Source of the DNA: Okamejei kenojei
Taxonomy: Eukaryota
Direction of reading: 5' to 3'
DNA length: 64,000 bases
Assembly: GCA_035221665.1 (NCBI GenBank)
Contig: CM069134.1
Location: 17,546,001-17,610,000 of the forward strand
The position numbers and the translations under genes are program-made. The notes beneath the pieces are model-generated. The model was given only the letters and a program-made list of their open reading frames with translations. It had not been told where the DNA came from and searched no databases. Each line of letters starts with the position of its first letter. The stretch's first letter is position 1. Shown piece by piece: positions 1-64,000 of the stretch.

Positions 1-422
1 TAAAAGGCACTAAGCAGTGGTAACTAAACTAGAGGGCCTGGGTTTAGGATTCGGGAGTTAAGTTTCGGGGTAGCACAGTGGCACTGGTACCGTAGGGTTG
101 CTGTCCTACAAAGCCAGGGATCCATGTTCGATGCTGACCATGGGTGCTGTCTGTACAGAGTTTGAACGTTCTCCGGTGCTCCGGTTTCCTCCCACATTCC
201 AGACATACAAGTTTGTAGGTAAATTGGCTTTGGTAAAATTGTAAATTGTTCCTAGTGTGTAGGGTAGTGCTAGTGTACAGGATGATCAGTGGTCAGCATG
301 GATTCAGTGGGCTGCTTCCACACTGTATCTCTAAAGTCTAGTAGGGATCTGAGAAAGAGCTATTTCACACAGAGTAATCAGAATCTGTAATGCTCTGCTT
401 GAGTGGATGGTGGAGACAAGTG

Positions 423-1073
423 CAGGCACTCCCCGACTTGTGTATTAGTCGAAGTAGGTAACTCGCACTTACGTAAAACAATTCATAATAGGTGGTGATG
501 TTTATTGAATGCAACGAGACGATGGCAAGGGCTTCCTGTATGCTTCATAGATATACAGACATCGCCCAGGTTCAGTGCTCTTCCACTGTCAGCCGCTGTC
601 CGTGCGACACTGGGAAGGCAATTGAGAAAGAGGGAGGCGGTGGAGAACAACTCCTGGCTGACATTGCCACTGACAGGACAATGTGGGGCTCCCTCCCCTC
701 TCACCAGCTGCAACTGCTTCCTGTCAGCCTCCACTTTGTCTACTCACCCCTCCACTGCCCCCTTCTCCTCCTCCTGTTGCTTTGCCACTCCATCGCTGCC
801 ACCTCCTCCTTCTCCCTCAGTCGCTCACATCTTCCACGAAGATGACATGGCGACTTTAGTCTGAAGAAGGATCCTGACCTGAAACATCACCTATCCATAT
901 TTTCCAGCAATGCTGTCTGACCTGCTGAGTTACTCCAGCACTTTGTGTCCTTTGGTGTATATTAACCATCATCTGCAGTTCATTGTTTCTAATTAGTTTT
1001 AAGATGATTCTGACTTGCATAAAATCTGATTTACATTAGGGAGATCTGATTTACATAACTTGGGGAGCATCTG
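423..1073. mobile_element. Non-autonomous pogo/Tigger-like DNA transposon with a Penelope tail inserted at ~859-990
   Basis: Imperfect terminal inverted repeats (TIRs) caggcactccccgactt / aacttggggagcatctg, followed by TA on the right. Confidence 0.5.
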
Positions 1074-1119
1074 TACTCTTACCATTTTACACTTTAAAAC
1101 TATCAGGCAAACTGAAGGA

Positions 1120-1430
1120 TGGCACGGTGACCTAGTGGTAGAGCTATTGCCTTACAGCGCCACAGACCCGGGATCAATCCTGACTACGGGTGCTTGTCTG
1201 TAAGGAGTTTGTACGTTCTCCCTGCGACGGCGTGGGTTTTCTCCGAGATCTTTGGTTTCCTCCCACACTCCAAAGGCATAAAGGTTTGTACTTTAATCGC
1301 CTTGGTATAAATGTAAAAATATCCTTAGTGTGTAGGGTAGTGCTAATGTGCGGGGATCGCTGGTCGGCGAGGACTCGGTGGGCTGAAGGACCTTTTTCCG
1401 CGCTGCATCTCTAAACTAGACTAAACTAAA
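1120..1430 (+). mobile_element. HE1-like tRNA-derived SINE (representative copy)
   Basis: tRNA-like head with A/B-box-like motifs (ggcacggtg...; gggatcaatcc) and a (ctaaa)n tail. Other copies at ~65-340, 5760-5920(-), 10920-11228(-), 11350-11550, 52470-52998(-), 53460-53735, 55395-55535 and 60790-61060. Confidence 0.75.
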
Positions 1431-1724
1431 TCTCAACAAGCACCCGAGTCACTAAGGCAAGGAAGGCTACAGACCAAATGCTGGTAAATGGAATTAACTA
1501 ACGCAAATAAGTACTTGATTGTCTGCATGGACAAGGCTGGGTCAAAGATGGTTTCTTTGTTATATGATGCAACAGAATTAAACAGAAAATACATTTGCAT
1601 TACATTTGTCTTATAGTTAAATGATAAAAAACATACACCCAAAACAATTTTAATTGCGTATGTTTAATGGTGATACAATTACAGGTGGCAGTCTCCAGTA
1701 CAACTGGCAACTCAAAGAACATAC

Positions 1725-1828
1725 CTGGGGTGATGCAGCCTGGTCCATTACACAAAGAAGTAGGTTCTGTGTCTGTTCTCTGACTTGATCTTTGTTGTCA
1801 CCTAAACGATCTATGAGTGCCGGTAGCA
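1725..1828 (-). CDS. CLASP2: CLASP coding exon 3 (104 bp)
   Basis: Acceptor tttccag|TG, translation (L)LPALIDRLGDNKDQVREQTQNLLLCVMDQAASPQ, donor CAG|GTATGT. This is a TOG HEAT-repeat motif (IDRLGD.K..VRE). The gene continues beyond the left edge of the window. Confidence 0.93.
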
Positions 1829-4800
1829 CTGGAAAATAAAGCATGAAAAAGTGAATAATCTTTGCTGATATTATTAATACTACAATATCCATATTTATAT
1901 CTTTACTTATTAACCAAAATAAATGGCACAATAACTACGATTTGCTCATAAAGTGATTATTTTCAAGTTTACAATCCTAAAGTTGTAGCTTTGTGGCCGG
2001 CAAACAGATGTTTAGGAAACCACTTGAGAATATGTGTGTTGGCTACCCGTTTACAAGTCTGATTATCTTCTGGTTTTCAACTCTACAGTCACATATGAGA
2101 ATGGATTTGACTTTCCAACAGAAGAGGTGGCCACATCTCCCCTAGGTTACCTTGCACTTGTTGATGGTGGCCTTAGTACTCCAAAACAGTTCTGAAAAAG
2201 GTGGCTTTTCAAATGGCTTTGTTTCTACACTGTATCTCTAAAGGACTGCACTGCCTTCCGACCCCACTCCCAACTCGCAAGGTGCAGCAGTGAGTCCTTC
2301 CTCACCCACCGCATGGTCCGGTGACACAGATGTTGTTGCAGCTCATGTTGTAGCCCCTGGGAACAGCACTTTCTTCAGCCACCACCACCGACAAGATATG
2401 CTCAGTCTCCCTCCCCATGCACCTGCTGCTTTTTCTTGCTGTCAGTGGTGGCTTTGACCGCTCCCTGTCGACCGCTGCTGCCCGTTTCTCCCATCGCTCT
2501 GTCCACTTGGCCTCTTCCTCCTCATACCCTTGCCACCGCGTCCTCCTTCGCCCTCGGAGTCGCCAACATACTCCACCTTGTAAGCGACAGTGGGAGATGA
2601 GAGGGAGTCCCACAGTGACCAAGCGTGTCCTGTTGTTGTCAGTGGCCTGAAAAATGTGCATCCTGTCAGGGACTGCAACATGAGCCGCAACAACAGCCGT
2701 GTGAACTGGTGAAGAAGGACTTGCTGGTGCAGACCAGCAGCATCAGTGCCAAGTTTTAAAGTGAAATGACACAGTACTGGAGTAACTCAGCCAACTGAAT
2801 CAATCTGAGGAAGGGTCCCGATCCAGGAAAGGAAGGTCGATATGGGAATGGGATATTCGCAGATATAAAGGAAGCCACATCAGATGTACCAAATGTAGTA
2901 GATGAGGATAGAGGAGGTGCATGCAAATTCAACATGATCCTACCAAATCATTTCCGCCCCACTCGTTTCCGCAATTCCTCGGTTCACTCGTCTCTTCCAC
3001 TCAAACCACTCCTTCCCCTGGTACTAACCACTGCAACCGCAAAAGGACCAACACCTGTCCCTACACTTCCTCCTTCATGTTCACCCAGGGATCCCAGCAA
3101 CACTGACATGTAAGACAGAGGTTCACATGCAACTCCATATACTGTATTTGGTTCTTCCGACACCACACCAAGTGCTGTGCTTACTTTTGATCTTATTACT
3201 TAAAATAACAATTAGAGAGATTTGTAGTGAAAATTCACTTGCAGTTCCAGATATGGAAAAATGAGCAAGTGAAGAGAGATCGAGTAAGCAAGGTTACTAT
3301 TCTCTAAAGGAAAGAAGAATGATATGCAATCTCATTGAAACATGCAAGATCTTTAAAAGAGTCAACAGGTTAAAAGAAAAATATTTCCTTTGGATACGGA
3401 ATATAGAACTGCTGGGGGCGGTGGGAGGATGGTCTCAGAATAAGGAAATGGCAATTTAGGATTGCAAGGAACGACAATCACTCAAAGGTTGAGAACCTTT
3501 GGAATCCAATACCCGAGAGCTGTGACTGCTCTGTTGTTGGCTAATTGAGAAACAGAAACTGGTAGATGCGCGTGTATTAAAGAAAGGAACAGAGACATTG
3601 CACAAAGATAGCTTTTCTTATATTTCATATACCATGATCTTGTTAAATGGAAGGGAAGGCAATAACAGCCTAAAGGTCTACTCCTGTTCCTATTGTAAAT
3701 AATAAATCAAACAGATATTTTGCTGATCTTATTATAACATGTTTATGGCTAGCATTTGGATAAATGTGAACTGACGAACGAACCCACCTGGGATTTGCAA
3801 TGTTTGTTTATATTACTAATTGCACCGTTTTATTTTTAAGGCAACTGTTGACATGCAACTTAAAAGTATTACTGCATTCCAAAAGACATTTGCTAAGAAT
3901 CCCCACAAGAAGCTGAATCAAATATTCACCCAACGTTGGAATAAATACAATAATTGGCATTGCCAGTAGTTGTATATCCAAAATCTTACAACCTAATACC
4001 AGTGTTATCTCATTCATCAAGAAAATCAAGCAAAGGAACCCTTTGCAATCTTCAACTTAGATCCCAACTTAGATAAGTACCATAATAGAAAACCTGGCAT
4101 TCTCAACTCAAAAACATTTGAAGACAAATAAAGCATACCATAATTTTAGTGCAGTAACTTGAACATCAGCTACATTCCAGAGCAGATTAAAATTACCAAT
4201 AAATACTGCCTTGTCGGTACAGTTCATCTCCCAAAAATAGAGCGATTTATAAAGGCCATAAATGTACCGAGTCATAGAGTGATACGGTGTGGAAACAGGC
4301 CCTTCTGCCCAACTGGCCAACAATGTCCCAGCAACACTAGTCCCACTTGCCTGCGCTTGGTCCATATCACTCCAAACCTGTCCCGTCCATGTACCTGTTT
4401 AACTGTCTCTTAAGCAATGGGATAGTCCCAGCCTTAACTACCTCCTCTGGCAGCTTGTTCCATACACCCACCACCCTATGTGTGAAAAAGTTTCCCCTCG
4501 GATTCCTATTAAATCTTTTCCCCTTCACCTTGAACCAATGTCCTCTGGTCCTCGATTCACCTACTCTGGGCATCTACCTGATCTATTCCTTTCAGGATTT
4601 TGTACACCTCTATAAGATCCCCCACATCCTCTTGCCCGCCATGGAATAGAGACCCAGCCTACTCAACCTCTCCCTGTAGCTCACACCCTTTAATCCTGGC
4701 AACATCCTCGTAAATCTATTCTGAACGCTTACAAGCTTGACAATATATTTCCTATAACGTGGTGCCCAGACATGGGCACAACATTCAACATTATTGAATA

Positions 4801-4922
4801 CAATATTCTAAATGCGGTCTCACCAACTGAGGACAAATTACCATTATTGATTTTATCTGTGGGCAAATTAGTTTTCATGATGTGGAATATTAACAAGTTC
4901 AAAAGAGAGGACATTCACTCAC

Positions 4923-5001
4923 ATGTTCCAAAATGGGGTTTAAAACGATCTTTAATGCGATCCACAAGTGCTCCTGTAATATCTAATCCAAGTAGTGTAA
5001 C
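4923..5001 (-). CDS. CLASP2: CLASP coding exon 2 (79 bp)
   Basis: Not in the ORF track. Acceptor tttcag|GTT, translation VTLLGLDITGALVDRIKDRFKPHFGT plus 1 nt, donor T|GTGAGT. Phase is compatible with exons 1 and 3. Confidence 0.92.
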
Positions 5002-7879
5002 CTGAAATATAAACAAATAAAATTAGACTCCAAACATTCATACAGTTTTTGTTAATCTCTTAAGCATTCATGATTATTGTGTTGCATTTTTCATTGCATT
5101 GGACCAAGTGAACACTTGCAAGCAATTTGTTTTACAGAGGTAGTTTCACTCAATTTAAGAGAGCGTGAAGAATAGTTTCTGTGCTCCATTTCACTCACCC
5201 TTTTTTTTGCACCAAAGAACAAGTGCTTCTGAAAGGTTCAAGCCATCTCAAAAGCCTATTCTACAAAACTCTGGCATGTAAGGAAGGAGTTTGAATGCAA
5301 GGAGAGAGTATACAGTAATTGGCAAGACCCTCAACAGCATTGATGTGCAGAGGTCCAGGTTCATAGCTCAGTAAAGGTGGCTGTACAAGTAGATAGGGTG
5401 TTCAAGAAGGCAGATGACATGATTGCCTTCATTGCTAGGAACATTGAATATAAGAGTCAGGAAGTTATAATAGGACTTTGGTTGGGCTGCATTTGGAGTA
5501 TTGTGTGCTGTTCTACTCGCCCTCTTACAGGAAAGATGTGGAAGATTTGGAGAGGGTGTGGAGGAGGTTTACCAGATTAGCTTAGAGTGTTTCACCAACA
5601 GGGAGAGGTTGGATAGATTTGGATTGTTTCCTCTGGAACGTCGGAGTTTAAGGGGAACCGTGATAGAAGTATATAAAATCATGAGGGGCTCAGATAAGGT
5701 AGACAGTCAGAACCTTTTCCCAGGGTGGAAACGGATATGGGTATAATGGTGGGAAAAATAGTTTAGTTTAGTTTAGAGATACATTGCGGAAACAGGCCCT
5801 TCGGCCCACCAGGTCAGCACTGACCAGCGATCCCTGCACATTAACGCTATTCTACACACACTAGGGAACATTTTTACATTTACCAAGCCAATTAACCTAC
5901 ATACCTGTACATCTTTGCAGTTGAGATACAAGAAATACCAAGATCTCAATGGGTAAACAATATTATACAGTGATACTTGCAAAGAAACAGACCCTTCAGT
6001 CTATAACAACCAGCAATAACCCATTTGCAATAATTCTACATTAATCCTATCATTTTATTCTCCCCACATTCGCATCAACTAGATTCTACCACTCATATAC
6101 ATATCAGGAGCCAGTTATAGTGATTAATTAACCTACTAACCTGCATATCATTGGGTAGCGAGAGCAAACCCACATAATCACTGGGGATTGTACAAATGAA
6201 AAATAAAGAGGCAGCCCCATGGTTACAATTGAACCCATGTCTCTGGTAATGTAAATCGGCGGTTCTAATAATTTGCTGAGGTTCACCAGAAGAAGTGCTC
6301 CGACCGCGGGGCTTGTGGACTTTAACTTGTGAACGTGAAGCCGCGGTCTCCGGTAAGAAAAGGCCGACTCGGGAGCTCCATGCCGCGGAATGTTTCCATT
6401 CCGTCCTGATGCCGGAGTCGCCATCATCTCGACGATAGGACTTTAACATCGGGCCGTCGGCAGAGGTATTGCTGAGGGTTCAAGGCCCTGAACACCACGG
6501 GTGAACAAAAGGAGGAAGATGACTGAACGTTATTGCCTTCCATCACAGTGAAGAATGTTGATTCCACTGTGATGGATGTTTATGTGTATTTTATTACTCT
6601 ATTATTACTAGTATGGCTGGATGGTAACTCAAATATCACTGCACCTTAATTGGTGCATGTGACAATAAATTTAAACTTGACCTTAATAACTGTGATGCAG
6701 TGCAGTTTGGAAGAGCTTGGCAATGGCAGAAATGAAGAGTCCCTTAGGCATATTACAGCCATCCAGATTTAACTAAAGGGTAAACGACCTTCACAGCACT
6801 TATTACTCTAGATTCCCAGCACTTACAATACTTTCTTCTGGTAATTTCAGTTGACCAATCTGCTTCATTTCTTTTTCATCTTCCAAACATTTGTTACTTG
6901 TTCTATTTTCACCCTCCGTTATCCTTTTGTTCCCAATTCCCCTCTTCTTTACATTCTAAACTGTGTCTCTAACATGTAAAATTTAAAAGAAACTTGCAGA
7001 TGCTGGAATTATGAAACAAAAACAGAAAACGTTGGAAACTCTATAAGGCAGCTTTCACGAAAAGAGTAAAAGGTGCAGGTTGGAAATACTTGCATTCACA
7101 ATTTCCCAGCTCTGACAAGTTGCTAAGAGAATGAAAATAGAGAATGATGGAATACAAGGAATACAGGGACATCCTGGGTTACAGAGGATCTGACTTACAG
7201 ATATATTTGACTGTACATCATTTTTCCCATTAATTTTTAAATAATTATTCAAGATGGGAATGAAATGCAACTTGTGCAGCACAGATGAATTGTGCTGAAC
7301 TTCCTCGTTAGCATAACACGATTGGTTTAAAGTAGAAAATTAAAGCAATTAAAGTATGAAAGCAGCCAAAGACTTTCTTTCATCTTGCATAAGCATGGTC
7401 TCGCTACCTCAACAATGATTACAATTCTAAGGAACAGAAAGGGCAGAGAAAGTGAAAGGTTCAGTACTTCTAAAACCAACTGTAAAAAGAAAGCAGCTAT
7501 TAGGTGCTATCTGTGATATAGTAAAGGTATCTACTTTGTGGATGGAATATCAAATTCAAACTCAAATGTGTACCACTCAAGCCTCATGGCCAGATTTTGT
7601 GCCATAATTGATTTAACAGATTTACGGCTCACCTTATGAAAATAAGAACATAAGTGTGTGGTAAGGATCCCAGTGCTGATAGGGAAGCAGCAGAATTCAT
7701 GTTTATAGGCGATAGGAGCAGAATTAGACCATTCGGCCCATCAAATCTACTCTGCCAGTTCAATTATGGCTGATTTATCTTTCCTTCAACCCCATTCTCC
7801 TGCCTTCCCCCCATAACCACCGACACCTGTACCAATCAAGAATCTTTCTATCCTTGACTTAAAAATATCCATTGACTCG

Positions 7880-8060
7880 ACTTGAAATTGCTTCCCGATG
7901 CATTGAAAAAGTGTAATAAAAGATGGTGATCGAATGGCAAAGCAAAACCTTTATATCGATATGTCAGGACTTTTCTAGAAGAAAATTGCCAGACAGAACA
8001 TACCTATCCAAAGAGGAAAAGAGTGTGCCAGGTTTTAAAGGCTGCAAAAGATCGACATAT
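7880..8060 (+). mobile_element. pogo/Tigger transposase remnant
   Basis: KLPDRTYLSKEEKSVPGFK(frameshift)AKDR matches the Tigger/TIGD motif MP.RT.ISKEEK..PGFKA.KDR. Confidence 0.65.
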
Positions 8061-9371
8061 GCTCTTTGCCTGTACCTTAGGCATGACCATCTCTTAGTAA
8101 CTCCTATCTATGACACCTTGGATAATCCTGAGGTTATCCAGCTGCAACTTAATTTCCTTAACTTAAGGATCTGCAGCATAATAAGATATGGATAGCTGAG
8201 GAAACAGATGACAACACAATGCAGAACTGAGAGAAAACAAGGAGTACCTCATGAAAGGGAGACTCAACGACTTCAGGCAGTGCATTTCTATCTTGGGTTT
8301 GGGGATTTGGTCATTTTTGACTTCCAGGAAAATAAGTTTAGGGTGAGTTCTCAGGAATGAAACCCTTGCGCAATCCAGGTATGCGTCACAGGTTGATGCC
8401 AGATTTGCTGTAGGATGAATTGTTAAGTGTGCAGTAGGGGGCAACAAAGAAGTGTAATTTGTTGCAAACGTGATGTAGGGGTATACTCATGGAGATGGAG
8501 AAAAACAACTAATATCATGGGCAGTAGAAATGACTGATTCCGATATAGAAAATGAGTTAGAGAGTGGAAAAATTCAACATTTATATCACAAGGCTGCGAT
8601 GTGCTCAGTCGGAAGATTAGGTGCTACTCTTTAAGCTTGCAATGGGCAAGTTATAGAAATACTGGCAGTCACAGAGAGAGAGGTCAGAGAGCCAATGGGA
8701 AGCTCAGGGTCATCTCTGCTAACTGAACACAAATGTTCTGCAACTAGTCTGCATTTAGTTTTTTCACCGTACAGAGGATCACACTGTGCTGTAGAATGCA
8801 GTACATAGATTGGAAGTGCAAGTAAATGGCTGCTGCACCTAGAAAGACTATTTTTGTCCTTTGATGTGAAAAAGGAAGAGATGAGAGAACAAATGTTTCG
8901 TCTCCTGCAATTGCAAAAGAAAGTTCCATAGGACAGGGACTGCTTGGTAGGGGTAGAAAAGCAGATGGGAAAGGGAACAATCCCTTTGCAATGCAGAAAG
9001 AAGAGTACATTTTGTTTCTGGAGGTGGCATCATAATGCAGCTGATAAAAATTGTGAAGGATAATGCATTTATATGGAAGCATTTTGTCTCTTCATTGGCA
9101 CAGTAATCTGTGATATTCAACCCTTCAAACTTCTTTACAAATTAAACAATTTATTCCCACAACAATATTAGTCTCAACCTATCATAGATATTCCCTTTAT
9201 CCCATATATCCCTCGTCCGCCTTCTCTGTAACTTAATGCTAAATTGTTTCTGCTCTTGACCAGATTTAAAGGAAAAGAAGTGATTTGAATGGCTCATTGA
9301 GAGAAAGCAGCCCATAAGAACGGTATAGCGGAGCAGCCATGTTGAGGAGGTGCTTTATTGAAGATAAATAC

Positions 9372-10023
9372 AGAAATCTTCTGCGGACAGGGGTCATTGA
9401 CAAATCCACACCTGCCTCCTGAAGAGTGTTTCTGATCTGTCTGACAGGTATTTGGAGAATCGTTGTATCATCAGCTATGGAGGCCTTCCTTGGCCTGCCA
9501 GTCCCTTTGCGATTAATAAGCTCACCAGTGCTCTCTTTCTTCTTAATTATGTTCCAAACAGTTGATTTTGGTAAGCCTAAGGTTTGGCTGATGTCTCTAA
9601 CAGTTTTACTCTTGTTTCTCAGTCTCATAATGGCTTCTTTGACTTTCATTGGCACAACTTTGGACCTCATGTTGATAAACAGCAATAAACGTTTCCAAAG
9701 GTGATGGAAAGACTGGAGGAAAGACTAGGTGCTGAGAGCTCTCTTATATCTGAATTTAGGGGGCAATTAAAAACACCTGAGCAAACACCTGTGAAGCCAT
9801 GTGTCCCAAACATTATGGTGCCCTGAAATGGGGGGACTATGTACAAACACAGCTGTAATTTCTACATGGTGAAACCAAAATGTATAAAAATGGCCTTTAA
9901 TAAAATCTGACAATGTGCACTTTAACCACATGTGATTTTTTTTCTATTACATCTCAAATGTGGAGTACAGAAGGCAAATAAATAAACGATGGGTCTTTGT
10001 CCCAAACATTATGGAGGGCACTG
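9372..10023 (-). mobile_element. Tc1-family transposon, 5' part (IR/DR-type TIR plus N-terminal transposase)
   Basis: Terminus CAGTGCCCTCC preceded by TA (10024-25). Direct repeat gtcccaaacattatgg at 9803-9818 and 9999-10014. ORF reads MRSKVVPMKVKEAIMRL...ISQTLGLPKSTVWNIIKK...GTGRPRK (paired-like HTH and GRPR motif) and is truncated. Confidence 0.9.
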
Positions 10024-10860
10024 TATATCCCAAGAAGGGAAGTCCCTTCTAACATTGACTCAGATCAGGGTAGACACTTTATAAATGCTGTTTGTAAGGA
10101 AATCTTCAGACTCCTGAACATTATCTGGAATTTACACTGTCCCCATCATCCACAATCCTCTGATCTTATTGAACGAATGAATCTCACTATTAAGGATCTC
10201 ACAATTAAATATCACCCATAGAGAATGCCGTGGACACAGGCCATCCCCATTATCTTATGTAGTATTTGGGCCACTCCCAAGCAAACCACAGGGCTGAGCC
10301 CATTTGTAATTACCACTGACAGGCCTATGCCACTGCCAGGAACTTGAACTTGCGAAAAACTGATTGCAATCTTATGAGTGATGCTTTTTTAGCATATTGC
10401 GCAAGCCTGACAAAAGCCATCAGCTCTGCCTCCAACTGGAAATGGCTGCATGGGGTGACCACAAAAGAGCTGTGGAGACCAAGTCAGTGGATGTTTTTTA
10501 AGGCAGAGATAGATAGATTTTGGATTAGTATGGATGTCAGAGGTTATGGGGAGAAAGCAGGAGAATGGGGTTAGGAGAGAGATAGATCAGTCATGATTGA
10601 ATGGCGGAGTAGACTTGATGGGCCGAATTGTCTAATTCACACCCATCACTTATGACTTTATGACCGACCAGAGGTAGGCCACAACATAGTCCCAGGTCCA
10701 CCAATCCGTGGTAAGAAGATTCAAAAGGAACCATTAGGCTCCTTTTGGGAAGGACCTTTCCAGGTGCTACTGACCACACAAGCCACAGTTAATGTTCAGG
10801 GGAAGAAGGCCTGCATACACAACTCCCACGTTAAAAGGGCGGCTCAAGACCAAGTGTCGA
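10024..10860 (+). mobile_element. Class I (epsilon/gamma-like) endogenous retrovirus integrase remnant
   Basis: Motifs IPRREVPSNIDSDQGRHF...WNLHCPHHPQSSDLIERMNLTIK, then ATPKQTTGLSPF, then C-terminal WEGPFQVLLTT...IHNSHVKRA. Interrupted by a CR1 tail at ~10465-10660. Confidence 0.85.
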
Positions 10861-11549
10861 TAATAAAGGAGAACTGAATTTATTTTGTAACGATGACTGT
10901 TTTCTTTCTTGGATTGTGTTTAGTTTAGTTTAGCGGAAACAGACCATTCGGCCTACCGAGTCCACACTGAACAGCGATCCCCGCACATTAACACTACCCC
11001 TACACACAATAGGGACAATTTACATATACACCAAGCCAATTAACCTACAAACCTGTACATCTTCGGAGCGTGGGAGGAAACCGAAGATCTCAGAGAAAAC
11101 CCATGCGGTCAAGGGGAGAACGTACAAACTCCATGCAGACAGCAAACGTAGTCAGGATCGAACCCGGGTCTCTGACGGTGCAAGCACCGGAAGGCAGCAA
11201 CTCTACCACTATGCCACCGTGCCGCCCTGTATTCTAATCTTTTTTAAAAATTACCCACAACCCAGGCCCCCAGCTATCATGTTATACCCACAGAGTTGCC
11301 CGTTAACTTCCTGTACAAATGCAACTTGTATGCCGAAGAAAATGGGGCGTTTACACGTTCTACCTGTAAATGCTTGGGTTTTCTCCAGGTGCTCCAGTTT
11401 CCCACCCAAACTCCAAAAACATACAGGTTTGCAGGTTAATTAGGTTCAGTAATACCTGTAAACTGTCGGTAGTGTAGGAAAGTACTAGTGCACGGGGTGA
11501 TCGCAGGACGGCACGGACTCAATGGGCCGAAGGGCCTGTTTCTCCAACG

Positions 11550-11880
11550 TCTCAAATAATCTTTCCAGCTGCTGGGTGTTCACACACGTCCCCGTTCACT
11601 CGAAGAGGAAACTTTCCTTAATGCCTATCCCCATTCCAAAACAGCAGCCTAGTGGAGTGGAGTTACAGGATCGCTGGAATCTTTGGAATCCTCCTTGGCT
11701 CACAGCTTCATCCTGTTTACCTTTATCCTTTTTAAGTTTATGGGGTGTTTTAATACTTATTATGTATTGTTGCAAACAAGTGGTAGAAGCTCCAACTAAC
11801 ATTAGATCCCTTCAGGCTGCTAGTTACTATTCCACTTATTACAAAAACACTTCTTATAATTAGAGAAACTTAGCTTTAAG
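11550..11880 (+). mobile_element. Possible ERV env (SU) remnant
   Basis: NNLSSCWVFTHVP resembles the N.S.CW(V/L)C...P motif of gamma-type env. It lies downstream of the integrase on the same strand. Confidence 0.45.
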
Positions 11881-12039
11881 ATTTACCCATCATACGTATT
11901 GGAGGCCATATCTAAAACATAGAGACCATTAAAAATATCTAATGAAGATAAACAAGAAATGTTGGAGTAACTCAGTGGGTCAGGCAGCACCTCTGGAGAA
12001 TAAAAAAGATGACATTCTGGGTCGAGACCCTTCATTGAT

Positions 12040-12790
12040 GGCTGCCTCGCCAACAGTCAGTCTTGTCCTGTTCTCTCTTTGTTTTTTTTTTAAGTTTGTA
12101 GTTAAATGGTGTTTTAGTGTATCTTTAGTTTTGTATGATGTGGGGGGGTGGGGGAAACGTTTAAAAAAAAATCTCTTTCCTCAACGGAGATGGGACTTTT
12201 TCCTTATCGTATCTCCATCTACACTGTCAGATCTAACATCTCGGAGCTGGCAGTCCCTTTTCCAGGGATCGACCTCAGAATCTCCAACCGCGGGAGCCTG
12301 TGGACTTTAACATCGTGGAGCTTGCGGTCACTGGTCAGGGACCGGCTTCGGGATCTCCAAGCCGCAGGAGTTTCGACCACCCCGATCACGGGAGCTTCAA
12401 TCGCCCCAATGTGGGAGCTTCAATCGCTGGCTGCGGGACCTTTAATCGCAACTTTATTGCCTTCGATCACAGAGAGGAATGTGGAGAAGCTGCTATGATG
12501 GATGTTTATGTTAAATTTATATGTGGTTGCGTGTTTTGTTGCTTTTTTAGTATGACTGAATGGCAAATCAAATTCCTCATATGATTTACATAATTGATTG
12601 TTTTACAAACATAAACATCCATCGTAGCGGCTTCTCCACATTCCTCTCTGTGATGGAAGGTCAGGGGAGTCGAACTATCCGCAGTCGGGGTGAATGAAGC
12701 TCCTGCAGCTGGCCATCGAAGCTCTCACATTTGGGCGATTGAAGATCCTGTAATCAGGGTGGTCGAAATTTGGCTATCAAAATCAATTAC
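12040..12790. repeat. Two inverted (tail-to-tail) copies of a non-coding interspersed repeat
   Basis: gagaggaatgtggagaagc...gatggatgtttatgtt at ~12470-12515 has its reverse complement at ~12605-12660. Family members also at ~6285-6670(+) and 35270-35490(-). Confidence 0.6.
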
Positions 12791-13054
12791 AATCAGACAG
12801 AGAGCCGGGGGGGTGGTGGGGGGGATACTGGAGGTATGCCTCTGTCCATACCTCTCGAGAGGCTGCTAGTTATGTTCAATTTTTTAGTTGTAATTCCATA
12901 TTCTTTTGTTTTGTTAGTTATGATATATTCAGTTAAATTAAGGTCTGCAAATATTTTAATGCTTTGCTCAGATGTCCTGTAACCATTGTGCCTAAAGCAT
13001 TGTGCCAAAGTTTTAAACACAACTCCAGGACTCGGCCGATACTTAGAATAAGCA

Positions 13055-14830
13055 GATAGATAAAAATGTTGGAGGAACTCAGCGGGTGAGGCAGCATCTA
13101 TGGAGAGAAGGAATAGGCGACATTTCGGGTCGAGACCCATCTTCAGACTAGTTAGGGAAAAGGGAAACGAGGGATATAGACAGTGATGTAGAGAGATAAT
13201 GAACAATGAATGAAAGATACAATATTCAAAAAAGTAACAATGATGCAGGAAACAGGCCATTGTTAGATGTTTGTTGGGTGAAAACGATAAGCTGGTGTGA
13301 CGGGTGGGGAAGGGATAGAATGAGAGGGTATGCAGGGGTTACTTGAAGTTAGAGAAATCAATATTTATACCACTGGAACCCCCGTCCTCTAAAGAATGAG
13401 GTATGGAACACCTGATATTGTCCGCAGATGTGGCGTAGACGGAGGAATTAGGAGAACGGGATAGAGTCTTTGCAGGAGGCAGGGTGGGAAGAAGTATAGT
13501 CTTGATAGCTGTGGGTATCAGTGGGTTTATAATAGACGGCAGTCGATAGTCTATCTCCTGTGATGGAGACGGTGAGATCAAGAAAGGGAAGAGATGGTCC
13601 AAGTGAATTTGAGTGCAGGATGGAAATTGGCAGATGATGCACTTGTGCCATTAAGTTTGAAGCACAAGGTCAAATTCTAGAAACAAAGAACTACAGATAA
13701 TTGTTATTACACAAAAGGACACAAAGTGCTGGAGTAACTCAGCGTGTGTGGGAGAGCATAGGAGCGGAGGGCACAGCCTCAGAATCAAAGGACGTTCCTT
13801 TAGAAAGATGAAAAGGAATTTCTTTAGTTAGAGAGTGGTGAATCTGTGGAATTCATTGCCACAGACTGCTGTGGAGATCAACATTGGGTATGTTTAACAC
13901 AGAGATTGGCAAATTCTTGATTAGTACGGGTGTCGAGGATTATGGGGAGAAGGCAGGAGAACGGGACTAAGAAGGACAGATATATTAGCCATGATTGAAT
14001 GACAGAGTAGACTCAATGGGCTGAATGGCCTAACTCTGGTCTTATGACTTATCAACATATGGAATAAAGGCCAGAGATAAGAAAGGACGGAAGGTGTGAG
14101 ACAGGTTTGAAAAGTTGCAGATTTTAAAGCCAGAGGGAGGAAAGTGGTGGGGTGGGATGGGTGGTGAGTAGAGGAGAGAAATAGATGGGAGTCCAGGTGA
14201 TGCGCAGGATTGTGATTACCTAAAATTGGACCAGTCAAATGTTCATACCATTTGGATTGTAAGCTCCTCAAGCAAAATATGAGGCAATGGAGGAGGCCCA
14301 GGGCAGAAAGGCCAGTGTGGGAATGATTAAAATGGTTAGCAACACTGGATATAGTCGATGAGGTTAGAGGAGCTGCACGTGAACCATGGTCTCACCTGAT
14401 GGGCTGCTGGGGTCCCTGGGTGAAGGCAAGGGAGGAGACAGGTGTTACATTGTCTGCAGTTACAGGGGACAGTACCTGCACAGGGGGTGGTTTGGGTGGG
14501 AAGCAATGAGTGAACAAAGGAGTTGTGGAGTGAGCAATCTCTGTGGAAGGCGGAAAGTGGTGGAGTTGGGAAGATGCGACGTGGTGGGATCACATTGGTG
14601 ACGAAAATGTCGGAGTATGATGTTTTGGATGCAGAGGATTGTGGAGTGAAAGGACAGGACCAGCAAAGTTCTGTCCTTATTCCATCTAGGGGTGGGGGCG
14701 GGTGGAAGGGAGTAAGAGCAGAACTACAGGACACAGAGGAGACAGGGGTGAGGGTGCAAAAGGCGGAAGTGGAGTCCAGATAACTGTGGGAGTCGGTAGG
14801 TTAATAGATGACAGTCGATAATCTGTCTCC
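13055..14830 (-). mobile_element. Penelope-like element fragments (RT C-terminus, GIY-YIG region, terminal repeat), interrupted by a CR1 tail at ~13760-14050
   Basis: LPFLDLTVSITGDRLSTAVYYKPTDTHSY..YTSSHPASCKDSIPFSQFLRL and C.CRQC.TC...FTCSSSNLI.YIQC motifs. Hammerhead-like core at 13116-13148. A related plus-strand fragment lies at ~2940-3160. Confidence 0.85.
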
Positions 14831-15659
14831 TGTGTGTCTCCTGCCAGAGCTCAATTAAGGGGAGAGGAGAGGTCAAATGTTATGTGACTATAAATAATTA
14901 TGGGAAATTCAAACCATTCAGTCCACATAAATGCTTACATAACTAAAATAATAGATTCAGCAACTACACAGCCATTACAGCGGTATTGTATCAGAAGCTC
15001 CACAAAGGGCTGGGAACAAACATTTTGCAGCTTTTCTGCAAACGTGCACCATAGACATTGATTCCAGCTGAACTATTTTCATACACTTCTTCCCAAGTTC
15101 GTTATAGACAAGTCTTCAGCCCGATAGGTACCATATTGGCTCTGAACTCCATATAAATAGATCCTTTGTTAAATGTCCTTCAAGGAATTTTATTTTCTTC
15201 CATGACAAACTTATTTCTTCTTCAAATCTTTTAAAGCTCCTCCTCCCTCGTACCAAATTTCCACACTACCCATATCCAGGATTATTAGACCTGGCAAATA
15301 GTCATCATGGACATGGTGGGTCAAAGCACAAGTTGCAAATGTGTGTCTCGGTCAGATACAAGCAAAACGGAAAAACCCTGTTAGCAATTGTTTTTAATTT
15401 TTATTACCAACAGCATTAGATCCAAGGACAAGTTTCAGTGGCATGCACATTTGAGTTTTAACAGCTGCTAATTATTTTTATTTTAGATCAAAAATATTGA
15501 CCAGCATAATAAACTCTTAAATTGCAATTTTACAAATAAACAACTCAAATCAACAGCCAGACAATTTGAAAGGTTTTTTTTTTAATTATAAACTTGAGAC
15601 AAAATGTTTGAATTTGAATTTAATGTAGCTGACGGCAGAAATTAAGTTAAAGTAAATAA

Positions 15660-16085
15660 AGTGAATAGAGGGCCCGTGGAGGCGTTTGTAAAATAGAACA
15701 AAACCTACCCATGGAGCTGTTGGGTCCCCGTTGTGTGGCCAGGCAAGTACAAGCGAAAAGAAAATGGCGATCTGAAAATCGGCAAAGGCCCCAACTGCGC
15801 AGGCGTGGCTGACGGGTTCCCGTTGTGAAACGAGATCCCCTTTGTGACGCACATGGCAACCCTCCCCAACTGCGCAGGCGCGGCTGGCAAGTGGGAGCCA
15901 ACAATTGATGTCAATAACTTGTAAAATATGACATCAATCTGAGCGAAACTTGCTACTGCTCACCGCAGGTCAATGGCAAGGTGGGCCAACAATAGCATCC
16001 CTATTGTGTACCGTTTTGGTGGATGTTTCGGGAACAAACAAACACATATACACACAAACAAACAAACAAGGATAGATGGATAGAT
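15660..16085 (-). mobile_element. Short non-autonomous element, possibly Helitron-like
   Basis: On the minus strand it begins atctatcc-(tgtt)n, has duplicated ccccaactgcgcaggcg motifs, and ends in a GC-rich cacgggccc-tctat. The terminal CTAG is not intact. Confidence 0.3.
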
Positions 16086-16895
16086 CGATCGATCTTGCAC
16101 GACCATCGATTTCCCCCAGATTCTATTAATCACCTGAATATTGGGATCAAATTTACAATGTCTAAATAACCTAGCAATCACACCATTTAAATATGGAAGG
16201 AAACCAGAACACCCAAAGGATAAACACAGGGCAAACATACAAACACCACAGAGAAATTTCCAGAAGTCAGAATTGAACCCAGGTCAATGGCACCGAGCTA
16301 GGCCATTGTAGTATCATTATCTGGTTCCTTGCAACACCACTGTGTCTGCTAGGCCAGGTCCCAGACCTGAAGCATTACCTATTCCTTTTCTCCAGAGATG
16401 CTGTTTGACCTGCTGAGTTATTGCAGGTTTTTGTGTCTAGCCCCAAACCCTTAAACTCCCTAAATTCACTCCAACATGACACGTCACTCTGTCAAATCTA
16501 GGATTGCAGGAAGGGAGCCTTCCTGCTGCCGCTCAGTGAAAAGAGCAGCACCTGACAGGTATACACTGTGTCTCTCTCTTCATTCCTCATTCTTACACCC
16601 ATGTCCTCACTGGTTTTATCTGAAACCTGCATTAGACCCACTTTCCTAATTCATTTTACTTTTCATTACTTAATCCAAAAACAAACTATCCTTACAATAT
16701 TGCAGCACATGTAACCAAGCTATAAGATAGCAGTTCATATGCTGGGTTGCCATGGCACTTTACGATAAATAAAGGTAACTTGGTCTGTGTATATGGTTGT
16801 ACGAGCTGAGATTACTTTGAGTTGTACAAGCTGAAAACAGTTGCAGAAAGAGCGGATCTTTTAACAGAGGCTAGCCAATTTGTGAGGCCTGAAGA

Positions 16896-17090
16896 TGGAC
16901 ACAAAACCCTGGAGTAACTCAGTGGGGCAGGCAGCATTTCTGGATAGGAATGGACGGTGTGGTCTGAAGAAGGGTCTTGACCCGAAACGTCACCCATTCC
17001 TATCCAGAGATGCTGACTGTCCCGCTGAATTACTCCAGCATTTTGCGTCTATCTTCGCTGTAAACCAGCATCTGCAGTTCCTTCCCACAA
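16896..17090 (+). mobile_element. Penelope-like terminal repeat with hammerhead core and an inverted partial copy (fold-back)
   Basis: 16896-16955 is an inverted copy of ~16993-17050, flanking ctgaagaagggtcttgacccgaaacgtc. Confidence 0.8.
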
Positions 17091-17659
17091 TTACTGAGGT
17101 CCCACTGTTAATGTGTTGAGGTGAGTTTCTGTTGGACAAATTTAAAGCAGTCGGCATCATTTAGTGACCGCTCCTTAGAGGATGTACAAAACAAAGTTAG
17201 GTACAAGCAGAGCGACCGTGTGGAGAGTAAACTTGGGGCTTTGGCTGGAGAGGGTTTATGGCTGCAGTAAAGATAGCAGTTAGGAGTTGCTCCTCTTGAA
17301 ACATGTGGGAAGTCAAGGAGATTTCCAGTGTCCCTGAGGATTACAGCTGTGCGAGGTGCATCAGATGCAGCCCCTTACCGATGGTGTTAGAGAATTGGAG
17401 CAGCAAATGGATGACCTCAAGATCATCCGCGAGACTGAGAAGATCATAGACAGGAGCTACAGTGAAAGTGCATGTGTCAAGGGTAGAGGCAGAAAGATGG
17501 GTGACCACCATGAAAGGGAGTAAGCACAGAATAGCAGAGTTTCCTGAGGCTATTCCGCAGGGTGGGGGTAGTCAGGGTAGGGCAGCAGCAGCCATATCAG
17601 AGGCATCAGTCCTGGTTTTGAGACACAGTAGGGAAGAGTAAAGCCTGGCAGTGCGATTC

Positions 17660-18330
17660 ATCAACAACTTCTCCGAGACCACCCATATTGATGCAACAAC
17701 GAAGAAAGCACACCTATGCCTCTACTTCCTTAGAAGTCTGAGGAAGTTTGGCGTGTCCCCTACAACTTTCACCAACTTCTGCAGGTGCACCATAGAAAAT
17801 ATTTTATCAGGATGCATCACAGCTTGGTTTGGGAACAGCTCCATCCAAGACTGCAAGAAATTGCAGCGATTTGTGGGCGCAACCCAGACCATCACACAAA
17901 CCAACCTCCCTTCTATTGACTACATTTATACCTCACGCTGCCTCGGCAAGGCCAGCAGCATAATCAATGATGAGTCGCACCCTGGCCACTCCTTCTTCTC
18001 CCCTCTCCCATCAGGCAAAAGGTATAGAAGTGGGAAAAAGCACACCTCCAGATTCAGGGACTGTTTCTTCCCAACAGTTATCAGACAACTGAACCATCCT
18101 ACCACAACCGGAGAGCAACTCTGAACTCCCATCTACCTCATTGGTGATCCAAGGACTATCTTTGATCGGACTTTACAGGCTTTACCTCGCAGTAAACGCT
18201 ATTCCCTTATCATGTGTCTATACACTGTAATTGGCTCAATTGTAATCATGCATTGTCTTTCCACTGACTGGATCACACACAAAAGCTTTTCACTGTACCT
18301 CTTGATTCGTGACAATAAACTAAACTCAGA
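17660..18330 (+). mobile_element. Rex1/Babar-like LINE 3' end, preceded by a CR1 ORF1 fragment at ~17200-17650
   Basis: KKAHLCLYFLRSLRKF...CTIENILSGCITAWFGN...HPGHSFFSPLPSGKRYRS...RFRDCFFP, followed by a gacaataaa tail. A longer degraded copy lies at ~31020-32140. Confidence 0.85.
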
Positions 18331-18353
18331 CAGCACACCCCCCTGCTTGCATA

Positions 18354-18500
18354 NNNNNNNNNNNNNNNNNNNNNNNNNNNNNNNNNNNNNNNNNNNNNNN
18401 NNNNNNNNNNNNNNNNNNNNNNNNNNNNNNNNNNNNNNNNNNNNNNNNNNNNNNNNNNNNNNNNNNNNNNNNNNNNNNNNNNNNNNNNNNNNNNNNNNNN
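18354..18500. other. Assembly gap (147 N)
   Basis: Run of N. Confidence 1.
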
Positions 18501-19699
18501 ACAGTCACCGGCAGCCACCTGAAAAATCACCTAAGTGGGGCAGGCCAATTAGGCAACTGCCAGGGACTAGTTTTAATGCAATTCAACTTCGAAACCTGGC
18601 GACAACCTACGTCAGCACCTACGACAAACTATGACAACACTTATGTCAACCTACAACTGCAACATTTGTCGCCACTGTTGCAGAGCATTTTTCAGCGTGT
18701 TGAAAATTTTGTGGTAGTCGCCCAAAAAAACAAGCAAGTGGGACTGGCCCATTAAGTTTTATCTTGCAAAAAATTTCACTATGGATTGCATTCTCTATTT
18801 TGATCTGCAACACTGAATCTAGGGAAACAGTGTTTCATACATACGTAACATACACAGAATAGTATTAAGAACAATCTTGCATTTTCATGTCATAGGAGCA
18901 GAATTAGGCCATTCGGCCCATCAAGTCTATTCAGTCATGGTTGCTCTATCTTTCCCTCTCACCCTCCTGCCTTCTCCCCATAACCTTTGACACCCTTACC
19001 AATCAAGAATCTGTCGATTCCACCTTTAAAAATACCCAATGACGGCCTCCATAGCACTCTGTGGCGATGAATTTCACAGGCTCACCACCCTCTGACATTC
19101 CGCTTCATCTCCTTTCTAAAAGGTACGTCCTATTGGCTCTGCTCTCTGGCCCGGGACACTCCCACGAGTGTAAGCGTTTTAAAGTAACAGTGAGCATGAT
19201 TTTGTGTTTTCCAGTGACGATTCGACAGGTTTCGCAGCATGAGAGAACCGATTCTGGGTCGGCTCCATGACCAGGCACGGATACACCAACAGCGGAGCCA
19301 CAAACATTTGTCGTTTCCTCTATCGCCAAAACAACGTTTTAAAATACTAGCGAAGACGATAGAATACGAGGATATTGAACATTGAAAACCCCGTTACACA
19401 AAAGGTGGTATTTTCAAATAGCAAAGAAAATTTACGATACCATTTGTCCTATCTAACCGTAAAGTTGGCTTGACTTGATCTGTACAAGTAGTAAAAGAGT
19501 GAACCAACTTAAAAGACCATACATATAATTTTAGTAATGAATCGACTGTTAAACCTGTCACCGTGTTGAGATTCAACATTCCTGTCGGTTTTCGGGGCCT
19601 CATTCGTGCATACTCCGAAAATCTGTTTGTCATTCTCACACACACTGTAGAAGTGTTCAGCTGCAGGGAACCATTCATTCCCACGCCAGTAACTCCCAA

Positions 19700-20600
19700 A
19701 AGAAGCTACACAGTTTCGCAGTGACGGAACTCGTTGCCAGAATCTGGCAGATCGTCCTGCGGGGATGAGATGATCAGATTTGGGGGAGTGGCGTCCAACT
19801 CCGGACGATGCAGCTGTAGGAGGACTGAACCCCTCTCTCTCTCTCTCTCTCCTTACCTTGAAGTTGCTGGAGTTGATCCATCCCGTGAGCTCATCCACGA
19901 TGCCGTCCACTTGGCCTCTGTGATCGTGAACCACCTCGCTGGACCTTGTGGGGTCACGCAGGTAGTCGACCAGCTCCTGGCCGACCTGCAGCCGCCCGCT
20001 GACATCCCTGTGCGCCGCCACCTGCTCCAAGAAGTGCTCCAGGCCGCGGTCGGGCTCCATGCCGGGCCGGAGATGGCCGGGTTACACCAGCTTCAGGCCA
20101 GGGGACACTCTCTCCAGCAGCGTCCTGTTGACCGTTTGCCGGCCCGGCCCGGCCCGGCCTGGGCTTCTCCTCCTCCTCCTCCTGCGGGCCTCGCCCCTTC
20201 CTTCCCTCCCTCCCCTTCAACCCAGCCCCTCCTCCTCCTCCTCCTTCTGCAAAAGGGCTCCTTCGATTGTTTTAAATATCTTGAATCTCGCTCTAAATCC
20301 CTTTCAAACTCTGGAATCCTCCCTTAACGCGAGTTATAAATAAATAAACCCCTCGGCCGGCTCCATCTCCATCTCCGCTCCACGACGTCCCCCGGCGCGG
20401 GCGCGCGCACGCAATCACACGCACGCACACGCCGGCGTACGCGCTCGCGCGACCAGGGTCGCATTGACGCCGCGCGGGCGGGCGCGCGTCCGACATAAGG
20501 GGGGGGGGGGCTCGTGACCGCGCAGAGCCTGTGCAAAGGCATCCTTCAGCATGTCGCAGTCGGCAGGGCAGTCCTCTGCGTATCGCCAACTGGACAATTT
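19700..20600. promoter_or_regulatory. CpG island / CLASP2 promoter and 5' UTR
   Basis: GC- and CpG-rich stretch (e.g. cccggcgcgggcgcgcgcacgc) spanning exon 1 and its upstream region, in an otherwise CpG-poor background. Confidence 0.8.
19857..20060 (-). CDS. CLASP2: CLIP-associating protein, coding exon 1 (start of TOG1 domain)
   Basis: Translates to MEPDRGLEHFLEQVAAHRDVSGRLQVGQELVDYL...VDELTGWINSSNFK (68 codons), matching the CLASP N-terminus (RLQVGQEL, W.NSSN.K). Ends at a phase-0 donor AAG|GTAAGG and lies in a CpG island. Paralog assigned by head-to-head synteny with PDCD6IP, as in human. Confidence 0.92.
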
Positions 20601-20867
20601 TACATTTTTTATCAAGCCAATTAACCTACAAGCCCGACAAACCAATTAACCTACAATCGCTGCTCTTGCAACAAAACCTAAAGCGTCGAAGACTAACAAT
20701 AATAATGCTTTTCGTTGATAGTTTATTCAGTGGCATTATATCATGTTGGTAGCTAGTTATTATTCATTTGCAATCTACTTCAGGAAATAGAAGTAAAATA
20801 CTGCGAGTGTCAGCTGCACATAGTTTAGTCAGAATGAAATCTTGCGCACCCGCCCATGGCACGCTTT

Positions 20868-20881
20868 GTTGCCATGGAAAC
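20868..20881. promoter_or_regulatory. RFX X-box motif
   Basis: GTTGCCATGGAAAC fits the palindromic X-box consensus, in non-repetitive sequence ~0.8 kb upstream of the CLASP2 ATG. Confidence 0.5.
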
Positions 20882-21399
20882 CGTACACAGACAGTACATT
20901 CGGGATGGTTTTACTTGCTAAAGCAATGACTGCATATTTCAACATCTTGAAGGGATTGCTCACTGGCCGCTCTTCCAGCCCAGCCCAGCCCGCCACTCTC
21001 TTCTATGCAACGTTTTTTCCACGTTACCACAGAGGATGCAATACCTGTTCTCTCACCTCTTCTCGGAATTCAGAGACGCCTCGCAGGTGAGGTAGCAATT
21101 CATCCGCATTTCTGCCAATCTGGTGCACTGCCTTCGGTGTATTAAGAAACTGCAGATGCTGGTTTAAAACCGAAGATAGACACAAAAAGCTGGAGTAACT
21201 CTGTGGGTCAGACAGCATCTCTGGAGAGAAGGAATTGGTAACATTTACATAGATACATAGACAATAGGTGTTGGAATAGGCCATTCGGCCCTTCGAGCCA
21301 GCACTGCCAATTATTGTGATCATGGCTGATCATCCACAATCAGTCCTTGTATTCCCAATTTGTCAACCCTCACACCCCCCCCCCCCCCCGCTATTTAGT

Positions 21400-22090
21400 T
21401 TAAACCCACACGTGTAGAACCAGTAAACCTGCCTGCCAGAATGTCCGTCCCTCTCCAGTTAAAATGTAACCCGTCCCTTTTGCACAGGTCACACCTACCC
21501 CAGAAGAGATCCCAGTGGTCTATAAATCTAAATCCCTGCACCAGCCCTTAGCAACACATTCAGATCCCCTATCTCCCTGTTCTTGCCCTCAGCAGCATGA
21601 GGCACTGGAAGCAATCCAGAGATAACCACCCTAGAAGTCCTGCTTTTCAGCCTTCTTCCTAACTCTCACATTGCAGAACCTCCTTCCACTTCTTCCCGAT
21701 GTCGTTTGTGCATACATGCACAACCACTTCCGGCTGTGCACCTTCCCTTTCGAGGATGTTCTGAAGTCAGTCCGAGACAACTTGGACCCTGGCATCAGGG
21801 AGGCAACAGACCATCCTCGAGTCTTGCCTGCATCCACAGAATCTCCTGGTGGGTGACAATGGAGTCACTGTGGCTCAGCCCGACATCGGTCTCGCTGGTC
21901 GACTCTCATCGCTAGCATTGCAGCCACCGACCTGTCCGCCGCTCGGACTGGAAGCGTCGTCTGCATGGACAGCTCCAATGAGGGCGTACCTGTTTGCAAG
22001 AGAAAATTCCACCGAAGTCTCCTGTCGCACCTTCTGCACTCTTGGAGTGACAAACTGACTGAAGTTCCTGTCCAGGAAGCTTTCATCGTC
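21400..22090 (-). mobile_element. CR1-clade ORF1 (SGNH-esterase-like) fragment
   Basis: Similar to the ORF1 region at 25880-26450 (NRY, motif region corresponding to CLPGA.V.D, D.LHL). Confidence 0.6.
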
Positions 22091-22506
22091 CCTATCATTA
22101 TCGTTTATGTATCTATGTAACCATATAACCATATAACAATGACAGCACGGAAACAGGCCATCTCGGCCCTTCTAGTCCATGCCGAACACTTACTCTCACC
22201 TAGTCCCATCTACCTGCACTCAGACCATAACCCTCCATTCCTTTCCCGTCCATATACCTATCCAGTTTATTTTTAAATGATAAAATCGAACCTGCCTCCA
22301 CAACTTCCACTGGAAGCTCATTCCACACAGCTACCACTCTCTGAGTAAAGAAGTTCCCCCTCATGTTACCCCTAAACATCTGTCCCTTAATTCTCAAATC
22401 ATGTCCTCTTGTTTGAATCTTCCCTACTCTCAATGGAAAAAGCTTATCCACATCAACTCTGTCTATCCCTCTCATCATTTTAAAGACCTCTATCAAGTCC
22501 CCTCTT

Positions 22507-22650
22507 GGGGTGGAAGATTGCAACCTTCACGTGGTCCACCCTGTTTCGACTAATGCAATCAACACGACGTGCACAAACGGAAGATCAAATTGAACAAGTT
22601 GTCCAACAACTTTAAGCTGTGCACGCCACACAAAAGAAGAAGAAGAAGAA
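22507..22650 (+). mobile_element. Short non-autonomous retroelement with a Vingi-like 3' end and (GAA)n tail
   Basis: Inserted in the CR1 with a degenerate TSD (aagtcccctctt / aaggccccctt). Its 3' ~45 nt match the 3' end of the LINE at 32342-32385. Confidence 0.7.
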
Positions 22651-23039
22651 GGCCCCCTTAACCTTCTGTGCTCCAAAGAATAAAGACCTAACTTGTTCAA
22701 CCTTTCGCTGTAACTCAGGTGCTAAAACCCAGGCAACATTCTAGTAAATCTCCTCTGTACTCTCTCTATTTTGTTCACATCTTATATTACTAAAAGTAAG
22801 ATCTTGACCGCTTTTGACTCACTGCGATGTGATTTCCGAGAGAATGCCGCCACTTACGGCCGTCATTTTTGGCCACCTCGCTCAGAGCCCCCCTCTGCCG
22901 GACTTGTCCAGAGGATGTTTCTCATCGATGAAAAATCAGAGATATATTAATGTTTAAAACATGTTTGCCATTCACTATGCTGCCCCTGCTGGTGGGAGTG
23001 GGAGGGACTATAAAACCCGGAAGTGGTGTGCCTCACTCA

Positions 23040-26000
23040 TAGAATCATAGAAAATAGGTGCAGGAGTACGCCATTTGGCCCTTCGAGCCTGCACCGCCAT
23101 TCAATGTGATCATGGCTGATCATCCAATTCGGTATCCTGCCTTCTCTCCATACCCCCATGATCCCTTTAGCCACAAGGGCCACATCTCACTCCCTCTTAA
23201 ATATAGCCAATGAACTGGCCTCAACTACCTTCTGTGGCAGAGAATTCCACAGATTCACCACTCTCTGTGTGAAAAATGATTTTCTCATCTCGGTCCTAAA
23301 AGACTTCCCTCTTATCCTTAAACTGTGACCCCTTGTTCTGGAGGTCCCAACATCGGGAACAATCTTCCTGCATCTAGCCTGTCCAACCCCTTAAGAATTT
23401 TGTAAGTCTCTATAAGATCACCCCTCAATCTTCTAAATTCCAACAAGTACAAGCCGAGTCTCTCCAGTCTTTCTTCATATGGAAGTCCTGCCATCACAGG
23501 AATCAGTCTTGTGAACCTTCTCTGTACTCCATCTATGGCAAGAATGTCTTTTCTCAGATTAGGAGACCAAAATTGTACGCAATACTCCAGGTGTGGCCTC
23601 ACCAAGACCCTGTACAACTTCAGTAGAACCTCCCTGCTCTTGTACTCGTCCTTTTGCTATGAATGCCAACATACAATTCGCTTTCTTCACAGCCTGCTGC
23701 ACCTGCATGCCTACTTTCAATGATTGGTGTACCATGACACCCAGGTCTCGTTGCATCTCCCCTTTTCCTAATCGGCCACCATTCAGATAATAGTCTACTC
23801 TCCTGTTTTTGCCACCAAAGTGGATAACCTCGCATTTATCAACATTATACTGCATTTGCCATGCATTTGCCCACTCACCCAACCTATCCAAGTCACCTTG
23901 CAGCCTCCTAGCATCCTCCTCACAGCTAACACTGCCCCCTAGCTTCGTGTCATCTGCAAACTTGGAGATGTTGCATTCAATTCCCTCATCCAGATCATTA
24001 ATATATATTGTAAATAGCTGGGGTCCCAGCACTGAGCCTTGCGGTACCCCACTAGTCACTGCCTGCCATTCTGAAAATGACCCGTTTACTCCTACTCTTT
24101 GCTTCCTGTCTGCCAGCCAGTTCTCTATCCACATCAACACTGAACCACCAATACCGTGTGCTTTAAGTTTGAATGCTAATCTCTTATGTGGGACCTTGTC
24201 GAAAGCCTTCTGAAAGTCCAGATACAACACATCCACAGGTTCTCCCTTATCCACTCTACTAGTTACATCCTCGAAAAATTCTATAAGATTCGTCAGACAT
24301 GATTTACCTTTCATAAATCCATGCTGACTTTGTCCAATGATTTCACCACTTTCCAAATGTGCTGCTATCCCATCTTTAATAACTGACTCTAGCATTTTCC
24401 CCACTACTGATGGTAGACTAACTGGTCTGTAATTCCCCGTTTTCTCTCTCCCTCCCTCCGAGTTCTGAAAAAATATCACTAATGCATCCACTATTTCTGG
24501 GGCTACTTCCTTAAGTACTGTGGGATGCAGCCTATCTGGCCCTGGGGATTTATCGGCCTTTAATCCATTCAATTTACCTAACACCACTTCCCGGCTAACC
24601 TGGATTTCACTCAGTTCCTCCATCTCATTTGACCTCCGGTCCCCTGCTATTTCCGGCAGATTATTTATGTCTTCCTTAGTGAAGACAGAACCAAAGTAGT
24701 CATTCTGCCATGTCCTTGTTCCCCATGATCAATTCACCAGTTTCTGACTGCAAGGGACCTACATTTGTTTTTAACTAACCTTTTTCTCTTCACATATCTA
24801 TAAAAACTTTTGCAGTCTGTTCATCGTTAGTTTCGATACTAGTCCTGATTTCCCTTGTTATCCACGGATGCACTACCTTCCCTGATTTATTCTTTTGCCA
24901 AACTGGGATGAACAATTATTGTAGTTCATCCATGCAGTCTTTAAATGCCTTCCATTGCATATCCACCGTCAACCCTTTAAGAATCACTTGCCAATCTATG
25001 TCACTCTCCATCCTAATGAAGAACTCAACCATATTATGGTCACTCTTGCCCAAGGGGCCACGCACAACAAGACTGCTAACTAACCCTTCCTCATTACTCA
25101 GTACCCAGTCTAGAATAGCCTGCTCTCTTGTTGGTTCCTCTACATGTTGGTTTAGAAAACTATCCCGCATACATTCCAAGAAATCCTCTTCCTCAGCACC
25201 CCTGCCAATTTGATTCATCCAATCTATATGTAGATTGAAGTCACCCGTGATAACTGTTTTACCTTTGTTGCACACATTTCTAATTTCATGTTTGATGCCA
25301 TCCCCAACTCCACTACTACTGTTAGGTGGCCTGTACACAAAACTCCCACTAGCGTTTTCTGCCCCTTAGTGTTTCGCACTCTACCCATATCGATTCCACA
25401 TCCTCCAAGCTAATGTCCTTCCTTTCTATTGCGTTAATCTCCTCTCTAACCAGCAACGCTACTCCACTTCCTTTTCCTTTCCATCCATCCTTCCTGAATA
25501 TTGAATATCCCTGGATGTTCAGCTCCCAGCCTTGGTCACCCTGGAGCCATGTCTCTGTGATCCTAACTATATCATATTCATTAATAACTATCTGCACATT
25601 CAACTCATCCACCTTATGATAAATGCTCCTTGCATTGAGACACAAAGCCTTCAGGCTTGTTTTTACAACACTCTTACCCCTTATACAATTAAGTTGAAAA
25701 GTGGCCCTTTTTGATTTTTGCCCTGGATTTTTCTGCCTGCCACTTTTACTTTTCATCTTGCTACCTATTGCTTCTACCCTCATTTTACATCCCTCTGTCT
25801 CTTTGCTCATGCTCCCATCCCCCCCGCCACATTAGTTTAAATCCTCCCTGACAGCACTAGCAAACACACCCCCAAGGACATTGGTTCCCTTCAAGCCCAG
25901 GTGCAGACCGTCCTGTTTGTACTGGTCCCACCTCCCCCAGAACTGGTTCCAATGCCCGAGAAATTCGAATCCCTCCCCCTTACACCATTTTTCAAGCCAC

Positions 26001-26984
26001 GTATATTCATCTGCAATATCCTCCTATTTCTACTCTGACGTGGCACTGGCACTGGTAGTAGTCCAGAAATTATTACCTTTGAGGTCCTACTTTTAAGTTT
26101 ATCTCCTAGCTCCCTAAATTCGCCTTGTAGGACCTCATTCCCATTTTCTACCTATATTGTTGGTGCCAATGTGCACCATGACAGCTGGCTGTTCACCCTC
26201 CCCCTCCAGAATGTTCTGCAGCTGTTCAGTGACATCCCTGACCCTTGCATCAGGGAGGCAACATACCATCCTGGAGTCTTGTTTGCGGCCGCAGAAACGC
26301 CTATATATTCCCCTTACAATTGAATCCCCTATTACTATAGCCCTTCCACTCTTTTTTTCTCCCCTCCTGTGCCGCAGAGCCACCAATGGTGCCATGAACT
26401 TGGCTGCTGCTGCCTTCCCCTGATGAGCCATCTCCCCCAACAATATCCAAAATGGTATATCTGTTTAGGAGGGAGATGACCGCAGGGGTCTCCTGCACCA
26501 CCTGCCGACTGCTACGCTGGCTAATGGCCACCCGTTCCCTTTCTGGCCGCTTAACCTGCGGTGACCAACTCGATGTACGTGCTATTCTCAGCATCAGTAT
26601 GAATCCAACCGCAGCTCCAATCGTTCAATGCGGTCTGCCAGGAGCTGCAGCTGGACACACTTCCTGCAAACATAGTCACCAGGAACACCGACCATATCCC
26701 TGATCTCCCACATGTTGCAGGATGAGCAAACCATGGGGCTGATCTCAAATGTCATGGCTTGCCCCCAAATTAAATCAACTCACTCACACTATAAAAATCT
26801 TAATCCTTTAAACTAACATTTACTAAAAAGCACTGAACCCTTTGCCCACTTTACCTTTAATGCAAACCAGAGGGTGCACCCAATCAGCTGCTTCCTCCAG
26901 TCCGCTTCCACCAATCAGCGGCTTCCACCAGAACACTTGTGTGTAACGTTACAGATTTGGGTACTCCTCCTCTTGCTCCAACGG
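23040..26984 (-). mobile_element. Near full-length CR1-clade LINE (5' UTR, ORF1 zinc finger/esterase, ORF2 endonuclease-RT) inserted in the Helitron
   Basis: ORF1 motifs C..C.MW and IVIGDSIVRG...CCLP.ARV.D. ORF2 motifs LNARS, ETW, GDFN and FADDTKL. Candidate TSD ctca (23036-39 / 26985-88). Has frameshifts and internal deletions. Confidence 0.95.
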
Positions 26985-27099
26985 CTCAGTCTCTGCAAGA
27001 TGGAGGAAGCGAGAGGGTCATGTCTCTCTAAGCTCTGAATAACACTGAACACATGTCTACTCAACTGTGAGTGCCCTTAATGTGGTTTGAAAATATGGT

Positions 27100-27445
27100 T
27101 GGTTTGAAGTAAAAAGGCACTGCAAATGGTTGTTTGGGGTTTTGGGTTGAAGTAAAAAGGCACTGCAAATGGTTGTTTGGGGGGTTTGGGTTGAAGTAAA
27201 AAGGCACTGCAAAGGGTTGTTTGGGGGGGTTTGGGTTGAAGTAAAAAGGCACTGCAAACGGTTGTTTGGGTGTGTTTGGGTTGAAGTAAAAAGGCACTGC
27301 AACTGGTTGTTTGGGGGGTTTTGGGTTGAAGTATAAAGGCACTGCAAAGGGTTTGTTGGGGGTTTTGGGTTGAAGTAAAAAGGAACTGCAGATGGTTGCT
27401 TGTGGTGTTTGGGTTGAAGTGAAAAGGCACTGCAAAAGGTTGTTT
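27100..27445. repeat. Minisatellite, ~44-bp unit, ~8 copies, inside the Helitron
   Basis: Unit ttgaagtaaaaaggcactgcaaatggttgtttggggttttggg. Confidence 0.9.
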
Positions 27446-27819
27446 GTCTAAACTTGACAACTTCCTGTTTGCACTATATTGATTTTAGATAAAACGTTAC
27501 CACTTACAGCTGTGATTTTTGGCCATCTTAGTAAGTCCCCCTCCGCTCATCAGGTGCAGAGGATTCTTCCCATCAATGAAAAATAAAAGTGTTATTAGTG
27601 TTTAAAAAATGTTGAATTTCTCTCCTGTCAATCACACCATGAAGGCCACACCTTTTCCGGTGGGAGTGGGAGGGATTATAAAACTCGGAAGTGTGAGTGT
27701 GGTCAGTCTCTGCATGATGGGGAGGGACAGGTCACGACTGTCTGGGCTGTAAATCAACTGAACACACTGAATGTCTACTGAACTGAGTGTGGTGTTTTGT
27801 GTGGTTTTATGGTGGTTTC

Positions 27820-28125
27820 ACCCTGCGTGAAATGGTATGAAACTGCATTTGAATCTGGTGTCATTGCACCCTGCATGAAATGGTATGAAACTGCATTTGA
27901 ATTCGGTGGCCTTGCACCCTCCACGAAATGGTATGAAACTGAACTTGAATTTGGTGGCCTTGCACCCTGCTGGAAGTGGTATGAAACTGCACTTGAATTT
28001 GGTGGCCTTCCACCCTGCTTGAAGTAGTATGAAACTGCACTTGAATTTTGTGGCCTTGCACCCTGCTCGAAGAGGTAAGAAAATGCACTTGAACTTGACG
28101 GCCTTGCACTCTGCTTGAAATGGAA
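27820..28125. repeat. Minisatellite, 45-bp unit, ~6-7 copies, inside the Helitron
   Basis: Unit approximately gaaatggtatgaaactgcatttgaatttggtggccttgcaccctgc. Confidence 0.9.
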
Positions 28126-31100
28126 TTTCAAGGAATAGCCGTGAGTCAACTGCCAGCCCACCAGCCATGAGTGAGCTGCCAGCACATCAGACTTGAGGGA
28201 CTGAGCTGCCACCCCAAGAATCCATTTGGCCCACAATGTCCATACTAGCCCTCTGGAGACCAGTAGTCCCTGCAGCCAACAACACCCATACCAGTGCTCC
28301 AGAAAGCCCCCCCCCCCCCCCCCCACCCACCCACTGGCCACCAGTATTGGAATTGGTGGAGAGGTGGAATATTGCTTTGGGGGACCAGCCCTCCTGTGTG
28401 AACTTGGGACCCAATGGGTCCCACTTAGTCTAGTCTTTCCTATAATTTGGCGACCAAAATTGTACAGCATACCTCAGAATTGGCCTCACCAATGCCTTGT
28501 ACAATTTTAACATTACATCCCAACTTCTATACTCAATGCTCTGATTTATAAAGGCCAGCACACCAACAGCATTCTTTACCACCCTATCTACATGAGATTC
28601 CACCTTCAGGGAACTATGCACAGTTATTCCTAGATCCCTCTGTTCAACTGCATTCCTCAATTCACTACCATTTATGTCCCATTTTGATTTGTCCTGCCAA
28701 GATATAGCACCTCACACTTATCAGCATTAAACTCCATCTGCCATCTTTCAGCTCACTCTTCCAAATGGCCTAAATCTCTCTGTAGACTTTGAAAATCTGC
28801 TTCATTATCTACAACCGCCTATCTTAGTATCACCTGCATACTTACTAATCCAATTTACCACACCATCATCCAGATCATTGATGTACATGACAAACAACAG
28901 TGGACCCAACACAGATCCCTGAGGCACCCCACTAGTCACCGGCCTCCAACCTGACAAACAGTTATCAACCATTACTCTCTGGTATCTCCCATTCAGCCAC
29001 TGTTGAATCCATCTTGCTACTCCACTATTAATACCCAACAATTGAACCTTCTTAACCAACCTTCCATGTGGAACCTTGTCAAAGGCCTTACTGAAGTCCA
29101 TATAGACAACTTTACCCACCGCTTTACCCTCATCAATTTCCCTAGTAACCTCTTTAAAAAATTCAAGAAGATTAGTCAAACATGACCTTCCAGGCACAAA
29201 TCCATGTTGTCTGTTCCTAATCAGACCCTGTTTATCCAGATGCTTATATATATATTATCTCTAAGTATCCTTTCCATTCATTTGCCCACCACTGACGTCA
29301 AACTAACAGGTCTATAATTGCTAGGTTTACTCTTAGAACCCCTTTTAAACAATGGAACAACATGCCAATCCTCTGGCACCATTTCTGTTTCTAATGACAT
29401 TTGAAATATTTCTGTCATAGCCCCTGCCATTTCTACACTAACTTCCCTCAATGTCCTAGGGAATATCCTGTGAGGACCTGGAGACTTATCCACTTTTATA
29501 TTTTTCAAAAGTGTCAGTACTTCCTCTTCTTTGAATCTCATAGTTTCCATAGCTACTCTACTTGTTTCCCTTACCTCACATAATTCAATATCCTTCTCCT
29601 TGGTGAATACTGAAGAAAATAAATTGTTCAATATCTCCCCCATCTCTTTTGGCTCTGCAGATAGCTGTCCACTCTGACTCTCTAATGGATCAATTTTATC
29701 CCTCGTTATCCTTTTGCTATTAATATAGCTGTATAAACCCTTTGGGTTTACTTTCACCTTTCTTGCCAAAGCAACCTCATATCTTTTAGCTTTTCTAATT
29801 TCTTTCTTAAGATTCTTTTTACATTCTTTATACTCCTCAAGCACCTCATTTACTCCATGCTGCCTATAATTATTGTAGATCTCTCTCTTTTTCCGAACCA
29901 AGTGTCCAAGTTCCCTTGAAAACCATGGCTATTTCCAATTATTACTCTTTCCTTTCAACCGAACAGGGACATAAAGATTCTGTACTTAAGATTTCACCTT
30001 TAAATGTCCTCCATTTCTCTTCCACATCCTTCCCATAAAACAAAATGTCCCAATTCACTCCTTTTAAATCCTTTCGCATCTCCTCAAAGTTAGCCTTTCT
30101 CCAATCAAACATCTCAACCCTTGGTCCAGTTCTGACCTTCTCCATAATTATATTGAAACTAATGGTATTGTGATCACTGGACCCGAAGTGCTCCCCAACA
30201 CATACCTCTGCCACCTGACCTAACAGGAGGTCCAGCACTGCCCCTTCTCTAGTAGGTACCTCTATGTATTGCTGCAAAAAACTATCCCGCACACATTTTA
30301 CAAACTCCAAACCATCCAGCCCTTTTACAGAATGTTTCCCAGTCTATGTGTGGAAAATTGAAATCTCCCACAATCACTACCTTGTGCTTACTACTAATAT
30401 CTGCTATCTCCTTACATATTTGTTCTTCCAATTCTCGCTCCCCATTAGGCGGTCTATAATACACCCCTATCAGTGTTGCTACACCTTTCCCATTTCTCAG
30501 TTCCACCCAAATAGCCTCCCCAGACAAGCCCTCTAATCTATCCTGCCAAAGCACTGCTGTAATATCTTCCCTGACAAGCAATGCAACACCTCCACTTCTT
30601 GCCCCTCCAATTCTATCACACCTGAAGCAACGAAATCCTGGAATATTTAGTTTCCAATCACAGCCATCCTGCAACCATGTTTCACTAATCGCCACAGCAT
30701 CATACTTCCAGGTGTTAATCCAGGCTCTAAGCTCATCCATCTTTCTTACAATGCTCCTACCATTAATATATACACATTTAAGAAAACCACCACCTCTTAT
30801 TCTCTGGTTATTATCTTTTTCTTCTTTCTCCCCTACATTTTCGGAGTGCTAATCTATGCATTCATTTTCTCCAGACCCGCTGAGTTACTCCAACTTTTTG
30901 TGTCCATCTTCGGTACTGCCTTCGGTGATCTTAAATATGGCCTTCAAGAGAAACAAATGCAAATTGATGCTTGGTGGGAAACCTATGCTTAGTATGTGGA
31001 GGTGGCCCTGAAACGTGTTCTTAACAAACTCATTACCAAGCTCAGGGAACTAGGTCTCTGTACATCCTTTTGCAACTGTATTCTTGACTTCCTCATCAAC

Positions 31101-32341
31101 AGAACACAATTGGTACGAATTGGCAACAACAACCAATAACCCTACATTCCTCAATAACCATCAGTACAGGGACACAGAGGCCACACGCTCAGCCCCCTGC
31201 TCTGCTCACTCTTTACCAATGACCGTGCAGCTGACACAATTCCAACTACATCTTTAAATTTGCTGCAATACCACTGTTGTTGGATGAATTACAGATAATG
31301 ATGTGAGAGTATGGGAGGAAGATCGATTGTCAGATTGAATGGTGCCAAAACATCAGCCTTGCACTCAACGACATTGAAACAAAGGAACTGATTGTCGATT
31401 TTATAAAAGGAAGGCTCAAGATCCACAAACCTGTCTTCATCGACGGGTCTATGGTGAAGAGAGCCAACAACTTCAAATTCCTGGACATGCACATCTCTGG
31501 AGTTCCGTCAGGGACCCAAACGCAACTTCCTTAGAAGATGGAGGAGATTTGGTATGTCGACAAATACACTTGAACATCTACGGATGTACAGTAGAGAGCA
31601 CATTGACAGGTTGCATCATGGTCTGGTTCAGCAACTCGAACATTCAGGAACAAAGGAGATTACAAAAGTAGTGAACACTGCTGCCCAGACCATCACAGGT
31701 GTTGACCTCCCCACCATCAAACAGGATCAGTAGGAGGCGATGTCTCAAAAAGGCAGCCAGCATCATCAAAGATCCACACCACCCTGGCCATCCTCTAATT
31801 TCACTCCTACTATTGGAAAGAAAGTGTAGGAGTCTCAAAAATGTAACGTCCGCGTTCAGGCTAATAAATGCCACGTACTCCAACTAAATGCCATGTACTC
31901 CAACTTCTTCCCAGGCTATTAAATGTCACGTACTCCAATCAAACTCCAAACTATGAACTGCCTTGGTTGCAATAGGGACATAGGGCTATATGTTTTGCAC
32001 TAAATTGTTTCTTTTTAATATATTGAACTTTTTTGTTAATTATATTTATTGAGTACTGTGTTTACAAACCTGTGTGCTGCAGCTAGTAAGAATTTCATTT
32101 TTCCATTTCAGTATATATGATAATAAAACACTTTTGAATCTGGAGTCGCCTGTCACTTTAATGCAACATCGCACATACATGCTGACCTATCTGTTAGAGA
32201 TAATATTGGACAGGAATTTGTTGATTGGAATTTTTTGTTTGTGGGCAAAGGAATGTCCGGATAGTGGGAGTTTTTAAAAGTGTGATGGCAAGAGTCCAGG
32301 GCATGCTTGTCCCGGTTCGGGTGAAGGGCAAGGCAGGTAAG

Positions 32342-34490
32342 TCTTCTTCTTGCGTATGGCATGCACAGCCTTCAGTTGTAGATCAAGGGTAGACATCCAG
32401 GCCAGTTAATGGGTGGATGGCTGTTGATATCACCAGGGAAAAGCCTGAGTGAGCAGCCATTCACGATATGTGGGATGGTCTGGTCTGGATGTCCGCGGTC
32501 GCAAGCAGGGATGTCTGTCATCCCCCACTTATGCAGGTGATGGGCTGTTGTTGCATGGAGGGTGCGGATTCTGTTCAGGGTTAGCCACTGCTTGCGATGG
32601 AGGTCAAAACCCGGAGGTTTCAATGTGGGGTCTGTGATAACCTCTCCGTTGTTGGTGTTGCCAACTTTCCAGGCTCTGCACCAATCAGTCTTGGAGTCAA
32701 AGTCTTCCAGGGATTTAACGGAAGACCAGAAGGGTTTGCGGGACTTCAGGCGCATGTTGGGAAGATTGTTCAAGTCAGAATGGACGGGAAGGTCAGGGTT
32801 AGCCTTGATGCTGCACCAATCTTTCAACATCCTCTCTCTTCTGCATATGGTGGGAGGGGCAAAATGAGAGAGGACAGGGAGCCACTGCAAAGGTGTTGAC
32901 TTAAGCATCCCTGTGATGACTCGCATTGCAGAGTTAAGGACAGTGTCAACTCGTTTGGTGTGGCAGCTATTAGCCCAAGCTGTTGAGCAAAATTCGGCTG
33001 TTGGGTAGACTAGGGCTAAGCTTGCGGTACGGAGGGTCCATTATAGTGGAATTATCCCAAAGGCCTGGAGAGAGTCTAAAGTCATCGCCATCCTCAAGCC
33101 GGGGAAATCTGCTGATGATCCAGCTAGTTACCGACCCATCTTCCTCTTGTGCACATCCTATAAGTTGTTTGAGTGCCTCCTGCTTGCCATGATTTCTCCA
33201 CTGGTAGATCCTGTTCTTCCCAGAGAGCAAGCTGACTTTAGAACTGGTAGAAGCTGTGCAGATCAAGTCCTTGCCCTCACTACCAATATAGAGGCTAGCT
33301 TCCAACGTGCCATGAAAAACTGGAGTTGCTCTCATCGATCTGTCATCAGCTTATGACACCGTGTGGAGATATGGTCTGTTGCTGAAAGCTTCCAGAATCT
33401 TGAAGTGCCAAACCACCATGAGTGCCCTCTCATCCATCCTCAGCAACCGTAGATTTAGGGTTTCGCTTGGGAACCAGGCAAGCTCTGTCAGGATCCCGAA
33501 TGATGATTTCCCCTAGGGCTCTGTCCTAGCTCCCCATCTCTTCAACATTTACGGAAGACAAAAGTGCTGGAGAAACTCAGCGGGTGCAGCAGCATCTATA
33601 GAGCGAAAGAAATGGGCAACGTTTCGGGCCAAAACCCTTCTTCAGACCTAAAATGAAGGTCGGCGGCAGCATCAACGTGGAGGTCGGCGAAGGCGGCGTC
33701 CTGGTGAGTGCTGGAGCTCCTCGTGGCCAAGATGGCGTTGCAGGACTCCGGCCTGGGCCAGAGTTGGGGCCCGGAGCCTGCGGTCGAGTCGCGGAGTTTC
33801 GGTGGCAGGAGCGGCCTGGAGGCGGGCTCGTTTCAGGTCCTTGGTGGAGTTAAGGTGGGCCAGGAATCGTTGATTGAAGAGGTGGATCTTCCGGCGGATG
33901 AAGTAGAGTTGGGCCCCGTTGCAGGTCTGGGTGAGTGAGGCCCGAGGTTTCGGGAGAGTCAATGCGAGGTCCTGCTGTTGCCAGCGCATCGCAGCCAAGT
34001 TAGATCTCAGTGCCCGGTGTGTTGTGTATGGCGGTAAATAGCCAGTCGGTATCGATAGTCCGGCTTGGGTCCGAACTGGGAGGTAGGGAACTGGAGCTGG
34101 AGATGGGGTATGAGATGGAGGCGCAGGCATGTCCCGAGGAAGCAAATGTGACTGTGGTATCGGGTCTGGGTTAGGATGTGGTCGTAGGGGTTGGAGGGAA
34201 GGGGGAAATCACAGAGGGGGAGCAGTTAGAGAGGAGGTTGTAAAACTGTCTTCGGAGGGAGGAGGAGAACTTCTTCAAAGTAGGCATACCTTGAGTATTT
34301 CACAGTGGAGTAGACAAAGTGTTTAAGAAGGAACTGCAGATGCTGGAAAATCGAAGGTAGACAAAAGTGCTGGAGAAACTCAGTGGGTGCAGCAGCATCT
34401 ATGGAGCGAAGGAAATAGGCAACGTTTCGGGCCGAAACCCTTCTTCAGACCAACATTTATGTGAGTGACATGCCAACTACCTCATCCAGG
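32342..34490 (-). mobile_element. Vingi/Ingi-like LINE, 5'-truncated with an inverted segment, interrupted by a Penelope-like element
   Basis: Minus strand 32342-32975 encodes the C-terminus (STPLQWLPVLS...PPGFDL.RKQW.TLNRIRT...HKWG...C...H...C) with a GAA tail. Plus strand 32980-33551 and 34460-34490 encodes RT (KPGK...YRPI.LL...IDLSSAYDTVW...GSVLAPHLFNIY|VSDMP). Confidence 0.75.
33552..34450 (-). mobile_element. Penelope-like element bounded by direct terminal repeats, each with a hammerhead core; 9-bp TSD
   Basis: Direct repeats at ~33556-33647 and ~34359-34450. TSD caacattta at 33543-33551 and 34451-34459. Confidence 0.85.
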
Positions 34491-35509
34491 TAAGAATAAG
34501 GAAGCTTGGTTAACGAGGGAAATTGAGGCTCCAGTCTGGATACATGAGGCAGCACGGGACAGGCATAAGCAGATCAGAACAACTATTATCCCTGAAGGAA
34601 ATTTGGGAACTGGGAAGCATACTGAAGAAAATGAAGAGGTCATAAGTGGGGCAGGAGATAGATCTGGTAGATAATATATTACGGAAAATCCTAAGGGGTT
34701 CTATACATACCATAAAAGGAAAAAGGGCAATTAGAGAGTATGTGGTTTCTCAGAAACCAAAGCAGTCATCTCTGTGGGAAGCAACAGGAGTTGGGCAAGG
34801 TCCTCAATGACTGTTTACTCTCTGTTTGTCATGGAGAAAGACATGAAGATTGGGGAACTTGGGACAGTTAACGGCGATGTCTTGAGGACAGTCTGTATTA
34901 TGGTCAAGGAGGTGCTGGCCATTCTAAGGCATATGAAGGTGGATAAATATCCCCAGGCCAGCTGGAATATGTCCAAGGACACTGGATAGCTAGAGAATAA
35001 ATTGCTGGAGATCTGGTTGAGACAAGTGGAGTGCCAGGAAACTGGAAGGCAGGTAATGTTATGCCTCTCTTTACGAAGGTCTGCAAAAGCCTGTGAACTA
35101 CTGATTAGTGTGCTTAACATCTGAGGTAGACAAGTTACTTGAGAGGATTCTGAGAGATGATAAAAATGCATTTGGATAGATAAGGATAGTCACCATAGTT
35201 TTGTGCAAGGGAGATCATGTCTTGCGAATCTGATTGAGTTTTTTGACAAAGTAATCAAAAAGGTTCAAGGTCAGTTTATTGTCACATGTACCAATTAAGG
35301 TACAGTGAAATTTGAGTTACCATACAGTCATACTAAGTGAAAAGCAACAAGACACACAACCACGTCAGAGTTAACAAAAACATCCATCACAGCAGATTCC
35401 ACATTCCTTATTGTGATGGAAGGCAGTAAAGTTCAATCTTCTTCCTCTTTGTGTTCCCACGGCTGGGGCAGTCAAACCGTCTGCAGTCGGGGCTCCTGAG
35501 TCTGAATCT

Positions 35510-38500
35510 TCTTACCAGAGACAGCGGGCTTCACGATGTTAAGCTGGGCAAGCTGCCTGCAACCTATAAGATCACTATTGATCCCACCGTCGACCCAGCG
35601 GTCCATGCCCCCCACTATGTGCCACATGCCATGCGAGACAGAATTGAGTCTGAACTAAAAAACATGGTCTCCATGGGTGTACTAGCAGAAATCAGCGAAC
35701 GCACAGACTGGGTCTCCACCATGGTTGTCACACATAAGAAAGACAATAACGAGCTCCGCGTGTGCATCAATCCAAGAGACTTAAACATTGCCATCAAGCG
35801 CCCGCACTATCCGATGGGGACTGTCGAGGACATCGCTGCACAAATCGGGCGCCCAACAGTGTTTTCTGAACTAGTCGCAAAAAGCTCGTTCTGGCGGATA
35901 CCTTTGGATGACGAGTCCTCAAACCTCACCACTTTTGCTACACCATTTGGCAGATTCAAATTTCTTAGAATGCCATTCGGCACCAACTCAGCCAGCGAGG
36001 TTTTTCAAAGAACCATGGAACAGGTGTTCACAGGCCTCCTGTGTGCCATCATCGTAGATGACATCCTGGTTTATGGCAAGGACAAAGCGGAGCACGACAA
36101 CGACCTTAAGCTCATTCTGGACAGGGCACGTGAGCTTAGCCTAAAATTCAACCCTAAGAAATGCAAGTTCCGGGTTCCAGAGGTCACCTATGTCGGACAC
36201 GTATTCACTTCCGATGGTCTTAAGCCCGACCCGAAGAAGCATAGAAATATAGAAAATAGGTGCAGGAGTAGGCCATTCGGTCCTTTGAGCCTGCACCGCC
36301 ATTCAATATGATCATGGCTGATCATCCAACTCAGTATCCTGTACCTGCCTTCTCTCCATACCCTCTGATCCCTTTAGCCACAAGGGCCACATCTAACTCC
36401 CTCTTAAATATAGCCAATGAACTGGCCTCAACTACCTTCTGTGGCAGCGAATTCCAGAGACTCACCACTCTCTGTGTGAAAAATGTTTTCCTCATCTCGG
36501 TCCTAAAGGAATTCCCCCTTATCCTTAGATTGTGACCCTTTGTTCTGGACCTCCCCAACATCTGGAACAATCTTCCTGCATCTAGCCTGTCCGACCCCTT
36601 AAGAATTTTGTAAGTTTCTATAAGATCCCCCCTCAATCTTCTAAATTCGAGCGAGTACAAGCCGAGTCTATCCAGTCTTTCCTCATATGAAAGTTCTGAC
36701 ATCCCAGGAATCAGTCTGGTGAACCTTCTCTGTACCTCCTATGGCAAGAATGTCTTTCCTCAGATTTGGAGACCAAAACTGTACGCAATACTCCAGGTGT
36801 GGTCCCACCAAAACCCTGTACAACTGCAGTAGAACCTCCCTGCTCCTATACTCAAATCCTTTCGCTATGAATGCTAACATACCATTTGCTTTCTCGGATG
36901 CCATCCGAGAAATGCCAGCTGCTACCAACGTGCTAAGCCTACAACGATTTCTGGGTATGGTGAACTGTCTGGGAAAGTTCATACCGAATCTCAGCGAGAT
37001 AAATCACCACTGAGACAACTCACCCGCAAGGACACTGAATGGACCTGGTACCAGCAAGATCAACAGGTATTCAAATTTTTTTTTAAACTTCAACCGGCCA
37101 GCGCTCCCACCCTGACATACTTCGACCTGAAGCGTCCTGTCACGATAACCTGCGATGCCTCACAATATGGGCTGGGCGCAGCCTGCCTTCAAACATCTGC
37201 CGATGGGACTGTACTACCTGTATCTTATGCATCCCGCACCATGACGGACACCGAGCAGCGCTACGCCCAGATCGAGAAAGAGCTGCTAGCTGTGGTCTTC
37301 GCTTGCTCAAACTTCAAGGCCTTCAACTTTGGGAACACTTTCACAGTCGAAACAGACCACCAACCACTTGTAACCATCCTGAACAAACCCATACATGCAG
37401 CACCTGCACGACGCAGCGCATGATGATGCAGCTCCTGCAGTTCGGCTTCAGAATCGTTTACAAAAAAGGAAAGGACATGCTCGTTGCTGACACTCTCTCC
37501 CGTGCACCACGTGCATCCAGTGAACGACATCCCTATGAATGTGATGAGCTCACGGTTCTCAAGATTGACTTTGTTTCCACGGAACGCCTGCGTCGCCTGG
37601 CTGAACACACAGCCGCTGACGGCACTCTACAGCTACTCTCATCCATAATCAAAAGAGGCTGGCCAGACAGACAATCCAGCACACCACTGGAGGTGCAGCT
37701 GTTCTTCCTAGTCCGCAATGAGCTGGTAATACAGGACGGTGTCATTGTTAAAGGTCACAAAGTCGTGATCCCTTTATCCTTACAAGACGAATACTACAAA
37801 GAGGCACACACCGGTCACCCAGGTGCCGAGGCCACGTTGGCCCACACACAGAGTATGTTCTACTGGCCCGGGAAAGCCAAGTACATACGGGACAGAACAG
37901 CTTCCTGTCCCATCTGCAACAGTTTGGCACCACACCAACAGAAACAGCCTCTGCTACAACAACCCCCACCAGCTCTGCCTTGGACGTCGCTGACAGCAGA
38001 CATTTTCGAATGGCACGGTAACCACTACCTAGTCAGAGATGCCAACCCTAAATTTAGTTCACAGTAACATTTAACCCATTTGTCCGTAACAAATGGGGTT
38101 AAATGCATTTCTCTCCGTAAACACTCACCTGGGGTTGTTGCCGGCGGCTATGCGCCTGCGCACTGGTTGCAGTATCAGCGGGCTGCCGGCGGGCGGGTGC
38201 GGCACATGCGCACTTGGCATGGTTGCCGGCGGGGTCTGCGCCTGCGCACTGAGTGGGGGTGGGGGGGAGGCCCGGTGATGGGGCTGCCGCGAGCGGCCGG
38301 CTGGCGGCAAGAAAGTGCCGCTGATCGCGCGGGCCGGCGCCGCCCGGGCTCTGGGCCGGGCGTGGCTCGGCTCGAAATCGCGCCAGGCCCGCAAACCCTC
38401 CCCACTGCGCACGCGCGGCACTGGGGCCCCGAACCCTCCCCACTGCGCACGCGCAGCCACTGGGGCCCGGGCAACCCTCCCCACTGCGCACGCGCGGCCA

Positions 38501-39802
38501 CTGAGGCCCCCCGGCAAACCTCCACCACTGCGCAGGCGCGGTCACTAGGGCCCGGCAACCCTCCCCCACTGCGCACGCGCGGTCACTAGGGCCCGGCAAA
38601 ATGCGCTGATCGCGCGGGCTGGCAAACCGGGGACACATGGCGCCGGCGTTCTCGCGGGAGGAACACCGGCGCGGCGGTGTTCCGTAACAGCATGTTTGGC
38701 TGCCGGAAACACCGTAAAAAAAGTTATTTTCGCCGGGACTAAATACGGCGAATCCGGGACACTTGGCATCTCTGCCTAGTCCTAGTCGACTCCTACTCCA
38801 ACTGGTTCGAACTCGATTTACTGCCCACCATCACATCCGACATGGTTATTCAAAAGCTGCAGAGACATTTTTCCGTATTCGGCGCACCAGTCTGCCTGCA
38901 AACTGACAAAGGAAGACAATTTACCAGTCACCCATTCAAACATTTTGCCAACCGATGGAACTTCCACCATGTCACAAGCAGCCCTGAATACCTTCAAAGT
39001 AACGGGCTCGTTGAACGGGCCATCAGGATCGCAAAACAACTAATGGAATGCTCCCACCTGGCCAAGTCAGATGTGTATCTTGACCTTCTAAACCTCAGAA
39101 ACATCTCCAGAGATGGGATCCTGGGCTTACCAGCCCAACGGCTGATGTCTCGGACAACACAATCTCCAATACCAATTGCCCAGCGGAAGCTAGTGCCACA
39201 GGTGCTTAAGCCAGCCGCGGTCCAGAAGCACATCCAGGAGAACCACAACATCCAGAAATGCTCTTATGACCAGAAAAGTCCAGTAAACCACTGAAGCCGC
39301 TACTGCAGGGTCAAGTCGCCCGTTTGCAGACTGTTGTGGGACATTGCCGTCTAGGATTTGTGGTTGGCCCGTCTAAAGAACCCCGCTTGTCAACATCGAT
39401 GGTGCCCTGTACAGACGGAGCCGCCAACACTCGCTGTTTATAAAGGAACCCCGTCCACCTCCAGCCGATCCTTTTGCTCCACCCCTGCTGATTAAACCCT
39501 CTGCTGCTGCTATCACTAGTCCCAGCGGGTCCCGTTCTCCGCCACGGTCGGCAACCCCGTCTAACAACAACACTACCTCTGCCGCATGCTTACCCTACCG
39601 GTCGCCTGAAGTGTCCCCAGCTGCTTTTTCCCTTCTGGGTTCACTGCCTCCCTCCCCCACAACTTTTTCTGGTACGGAGGGAGAGGAGTTGGTCCATACG
39701 CTTTTGGGTCGTATTAGTAGATCGCCTGACAGATACGGCGAGTATGTTTAAATTTGCGCATCTTACCTATGCTTAACCTTATTCACTCTTTACGGGGAAG
39801 GA
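35510..39802 (+). mobile_element. Ty3/Gypsy LTR retrotransposon internal region (RT-RNaseH-integrase), 5'-truncated
   Basis: RT (RMPFG...IIVDDIL), RNaseH (CDASQYGLGA, YAQIEKELLA, TDHQPL), integrase (H..H.G...C..C, ADIF, TDKGRQF, QSNGLVER) in Gypsy order. Polypurine tract ggggaagga at 39794-39802. Interrupted by a CR1 tail at ~36240-36892 and a MITE at 38034-38774. Confidence 0.95.
38034..38774. mobile_element. MITE (hAT-like termini) with 6-bp TSD, copy 1
   Basis: TIR CAGAGATGCCAA / TTGGCATCTCTG and TSD CCTAGT. Removing the element restores the Gypsy integrase sequence HYLVLVDSYS. Confidence 0.92.
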
Positions 39803-40056
39803 TGTAGATTGGTTATTACATGTGAACCAATCATAGTAGAGTAGCATCATTAACCCCACCTCACTGTATGCTTTATATTAACACCCACTTCCTACATTAG
39901 GTAGTCTTGGAAGCGGTAGTGATGAACTAACAACTAACAACCTGCTGTACCGCTAAACAATGTGTTACAATTTTACTTCGAAGTCACGTAAGTGAATACG
40001 TGAAGAAGCCCGCAAAAGACCGCATGCGCGTCATTACATCTAGCGCATGGCACTAG

Positions 40057-40573
40057 CAGAGATGCCAACCCTAAATTTAGTTCACAGTAACATTCAACCC
40101 ATTTGTCCGTAACAAATGGGGGTAAATGCATTTCTCTCAGTAACATACTACTCACTTGGGGTTGTTGCCGGCGGCTATGCGCCTGCGCACTGGTGCAGAT
40201 CAGCGGGCTGCCGGCGGGCGGGTGCGGCACATGCGCACTTGGCAAGGTTGCCGGCGGGTCTGCGCCTGCGCACTGGGTGGGGGGGTGGGGGTGGGGGGGA
40301 GGCCCGGTGATGGGGCTGCCGCGAGCGGCCGGCTGGCGGCAAGAAACGTCGCCGTGTCGCTGGTCGCGCGGGCCGGCGCCGCCCGGGCTCTGGGCCGGGC
40401 GTGGCTGCGAGCTGCCGGGCTGGCAAACCGGGGGCACATGGCGCTGGCGTTCACCACGGGAGGAACACCGGCGCGGCGGTGTTCCGTAACAACATGTTTG
40501 GCTGCCGGAACACCGTAATATGGTTATTTCGCCGGGACAAAATACGGCGAATCCGGGACACTTGGCACCTCAG
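40057..40573. mobile_element. MITE with 6-bp TSD, copy 2
   Basis: Same family as 38034-38774 but lacking the internal tandem array. TSD CACTAG at 40051-56 and 40574-79. Confidence 0.9.
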
Positions 40574-42904
40574 CACTAGTCAGGGCAGCTCCCGCACTGC
40601 TCTGCAGGTAAGTCAGTTTTCTTCGGGCCGTTTCTATAGCGGGCCCCAAAAAAGTAGAAAGTAGCAAGGGTAGTATATATTTTTAGCCGCTTCAGTCTTT
40701 TTTTAGTCGGCAACGTAAGCAAGCGGCTCTAGATAGAGGGTTTCATGCGGCTATTGCGCTGATCTGCTCGGCAGGAGGACGACCCGGTTCAGAGCCGACA
40801 GGCTCGTTTAAAACTGGGTTTATGACTGTAGCCGTTACAGTCTTCAGCAGACGGCCCTAATAATAGAGGCTGCCGACATCACAGCTCCAATCGGGAGCAG
40901 GCAGCCAGAGTTACTAATTCAGCAAACTTACATTTATAAATTGCGGGTGTTACTACAGGTGAGTTTTTTAAAGACCACTTGGGTAAGTTTAGCCTGCTGT
41001 AGCACCAATCAAATTTAACTGGGTTGCTGCTACAGCTATGTTATAGCACATATAGTATATTCTTTTAATGAATGGCTATAATAGAGTTGGCATTTATAAT
41101 AGTTGCCACAGAGTCACCTTTGTGACTATCATAGCCAATACATCCTATGAGCTGCAAACTCCACACAGATATCTGTGGTCAGGATCGAAGCCAGGTCTGG
41201 TGCTATAAGCCCAGGTCTCTGGCATCAGCTCTACCAGCTGCACCATTATGCTGTATCCTCTGACTTATAATATCAGTTTCAGGTTTTATTCTTGGCAATT
41301 GTCATAAATATGTATTATGTTCATGTGACAATTTAATTTATGTTTTTTTAAAAGAGAGAAATTACAAGGAACATTTTTGTATTTCACTTACACCAATAAA
41401 AAGGTTTGTTGTGGAATTGGACCTGGACCATGGGAAGTCCAGAGCCCCTGGCTTTGGAAGCCTTGTTGAGCTGTGCTATAGTCACCTGGTTGGGAACTCA
41501 CATGGGGGATTCATGGTAATTACGCTCGTTTATGTAGTTGGACTGTGGAAGTTCTTTCCAAAGGACGCCAACTTTATGCATAAAAACCCTCTTCCCAATT
41601 AAATCAGATTTTTGATCAATTAAATGATTCATATATCTGATTTAATTGGGGTTTGTTTCATATGTAAGCGTCATTTCCTTTGACAAACACCTGGCTGGTT
41701 TGGTGTGTTTGGTTTTTGTTTTGTTTGTCGAGCGCATTTTTCTCCCCATCTGTCTGGCGTATGGGGGCCTCCCATGGTTTACTCCAGTCCTTACCCTGTA
41801 TACTATGTTGCAACGGAAGGGAGCAGGATCGGAGTCACTTGACATGCATCCTGTGTGTAAATGAGGGATGGATAAACACAGCATCGATCTTGCTCAGCTT
41901 GGTCCAGGCAGATGCTGAAGGGAGCAACCTGACAAAACCCCAGATCTGGGCAACGTTGCCATGTCTTGGGACTTCGTTGTCAGACAAGATTGGGTTTTGT
42001 CTCAATTGACGAACATGTTGATGAATCAAATGTTAACACAAAGAATGGCTCCGTCCTTAAGAGCATCTGTCGGCAGAAGCTTCATGGTTCAGCGTTGCTA
42101 TTGTCTTCCCACTCAAAAAAAAAACAATAACATTGAGCGGAGTGGTGAAGTGGTGCTAATGTTATACAAACATGCCTGAAGCATGGAATGGTTCAGGGTT
42201 GCAATTTTCCACCCCAAACTCGGTTGGAGAAGTGTAGTGGGATGTGTGGTTGGTGCTATAAGTATTTGCACTCTGCCGAGGCAGCTCCTGGATCAGGTTT
42301 GCATAAGTCCTCCCATTCGGATGTGATGTAAGTTGAAGATGGAGCCAGATATATTATGCCCAGTATTACGGGGGAAGTGTTCACTGGCTGTTCAAGTCAT
42401 ATGCCTGCAGCTAGGAACTTGGTTCAAGGTTGCATTTTCCTCCCACCCAAAAGGCTTTTGGGGATGGTGTCGCAAATTATGCTCGGTATAGAAGCATGCA
42501 ACAGACAGTTTGAGGCATACGGATGGTAACACCTGGTTCAAGGTGCAACTTACTTGCAACTCTAAGAGAGTGGTCAAAGTGTTCAGTATGGACTAACTCC
42601 AAATATGACCCCGAGATATGATTTGTTCCGAGCTCCATGCTTTAATGCATGATCTACGACAATCGCGATAGTGGAAAAGCGGTGTGCTCTTGCCTCTAAA
42701 ATTGCGATCCGTCGAGGAAGGTCTAGCCACTAAAAGGAAAAAGTTGGCCTGCCAGCATCAGCTATCTAACAGAGAATGGACATACATGATGAACAGTAGT
42801 ATGCGAATTAAACTTCGCTGAATCTCCAACAAAGGTAAGCGACCTGGGAGTTTGTGACGCGGTATGTAGGTCTTTCTTTATTTAACCTCTGTTGAGACTC
42901 TGAA

Positions 42905-45900
42905 ATAAGCATAGATAATAGGTGCAGGAGGTGGCCATTAGGGCCCCTTCGAAGCCAGCACCAAACCATTCATATGGTGTTATGGCTGATCGTCTGCTAT
43001 GTCAATTACCCGTGCCTGCCTTCACCCATTCAATTGACTCCACGAGCCCTAGAGCTCTATCCAAACTCTCTCTTAATCCATCTCAGTGATTTTGCTCCAC
43101 TGCCTCTGTGGCAGGGAATTCATAAATTTCTACAACTTCTGGGTTTAAATAAAATGTTTTTTGTCTCCTCATGTGCTTAAATGACCTCCCCGTTTATTAT
43201 AATAATGTGGCCCTGGTTCTGGGACTCACCAAACATTGGGATCATTTTCTCCTTGCATTCTAGCTTGTCCAGTCCTTTATTAATTTTACTGTGGTTTTCT
43301 ATAAAATAGGAGACCGAGACTGTACCACAATTAGACCGACCAGTTGTGGTCTTCACCAGAGCCCTATTTACAGTGCAGAAGAAAACCTCTTTACTCCTGT
43401 ACTGAAATCCTTTGTTATGATGGCCAACATTACATTAACTTGCTTCACTGCCTGATGTACAGCACGCCAACTTGTGAATGGTGTACAAAGGACACAAGGT
43501 CTTGCTGCTACCTCTCATTACGTAGCCTAACCCCATTGAGATAATAATCTGCACCTTGTTTTTTGCACCAAAGTGGTTAACTCACATTTATTATATTATA
43601 CTGTATCTGCCGTGCATCTGCCCACTCACTCACCTGTCCGGTCCCTCTGCAACCTACCTAAACATCTCTTCACAGTTCATCGTTCTGGACCTGCAGCTTT
43701 GTGTAATCGCAAACTTGCTGGTGTTGCTCCTAATTCCCTCTTCCCAAATCATTTGTATATATATGGTAAACAGGTTGGCCACAACACCGAGCCTTTCGGG
43801 CCACTCCACTCGCCACTGCCATTGCCTTTCTGAAAAGGTCCCGTCACTCTATATTTGCTTCCGGTGTCTGCCTAACCAATTTTCTATCACATGTCACACC
43901 CTACCCCCAATACCATGTGACTCTAAATATTTAGTCACCAGTTGCTCACGTGCGGGACCTTATCAAGTGACCTTCTGAAAGTCTAAGGATACGCACTACT
44001 TCCACTGGATCCCTTCTTCCATTTTACTTGTCATCCTCAAAAAATTCCAGAAGATTAGTCAGCTTGATTTCCTTTCATTAATGCTCCATGTTTGACTTGG
44101 ACAAATCATTTTACTGCTATCCAAATGCTCATTACTACCTCTTTATAATTGATACTCCGATAGCATCTTTTCCCACACACCGAATGTCAGGCTAATTCTG
44201 GGTCTAATTCCCGTTTTCACTCTCGCTCCTTTCTTGAAAAGTGATAACATTAGCTATCCTTCATCCACAGGAAACTGAACTGAATCTATTGAACATTGGA
44301 AATTACTCACCAATGCTTCACTAATTTTAGAGAGCCACCTCCCTGTGGGTCCCTGGGATGCGACCATCAGGCCGAGGGGATTTTTCATCCATTAGCCTAC
44401 CCAATACTATTTCTGCCTAATGAAAATTTATTCAAGTTCTATAACCCCTTTGATATTCTGTCCTCCAGTACATTGTGGAGATAGTTTCTGTCCTACTTTG
44501 GTGAAGTACAGATCCGATGTTAACCTTTAACTCTACTGGCCTGTGTTTCCTTGTTTGCCCCCCCCCCATAATGTAGTTCACCCGTGTCTGCCTTCAAGGG
44601 ACCCACATTTGACTTTACTACTACGTTTTTCCCTTCAACATATCTATATATGCTTTTACTCTTGCCTTCTTTATATTCCTGGCCAGCTTCCCCTCATACT
44701 TCATATTTTGCAGCGTATGTGGCCCTGTTTTGTTCTTTTCTGTTGTTCCGTATGGAAAGTTTCCCAATCCTCTGGCTTTCCGGACTACCTTTGCTGTGGT
44801 TATATTCTTTGTCTTTTATGTTTTTTTCTATCCTAACGTCTTGTCAGCTCGGGTTGCCTCTGACTCCCCTTAGATCCTTTCTTCCCTTTTTGGAATGAAA
44901 TGAATCCTGCGTCTTCCGGGATTTTGACAGAATTCCCTTTGGCATTGCTGTTCCACGTCATTCCTGCTAGGGGGATATCCTTTCTGTCTACTTTGGGCCA
45001 GTTCCCCTCTCATGCCTTCATAGTCCCCTTTGGGCAACTGCATCACTGCACTTCTGATTTTAAAGTTCTCCTTTCAAAATTGCAGATAAAATTATATCAG
45101 TTTATGCTTCGCTACCTCATAGCTGTCCTTTACCTCGGAGTTCTCTTATCAGATCTGGTTCATTGGACAACACTAAAATCCAGAATTGCCATTTTCTTGT
45201 CGGCTCCATTACATAGCTGGCGCTTCTACGGAATCCATTCTTGGAGGCATTCTAACTAAACTCTCCTTCTTGGGGTCTGAACCAACCTGATTTTCCCAGT
45301 CTTCCTGCATAATTAAATCCCCATCACCACTGTGGCATTTACCTTTGTTCAATGCCAGTTTTAACTCTTTGCGTGCAACTTTACACCCTACTTGCTTCGG
45401 GCGCTACTAATTTGGGGGTCTGTAAATAAACAACATATTTTTGTGCTTCTTGCCTTTTACAATTCTAAACTCATTCCAACTGTGACTTACTCATCGCAGT
45501 CCGTTATGTCTTCCCTCGCAAGGGACTGAATTTAGACCAGCAGTAGCTTTGCCGCCCCTCCTCTGCCCACCGCCTTGTCCCGTTTCTTTATAGGAGATTA
45601 ACACTGAATTTAAGTTCCCAGGCCCCCGATCCTCCTGCGAGCCACGTCTCAGTAATCCCCACAATGTCATACCGCTAACTGGAGCTCAAGCTCATTACTT
45701 TACTTCTTATACTTGCGCGTCATGTGACAATACTTTTAATTCGTTTGCATCTCACCTTTACATCCGATCCCCTATTACATTTGGCCATACTCCTCATATC
45801 CCTTTGTGAGCTTTCCTTTCCCCATTAATTCTGGGGTATTAAACCATCCCTTTACTCTCTTTCCCTTTAACTCCATCCTCGACTTCTCATTTGACCCACC

Positions 45901-48725
45901 CCACCCCCTATTCAGTTAAAACCACTGGTGTAGCAGTGGCAAAACCTGCCTGCAGAATGCTGGTCCCCAACCAGTTAAGATGCATCGTCCTTTTGTACAG
46001 TTCCCCTTACTCCAAACAGATCCTTTTGATCTAAGATCTAAATCCATGCCCCACTGCAACCAGTTACTCAGCCACCACCATTCAGGTCCCGGTAATCGCG
46101 ACTGTTTCCTGCTCTCGCCAGCACGGGGAACTGGAAGCAACCGGAAGATGGACTGTTATATGAATGGTGGCAAATTAGGAAAAAGGGGAGTGCAACGAGA
46201 CCTGGGTTGTCATGGTACACCAATCATGTAAGTTAGGCAATGAGGTGAGAGGCAGTGAGAAAGCAAATGGTATGTTAGCAGTCTTAACAAAATGATTTGA
46301 GTATAGGAGCAGGGGATGTTCTACTGCAGTTATACAGGGTTTTGTGAGACTACACCTGGAGTATTGCGTATAGTTTTGGTCTCAAATCTGAGGAATACAT
46401 TCTTGCCATAGAGGGGGTAATGAGAATGTTCACCAGACTGATTATGGATGTCAGGACTTCTATGGGAATGACTGGATAGACGTGGCATGTACTCACTAGA
46501 ACTTAGAAGCCTGGACGGGGGGATCTTATAGAAACTTACAAAATTCTTAAGGGGTCGGACAGGTAGATGAGGGAAGATTGTTCCAGATGTTGGGGAGGTC
46601 CAGAACAAGGGTCACAATCTAAGGATAAGGGGGAATTCCTTTATGACGAGTTGGAAAACATTTTTCACACAGAGAGTGGCGAGTTCTGGGAATTCTATGC
46701 CACAGAAGGTAGTTGAGGCCAGTTCATTGGGCTATATTTAAGAGTTAGATGTGGTCCTTGTGGCTAAAGGGATCAGGGGTATGGAGAGAAGGCAGGTACT
46801 CAGGATACTGAGTTGGATGATCAAAGCCCATGATCATATTGAATGGCGGTTGCATGGCTCGAACGGCCGAAGGCCTACTCCTGCACCTATTTTCTATAAA
46901 AACCCCGCGGTCATGCTTTTCTTTTTTTTTTTTTTTTAAATTTTTTTATTATAGGAAAACAAAGAATTACCAAGTACACTCTTATACAACGAATAAAAAT
47001 ATATGATATTAATAATAAATTGCACCCCCCCCCCCCTAATTATATTATTTGTAATATTATATCAATTATACATATCAAGGTTAATTATTTTTGGTATAAT
47101 AGGGGGAGTGTGTATAGTACATTCCTTAATATTAGCAATATACTCATACTACTATATTATCCATATTTCCTTGATTTAAAATACATGTCCCCCATGTTAT
47201 AATTGTAATAATACACCAATATTAAAGAACCTCTATAAATATTCAATTATATTTTTCATAATAATAAGAGTGTTTGTATTATTATTGACTTTTATATTTC
47301 TAAATTATTATATAGTTGAAATACCATTTTATGTAATTAAAAAATTACAAGAAATCAAATAATATTTTCATCAGTAAGTATTCTATATTGCATTAATTTA
47401 AGAATTTAATTAATGTGTTTCTATTTTTTTTTCTCTAATTAGGATAGAAAAAAATAAAGAATAGTAGATAGAAAAGAGGAGTGTTTGAAAGTTTGATGGA
47501 GATTGAAATATTACTCATTAATCCGTCCTTGGAGATATATTCATGATTTATTATATATATTTCTTCATCCAATTCAGTAATTCAGGCCTCGTCAAGTCTT
47601 TACTTTTCAGCATTTTTCCGAAGCCTCTCTAATCATGCCTGCAGAATATTCATCCCCTTCTTTCCGACATTGTTTGTGTCGACCATGCACTACCACTTCA
47701 GCCTGTTTCACCTTCGCTCTTGAGGTTTTTCTTTATCTGTATGTGGATCCTGGATCCTGGCACCAGGGAAGGCAGCACACCATCTCGAATCCCATCTGTT
47801 GCCCGCAGAAACCCCTGTCCGTACCTTTCAAATGGAGATCCAACTTAATGGCGTTGCCTGACGTTGCCTCTTGGGTTTTTGCTCTACAGCCCTTTTTGCT
47901 TCCCCCCGCAAGCCAGTCGCTGCTCAGTGTTTTATCGTCTTCTGTCCCTTACACCTTCTTAGTGGGCGACTGCTAACAAGAGGTACAACACCCGGGGACC
48001 TTTTGCATTCCAAGTTTCCCTCCCTTTCTCACCGGTCCCCCACTTTCTCTTTCCAGAACCTTTGGTGTAACAATCTCACTGTAGGCTTGTCGAGGAACGA
48101 CTCAGTTTCTCGGACGAACCTGAGGTCATCCACTTGCTTTTCCTGTTCCCCCAAGACGGTCCTTCAGGAGCTGTTACCTGGATGCACTTATCACATTTGT
48201 AGCAGCCAGAGGCAAACAGCGGTGTTCTGGATCTCCCACTTTATGCAAGCATCACACTGATTCATCTTGCATTAACTTCTCCTTCTTTCGTCTCTCCATC
48301 TCCAGGTTTGCGTTAGCACTCCTTCACTCAGCGAAGAATATGGAGCCAAAGCTAGCACTTTTCTCACAAACAGGCCGCTTCCTTAAGAGCTGCCAGCTTT
48401 ATTGACTGATAAATTGCCTAATTTACCAATTTACAACCAAATTCCTCAGTTTTCAACTGTTTTCCCCTCTGGACTCACTTCCAACTCTCCTACCACTCGG
48501 GCTAGAACCAATCAGTGTTTTCTCCTGCTTATCTTTGTTGCTGTCAAATCCACGGGAGCTCTGAGTAAAGTCTGTCTGTGCTTTGCCTCTCCTTTTCAAC
48601 TGTTTTCACCCTCTGACTCACTTCTAACTCACCTCCCACTGGGGCTAGAGCCAATCAGTGTTTTCTCCTGCTTATCTTTGTTGCTGTTGCTTCCAAATCC
48701 ACAGGAGCTCCGAGTCTGTCAGCCC
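42905..48725 (-). mobile_element. Near full-length CR1 LINE inside the DIRS element, carrying a plus-strand CR1 3' fragment (~46148-46897) and an AT-rich poly(T)-led insert (~46917-47580)
   Basis: Colinear similarity to the CR1 at 23040-26984. ORF1 region at 45900-46140 resumes at 47590-48270. The 5' UTR has a ~140-bp tandem duplication at 48450-48712. Confidence 0.8.
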
Positions 48726-51700
48726 AGCTTAAGGTTTACTACCAGCATGGGCTGTCTAGTTGTTTTTTCATTGTCTCTGGGATAACATCAGGTTGATGTA
48801 GAGACATTGGCAAGGTGCCTTATACAGTAACCTCTGTAAGTTCCAAGTAGGAACAGTTTGGTTACCCTGCATCAGGGTAGACCATCATGAAACTGGTTGA
48901 CTATACGAGTCATAGTGACCAGAGAAGCACTGCTTCATCATCCAATTAGAAGTATCAGACTGGGCAATAGAATTAAGTAGTTGAAGTTTTTCTCAACAAA
49001 TGGTTTATTTTCCTCATTTACCAGAGTCACTGGTTCATTGCAATCTTCATTGCCATTTTCTCTGGGACGTATAGTTACCAGCAGAAAGCTCGTCTGCAAT
49101 ATATTATAACTTTTCTGACCTGCAGGTCATGTTGTCAATCAACAATTGTATTTATAATATCCATAGGTTCTCAAGATGCAGAATCTATTCCTGATTGGTG
49201 CGTTCCAGCAAAATTGTGTTATGCACCCTGGAGATTTAGACATGTAGTGCTCAGTCCAAGCGAGGGCTGGCAAGGTAATTCTTGATTCTGCTTTGCATGA
49301 TACTGTCTCCAATCTGAAGGTAAACGTTACATATGCAATCGTGGCTCTTAGTCAGAGTTCACCTGGGAACTAGTTTTCTCACATTTAAGGGGAACTGTGG
49401 TGGTTCAGCTCTAGTCATTAGCTGCTGATTATATTATTCAGCGATATGTATGAATAGCTAGATATGCATCTTTCGGTTGGGGGTATAAGCGAAGCCTCAC
49501 AAAAATTCTGTCCGTAGGATCTACGGAGGAACAGCGGTTACCAAGTACATTCAGTGACAACTCATCTCGAGGATGTTCACTGTGGTCTGACCAAGGACTA
49601 GAGGGGTAAATTTCTCAAGATTACAGAAATATGGTGCAGGCAAATCAGGATACCATCAGGCTAATCAAATTGTGGGTTAACTTACCCAGTTTTAAGATGG
49701 ATGATTGGGGTTATCTGCAATTTTAACTACTCTGAGCGAAATCGATCTTGTAGTTGCATACTCTGTCATATCTATACACATAGGCACAGTTTCCGCTGTA
49801 TTATAACAAAGCTAGTGTGTGAAATGCCTTGCTGCCCTACTCTAAGATTAAGGGGGCATTATGTCACCAAGTTGGGGGTGGGTATTAGGTAAAATTGCAA
49901 TGATAAATCTTATGCATTGTCGGTAGATATTTTGACAAATATTACATTTAAGGCAAACATGGAATTGTAACAGTACCAGTTTGCCTATTCAGTCACGCCA
50001 TGGCAGACGGTTGAAGCTACTCTTATTTACTCCTTTCACATGTGACGGCTGGGACAGCCTGTCTTCTCGGCCAGCTAGCGCTGCACGATTGTATGAGAAA
50101 GCTTGTGAACAACATGTGTGAGTCAATTCCATATACGGAAGTAACAAGGATTGTGTGGCTTCCAGTTTGAGCCTAGAGAAAGTTTATCGGACAGCACAAT
50201 TGGACAGTTTCCTGTGCTACTTTATCATGTCTGCTATACCATAAGTGGGACGGTAAATTATTAGTTCTTCACCACTATTCTCTCACGTTATGCAGGGTGT
50301 CGTTTATTTCACCACCTAACAGCCTTATAACTCATTTTGTAGTGTGCGATGTATATCAGTATTTGTTGTGCACATATTCATCAACATTTCCCTAATGGGA
50401 CCAGTATCTTAATATGATTATGCTTTCAGCAGCTGATCTCAGCATTAAGAACACATCCTTGTTCAATCTCTGGTCTAGTTTCTATGTCATACTGACTTAG
50501 GGTAGCTTGTTATAGAAATAATCTCATAAGCAAATGAGCAGGATTGTGTGCATTTGAGGTTGACAGCATACCCACCATGGCAGAGATCAGGGATGTCATT
50601 AGGCATACAAGTGCACTCAGTTGCTAGTGACAATGATATGGAACATAATTATTTCTTTCAATACTCTCCAGATATTGCTGATGGCTCACTAGCAGCCAAT
50701 ACAATGCGTTTCACTTTCATCACGCAGCATGAGGTTTACATAATGCAACTTAACAAATTATAAATTTGGTGGAATATGTCTGGATGTTGCAGAGAGAATT
50801 ATGCACTTTCTTGCATACGTTATTGTCTAACTCAACAGTCTAGTGGGACTACAGGCCAGTTTAGAGCAATGGCCATGTATGCCAGTTAGCATCGTGATGT
50901 TAATACCTCATGTTTTTCGTGCCATTAATGGTTTATCTGTTTTAGTGTTTTCACACAGATTATGTCACAGTATGAAACCACAGAGCTTTGAAATCTTCAC
51001 ATAGTCACTCACATGACTTCGAAGTAAAATAGACAGATTAAACGAGAACGTAGTAGTTTGAAGTTTGATCTTTATTTTAGGAGAAGTTGCCATGAGGGAT
51101 TATGTGCCCTCCGTTCCCAACCCTCTTCTCATAAAGATCATTCGGTAGTTCTAGCCTTTCAATCTCTCGATAGCTTAGGTTCAGCAACTATTCTGTGGGT
51201 TCATACAGCTACTTTGAAGATTGACGCGCATGCGGTCTGGTGGGCTTCTTCACGTAATCCCTCATTGCAACTTCTCATAAAATAAACTGGTAAGTTCTCA
51301 TTTAATCTCTCTATTAAAGATGACTTTAAACTCTAGACCTGTGCAACATCAATCATTTACACTATCTTTAACCAGACTTTACCTTGCACTAAACTCATGT
51401 ATCTCTATACTGTGGACAGCTCGGCGGGAAGCCTTCTGTCGCGGAGGGGGGAGGGTGTGCGGTGCAGAGTATTTTGCAATAAAAAGGTCATGTTCTTTTA
51501 ATCTCTTCAATTGTCCCCTTCACTGTAAGTGCTCAGAAAAAAAGCACAGTAACGAGATGCAAGGTGTTCTTGTGGATGCTGTACAAGGTGTAGGTGTGGA
51601 ATATGCCCTGCACCTGAGGTGAGTTACCTGAGGATCTTCCATTTTTCCTAGAGATTATTCAGTAGTTTAGTTATTATGTATACAGAGATACAGTGAAATG

Positions 51701-52750
51701 CTTGTTCAACATGCTGTCCAGTCAAATCATACCATAGTACAAGAGGGTACAATAGATCCTCTTTTGGAACAGCATGCATCTTGCAACCTCCTAATATTTC
51801 TAATATTTTCAAATATTTTCACTTTAAGGCCCGATGTCCTGACGTCATTGGACGGAGGTAGTAGGAGTCATCCTGCCCAGTGCGATGCTGTTGGTTCCTT
51901 GCACTGCAGAAATTCCTAATCTTGTTGCTGCAATCTGTGCTTGATCCGCTTGTTTACCCGTCTGCTTCTGGGCCTCCAAAGGCCATCTCCATCATGACTC
52001 CCAACCGTCTGAAGAAGGGTCCCGACCCGAAACGTCACCCATACCTTCTATCCAGAGATGCTGCCTGTCTCGCTGAGTTACTCCAGCATTTTGCATCGAT
52101 CTTCGGTGTAAACCTGCATCAGCAGTTCCTTTCTACGCACCTCAACAGGGCTGTGCTCTGCTTCCCGATCCAGTCATGGGTTATGTTCTGAGGTCATGGG
52201 ATGTGATTTTGTGGACCGTTCACAGCCGTCGACTTTCCCTTTCACCTTTACCACCACCATCTTGAAGCAGGCAGCATCTGTGGAAGAAAATGGACAGGCG
52301 ACGTTTCAGGGTTCAATCCAGAATGGGCATACCAGTTGAGGGACAGGCTTTCAGTAATAAGGGGTGTAAGCTTATCAAACATAAGCCTCACTCTATCGGC
52401 CACCTTTGTGCATGATTTCATCAGGTTGTGCGAAGTGACTGGGGTTGCAACAGGAATATCACCACACACTTGCTTAGAGTTACAGCATGGAAACAAGCAC
52501 TTCGACCCACCAAGTCCAAGCTGATCATCGATCACCCCATCACACTAGTTCTATGTTATCCAACTTACTTATCTTCACATTCGGAGTAAATTTTTACAGA
52601 GGCTAATTAACCTACAAACCTGCACGTGTTTGGGATGTGGGAGGAGATTGGAGCGCCTAGAAGAAACCCACATGGTCACAGGAAGAACTTGCAAACACCA
52701 CGCAGACAACAGTCGAGGTCAGGATTGAACCGGGGTCTCTGGTGCTGTAA

Positions 52751-52966
52751 AGGGCCTGTCCCACTTTCACAACCTAATTCACGACCTCTGCCAAGTTTGC
52801 CCTTGACTCATACTCACAGCATGGTCGTCACAAGGTCATAGGAGGTCGTAGGTAGGTCGTGATGCTAGTCGTAGGTACTCGTGGCATCAAGTAGATCGGG
52901 GCGTTTTTCTAGCCTGATGAAAAATGTCCACGAGTAAAAAAAGGTTGTGAAAGTGGGACAGGCCGT
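52751..52966. mobile_element. PIF/Harbinger-like MITE inserted in an HE1-like SINE
   Basis: TIR AGGGCCTGTCCCACTTTCACAACC / GGTTGTGAAAGTGGGACAGGCCGT, flanked by TAA / TTA. Related ends at 18533 and 18737. Confidence 0.75.
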
Positions 52967-53744
52967 TTAGGCTCCGTCAGCTGCACCACTGTGCTGCCCT
53001 ATTGTGTAAAGTGGGCCTGGCCCGTTGCCATGGAATGTTCCCTTCAGTTGACAGTATGCACCACCTTTCCCTCACAGAAAGGTTTCTGCATGAAAACATT
53101 TCTGACTACAAGACAAACAGGCAGTAATCCTCGTGGAATTTCCTCATGATTTCCTGGGCAGACTATCAATGGCATTTGGCAGCATGCCACATCACCAGAA
53201 CCATCAAACAAGCACCAATATCTTGCTTGAATGATTGTGAGAAGGGTCCTCATTGTCAGAGCCCTGATGTGCAGCCAGAATCGATGCCCCATTAAAAGGC
53301 TACCCTCAAGATGGCTGTGGAGCAGTTAACCTACCTCCTCTCTGTGGATTGTGTGTTTACCAGGAAGGTCTGAAAAGAGATGTAATTGTCGAGCTCAGTC
53401 CTGAGCAGCTGTTCCCAGTGATGCATACTGAGCCTAGCTGCTGCTGGAAGGTAAGCAACTCAGTGGCACAGGTGCTGCCTCACAACAACAGAGATCTGGG
53501 TTCGATCCTACCCTCGGGTGCCATCTAGATTGCACGTTCTCCCTGTGACCACGTAGCTTTCCTCTGGATGCTCCGGTTTCCTCCCACATCCAGAAGACAT
53601 GTGGGTTTGAGGTTAATTGGCCTTTGTAAATTGCCCCTCATCTGGAAGGATGTGAAAATGGGATGACATAGCACAAGTGTAAACAGGAATTCAATGGTTG
53701 GCGTGGACTCTGTGTGCCGAAGGGCCTGTTTCCAGGCATGGACT

Positions 53745-54400
53745 TGGGAGTACTGATGGAATCCCAAAAAATTAATCTGCAAGTCGAATCGGCAGAAAGC
53801 AAAAGCAATGCTAGCATTTATTTCAAGAGGGCTAGAATAGAAAAACAGGGATGTAATGCTGAGGCTCTATAAAGCGCTGGTCAGGCCGCATTTGGGGTAT
53901 TATGAGTAATTTTGGGCACCATATCTGAGGAAGGATGTGCCGGCCCTGGAGAGGGTCCAGAGGAGGTTTATAAGAATTATCCCAGGAATGAGTGGGTTAA
54001 CATATGATGAGCGTTTGATGGCACTGGGGCGGTACTCGCTGCAGTTTAGAAGAATGAGGGGATAGAGTGGATATGGAGAGGATACGTCCACCAGTGGGAG
54101 AGTGTAGGACTAGAGGTTACAGCCTCAGAATTAAAGGGCATTCCTTTACGAAAGCTATAAGGAGGAATTTCTTTAGTCAGAGGATGGTAAATCTATGAAA
54201 TTATTTGCCACAGAAGGCTGTGGAGGCCTAAGGTGGATATTTTTAAGGCAGAGATAGATTTCTTGATTAGTACGGGTGTCAGGGGTTATGGGGAGAAGGC
54301 AGGAGAATAGTGTTAGGAGGGAGAGATAGTTCAGCCATGATTGAATGGTGGAGTAGACTTGATGGGTGGAATGCTTAATTCTGCTCTAATCATTTATGAC
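53745..54400 (+). mobile_element. CR1 LINE 3' fragment
   Basis: LYKALVRPHL...RVQRRF...FFSQR motifs and the conserved 3' UTR. Similar fragments at 3240-3690, 4275-4830(-), 5300-5730, 34490-35260, 56723-57020 and 61780-62050. Confidence 0.8.
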
Positions 54401-55039
54401 GTTATAATCTTGAAACTAAAATAAGACAATGGACAATAGACATATCTGGTGAAATATGTAGTTAAGTGCATTTCAAAGATAGACACAGAGAGCTGGAGTA
54501 ACTCAACAGGTCAGACAGCATCTCTGGAAAAAAGGAATAGGTGACATTTCAGGTCGAAACCCTTCTTCAGAATGAGAGTCAGCAGAAAGGAAGGCGAGAG
54601 ATACAGACGATGAAAAAAAGAACATGAATAAAAGATATGCAAAAAAGTAAAGAATATAAAGGAAACAAGCCATTGTTAGCTGCAGGCTAGGTGAGAATGA
54701 ATTACAGACAATGAGACTCGGCAAGACGACTTTGAAGCAGGGAGGTATGGACAAAGGGAAGATGTCAGGGTTACTTGAAGTTAGGGAAATCAATATTTAC
54801 ACTGTTCGAGAACATGCTGATGGATACACTGAATCTTAAAGTGGCCATTGCTAAGGCTGTTAGGGGAACGAGCACAGTCCAGGTTCCAGCCACTGGTAGA
54901 CATGTGCCCTCTGTAAAAGTGTCTCAAACATTTCACTAATTACAACCTAACGGTACGAACAGTTAATTCTCCAATTTTTCATCCGCTTTTCCATTCTGTT
55001 TCCTGTGCCCCACGATGCCATTGCATACACTTTATTCCC

Positions 55040-55327
55040 ACCACCCACCCCCTACACCCCCACCCCATCCACCACCACCTTCCTCTCCACCACCTACCTT
55101 CCGCTACTTCACTCTACCACCACCCCATCTTCCAACCCCCTCTCCACTCTACCTACCACCCCCCATCCACCACCACCCCACCCCCCCTGCACACCACCCC
55201 CCCTGCACACCACCCCGCTCCACACCACCCCACTCCACAACCCCACTACCCCCCTCCACACCCCCACCACCCCCCTCCACACCCCCACCACCCCCACTCC
55301 ACACCCCCACCACCCCCCTCCACACAC
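55040..55327. repeat. C/A-rich low-complexity tract (ccaccacccc...)
   Basis: Degenerate short repeats; G-rich on the minus strand. Confidence 0.85.
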
Positions 55328-57184
55328 CTGAGGTCAGGATTGAACCTGGATCTTTGGCACGGTAAGGCAGCAACTCTACTGCCCTCTAACAACCTACAGG
55401 TTTGTAGGTTAATTAGTTAGGTATAAATGTAAAAAATTGTCCCTAGTGTAGGATAGTGTTAATGTGTGGGGATCGCTGGTCAAACTCGATGGGCCGAAGG
55501 GCCTGTTTCTGCGATGTATCTAAACTAAACTAAACGTGGAATCAGGTGTTTGGTTGACCTACTGCAATAGTCATTTGATATCACTGAATTTGCAATTTGA
55601 GGAGGGCATAATTACCATGTCCAGTTTTCTCATCCTTTTATACACCTCGGTCAGATCTTTTTGCAGTATTTATTGAAGCCCAGTCTTCGCTCAGCATTAA
55701 AATTCACCAGTTCTGCAATATCCTCAGATATTTCCTCTGCACTGTATTTATTGCTATGATATCTGTTACATAGTGTAGTTATTAAAGCTGTATGCACTAT
55801 TTGTGCTGTGGTCCAACTAATGCTTTGTGCATTGATGGTTGACTTCCAGGTTTGTGCATTCTTTGCGTCTGTCAGTAAAGACAAACATCTCACATATTGA
55901 GCATTGTCCTGCTTCTGTCATGGTTCTATGGGGACACACTCTAGGATCCCTGAGTCCCTTTACATTTCATGGCATCCTATAATCCTATTGCAAATTGCCT
56001 TTCCAAAAGCAATAAACATTCCTTGAATTGGGTTCCATTTGCCATGACTAACAAATACTTGTGAATGAAAGGTTCACATTCTAAAGTCAAGTGCGTAAGA
56101 GGGAACTGCAGATGATGGTTTACACTGAAAATAGACACAAAATGCTGGAGTTACTCAGCGGGACAGGCAGCATCTCGAGACCCTTCTTCAGACTGAGAGT
56201 CAGGGGATAGGGAGACATAGATATGGAAGGGTAAGATGTGAAAACGAGAGAACAAAGGGGACAAAGCTCAACGAAAATGTAGAATAGATCATTGTTAGTT
56301 TGGGGAAGGTGGCACGAGGCATGCAAATTTAGGAAGACAGTCAAATTCAAGAGTCAGGATTTGTATTATTATTTTATGTTTTAATTTTTTTTAAATGGCT
56401 CCAAAAATCACAAATTGCACAAACGAACAAAAACATCCAGCTGCTAAACCTTTAAATGAAAACAGTAAATCCTGTTGTCCCTCAGATCAGGCAGAATTTG
56501 TGAAAAATAAATGTTTCAGGTGGATGAGCTTTAATGGTGACACGACAACAGAGTTCTTATCTCGACCCAAAAGTCAGCCATTCCTTCTCTCCAGAAATGC
56601 TGTTTGATCCACTGAGTTACTCTAGCATTTTGTGTCTATCTTCAGTGTAAACCAGCATTTGCAGTTCCTTCCTGCACATTTTGTCTGCTTCACGAAGAAA
56701 TCTACTCAAAGTATGCCTACTTTGGTAGATGCATAGAATCCCTTGCCCGGAGTAGGGGAATTGAGGACATAGGTTCAAGGTGAAGGGGAAAAGATTAATT
56801 CTGAATCTGAGGGGTAACTTTTTCACACAAAGGGTGGTGGGTGTATGGAACAAGCTGCCAGAGGAGGTAATTGAGGCTTGGACTATACCAACGATTAGGA
56901 AACAGTTAACACGGGTACATGGATAGGACAGGTTTGGAGGGATATGGATCAGGCGCAGGCAGTTGGGACATGTTGGCTGGTGTGGGCAAGTTGGGCCTGT
57001 TTCCAAACTGTATCACTCTATAAGTTCTCCTCCTCACTCTGATGAGAATTCAGCAACACTCTCTCTCGTTGCTCCCCCTCTGTGCTCTCCTATTTTCAAA
57101 CCATATCCTATTTTCACACCATATTGCTATGCCTCTCTCTCTCTCCCACCTCTGTCTGAAGAAGGGTCTCAACCCGGGGGAATG

Positions 57185-59450
57185 TTGCCAGAGATGCTGC
57201 CTATGCTGCTGAGTTACTCCAGCATTCTGTGTCTATCTCCAGATACGCTGCCTGTCCCGCTGAGAGACTCCAGCATTTTGTGTCTATCTCCAGAGATGCT
57301 GCCTGTCCCGCTGAGAGACTCCAGCATTTTGTGTCTATCTCCAGAGATGCAGCCTGACCGGCTGTTGAGTGACTCCAGCATTGTGTGTCTATCTCCAGAG
57401 ATGCTGCCTGTCCTGTTGAGAGACTCCAGCATTTTGTGTCTATCTCCAGAGATGCTGCCTGACCGGCGGTTGAGTGACTCCAGCATTGTGTGTCTATCTC
57501 CAGAGATGCTGCCTGACCACTGAGTGACTCCAGCATTTTGTGTCTATCTCCAGAGATGCTGCCTGACCGGCTGTTGAGTGACTCCAGCATTTTGTGTCTA
57601 TCTCCAGAGATGCAGCCTGACCGGCTGTTGAGTGACTCCAGCATTCTGTGTCTATCTCCAGAGATGCTGCCTGTCCTGCTGAGAGACTCCAGCATTTTTG
57701 TGTCTATCTCCAGAGATGCTGCCTGACCGGCTGTTGAGTGACTCCAGCATTGTGTGTCTATCTCCAGAGATGTGCCTGACCACTGAGTGACTCCAGCATT
57801 TTGTGTCTATCTCCAGAGATGCTGCCTGACCGGCTGTTGACTGACTCCAGCATTGTGTGTCTATCTCCAGAGATGCTGCCTGCCCTGCTGAGAGACTCCA
57901 GCATTGTGTGTCCATCTCCAGAGATGCTGCCTGTCCTGCTGAGAGACTCCATCATTGTGTGTCTATCTCCAGAGATGCTGCCTGTCCTGCTGAGAGACTC
58001 CAGCATTGTGTGTCCATCTCCAGAGATGCTGCCTGTCCTGCTGAGAGACTCCAGCATTTTGTGTCTATCTCCAGAGATGCTGCCTGTCCTGCTGAGAAAC
58101 TCCAACATTCTGTGTCTATCTCCAGAGATGCTGCCTGTCCTGCTGAGAGACTCCAGCATTCTGTGTCTATCTCCAGAGATGCTGCCTGTCCGGCTGTTGA
58201 GTGACTCCAGCATTTTGTGTCTATCTCCAGAGATGCTGCCTGTCCTGCTGAGAGACTCCAGCATTGTGTGTCCATCTCCAGAGATGCTGCCTGTCCTGCT
58301 GAGAGACTCCATCATTGTGTGTCCATCTCCAGAGATGCTGCCTGTCCTGCTGAGAGACTCCAGCATTGTGTGTCCATCTCCAGAGATGCTGCCTGTCCTG
58401 CTGAGAGACTCCAGCATTTTGTGTCTATCTCCAGAGATGCTGCCTGTCCTGCTGAGAAACTCCAACATTCTGTGTCTATCTCCAGAGATGCTGCCTGTCC
58501 TGCTGAGAGACTCCAGCATTCTGTGTCTATCTCCAGAGATGCTGCCTGTCCTGCTGTTGAGTGACTCCAGCATTTTGTGTCTATCTCCAGAGATGCTGCC
58601 TGTCCTGCTGAGAAACTCCAACATTCTGTGTCTATCTCCAGAGATGCTGCCTGTCCGGCTGTTGAGTAACTCCCGCATTGTGTGTCTATCTCCAGAGATG
58701 CTGCCTGTCCTGCTGAGAAACTCCAGCATTGTGTGTCTATCTCCAGAGATGCTGCCTGTCCTGCTGAGAAACTCCAACATTCTGTGTCTATCTCCAGAGA
58801 TGCTGCCTGTCCTGCTGAGACTCCAGCATTTTGTGTCTATCTCCAGAGATGCTGCCTGTCCTGCTGAGACTCCAGCATTTTGTGTCTATCTCCAGAGATG
58901 CTGCCTGTCCTGCTGAGACTCCAGCATTTTGTGTCTATCTCCAGAGATGCTGCCTGTCCTGCTGAGACTCCAGCATTTTGTGTCTATCTCCAGAGATGCT
59001 GCCTGTCCTGCTGAGACTCCAGCATTGTGTGTGTCTCCAGAGATGCTGCCTGTCCGGCTGCTGAGTGACTCCAGCATTTTGTGTCTATCTCCAGAGATGC
59101 TGCCTGTCCGGCTGTTGAGTAACTCCAGCATTGTGTGTCTATCTCCAGAGATGCTGCCTGTCCTGCTGAGACTCCAGCATTTTGTGTCTATCTCCAGAGA
59201 TGCTGCCTGTCCTGCTGAGAGACTCCAGCATTGTGTGTCTATCTCCAGAGATGCTGCCTGTCCGGCTGTTGAGTAACTCCAGCATTGTGTGTCTATCTCC
59301 AGAGATGCTGCCTGTCCTGCTGAGAGACTCCAGCATTTTGTGTCTATCTCCAGAGATGCTGCCTGTCCTGCTGAGAGACTCCAGCATTCTGTGACCATCT
59401 CCAGAGATGCTGCCCAAAGATTGCTGTGTCACTGAGTGACTCCAGCACTG
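57185..59450 (+). repeat. Tandem satellite, 51-bp unit (49- and 54-bp variants), roughly 43 copies, derived from a Penelope-like tail
   Basis: Unit tctccagagatgctgcctgtcctgctgagagactccagcattttgtgtcta. The same sequence occurs once in dispersed tails, e.g. 17001-17050 and 52050-52100. Confidence 0.95.
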
Positions 59451-59519
59451 TGTGTGTGTTGTGTGTGTGTGTTGGCACTGTGCTGTTTGCTGCAGCACTC
59501 TCTGCTTGCTGCACACTTG

Positions 59520-59980
59520 GTGTTTGCAGTGGGAGTGAGCGGCTGAGTGACGCGGCGAGGGAGGGAGTGACTGGCTGGCTGGCTGCGGACGTGAGGGCCG
59601 CTCTCCGCTCCTTCCTGGTGCCCGCCTGTAGGCCGCGATGGCGACCACTTTCGTGTCGGTGCCGCTGAAGAAGGCGGCCGAGGTGGACCTGTCCAAGCCG
59701 CTGTCCAAGTTCATCGTGGCCACCTACCCGAGCGGGGAGAGCCAGGCCGAGTACGTGCGGGCGGCCGAGGAGGTGAACAAGCTGCGGAAGAGCGCCGTGG
59801 GCCGCCCGCTGGATAAACACGACAGCTCCCTGGACACTCTGCTGCGGTGAGTTGGGCCCTGCGCCCTCTGATCTCTCCCCTTCGCCCACCTCGTCTGTCT
59901 CCCTCTCCCCTCCTGACTCTCAGTCTCAACCCGAAACCATCGCCCGTCCCTTCTCCCCAGAGATGCCGCCCGTCCCTCTG
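59520..59980. promoter_or_regulatory. CpG island / PDCD6IP 5' UTR and exon 1
   Basis: CpG-rich stretch around the ATG. Confidence 0.7.
59638..59846 (+). CDS. PDCD6IP: Programmed cell death 6-interacting protein (ALIX), coding exon 1 (start of Bro1 domain)
   Basis: Translates to MATTFVSVPLKKAAEVDLSKPLSKFIVATYPSGESQAEYVRAAEEVNKLRKSAVGRPLDKHDSSLDTLLR, the ALIX N-terminus. Kozak context gcgATGG; 209-nt exon ending at a phase-2 donor CG|GTGAGT. Confidence 0.96.
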
Positions 59981-62069
59981 AGTTTCTCCAGCTTTTTGTG
60001 TCCCTCTCCTGAGCTGGGACTCGATGGGGACCCACGGCACAGACACCCCAATCACAACATAAACCAAAACATACCGATCTGGTGCGAACAGGTCGTCCCA
60101 ACGCCGGATCCTTGTGAAGGAGGCCTCCAGCGGCTCAATCCTCTGAGTCACTTTTACTGCCTCCTTTCAAAAGGAAACTTTTTAAACAATATTCTTCCTT
60201 GTTCAATTGCATCTATGATTTTTTATTTTATTTTGTTAGGAGCTGGATATCTTTTCTCAGTAGTGGGATATTGAGAGCGCCTGTCGTTTAAATCGAGCAC
60301 AGCTACCACCATTAGGAAGTTCCAGATAATTTCAGGAAGTAACCTGAATGGCGAATTATTGTGTCGCAGAGCACCTCAGGAAAAATCGTTCAGGAAAAAA
60401 CTTCCCTGAACTATTGGATTTTTTTGTGCTTGTTAATACCTTAAGCACGAGTTAATAGTTTGGTTTTAAAACTAACTTGAGAACAAAGTAACCACGAACA
60501 TTAATGTTACCTTGTTAAGATTAAATGTGAAAAGAAAAGTGACAGTTTAAATTAAAAAAAATAATAACAAAAAGATTGAATACTGGACATAAGAAGTAAA
60601 AACAAAATGCTGAAGCTCTTACAGGGTATGTGGTACATGTGGGTCTAAGAAGCTTTCCCATTATTAACCTAGAATTACACAGCATGGAAATAGACCCTTT
60701 GGCCCAACATCCATGTTGACCAAAATGCTAGTCCTATTTGGCTCGTGCTTCTATGAGCCTTTCCTATTCATGTACGATAGGTAATGGGTGATACATTGGT
60801 GTATCTGGTAGAGTTGCAACCTCACAGCACCAGAGACCTGGGTTTGATCTTGACCTTGGGTGCTGTCTGTTTGCACGTTTTCCCTGTGACTGCATGGGTT
60901 TCATCAGGGTGCTCCCCCTTCCCTCCACATCTCAAAGATGTACGGGTTTGTAGGTTAATTGGCCTTTGTAAATTGCCCCTAGTGTGCCAGCGGTGGTGCA
61001 AAAGTGAAATAACACAGAACTAGTGTGAATGTGCAATTGATGACTGGTGTGGTCTCGGTGGGTTGAATGTTTCAGATGGATTGGTGGTGCTGCTGCTTCC
61101 CAGAGCCAGAGACCTGGGTTCGATCTTGTCTACAGGTACCCAGGGGTCTGGTGCTGTGCAGAGTTTCTGTGTTCTCTACAAGCCTTTACCATCACCTTCT
61201 CTCTTTCTTCTATTGCCAAGCCAATTTTGGATCCATTTGTCAACAACTTAATTTTCTTTCAGATTGTCTCCCACGTAGAGGCCCTACTAAGGTCCATGTA
61301 AATCACATCAATGGTCCTGCCCTCGTCAACACACTTTGTTATTTCTTCAACATTTCAATCAAATTGGTCAGACATAATCTGACCAAGTCATGTTGGCTGT
61401 CTGAGTAGACCCTGCCTTTCCAATATGGAGACATATACTAGATTTCCACCTATGTCTTCACTGAATTCTCCAATTACAAAGTCTGTTTCCTTTTTGGTAT
61501 TGTAATGTAGAATATTGATTTAGGATCTCATTTATACCCTTGACTCCGTACGCAGTTTTTCCCTGTAGTCCCTAATGGGCACTACTTTTTCAGTGGTTAT
61601 TCCTATGCCCTTGGTGTATTTATAGAAATATAGTCTTGATGGTCCTCCCTAGTTATTAGTTCCCAAAATCTGTAAAATGCTTCCTTTTCTCTCTGTCCTG
61701 TGATAGCCTTGGTTCGCCCTACTTGTTACCATGGCTTTTACCTGTATAGAAACATGTTGACAATTAACATTTCCCAACATAGGGGAATCGTAGGTTTAAG
61801 TTGAGAGGTGAATGATAGAAATCTGAGGGGCAACTTTTTCCACAGATGGTGGTTGGTATATGGAACAAGTTGTTAAAAGAAGTAGTTGAGGCTAGTATAA
61901 TGACCACTTTTTAAAGAGATTTGAACAGATACAAAGATATAAAAGGTTTAATGGCAATGGGCCAGAAGCGGGCAAATTGAACAAGCTTAGGTAGGTCATT
62001 ATTGGCATGGACAAGTTGGGCCAAAGGGCCTGTTTCAATGCTCTCTGACTCTTGATATTTCTTCTTTTA

Positions 62070-64000
62070 ATTCTTTCCTTAATGGAGGTGCAGACGTACC
62101 TGCAAATAGGTATTCGTAGTCTATCTTTGCTAGGTTTGCACAAGAAAGCTCTCCTGGACCATAATGCTACACTGGTGGGCATTAAACTAGATTGGCAGGG
62201 GTGTGGGATTCGAAGCGGGACGCTGGAAGGTGGTATGGATGGTGATTAAATAATGTTTTGTGGACAGAATAGGCAGGAAAAAGGCAGGGAGTAAGGAAGG
62301 TTTGGTTTGAATTGGACTTATTTTAATACAAGAGGCCTGACGAGTAAGGGAGATGAACTCGGGGCGAGGATAGCTATGTGCGACGAACATTGTAGCCATT
62401 ACAGAAACCTGGTTCAGAGAGAGACAGGACTGGCACCTTCATGTTCCAAAGTAGAGATGTGTCAGGAACGATAGAGGTAGGAAGTAAAAGAGGAAGAGGA
62501 TTCATAAATCAATTGTTGCTTTATTGATTAAGGGGGATGTCACGGTAGTGAGGCTATTTGGGTGGAGCTGAGAAATAGAAAGGGATGATCACCTTATTGG
62601 GGGGTGTACCACAGATCCTCAAATGGTCAACAGGAATTAGAAGAACAAGTATGCCAGGAGATTAAAGGCAGCTGCAGGACTAATAAAGTTGTTATAGGGG
62701 CTTGTAACTTCCCCAATATTGACTGGGAATGTCATAGTGCAAAGGATTTAGACAGGGCAGAATCTATTAAATTTGTTCATGAAAGTTTCTTCAGGCAATA
62801 TGTAGAGGGCCCTACACGGGAAAGGGCAACGCTTGATCTGGTCTAGTGACCACTGTTATATTAGCTTTAAGATAGTTATGGATAGACACAGGGTAGGGCC
62901 ACAAGTTCTAAATTGGGACAAGGCCAACTTTGAAGGTATTAGCTGGAGTGACTCGGGACAGGCAGCATCTCTAGAGAGAAGGAATGGGTAGTGTTTCGGG
63001 TCGAGACCCTTCAGGTTGTTTGATGGAAAAGGAACGCCTGGAAAGTGGTGATAGACACATAAAACTGGAGTAACTCAGCGGGTCAGACAGCATCTCTGAA
63101 GAAAAGGTTTTGGTGACGTTTTAGGTCAAGACCCTTCTTCAGATTGAGAATCGGGATAAGGGAAATTAGAGATATAGATGGTGATGTAGAGAGATATAGA
63201 ACAAATGAATGAAAGATATGCAAAAAAAGTGACGACGATAAAGGAAACAACAGGCCATTGTTTCCTGAACACATTTAAAGTGGGATGATTTTAAGTGTGG
63301 GACAAGATTCCAGGACTTGCATGTCCTTGTAAGAGTGAAGGGCAAAGCAAGTGGGTGTAAGGAAGCTTGGGTGACAAGTGAAATTGAGACTCCCGTCAAA
63401 AATAAGGAGGGTGGCATGGGGCAGGTATAGGCTGCTGGGATCAAGCGATTCCCTGGAACTGAGGAGCAAGCTAAAAAAGGAAATAAGGAGGGCAAAAAGG
63501 GGACAGCTCTGGCAGATAATATTAAGGATAATTCCAAGCAATTTTGCAAATATATTAAGGGAAAGGGGTAACCTGAGAGAAAATGAGGCCCCTCAGGAAT
63601 CAAAGCGGTCAACTCTGTGTGGAGCCACAGGAGATGGGCAAGGTCCATAATGAGTATTTCTCCTCTGCTTGTACTGTGGATAAAGACATGAGGACTGGGG
63701 AACTTGGCTATCAATGGAAGTGTCTTGAGTCCAGTCAGTGTTACGGACAAGGAGGTGCTGAAGATATAAAGTCTGTCACGTATAAAGATAGACAAATCTC
63801 CTGGGCCTGACCAGATATATCTGAGGACACTGTGGGATGCTAGAGAGGAAATTGCAGGTGCGTTGGCTGAGATTTATGGGTGTCATTAAATACAGGTGAG
63901 GTGCCGGAAAACTGGCGGGTGGCCAATGTTGTGCCTCTATTTAAGAAGGGCTGCAAGGAAAAGGCTGGGAACTACAGGCCTGAGGGTCTAACATCTCTGG
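62070..64000 (+). mobile_element. Degraded CR1 LINE in PDCD6IP intron 1, with Penelope tails at ~62945-63260(-)
   Basis: Motifs ETW, YHR, CNFPNIDW, EGPTRERATLDL, SPGPD and WRVANVVPLFKKG...GNYRP. Confidence 0.85.

Follow-up and report, generated by a model that had tools for sequence, protein, structure and literature searches.

PDCD6IP (ALIX) of Okamejei kenojei is preceded, within the 64,000-nucleotide stretch analysed here (the window), by a 44-copy minisatellite made from the end of a Penelope element, and with moderate confidence we favour the reading that it grew in place as a neutral passenger at the repeat-prone edge of a CpG island. Comparison with dispersed copies supports both a Penelope origin of the unit and its tandem expansion in place. 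Smaller arrays of the same piece occur at five other apparent gene starts, and therefore the array is likely a passenger rather than a switch; its neutrality we infer. The features of the region are:

56560–56724, + strand: 3′ portion of an end repeat (pLTR) of Penelope type, by similarity, with a truncated hammerhead and the sequence after it
56744–57021, + strand: inserted 278-bp 3′ fragment of another repeat (81% to 4572–4274, shorter matches at four further places)
57022–57090, + strand: Penelope-type unit resuming after the insertion (77% to 34272–34204)
57156–57187, + strand: decayed hammerhead of minimal type I, still with CTGAAGA and helix II but without GAAA and the cleavage triplet
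57188–59400, + strand: 43 head-to-tail units (47–54 bp), CpG-poor copies of the pLTR piece that follows the hammerhead (TRF and unit splitting)
57856–58613, + strand: single 360-bp (7-unit) duplication, about two copies with 3 mismatches
58794–58989, + strand: four identical 49-bp units, a recent-looking expansion
59401–59455, + strand: decayed 44th unit grading into a TG-rich stretch, with the last upstream ATG at 59407
59456–59637, + strand: unique proximal stretch with no ATG, CpG island starting at ~59520; likely core promoter and 5′ UTR (predicted)
59638–59847, + strand: first coding exon of PDCD6IP/ALIX, 70 codons, donor at 59848 (PDB match, E 8e-25)
59923–60007, + strand: lone pLTR remnant early in intron 1 (73–86% to dispersed copies)

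Structure of the array

The array spans 57188–59455, and its units run head to tail, fall within 10–100 bp and derive from part of a dispersed element, as in a transposable element (TE)-derived minisatellite. The initial annotation had counted roughly 43 tandem copies of 51, 54 and 49 bp, which agrees with TRF (57188–59414, period 51, 43.3 copies, 90% matches) and with splitting of the array into 43 units followed by the decayed one. Of these 43, 22 are 51 bp long, 12 are 54 bp and six are 49 bp, with one each of 47, 50 and 52 bp, and 30 distinct sequences are present among them. No other array is as long among the 37 found with at least five units.

A 360-bp higher-order satellite had also been proposed, from identical translations at 57857–58204 and 58217–58564. 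The translations are indeed the same on the + strand, but the DNA differs at 3/348 bases, and 360-bp identity is confined to ~57856–58253. In a unit-lag comparison, lag 7 corresponded to one 7-unit run and every other lag gave 3 or fewer. A single 7-unit block present about twice is not a multi-unit block repeated many times, and we therefore regard the 360-bp period as one duplication rather than a satellite. Similarity of units is clustered by position in the array (Mantel r 0.17, p 0.002). Moreover, mean unit differences by third of the array are 4.7, 3.1 and 2.8 from 5′ to 3′, the most uniform units lying at the promoter end.

Penelope origin of the unit

The Penelope tail at 56560–56724 matches many dispersed copies within the window at 77–85% and has no intact hammerhead core; 56581–56724 matches 34414–34276 at 78%. 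The Penelope unit reported in front of the array is confirmed by the matches to 34414–34276 and 34272–34204, but it is interrupted by the 278-bp fragment, which had gone unmentioned and which, from its translation, we take to be a CR1-type LINE. The decayed hammerhead noted at ~57156 is present, with CTGAAGA kept and GAAA lost, and this region folds no better than shuffles (z 0.13). Intact core patterns are found at 16964, 52009 and 34448 of the window, with 21 more in 400 kb of control DNA, whilst Rfam at gathering score returned 0 matches for the whole window. A scan of both strands of the array for the ribozyme core pattern found 0 cores, and 0/44 units carry a hammerhead.

Similarity to dispersed copies and to a further locus (L041) bears out the proposal that the amplified piece is the Penelope-derived segment directly 3′ of the minimal hammerhead. 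At L041 a reverse transcriptase (Pfam RVT_1, E 1e-7, over the cut-off) is followed by a 3′ UTR, a hammerhead and a related unit. The L041 frame presumably includes a GIY-YIG-like motif, seen in translation; a Pfam search of the two broken L041 frames gave no GIY-YIG match. A frame of this make-up before the repeat and a minimal type I hammerhead in the parent are features of a Penelope-like pLTR derivative. The L041 element is a sister subfamily of the source of the array, not the identical one.

Related arrays and local growth

Genome-wide we found 121 exact unit junctions; among the matches listed, 40 fall in the ALIX array and 13 in an array at FBXL2, the rest being mostly single. The other large array sharing this junction, at FBXL2, lies 640 kb from the ALIX array and ends at a first exon. 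The FBXL2 exons were identified by motif and a PDB match; a search for the F-box family did not match the locus. An ancestral TT letter pair is present in 60/62 dispersed copies vs 1/38 of the ALIX units scored; in the FBXL2 array, 8/9 share a variant private to it. Such private variants point to local, independent growth of each array, as does the clustering of unit types by position. Source copies are plentiful: 136 pLTR runs occur in 400 kb of control DNA, and the end of one subfamily has 17,045 exact copies. About nine arrays form one family close to the start of contig C1.

Six arrays are promoter-side, at PDCD6IP, FBXL2, CEP20 and three more apparent gene starts, and at all six the 3′ end of the pLTR faces the island. 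The four upstream arrays have a common sense orientation and two arrays are antisense in intron 1. PDB and Atlas searches with the L146 gene gave no match, and a search of 20–50 kb at each of the L140, L023 and L041 genes revealed no second exon; MFSD14A and SNX7 are therefore putative gene names here.

Location of arrays relative to first-exon CpG islands

Among the other arrays of at least five units, 5/36 end at an apparent first-exon CpG island, compared with 4/176 single copies (p 0.008, with genic calls made by eye and not blind). One fixed CpG-island rule applied to both sides gave 6/36 arrays vs 12/176 single copies (p 0.06), and 0/6 held-out arrays of 4–5 units touched an island. A short-period class gave 5 of 13 or 14 at islands (p 0.002–0.004), this class having been picked after seeing the data, and 31/36 of the other long arrays lie away from promoters. 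A location effect at first-exon islands is therefore not firm.

These figures bear on the reading that chance and regional instability suffice: given pLTR copies in the hundreds of thousands, some would become tandem, mostly in GC-rich or end-proximal DNA, and the promoter neighbourhood would be coincidental as pLTRs border many promoters. We consider this rather unlikely. Consistent with it are the fixed-rule and held-out results, the 15/29 arrays, among those on contigs of known length, within 10% of a contig end (8/22 after collapsing families, p 0.056) and the 2/30 young single copies that also touch genic islands, presumably those of RPS13-like and SMIM19-like starts. However, the longest array and the FBXL2 array, which share a junction and have independent variants, both end at first exons, and five of the six promoter-side arrays lie 12–23% from a contig end.

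Repeats of other kinds were also surveyed at promoters. Unrelated minisatellites of at least three copies are present in 12/28 promoter-like cores, compared with 28/400 control windows (p 9e-7) and 11/56 of the cores' own flanks (p 0.025); among GC-rich control windows the count is 9/32 (p 0.18 vs promoters). Sense pLTR copies end just upstream of 6/28 promoters vs 1.9 expected (p 0.013). Single copies nearest promoters are oriented like the arrays in 16/24 cases, with 6/7 sense within 500 bp upstream. Since they share the bias of the arrays, we do not claim an orientation-specific expansion with the 3′ end toward the island. A less probable reading of these data is that CpG-island promoters here are hot spots of tandem amplification, with about four in ten sampled housekeeping promoters partly minisatellite and Penelope ends preferentially landing and being repeatedly amplified at island edges (PDCD6IP, FBXL2, CEP20 and the three others).

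The PDCD6IP promoter

The downstream gene had been named correctly as PDCD6IP/ALIX, as seen from the PDB match of the first-exon translation, and a contig guessed to be RNA departs from the window at 59848 into other sequence. The distance from the array to the ATG, put at ~190 bp, is 182 bp from the end of the decayed 44th unit to 59638. It had been argued that little unique upstream promoter remains. The stretch is short, but this is nothing unusual here, as at 7/28 promoter-like loci a copy of the same repeat ends at most 500 bp upstream.

The CpG observed/expected ratio rises from 0.11 in the array to 0.55 in the unique proximal DNA and reaches 0.95 in exon 1. The array contains 44 ATGs, a load that would burden a 5′ UTR, and a promoter motif scan of it gave no CCAAT, GC-box, CRE-half, AP-1 or ETS match, with 36 GATA-type matches. 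In contigs from other organisms similarity begins only at about 59535–59561, one of them having a promoter-like 30-mer just before 59561. Given the low CpG content, the ATGs and the late onset of cross-species similarity, the array probably does not supply the PDCD6IP promoter, contrary to what had been suggested, and these features argue against a transcription start inside it. The promoter is likely to lie in the unique 59456–59637 and exon 1, where we predict it. Of the words, 0.84 were present in four runs presumed to be RNA; X6, X10, X12 and X17 gave no cover of the unique stretch, possibly a filter effect.

An unlikely alternative is co-option of the array as a VNTR whose copy number would set PDCD6IP expression, e.g. 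through added GATA-type sites or as a methylated boundary beside the island. Its position under 200 bp from the ATG, the GATA-type matches and the sense orientation common to the four upstream arrays would fit this, and human promoter VNTRs are described as altering expression (TRIB3, as cited in PMC8327921; 187 genes, PMC8096271). Against it, the array is CpG-poor, ATG-rich and without other promoter motifs, the units have diverged freely (30 types among 43), alignment with other species starts only at about 59557–59561, two arrays are antisense in intron 1, and sense orientation is also seen in single copies near promoters.

Origin of the array and relation to known systems

For growth in place as a neutral passenger, we propose that a pLTR inserted at the edge of the island and that a first duplication would have arisen via short CT-x-TCT similarity at both unit ends. 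Slippage and unequal exchange may then have lengthened the array by single units and by blocks, chiefly at its island end, with recombination or replication initiation at promoters as the putative destabilising cause. Hairpin-driven slippage is not relied on, since the predicted fold of the unit, whether as DNA or as RNA, is no more stable than that of shuffled sequences (z −0.5 to −0.8). SSXRD and KRAB searches for PRDM9, run without a positive control, gave no match; the accessible part of PMC5519329 mentions partial PRDM9 for some cartilaginous fish and no skate.

By itself the array is of an ordinary kind, a transposon-derived minisatellite near a gene start. The wider pattern adds interest, with the same piece amplified independently beside several first exons and promoters rich in other minisatellites. 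Should a census confirm this pattern, it would connect the sites of repeat growth with recombination or chromatin at promoters, in a vertebrate lineage that has received little study, and provide ready-made alleles for expression-tuning tests. If promoter-directed recombination is the driver, cartilaginous fishes would constitute a natural many-locus set of promoter VNTRs, which could show how promoters are reshaped by the placement of recombination and whether housekeeping genes are tuned through repeat number.

A literature search, with subscription papers and supplements (repeat libraries) outside its scope, gave no description of the array or of Penelope minisatellites at skate promoters. 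In the accessible part of Ahmed and Liang (2012, PMC3389668), 23% of human minisatellites are TE-derived, including a 17 × 52-bp Alu array. As there, a sub-segment of a dispersed element has expanded locally at several loci, few of them at high copy; here, however, the segment stems from the pLTR of a Penelope element, the host is a cartilaginous fish, and several of the arrays run up to first-exon CpG islands. The parent repeat resembles the pLTR hammerheads outlined by Cervera and De la Pena (2014, PMC4209133) in its minimal type I core after the RT frame, with one additional base ahead of helix II and a palindromic helix III stub, whereas the amplified unit lacks the ribozyme, of which a dead copy lies alongside.

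Non-LTR retrozymes, also tandem repeats from Penelope pLTRs, have a shortest reported consensus of 51 bp and are found in a chondrichthyan, but carry a hammerhead in each unit (bioRxiv 10.64898/2026.07.22.740005, as far as its accessible part goes). With no ribozyme in any unit and a dead copy in front, we therefore rejected a retrozyme. It is accordingly very improbable that the array is a retrozyme-like multimer from rolling-circle copying, despite the tandem hammerhead repeats known from animals, or that its length is an assembly artefact, to which long repeats are prone: the 30 unit types follow an ordered pattern, and 59360–59882 is bridged, with 3 differences, by a contig of this organism that stems from a different sample and study.

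Promoter VNTRs such as the 33-bp TRIB3 repeat (as cited in PMC8327921) are likewise minisatellites within a few hundred bases of a gene start; the unit here differs in being CpG-poor and without the usual promoter motifs, and the array is a candidate VNTR. Human VNTRs are reported as enriched near CpG islands (PMC8096271).

Structure of the array upstream of PDCD6IP

Directly upstream of the first coding exon of PDCD6IP (ALIX), Tandem Repeats Finder reports one array at 57188-59414 (period 51, 43.3 copies, 90% matches). Cut at the unit start, it comprises 43 units of 47-54 bp with 30 distinct sequences, followed by a decayed 44th unit that runs to 59455. The initial annotation had counted roughly 43 copies ending about 190 bp before the ATG; the count stands and the gap measures 182 bp. 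The exon (59638-59847) was identified as ALIX by a PDB match, and a presumed-RNA contig of another organism parts from the window sequence right at its donor (59848). The sole N run of the window (18354-18500) is distant from the array.

A higher-order satellite of 360-bp period had also been proposed, citing identical translations at 57857-58204 and 58217-58564. Their translations are indeed alike, but the DNA differs at 3 of 348 bases, and the 360-bp identity spans about 57856-58253 plus the corresponding copy. Lag 7 alone yields a run of 7 near-identical units; at every other lag runs reach at most 3. The repeat is one block duplication, such as any minisatellite collects, and not a higher-order satellite.

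Penelope origin of the unit

Each unit corresponds to the part of a Penelope-like end repeat (pLTR) that follows the hammerhead; this repeat is very common. About 16 other copies lie in the window, 136 runs were found in 400 kb of control DNA, and the end of one subfamily has 17,045 exact copies in the genome. At locus L041, elsewhere in this genome, a frame containing a reverse transcriptase (Pfam RVT_1, E 1e-7) and what we take to be a GIY-YIG-like stretch, for which Pfam gave no match, precedes a related end repeat whose hammerhead core is intact. This arrangement agrees with the minimal hammerheads of Penelope pLTRs, as described in PMC4209133. The ALIX locus itself reads, in order:

From 56560: truncated pLTR, then its following sequence
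56744-57021: inserted fragment of another repeat, interrupting the Penelope sequence
57022-57090: further Penelope sequence
57156: dead hammerhead, GAAA lost, directly before the array

The Penelope-derived unit and decayed hammerhead originally placed ahead of the array are thus borne out.

Evidence for growth in place

At a diagnostic position TT is carried by 60/62 dispersed copies; the ALIX units have AG, TG, AA or TA in 37 of the 38 scored and TT once, and the FBXL2 array has TA in 8/9. Neighbouring ALIX units are alike (Mantel r 0.17, p 0.002). On average, units differ by 4.7 in the 5′ third of the array but by 2.8 in the third nearest the promoter. Flank counts in dispersed copies revealed a short CT-x-TCT similarity common to both unit ends, a plausible seed of the first duplication. 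The unit hairpin was no more stable than shuffles.

Other arrays in the genome

There are 121 instances of an exact 17-base junction across the genome, of which the ALIX array accounts for 40 and an array at a distance of 640 kb for 13; among the 100 matches listed, the remaining sites mostly hold one or two each. At least 37 of the fetched loci have 5 or more units, a lower bound given that DNA searches scored the best 40 candidates each. Among them the ALIX array is the longest at 44 units, the next having 25 in one run. An apparent first-exon CpG island lies at the end of 5/36 other arrays.

Arrays at apparent first-exon islands
FBXL2: about 23 units, interrupted by a LINE, ending at the island; downstream exons and a PDB match
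CEP20/FOPNL: array at the island; FOP_dimer 8 kb downstream, same strand
L146, presumably MFSD14A: 11 units at the island
L140, which we take to be SNX7: antisense array in intron 1
L041: antisense array in intron 1

At L023 (G000:C36:9.431 Mb, - strand) 3 units stop roughly 100 bp short of an island that bears CCAAT and contains a short exon with an ATG and a donor. Around FBXL2 and PDCD6IP, six of the listed junction-bearing loci fall within 1.5 Mb (G000:C4:16.26-17.72 Mb). Two further families, of 54 and 66 bp, are not at promoters. The former, derived from a sister pLTR subfamily, consists of near-identical arrays of 7-25 units grouped at the beginning of contig C1 (G000:C1:0.3-4.4 Mb; L040, L128, L136, L157, L158, L162, L179, L200, L201). 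The 66-bp family is a register of the same pLTR region (L043, L044, L049, L059, L062, L091, L165, L168, L169, L175); it takes in the GAAACGTC half of the core but lacks CTGAAGA, and many of its loci are near contig ends. Arrays of a 30-36-bp hybrid of pLTR segment and TG microsatellite reach about 27 copies (L016, L017, L018, L020, L024). Window minisatellites at 27099-27446, 27819-28123 and 38386-38599 have 5-8 copies of 45, 48 and 41 bp, the last being GC-rich with TGCGCACGCGC words.

Association with CpG islands and promoters

Forty control stretches and 60 pattern loci supplied the single copies, and tallies omit runs too close to a locus edge. A fixed rule placed a 3′-side island at 12/176 single copies and 6/36 arrays (p 0.06), one of the six being a SINE artefact; by eye, 4/176 and 5/36 looked genic (p 0.008). 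In a short-period class, defined after the fact, 5 of 13 or 14 were at islands (p 0.002-0.004), and none of six later-found arrays of 4-5 units was. On these counts, the two- to seven-fold excess of arrays at first-exon islands is suggestive, not settled. Of the young pLTR subfamily (that with 17,045 exact ends), 2 of 30 sampled copies stand in sense orientation immediately in front of an apparent first exon, with sites at L041:2430-2550, L140:2440-2320, L224:6187, L323 and L325 and the hammerhead intact at L041 and L140; this subfamily may prefer island edges for insertion.

Sampling also started from promoters, taking 70 loci (of 160 matches) with a motif presumed to be YY1-type, of which an island and non-repeat filter kept 28. 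None of these 28 has a pLTR array. A single pLTR copy ends within 500 bp upstream in 7/28, six of the seven in sense (1.9 expected). Unrelated minisatellites (at least 3 copies) occupy 12/28 promoter cores, compared with 28/400 control windows (p 9e-7), 19/200 region-matched windows (p 3e-5), 11/56 own flanks (p 0.025) and 9/32 GC-rich controls (p 0.18). Close to the motif (within 500 bp), six cores (L101, L103, L232, L237, L241, L245) are built of 24-37-bp units in 6-14 copies, bearing CCAAT, GC-box or CRE-like words. A possible association of tandem amplification with promoters across the whole genome is the lead to follow. Human VNTRs are also enriched near CpG islands (PMC8096271).

Proposed origin and possible function

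Overall, we lean towards a mechanism in which a pLTR at an island edge, where such copies are common, would have undergone a first duplication and then expanded through local slippage and unequal exchange, the newest units lying by the island. The favoured cause would be promoter-directed recombination, as in birds lacking PRDM9 (PMC11600626). Chance combined with regional instability is a less likely alternative.

Less probable still is a co-opted tuner of PDCD6IP. The initial annotation had suggested that the array may supply or tune promoter activity. The CpG o/e of the array is 0.11, the island beginning near 59520, and it contains 44 ATGs, the last (59407) opening a 10-codon frame, with none in 59456-59637. 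There are 36 GATA-type matches within the array and no match to AP-1, CRE-half, GC-box, CCAAT or ETS. In two other organisms, contig similarity picks up at 59557 and at 59561; one of these contigs continues for 160 unlike letters, the first 30 resembling 59530-59560. Since the array is CpG-poor and ATG-rich and cross-species alignment starts at 59557/59561, the promoter likely occupies the unique stretch together with exon 1, and supply by the array is disfavoured. That array length tunes expression, as for TRIB3 (cited in PMC8327921), is conceivable, but the present observations lend it no support.

An assembly artefact or a retrozyme is very improbable, because a same-organism contig from another sample and study, possibly of the same individual, joins 59360-59882 with 3 differences, so that this junction at least is not peculiar to the assembly, and because retrozymes have a hammerhead in each unit (bioRxiv 10.64898/2026.07.22.740005), whereas every ALIX unit lacks the ribozyme core. 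The listings from our literature searches showed no account of the ALIX array, which is a transposable element-derived multilocus minisatellite, a kind already known (PMC3389668). Elsewhere in the window, about 650 bp of GC-rich non-coding sequence lies between two pLTRs that carry hammerhead motifs (33550-34450, - strand), apparently a Penelope copy with an internal deletion that was inserted into a LINE fragment, and a head-to-head pLTR pair at 16889-17085 forms a strong hairpin (z -3.4) enclosing an intact hammerhead core.
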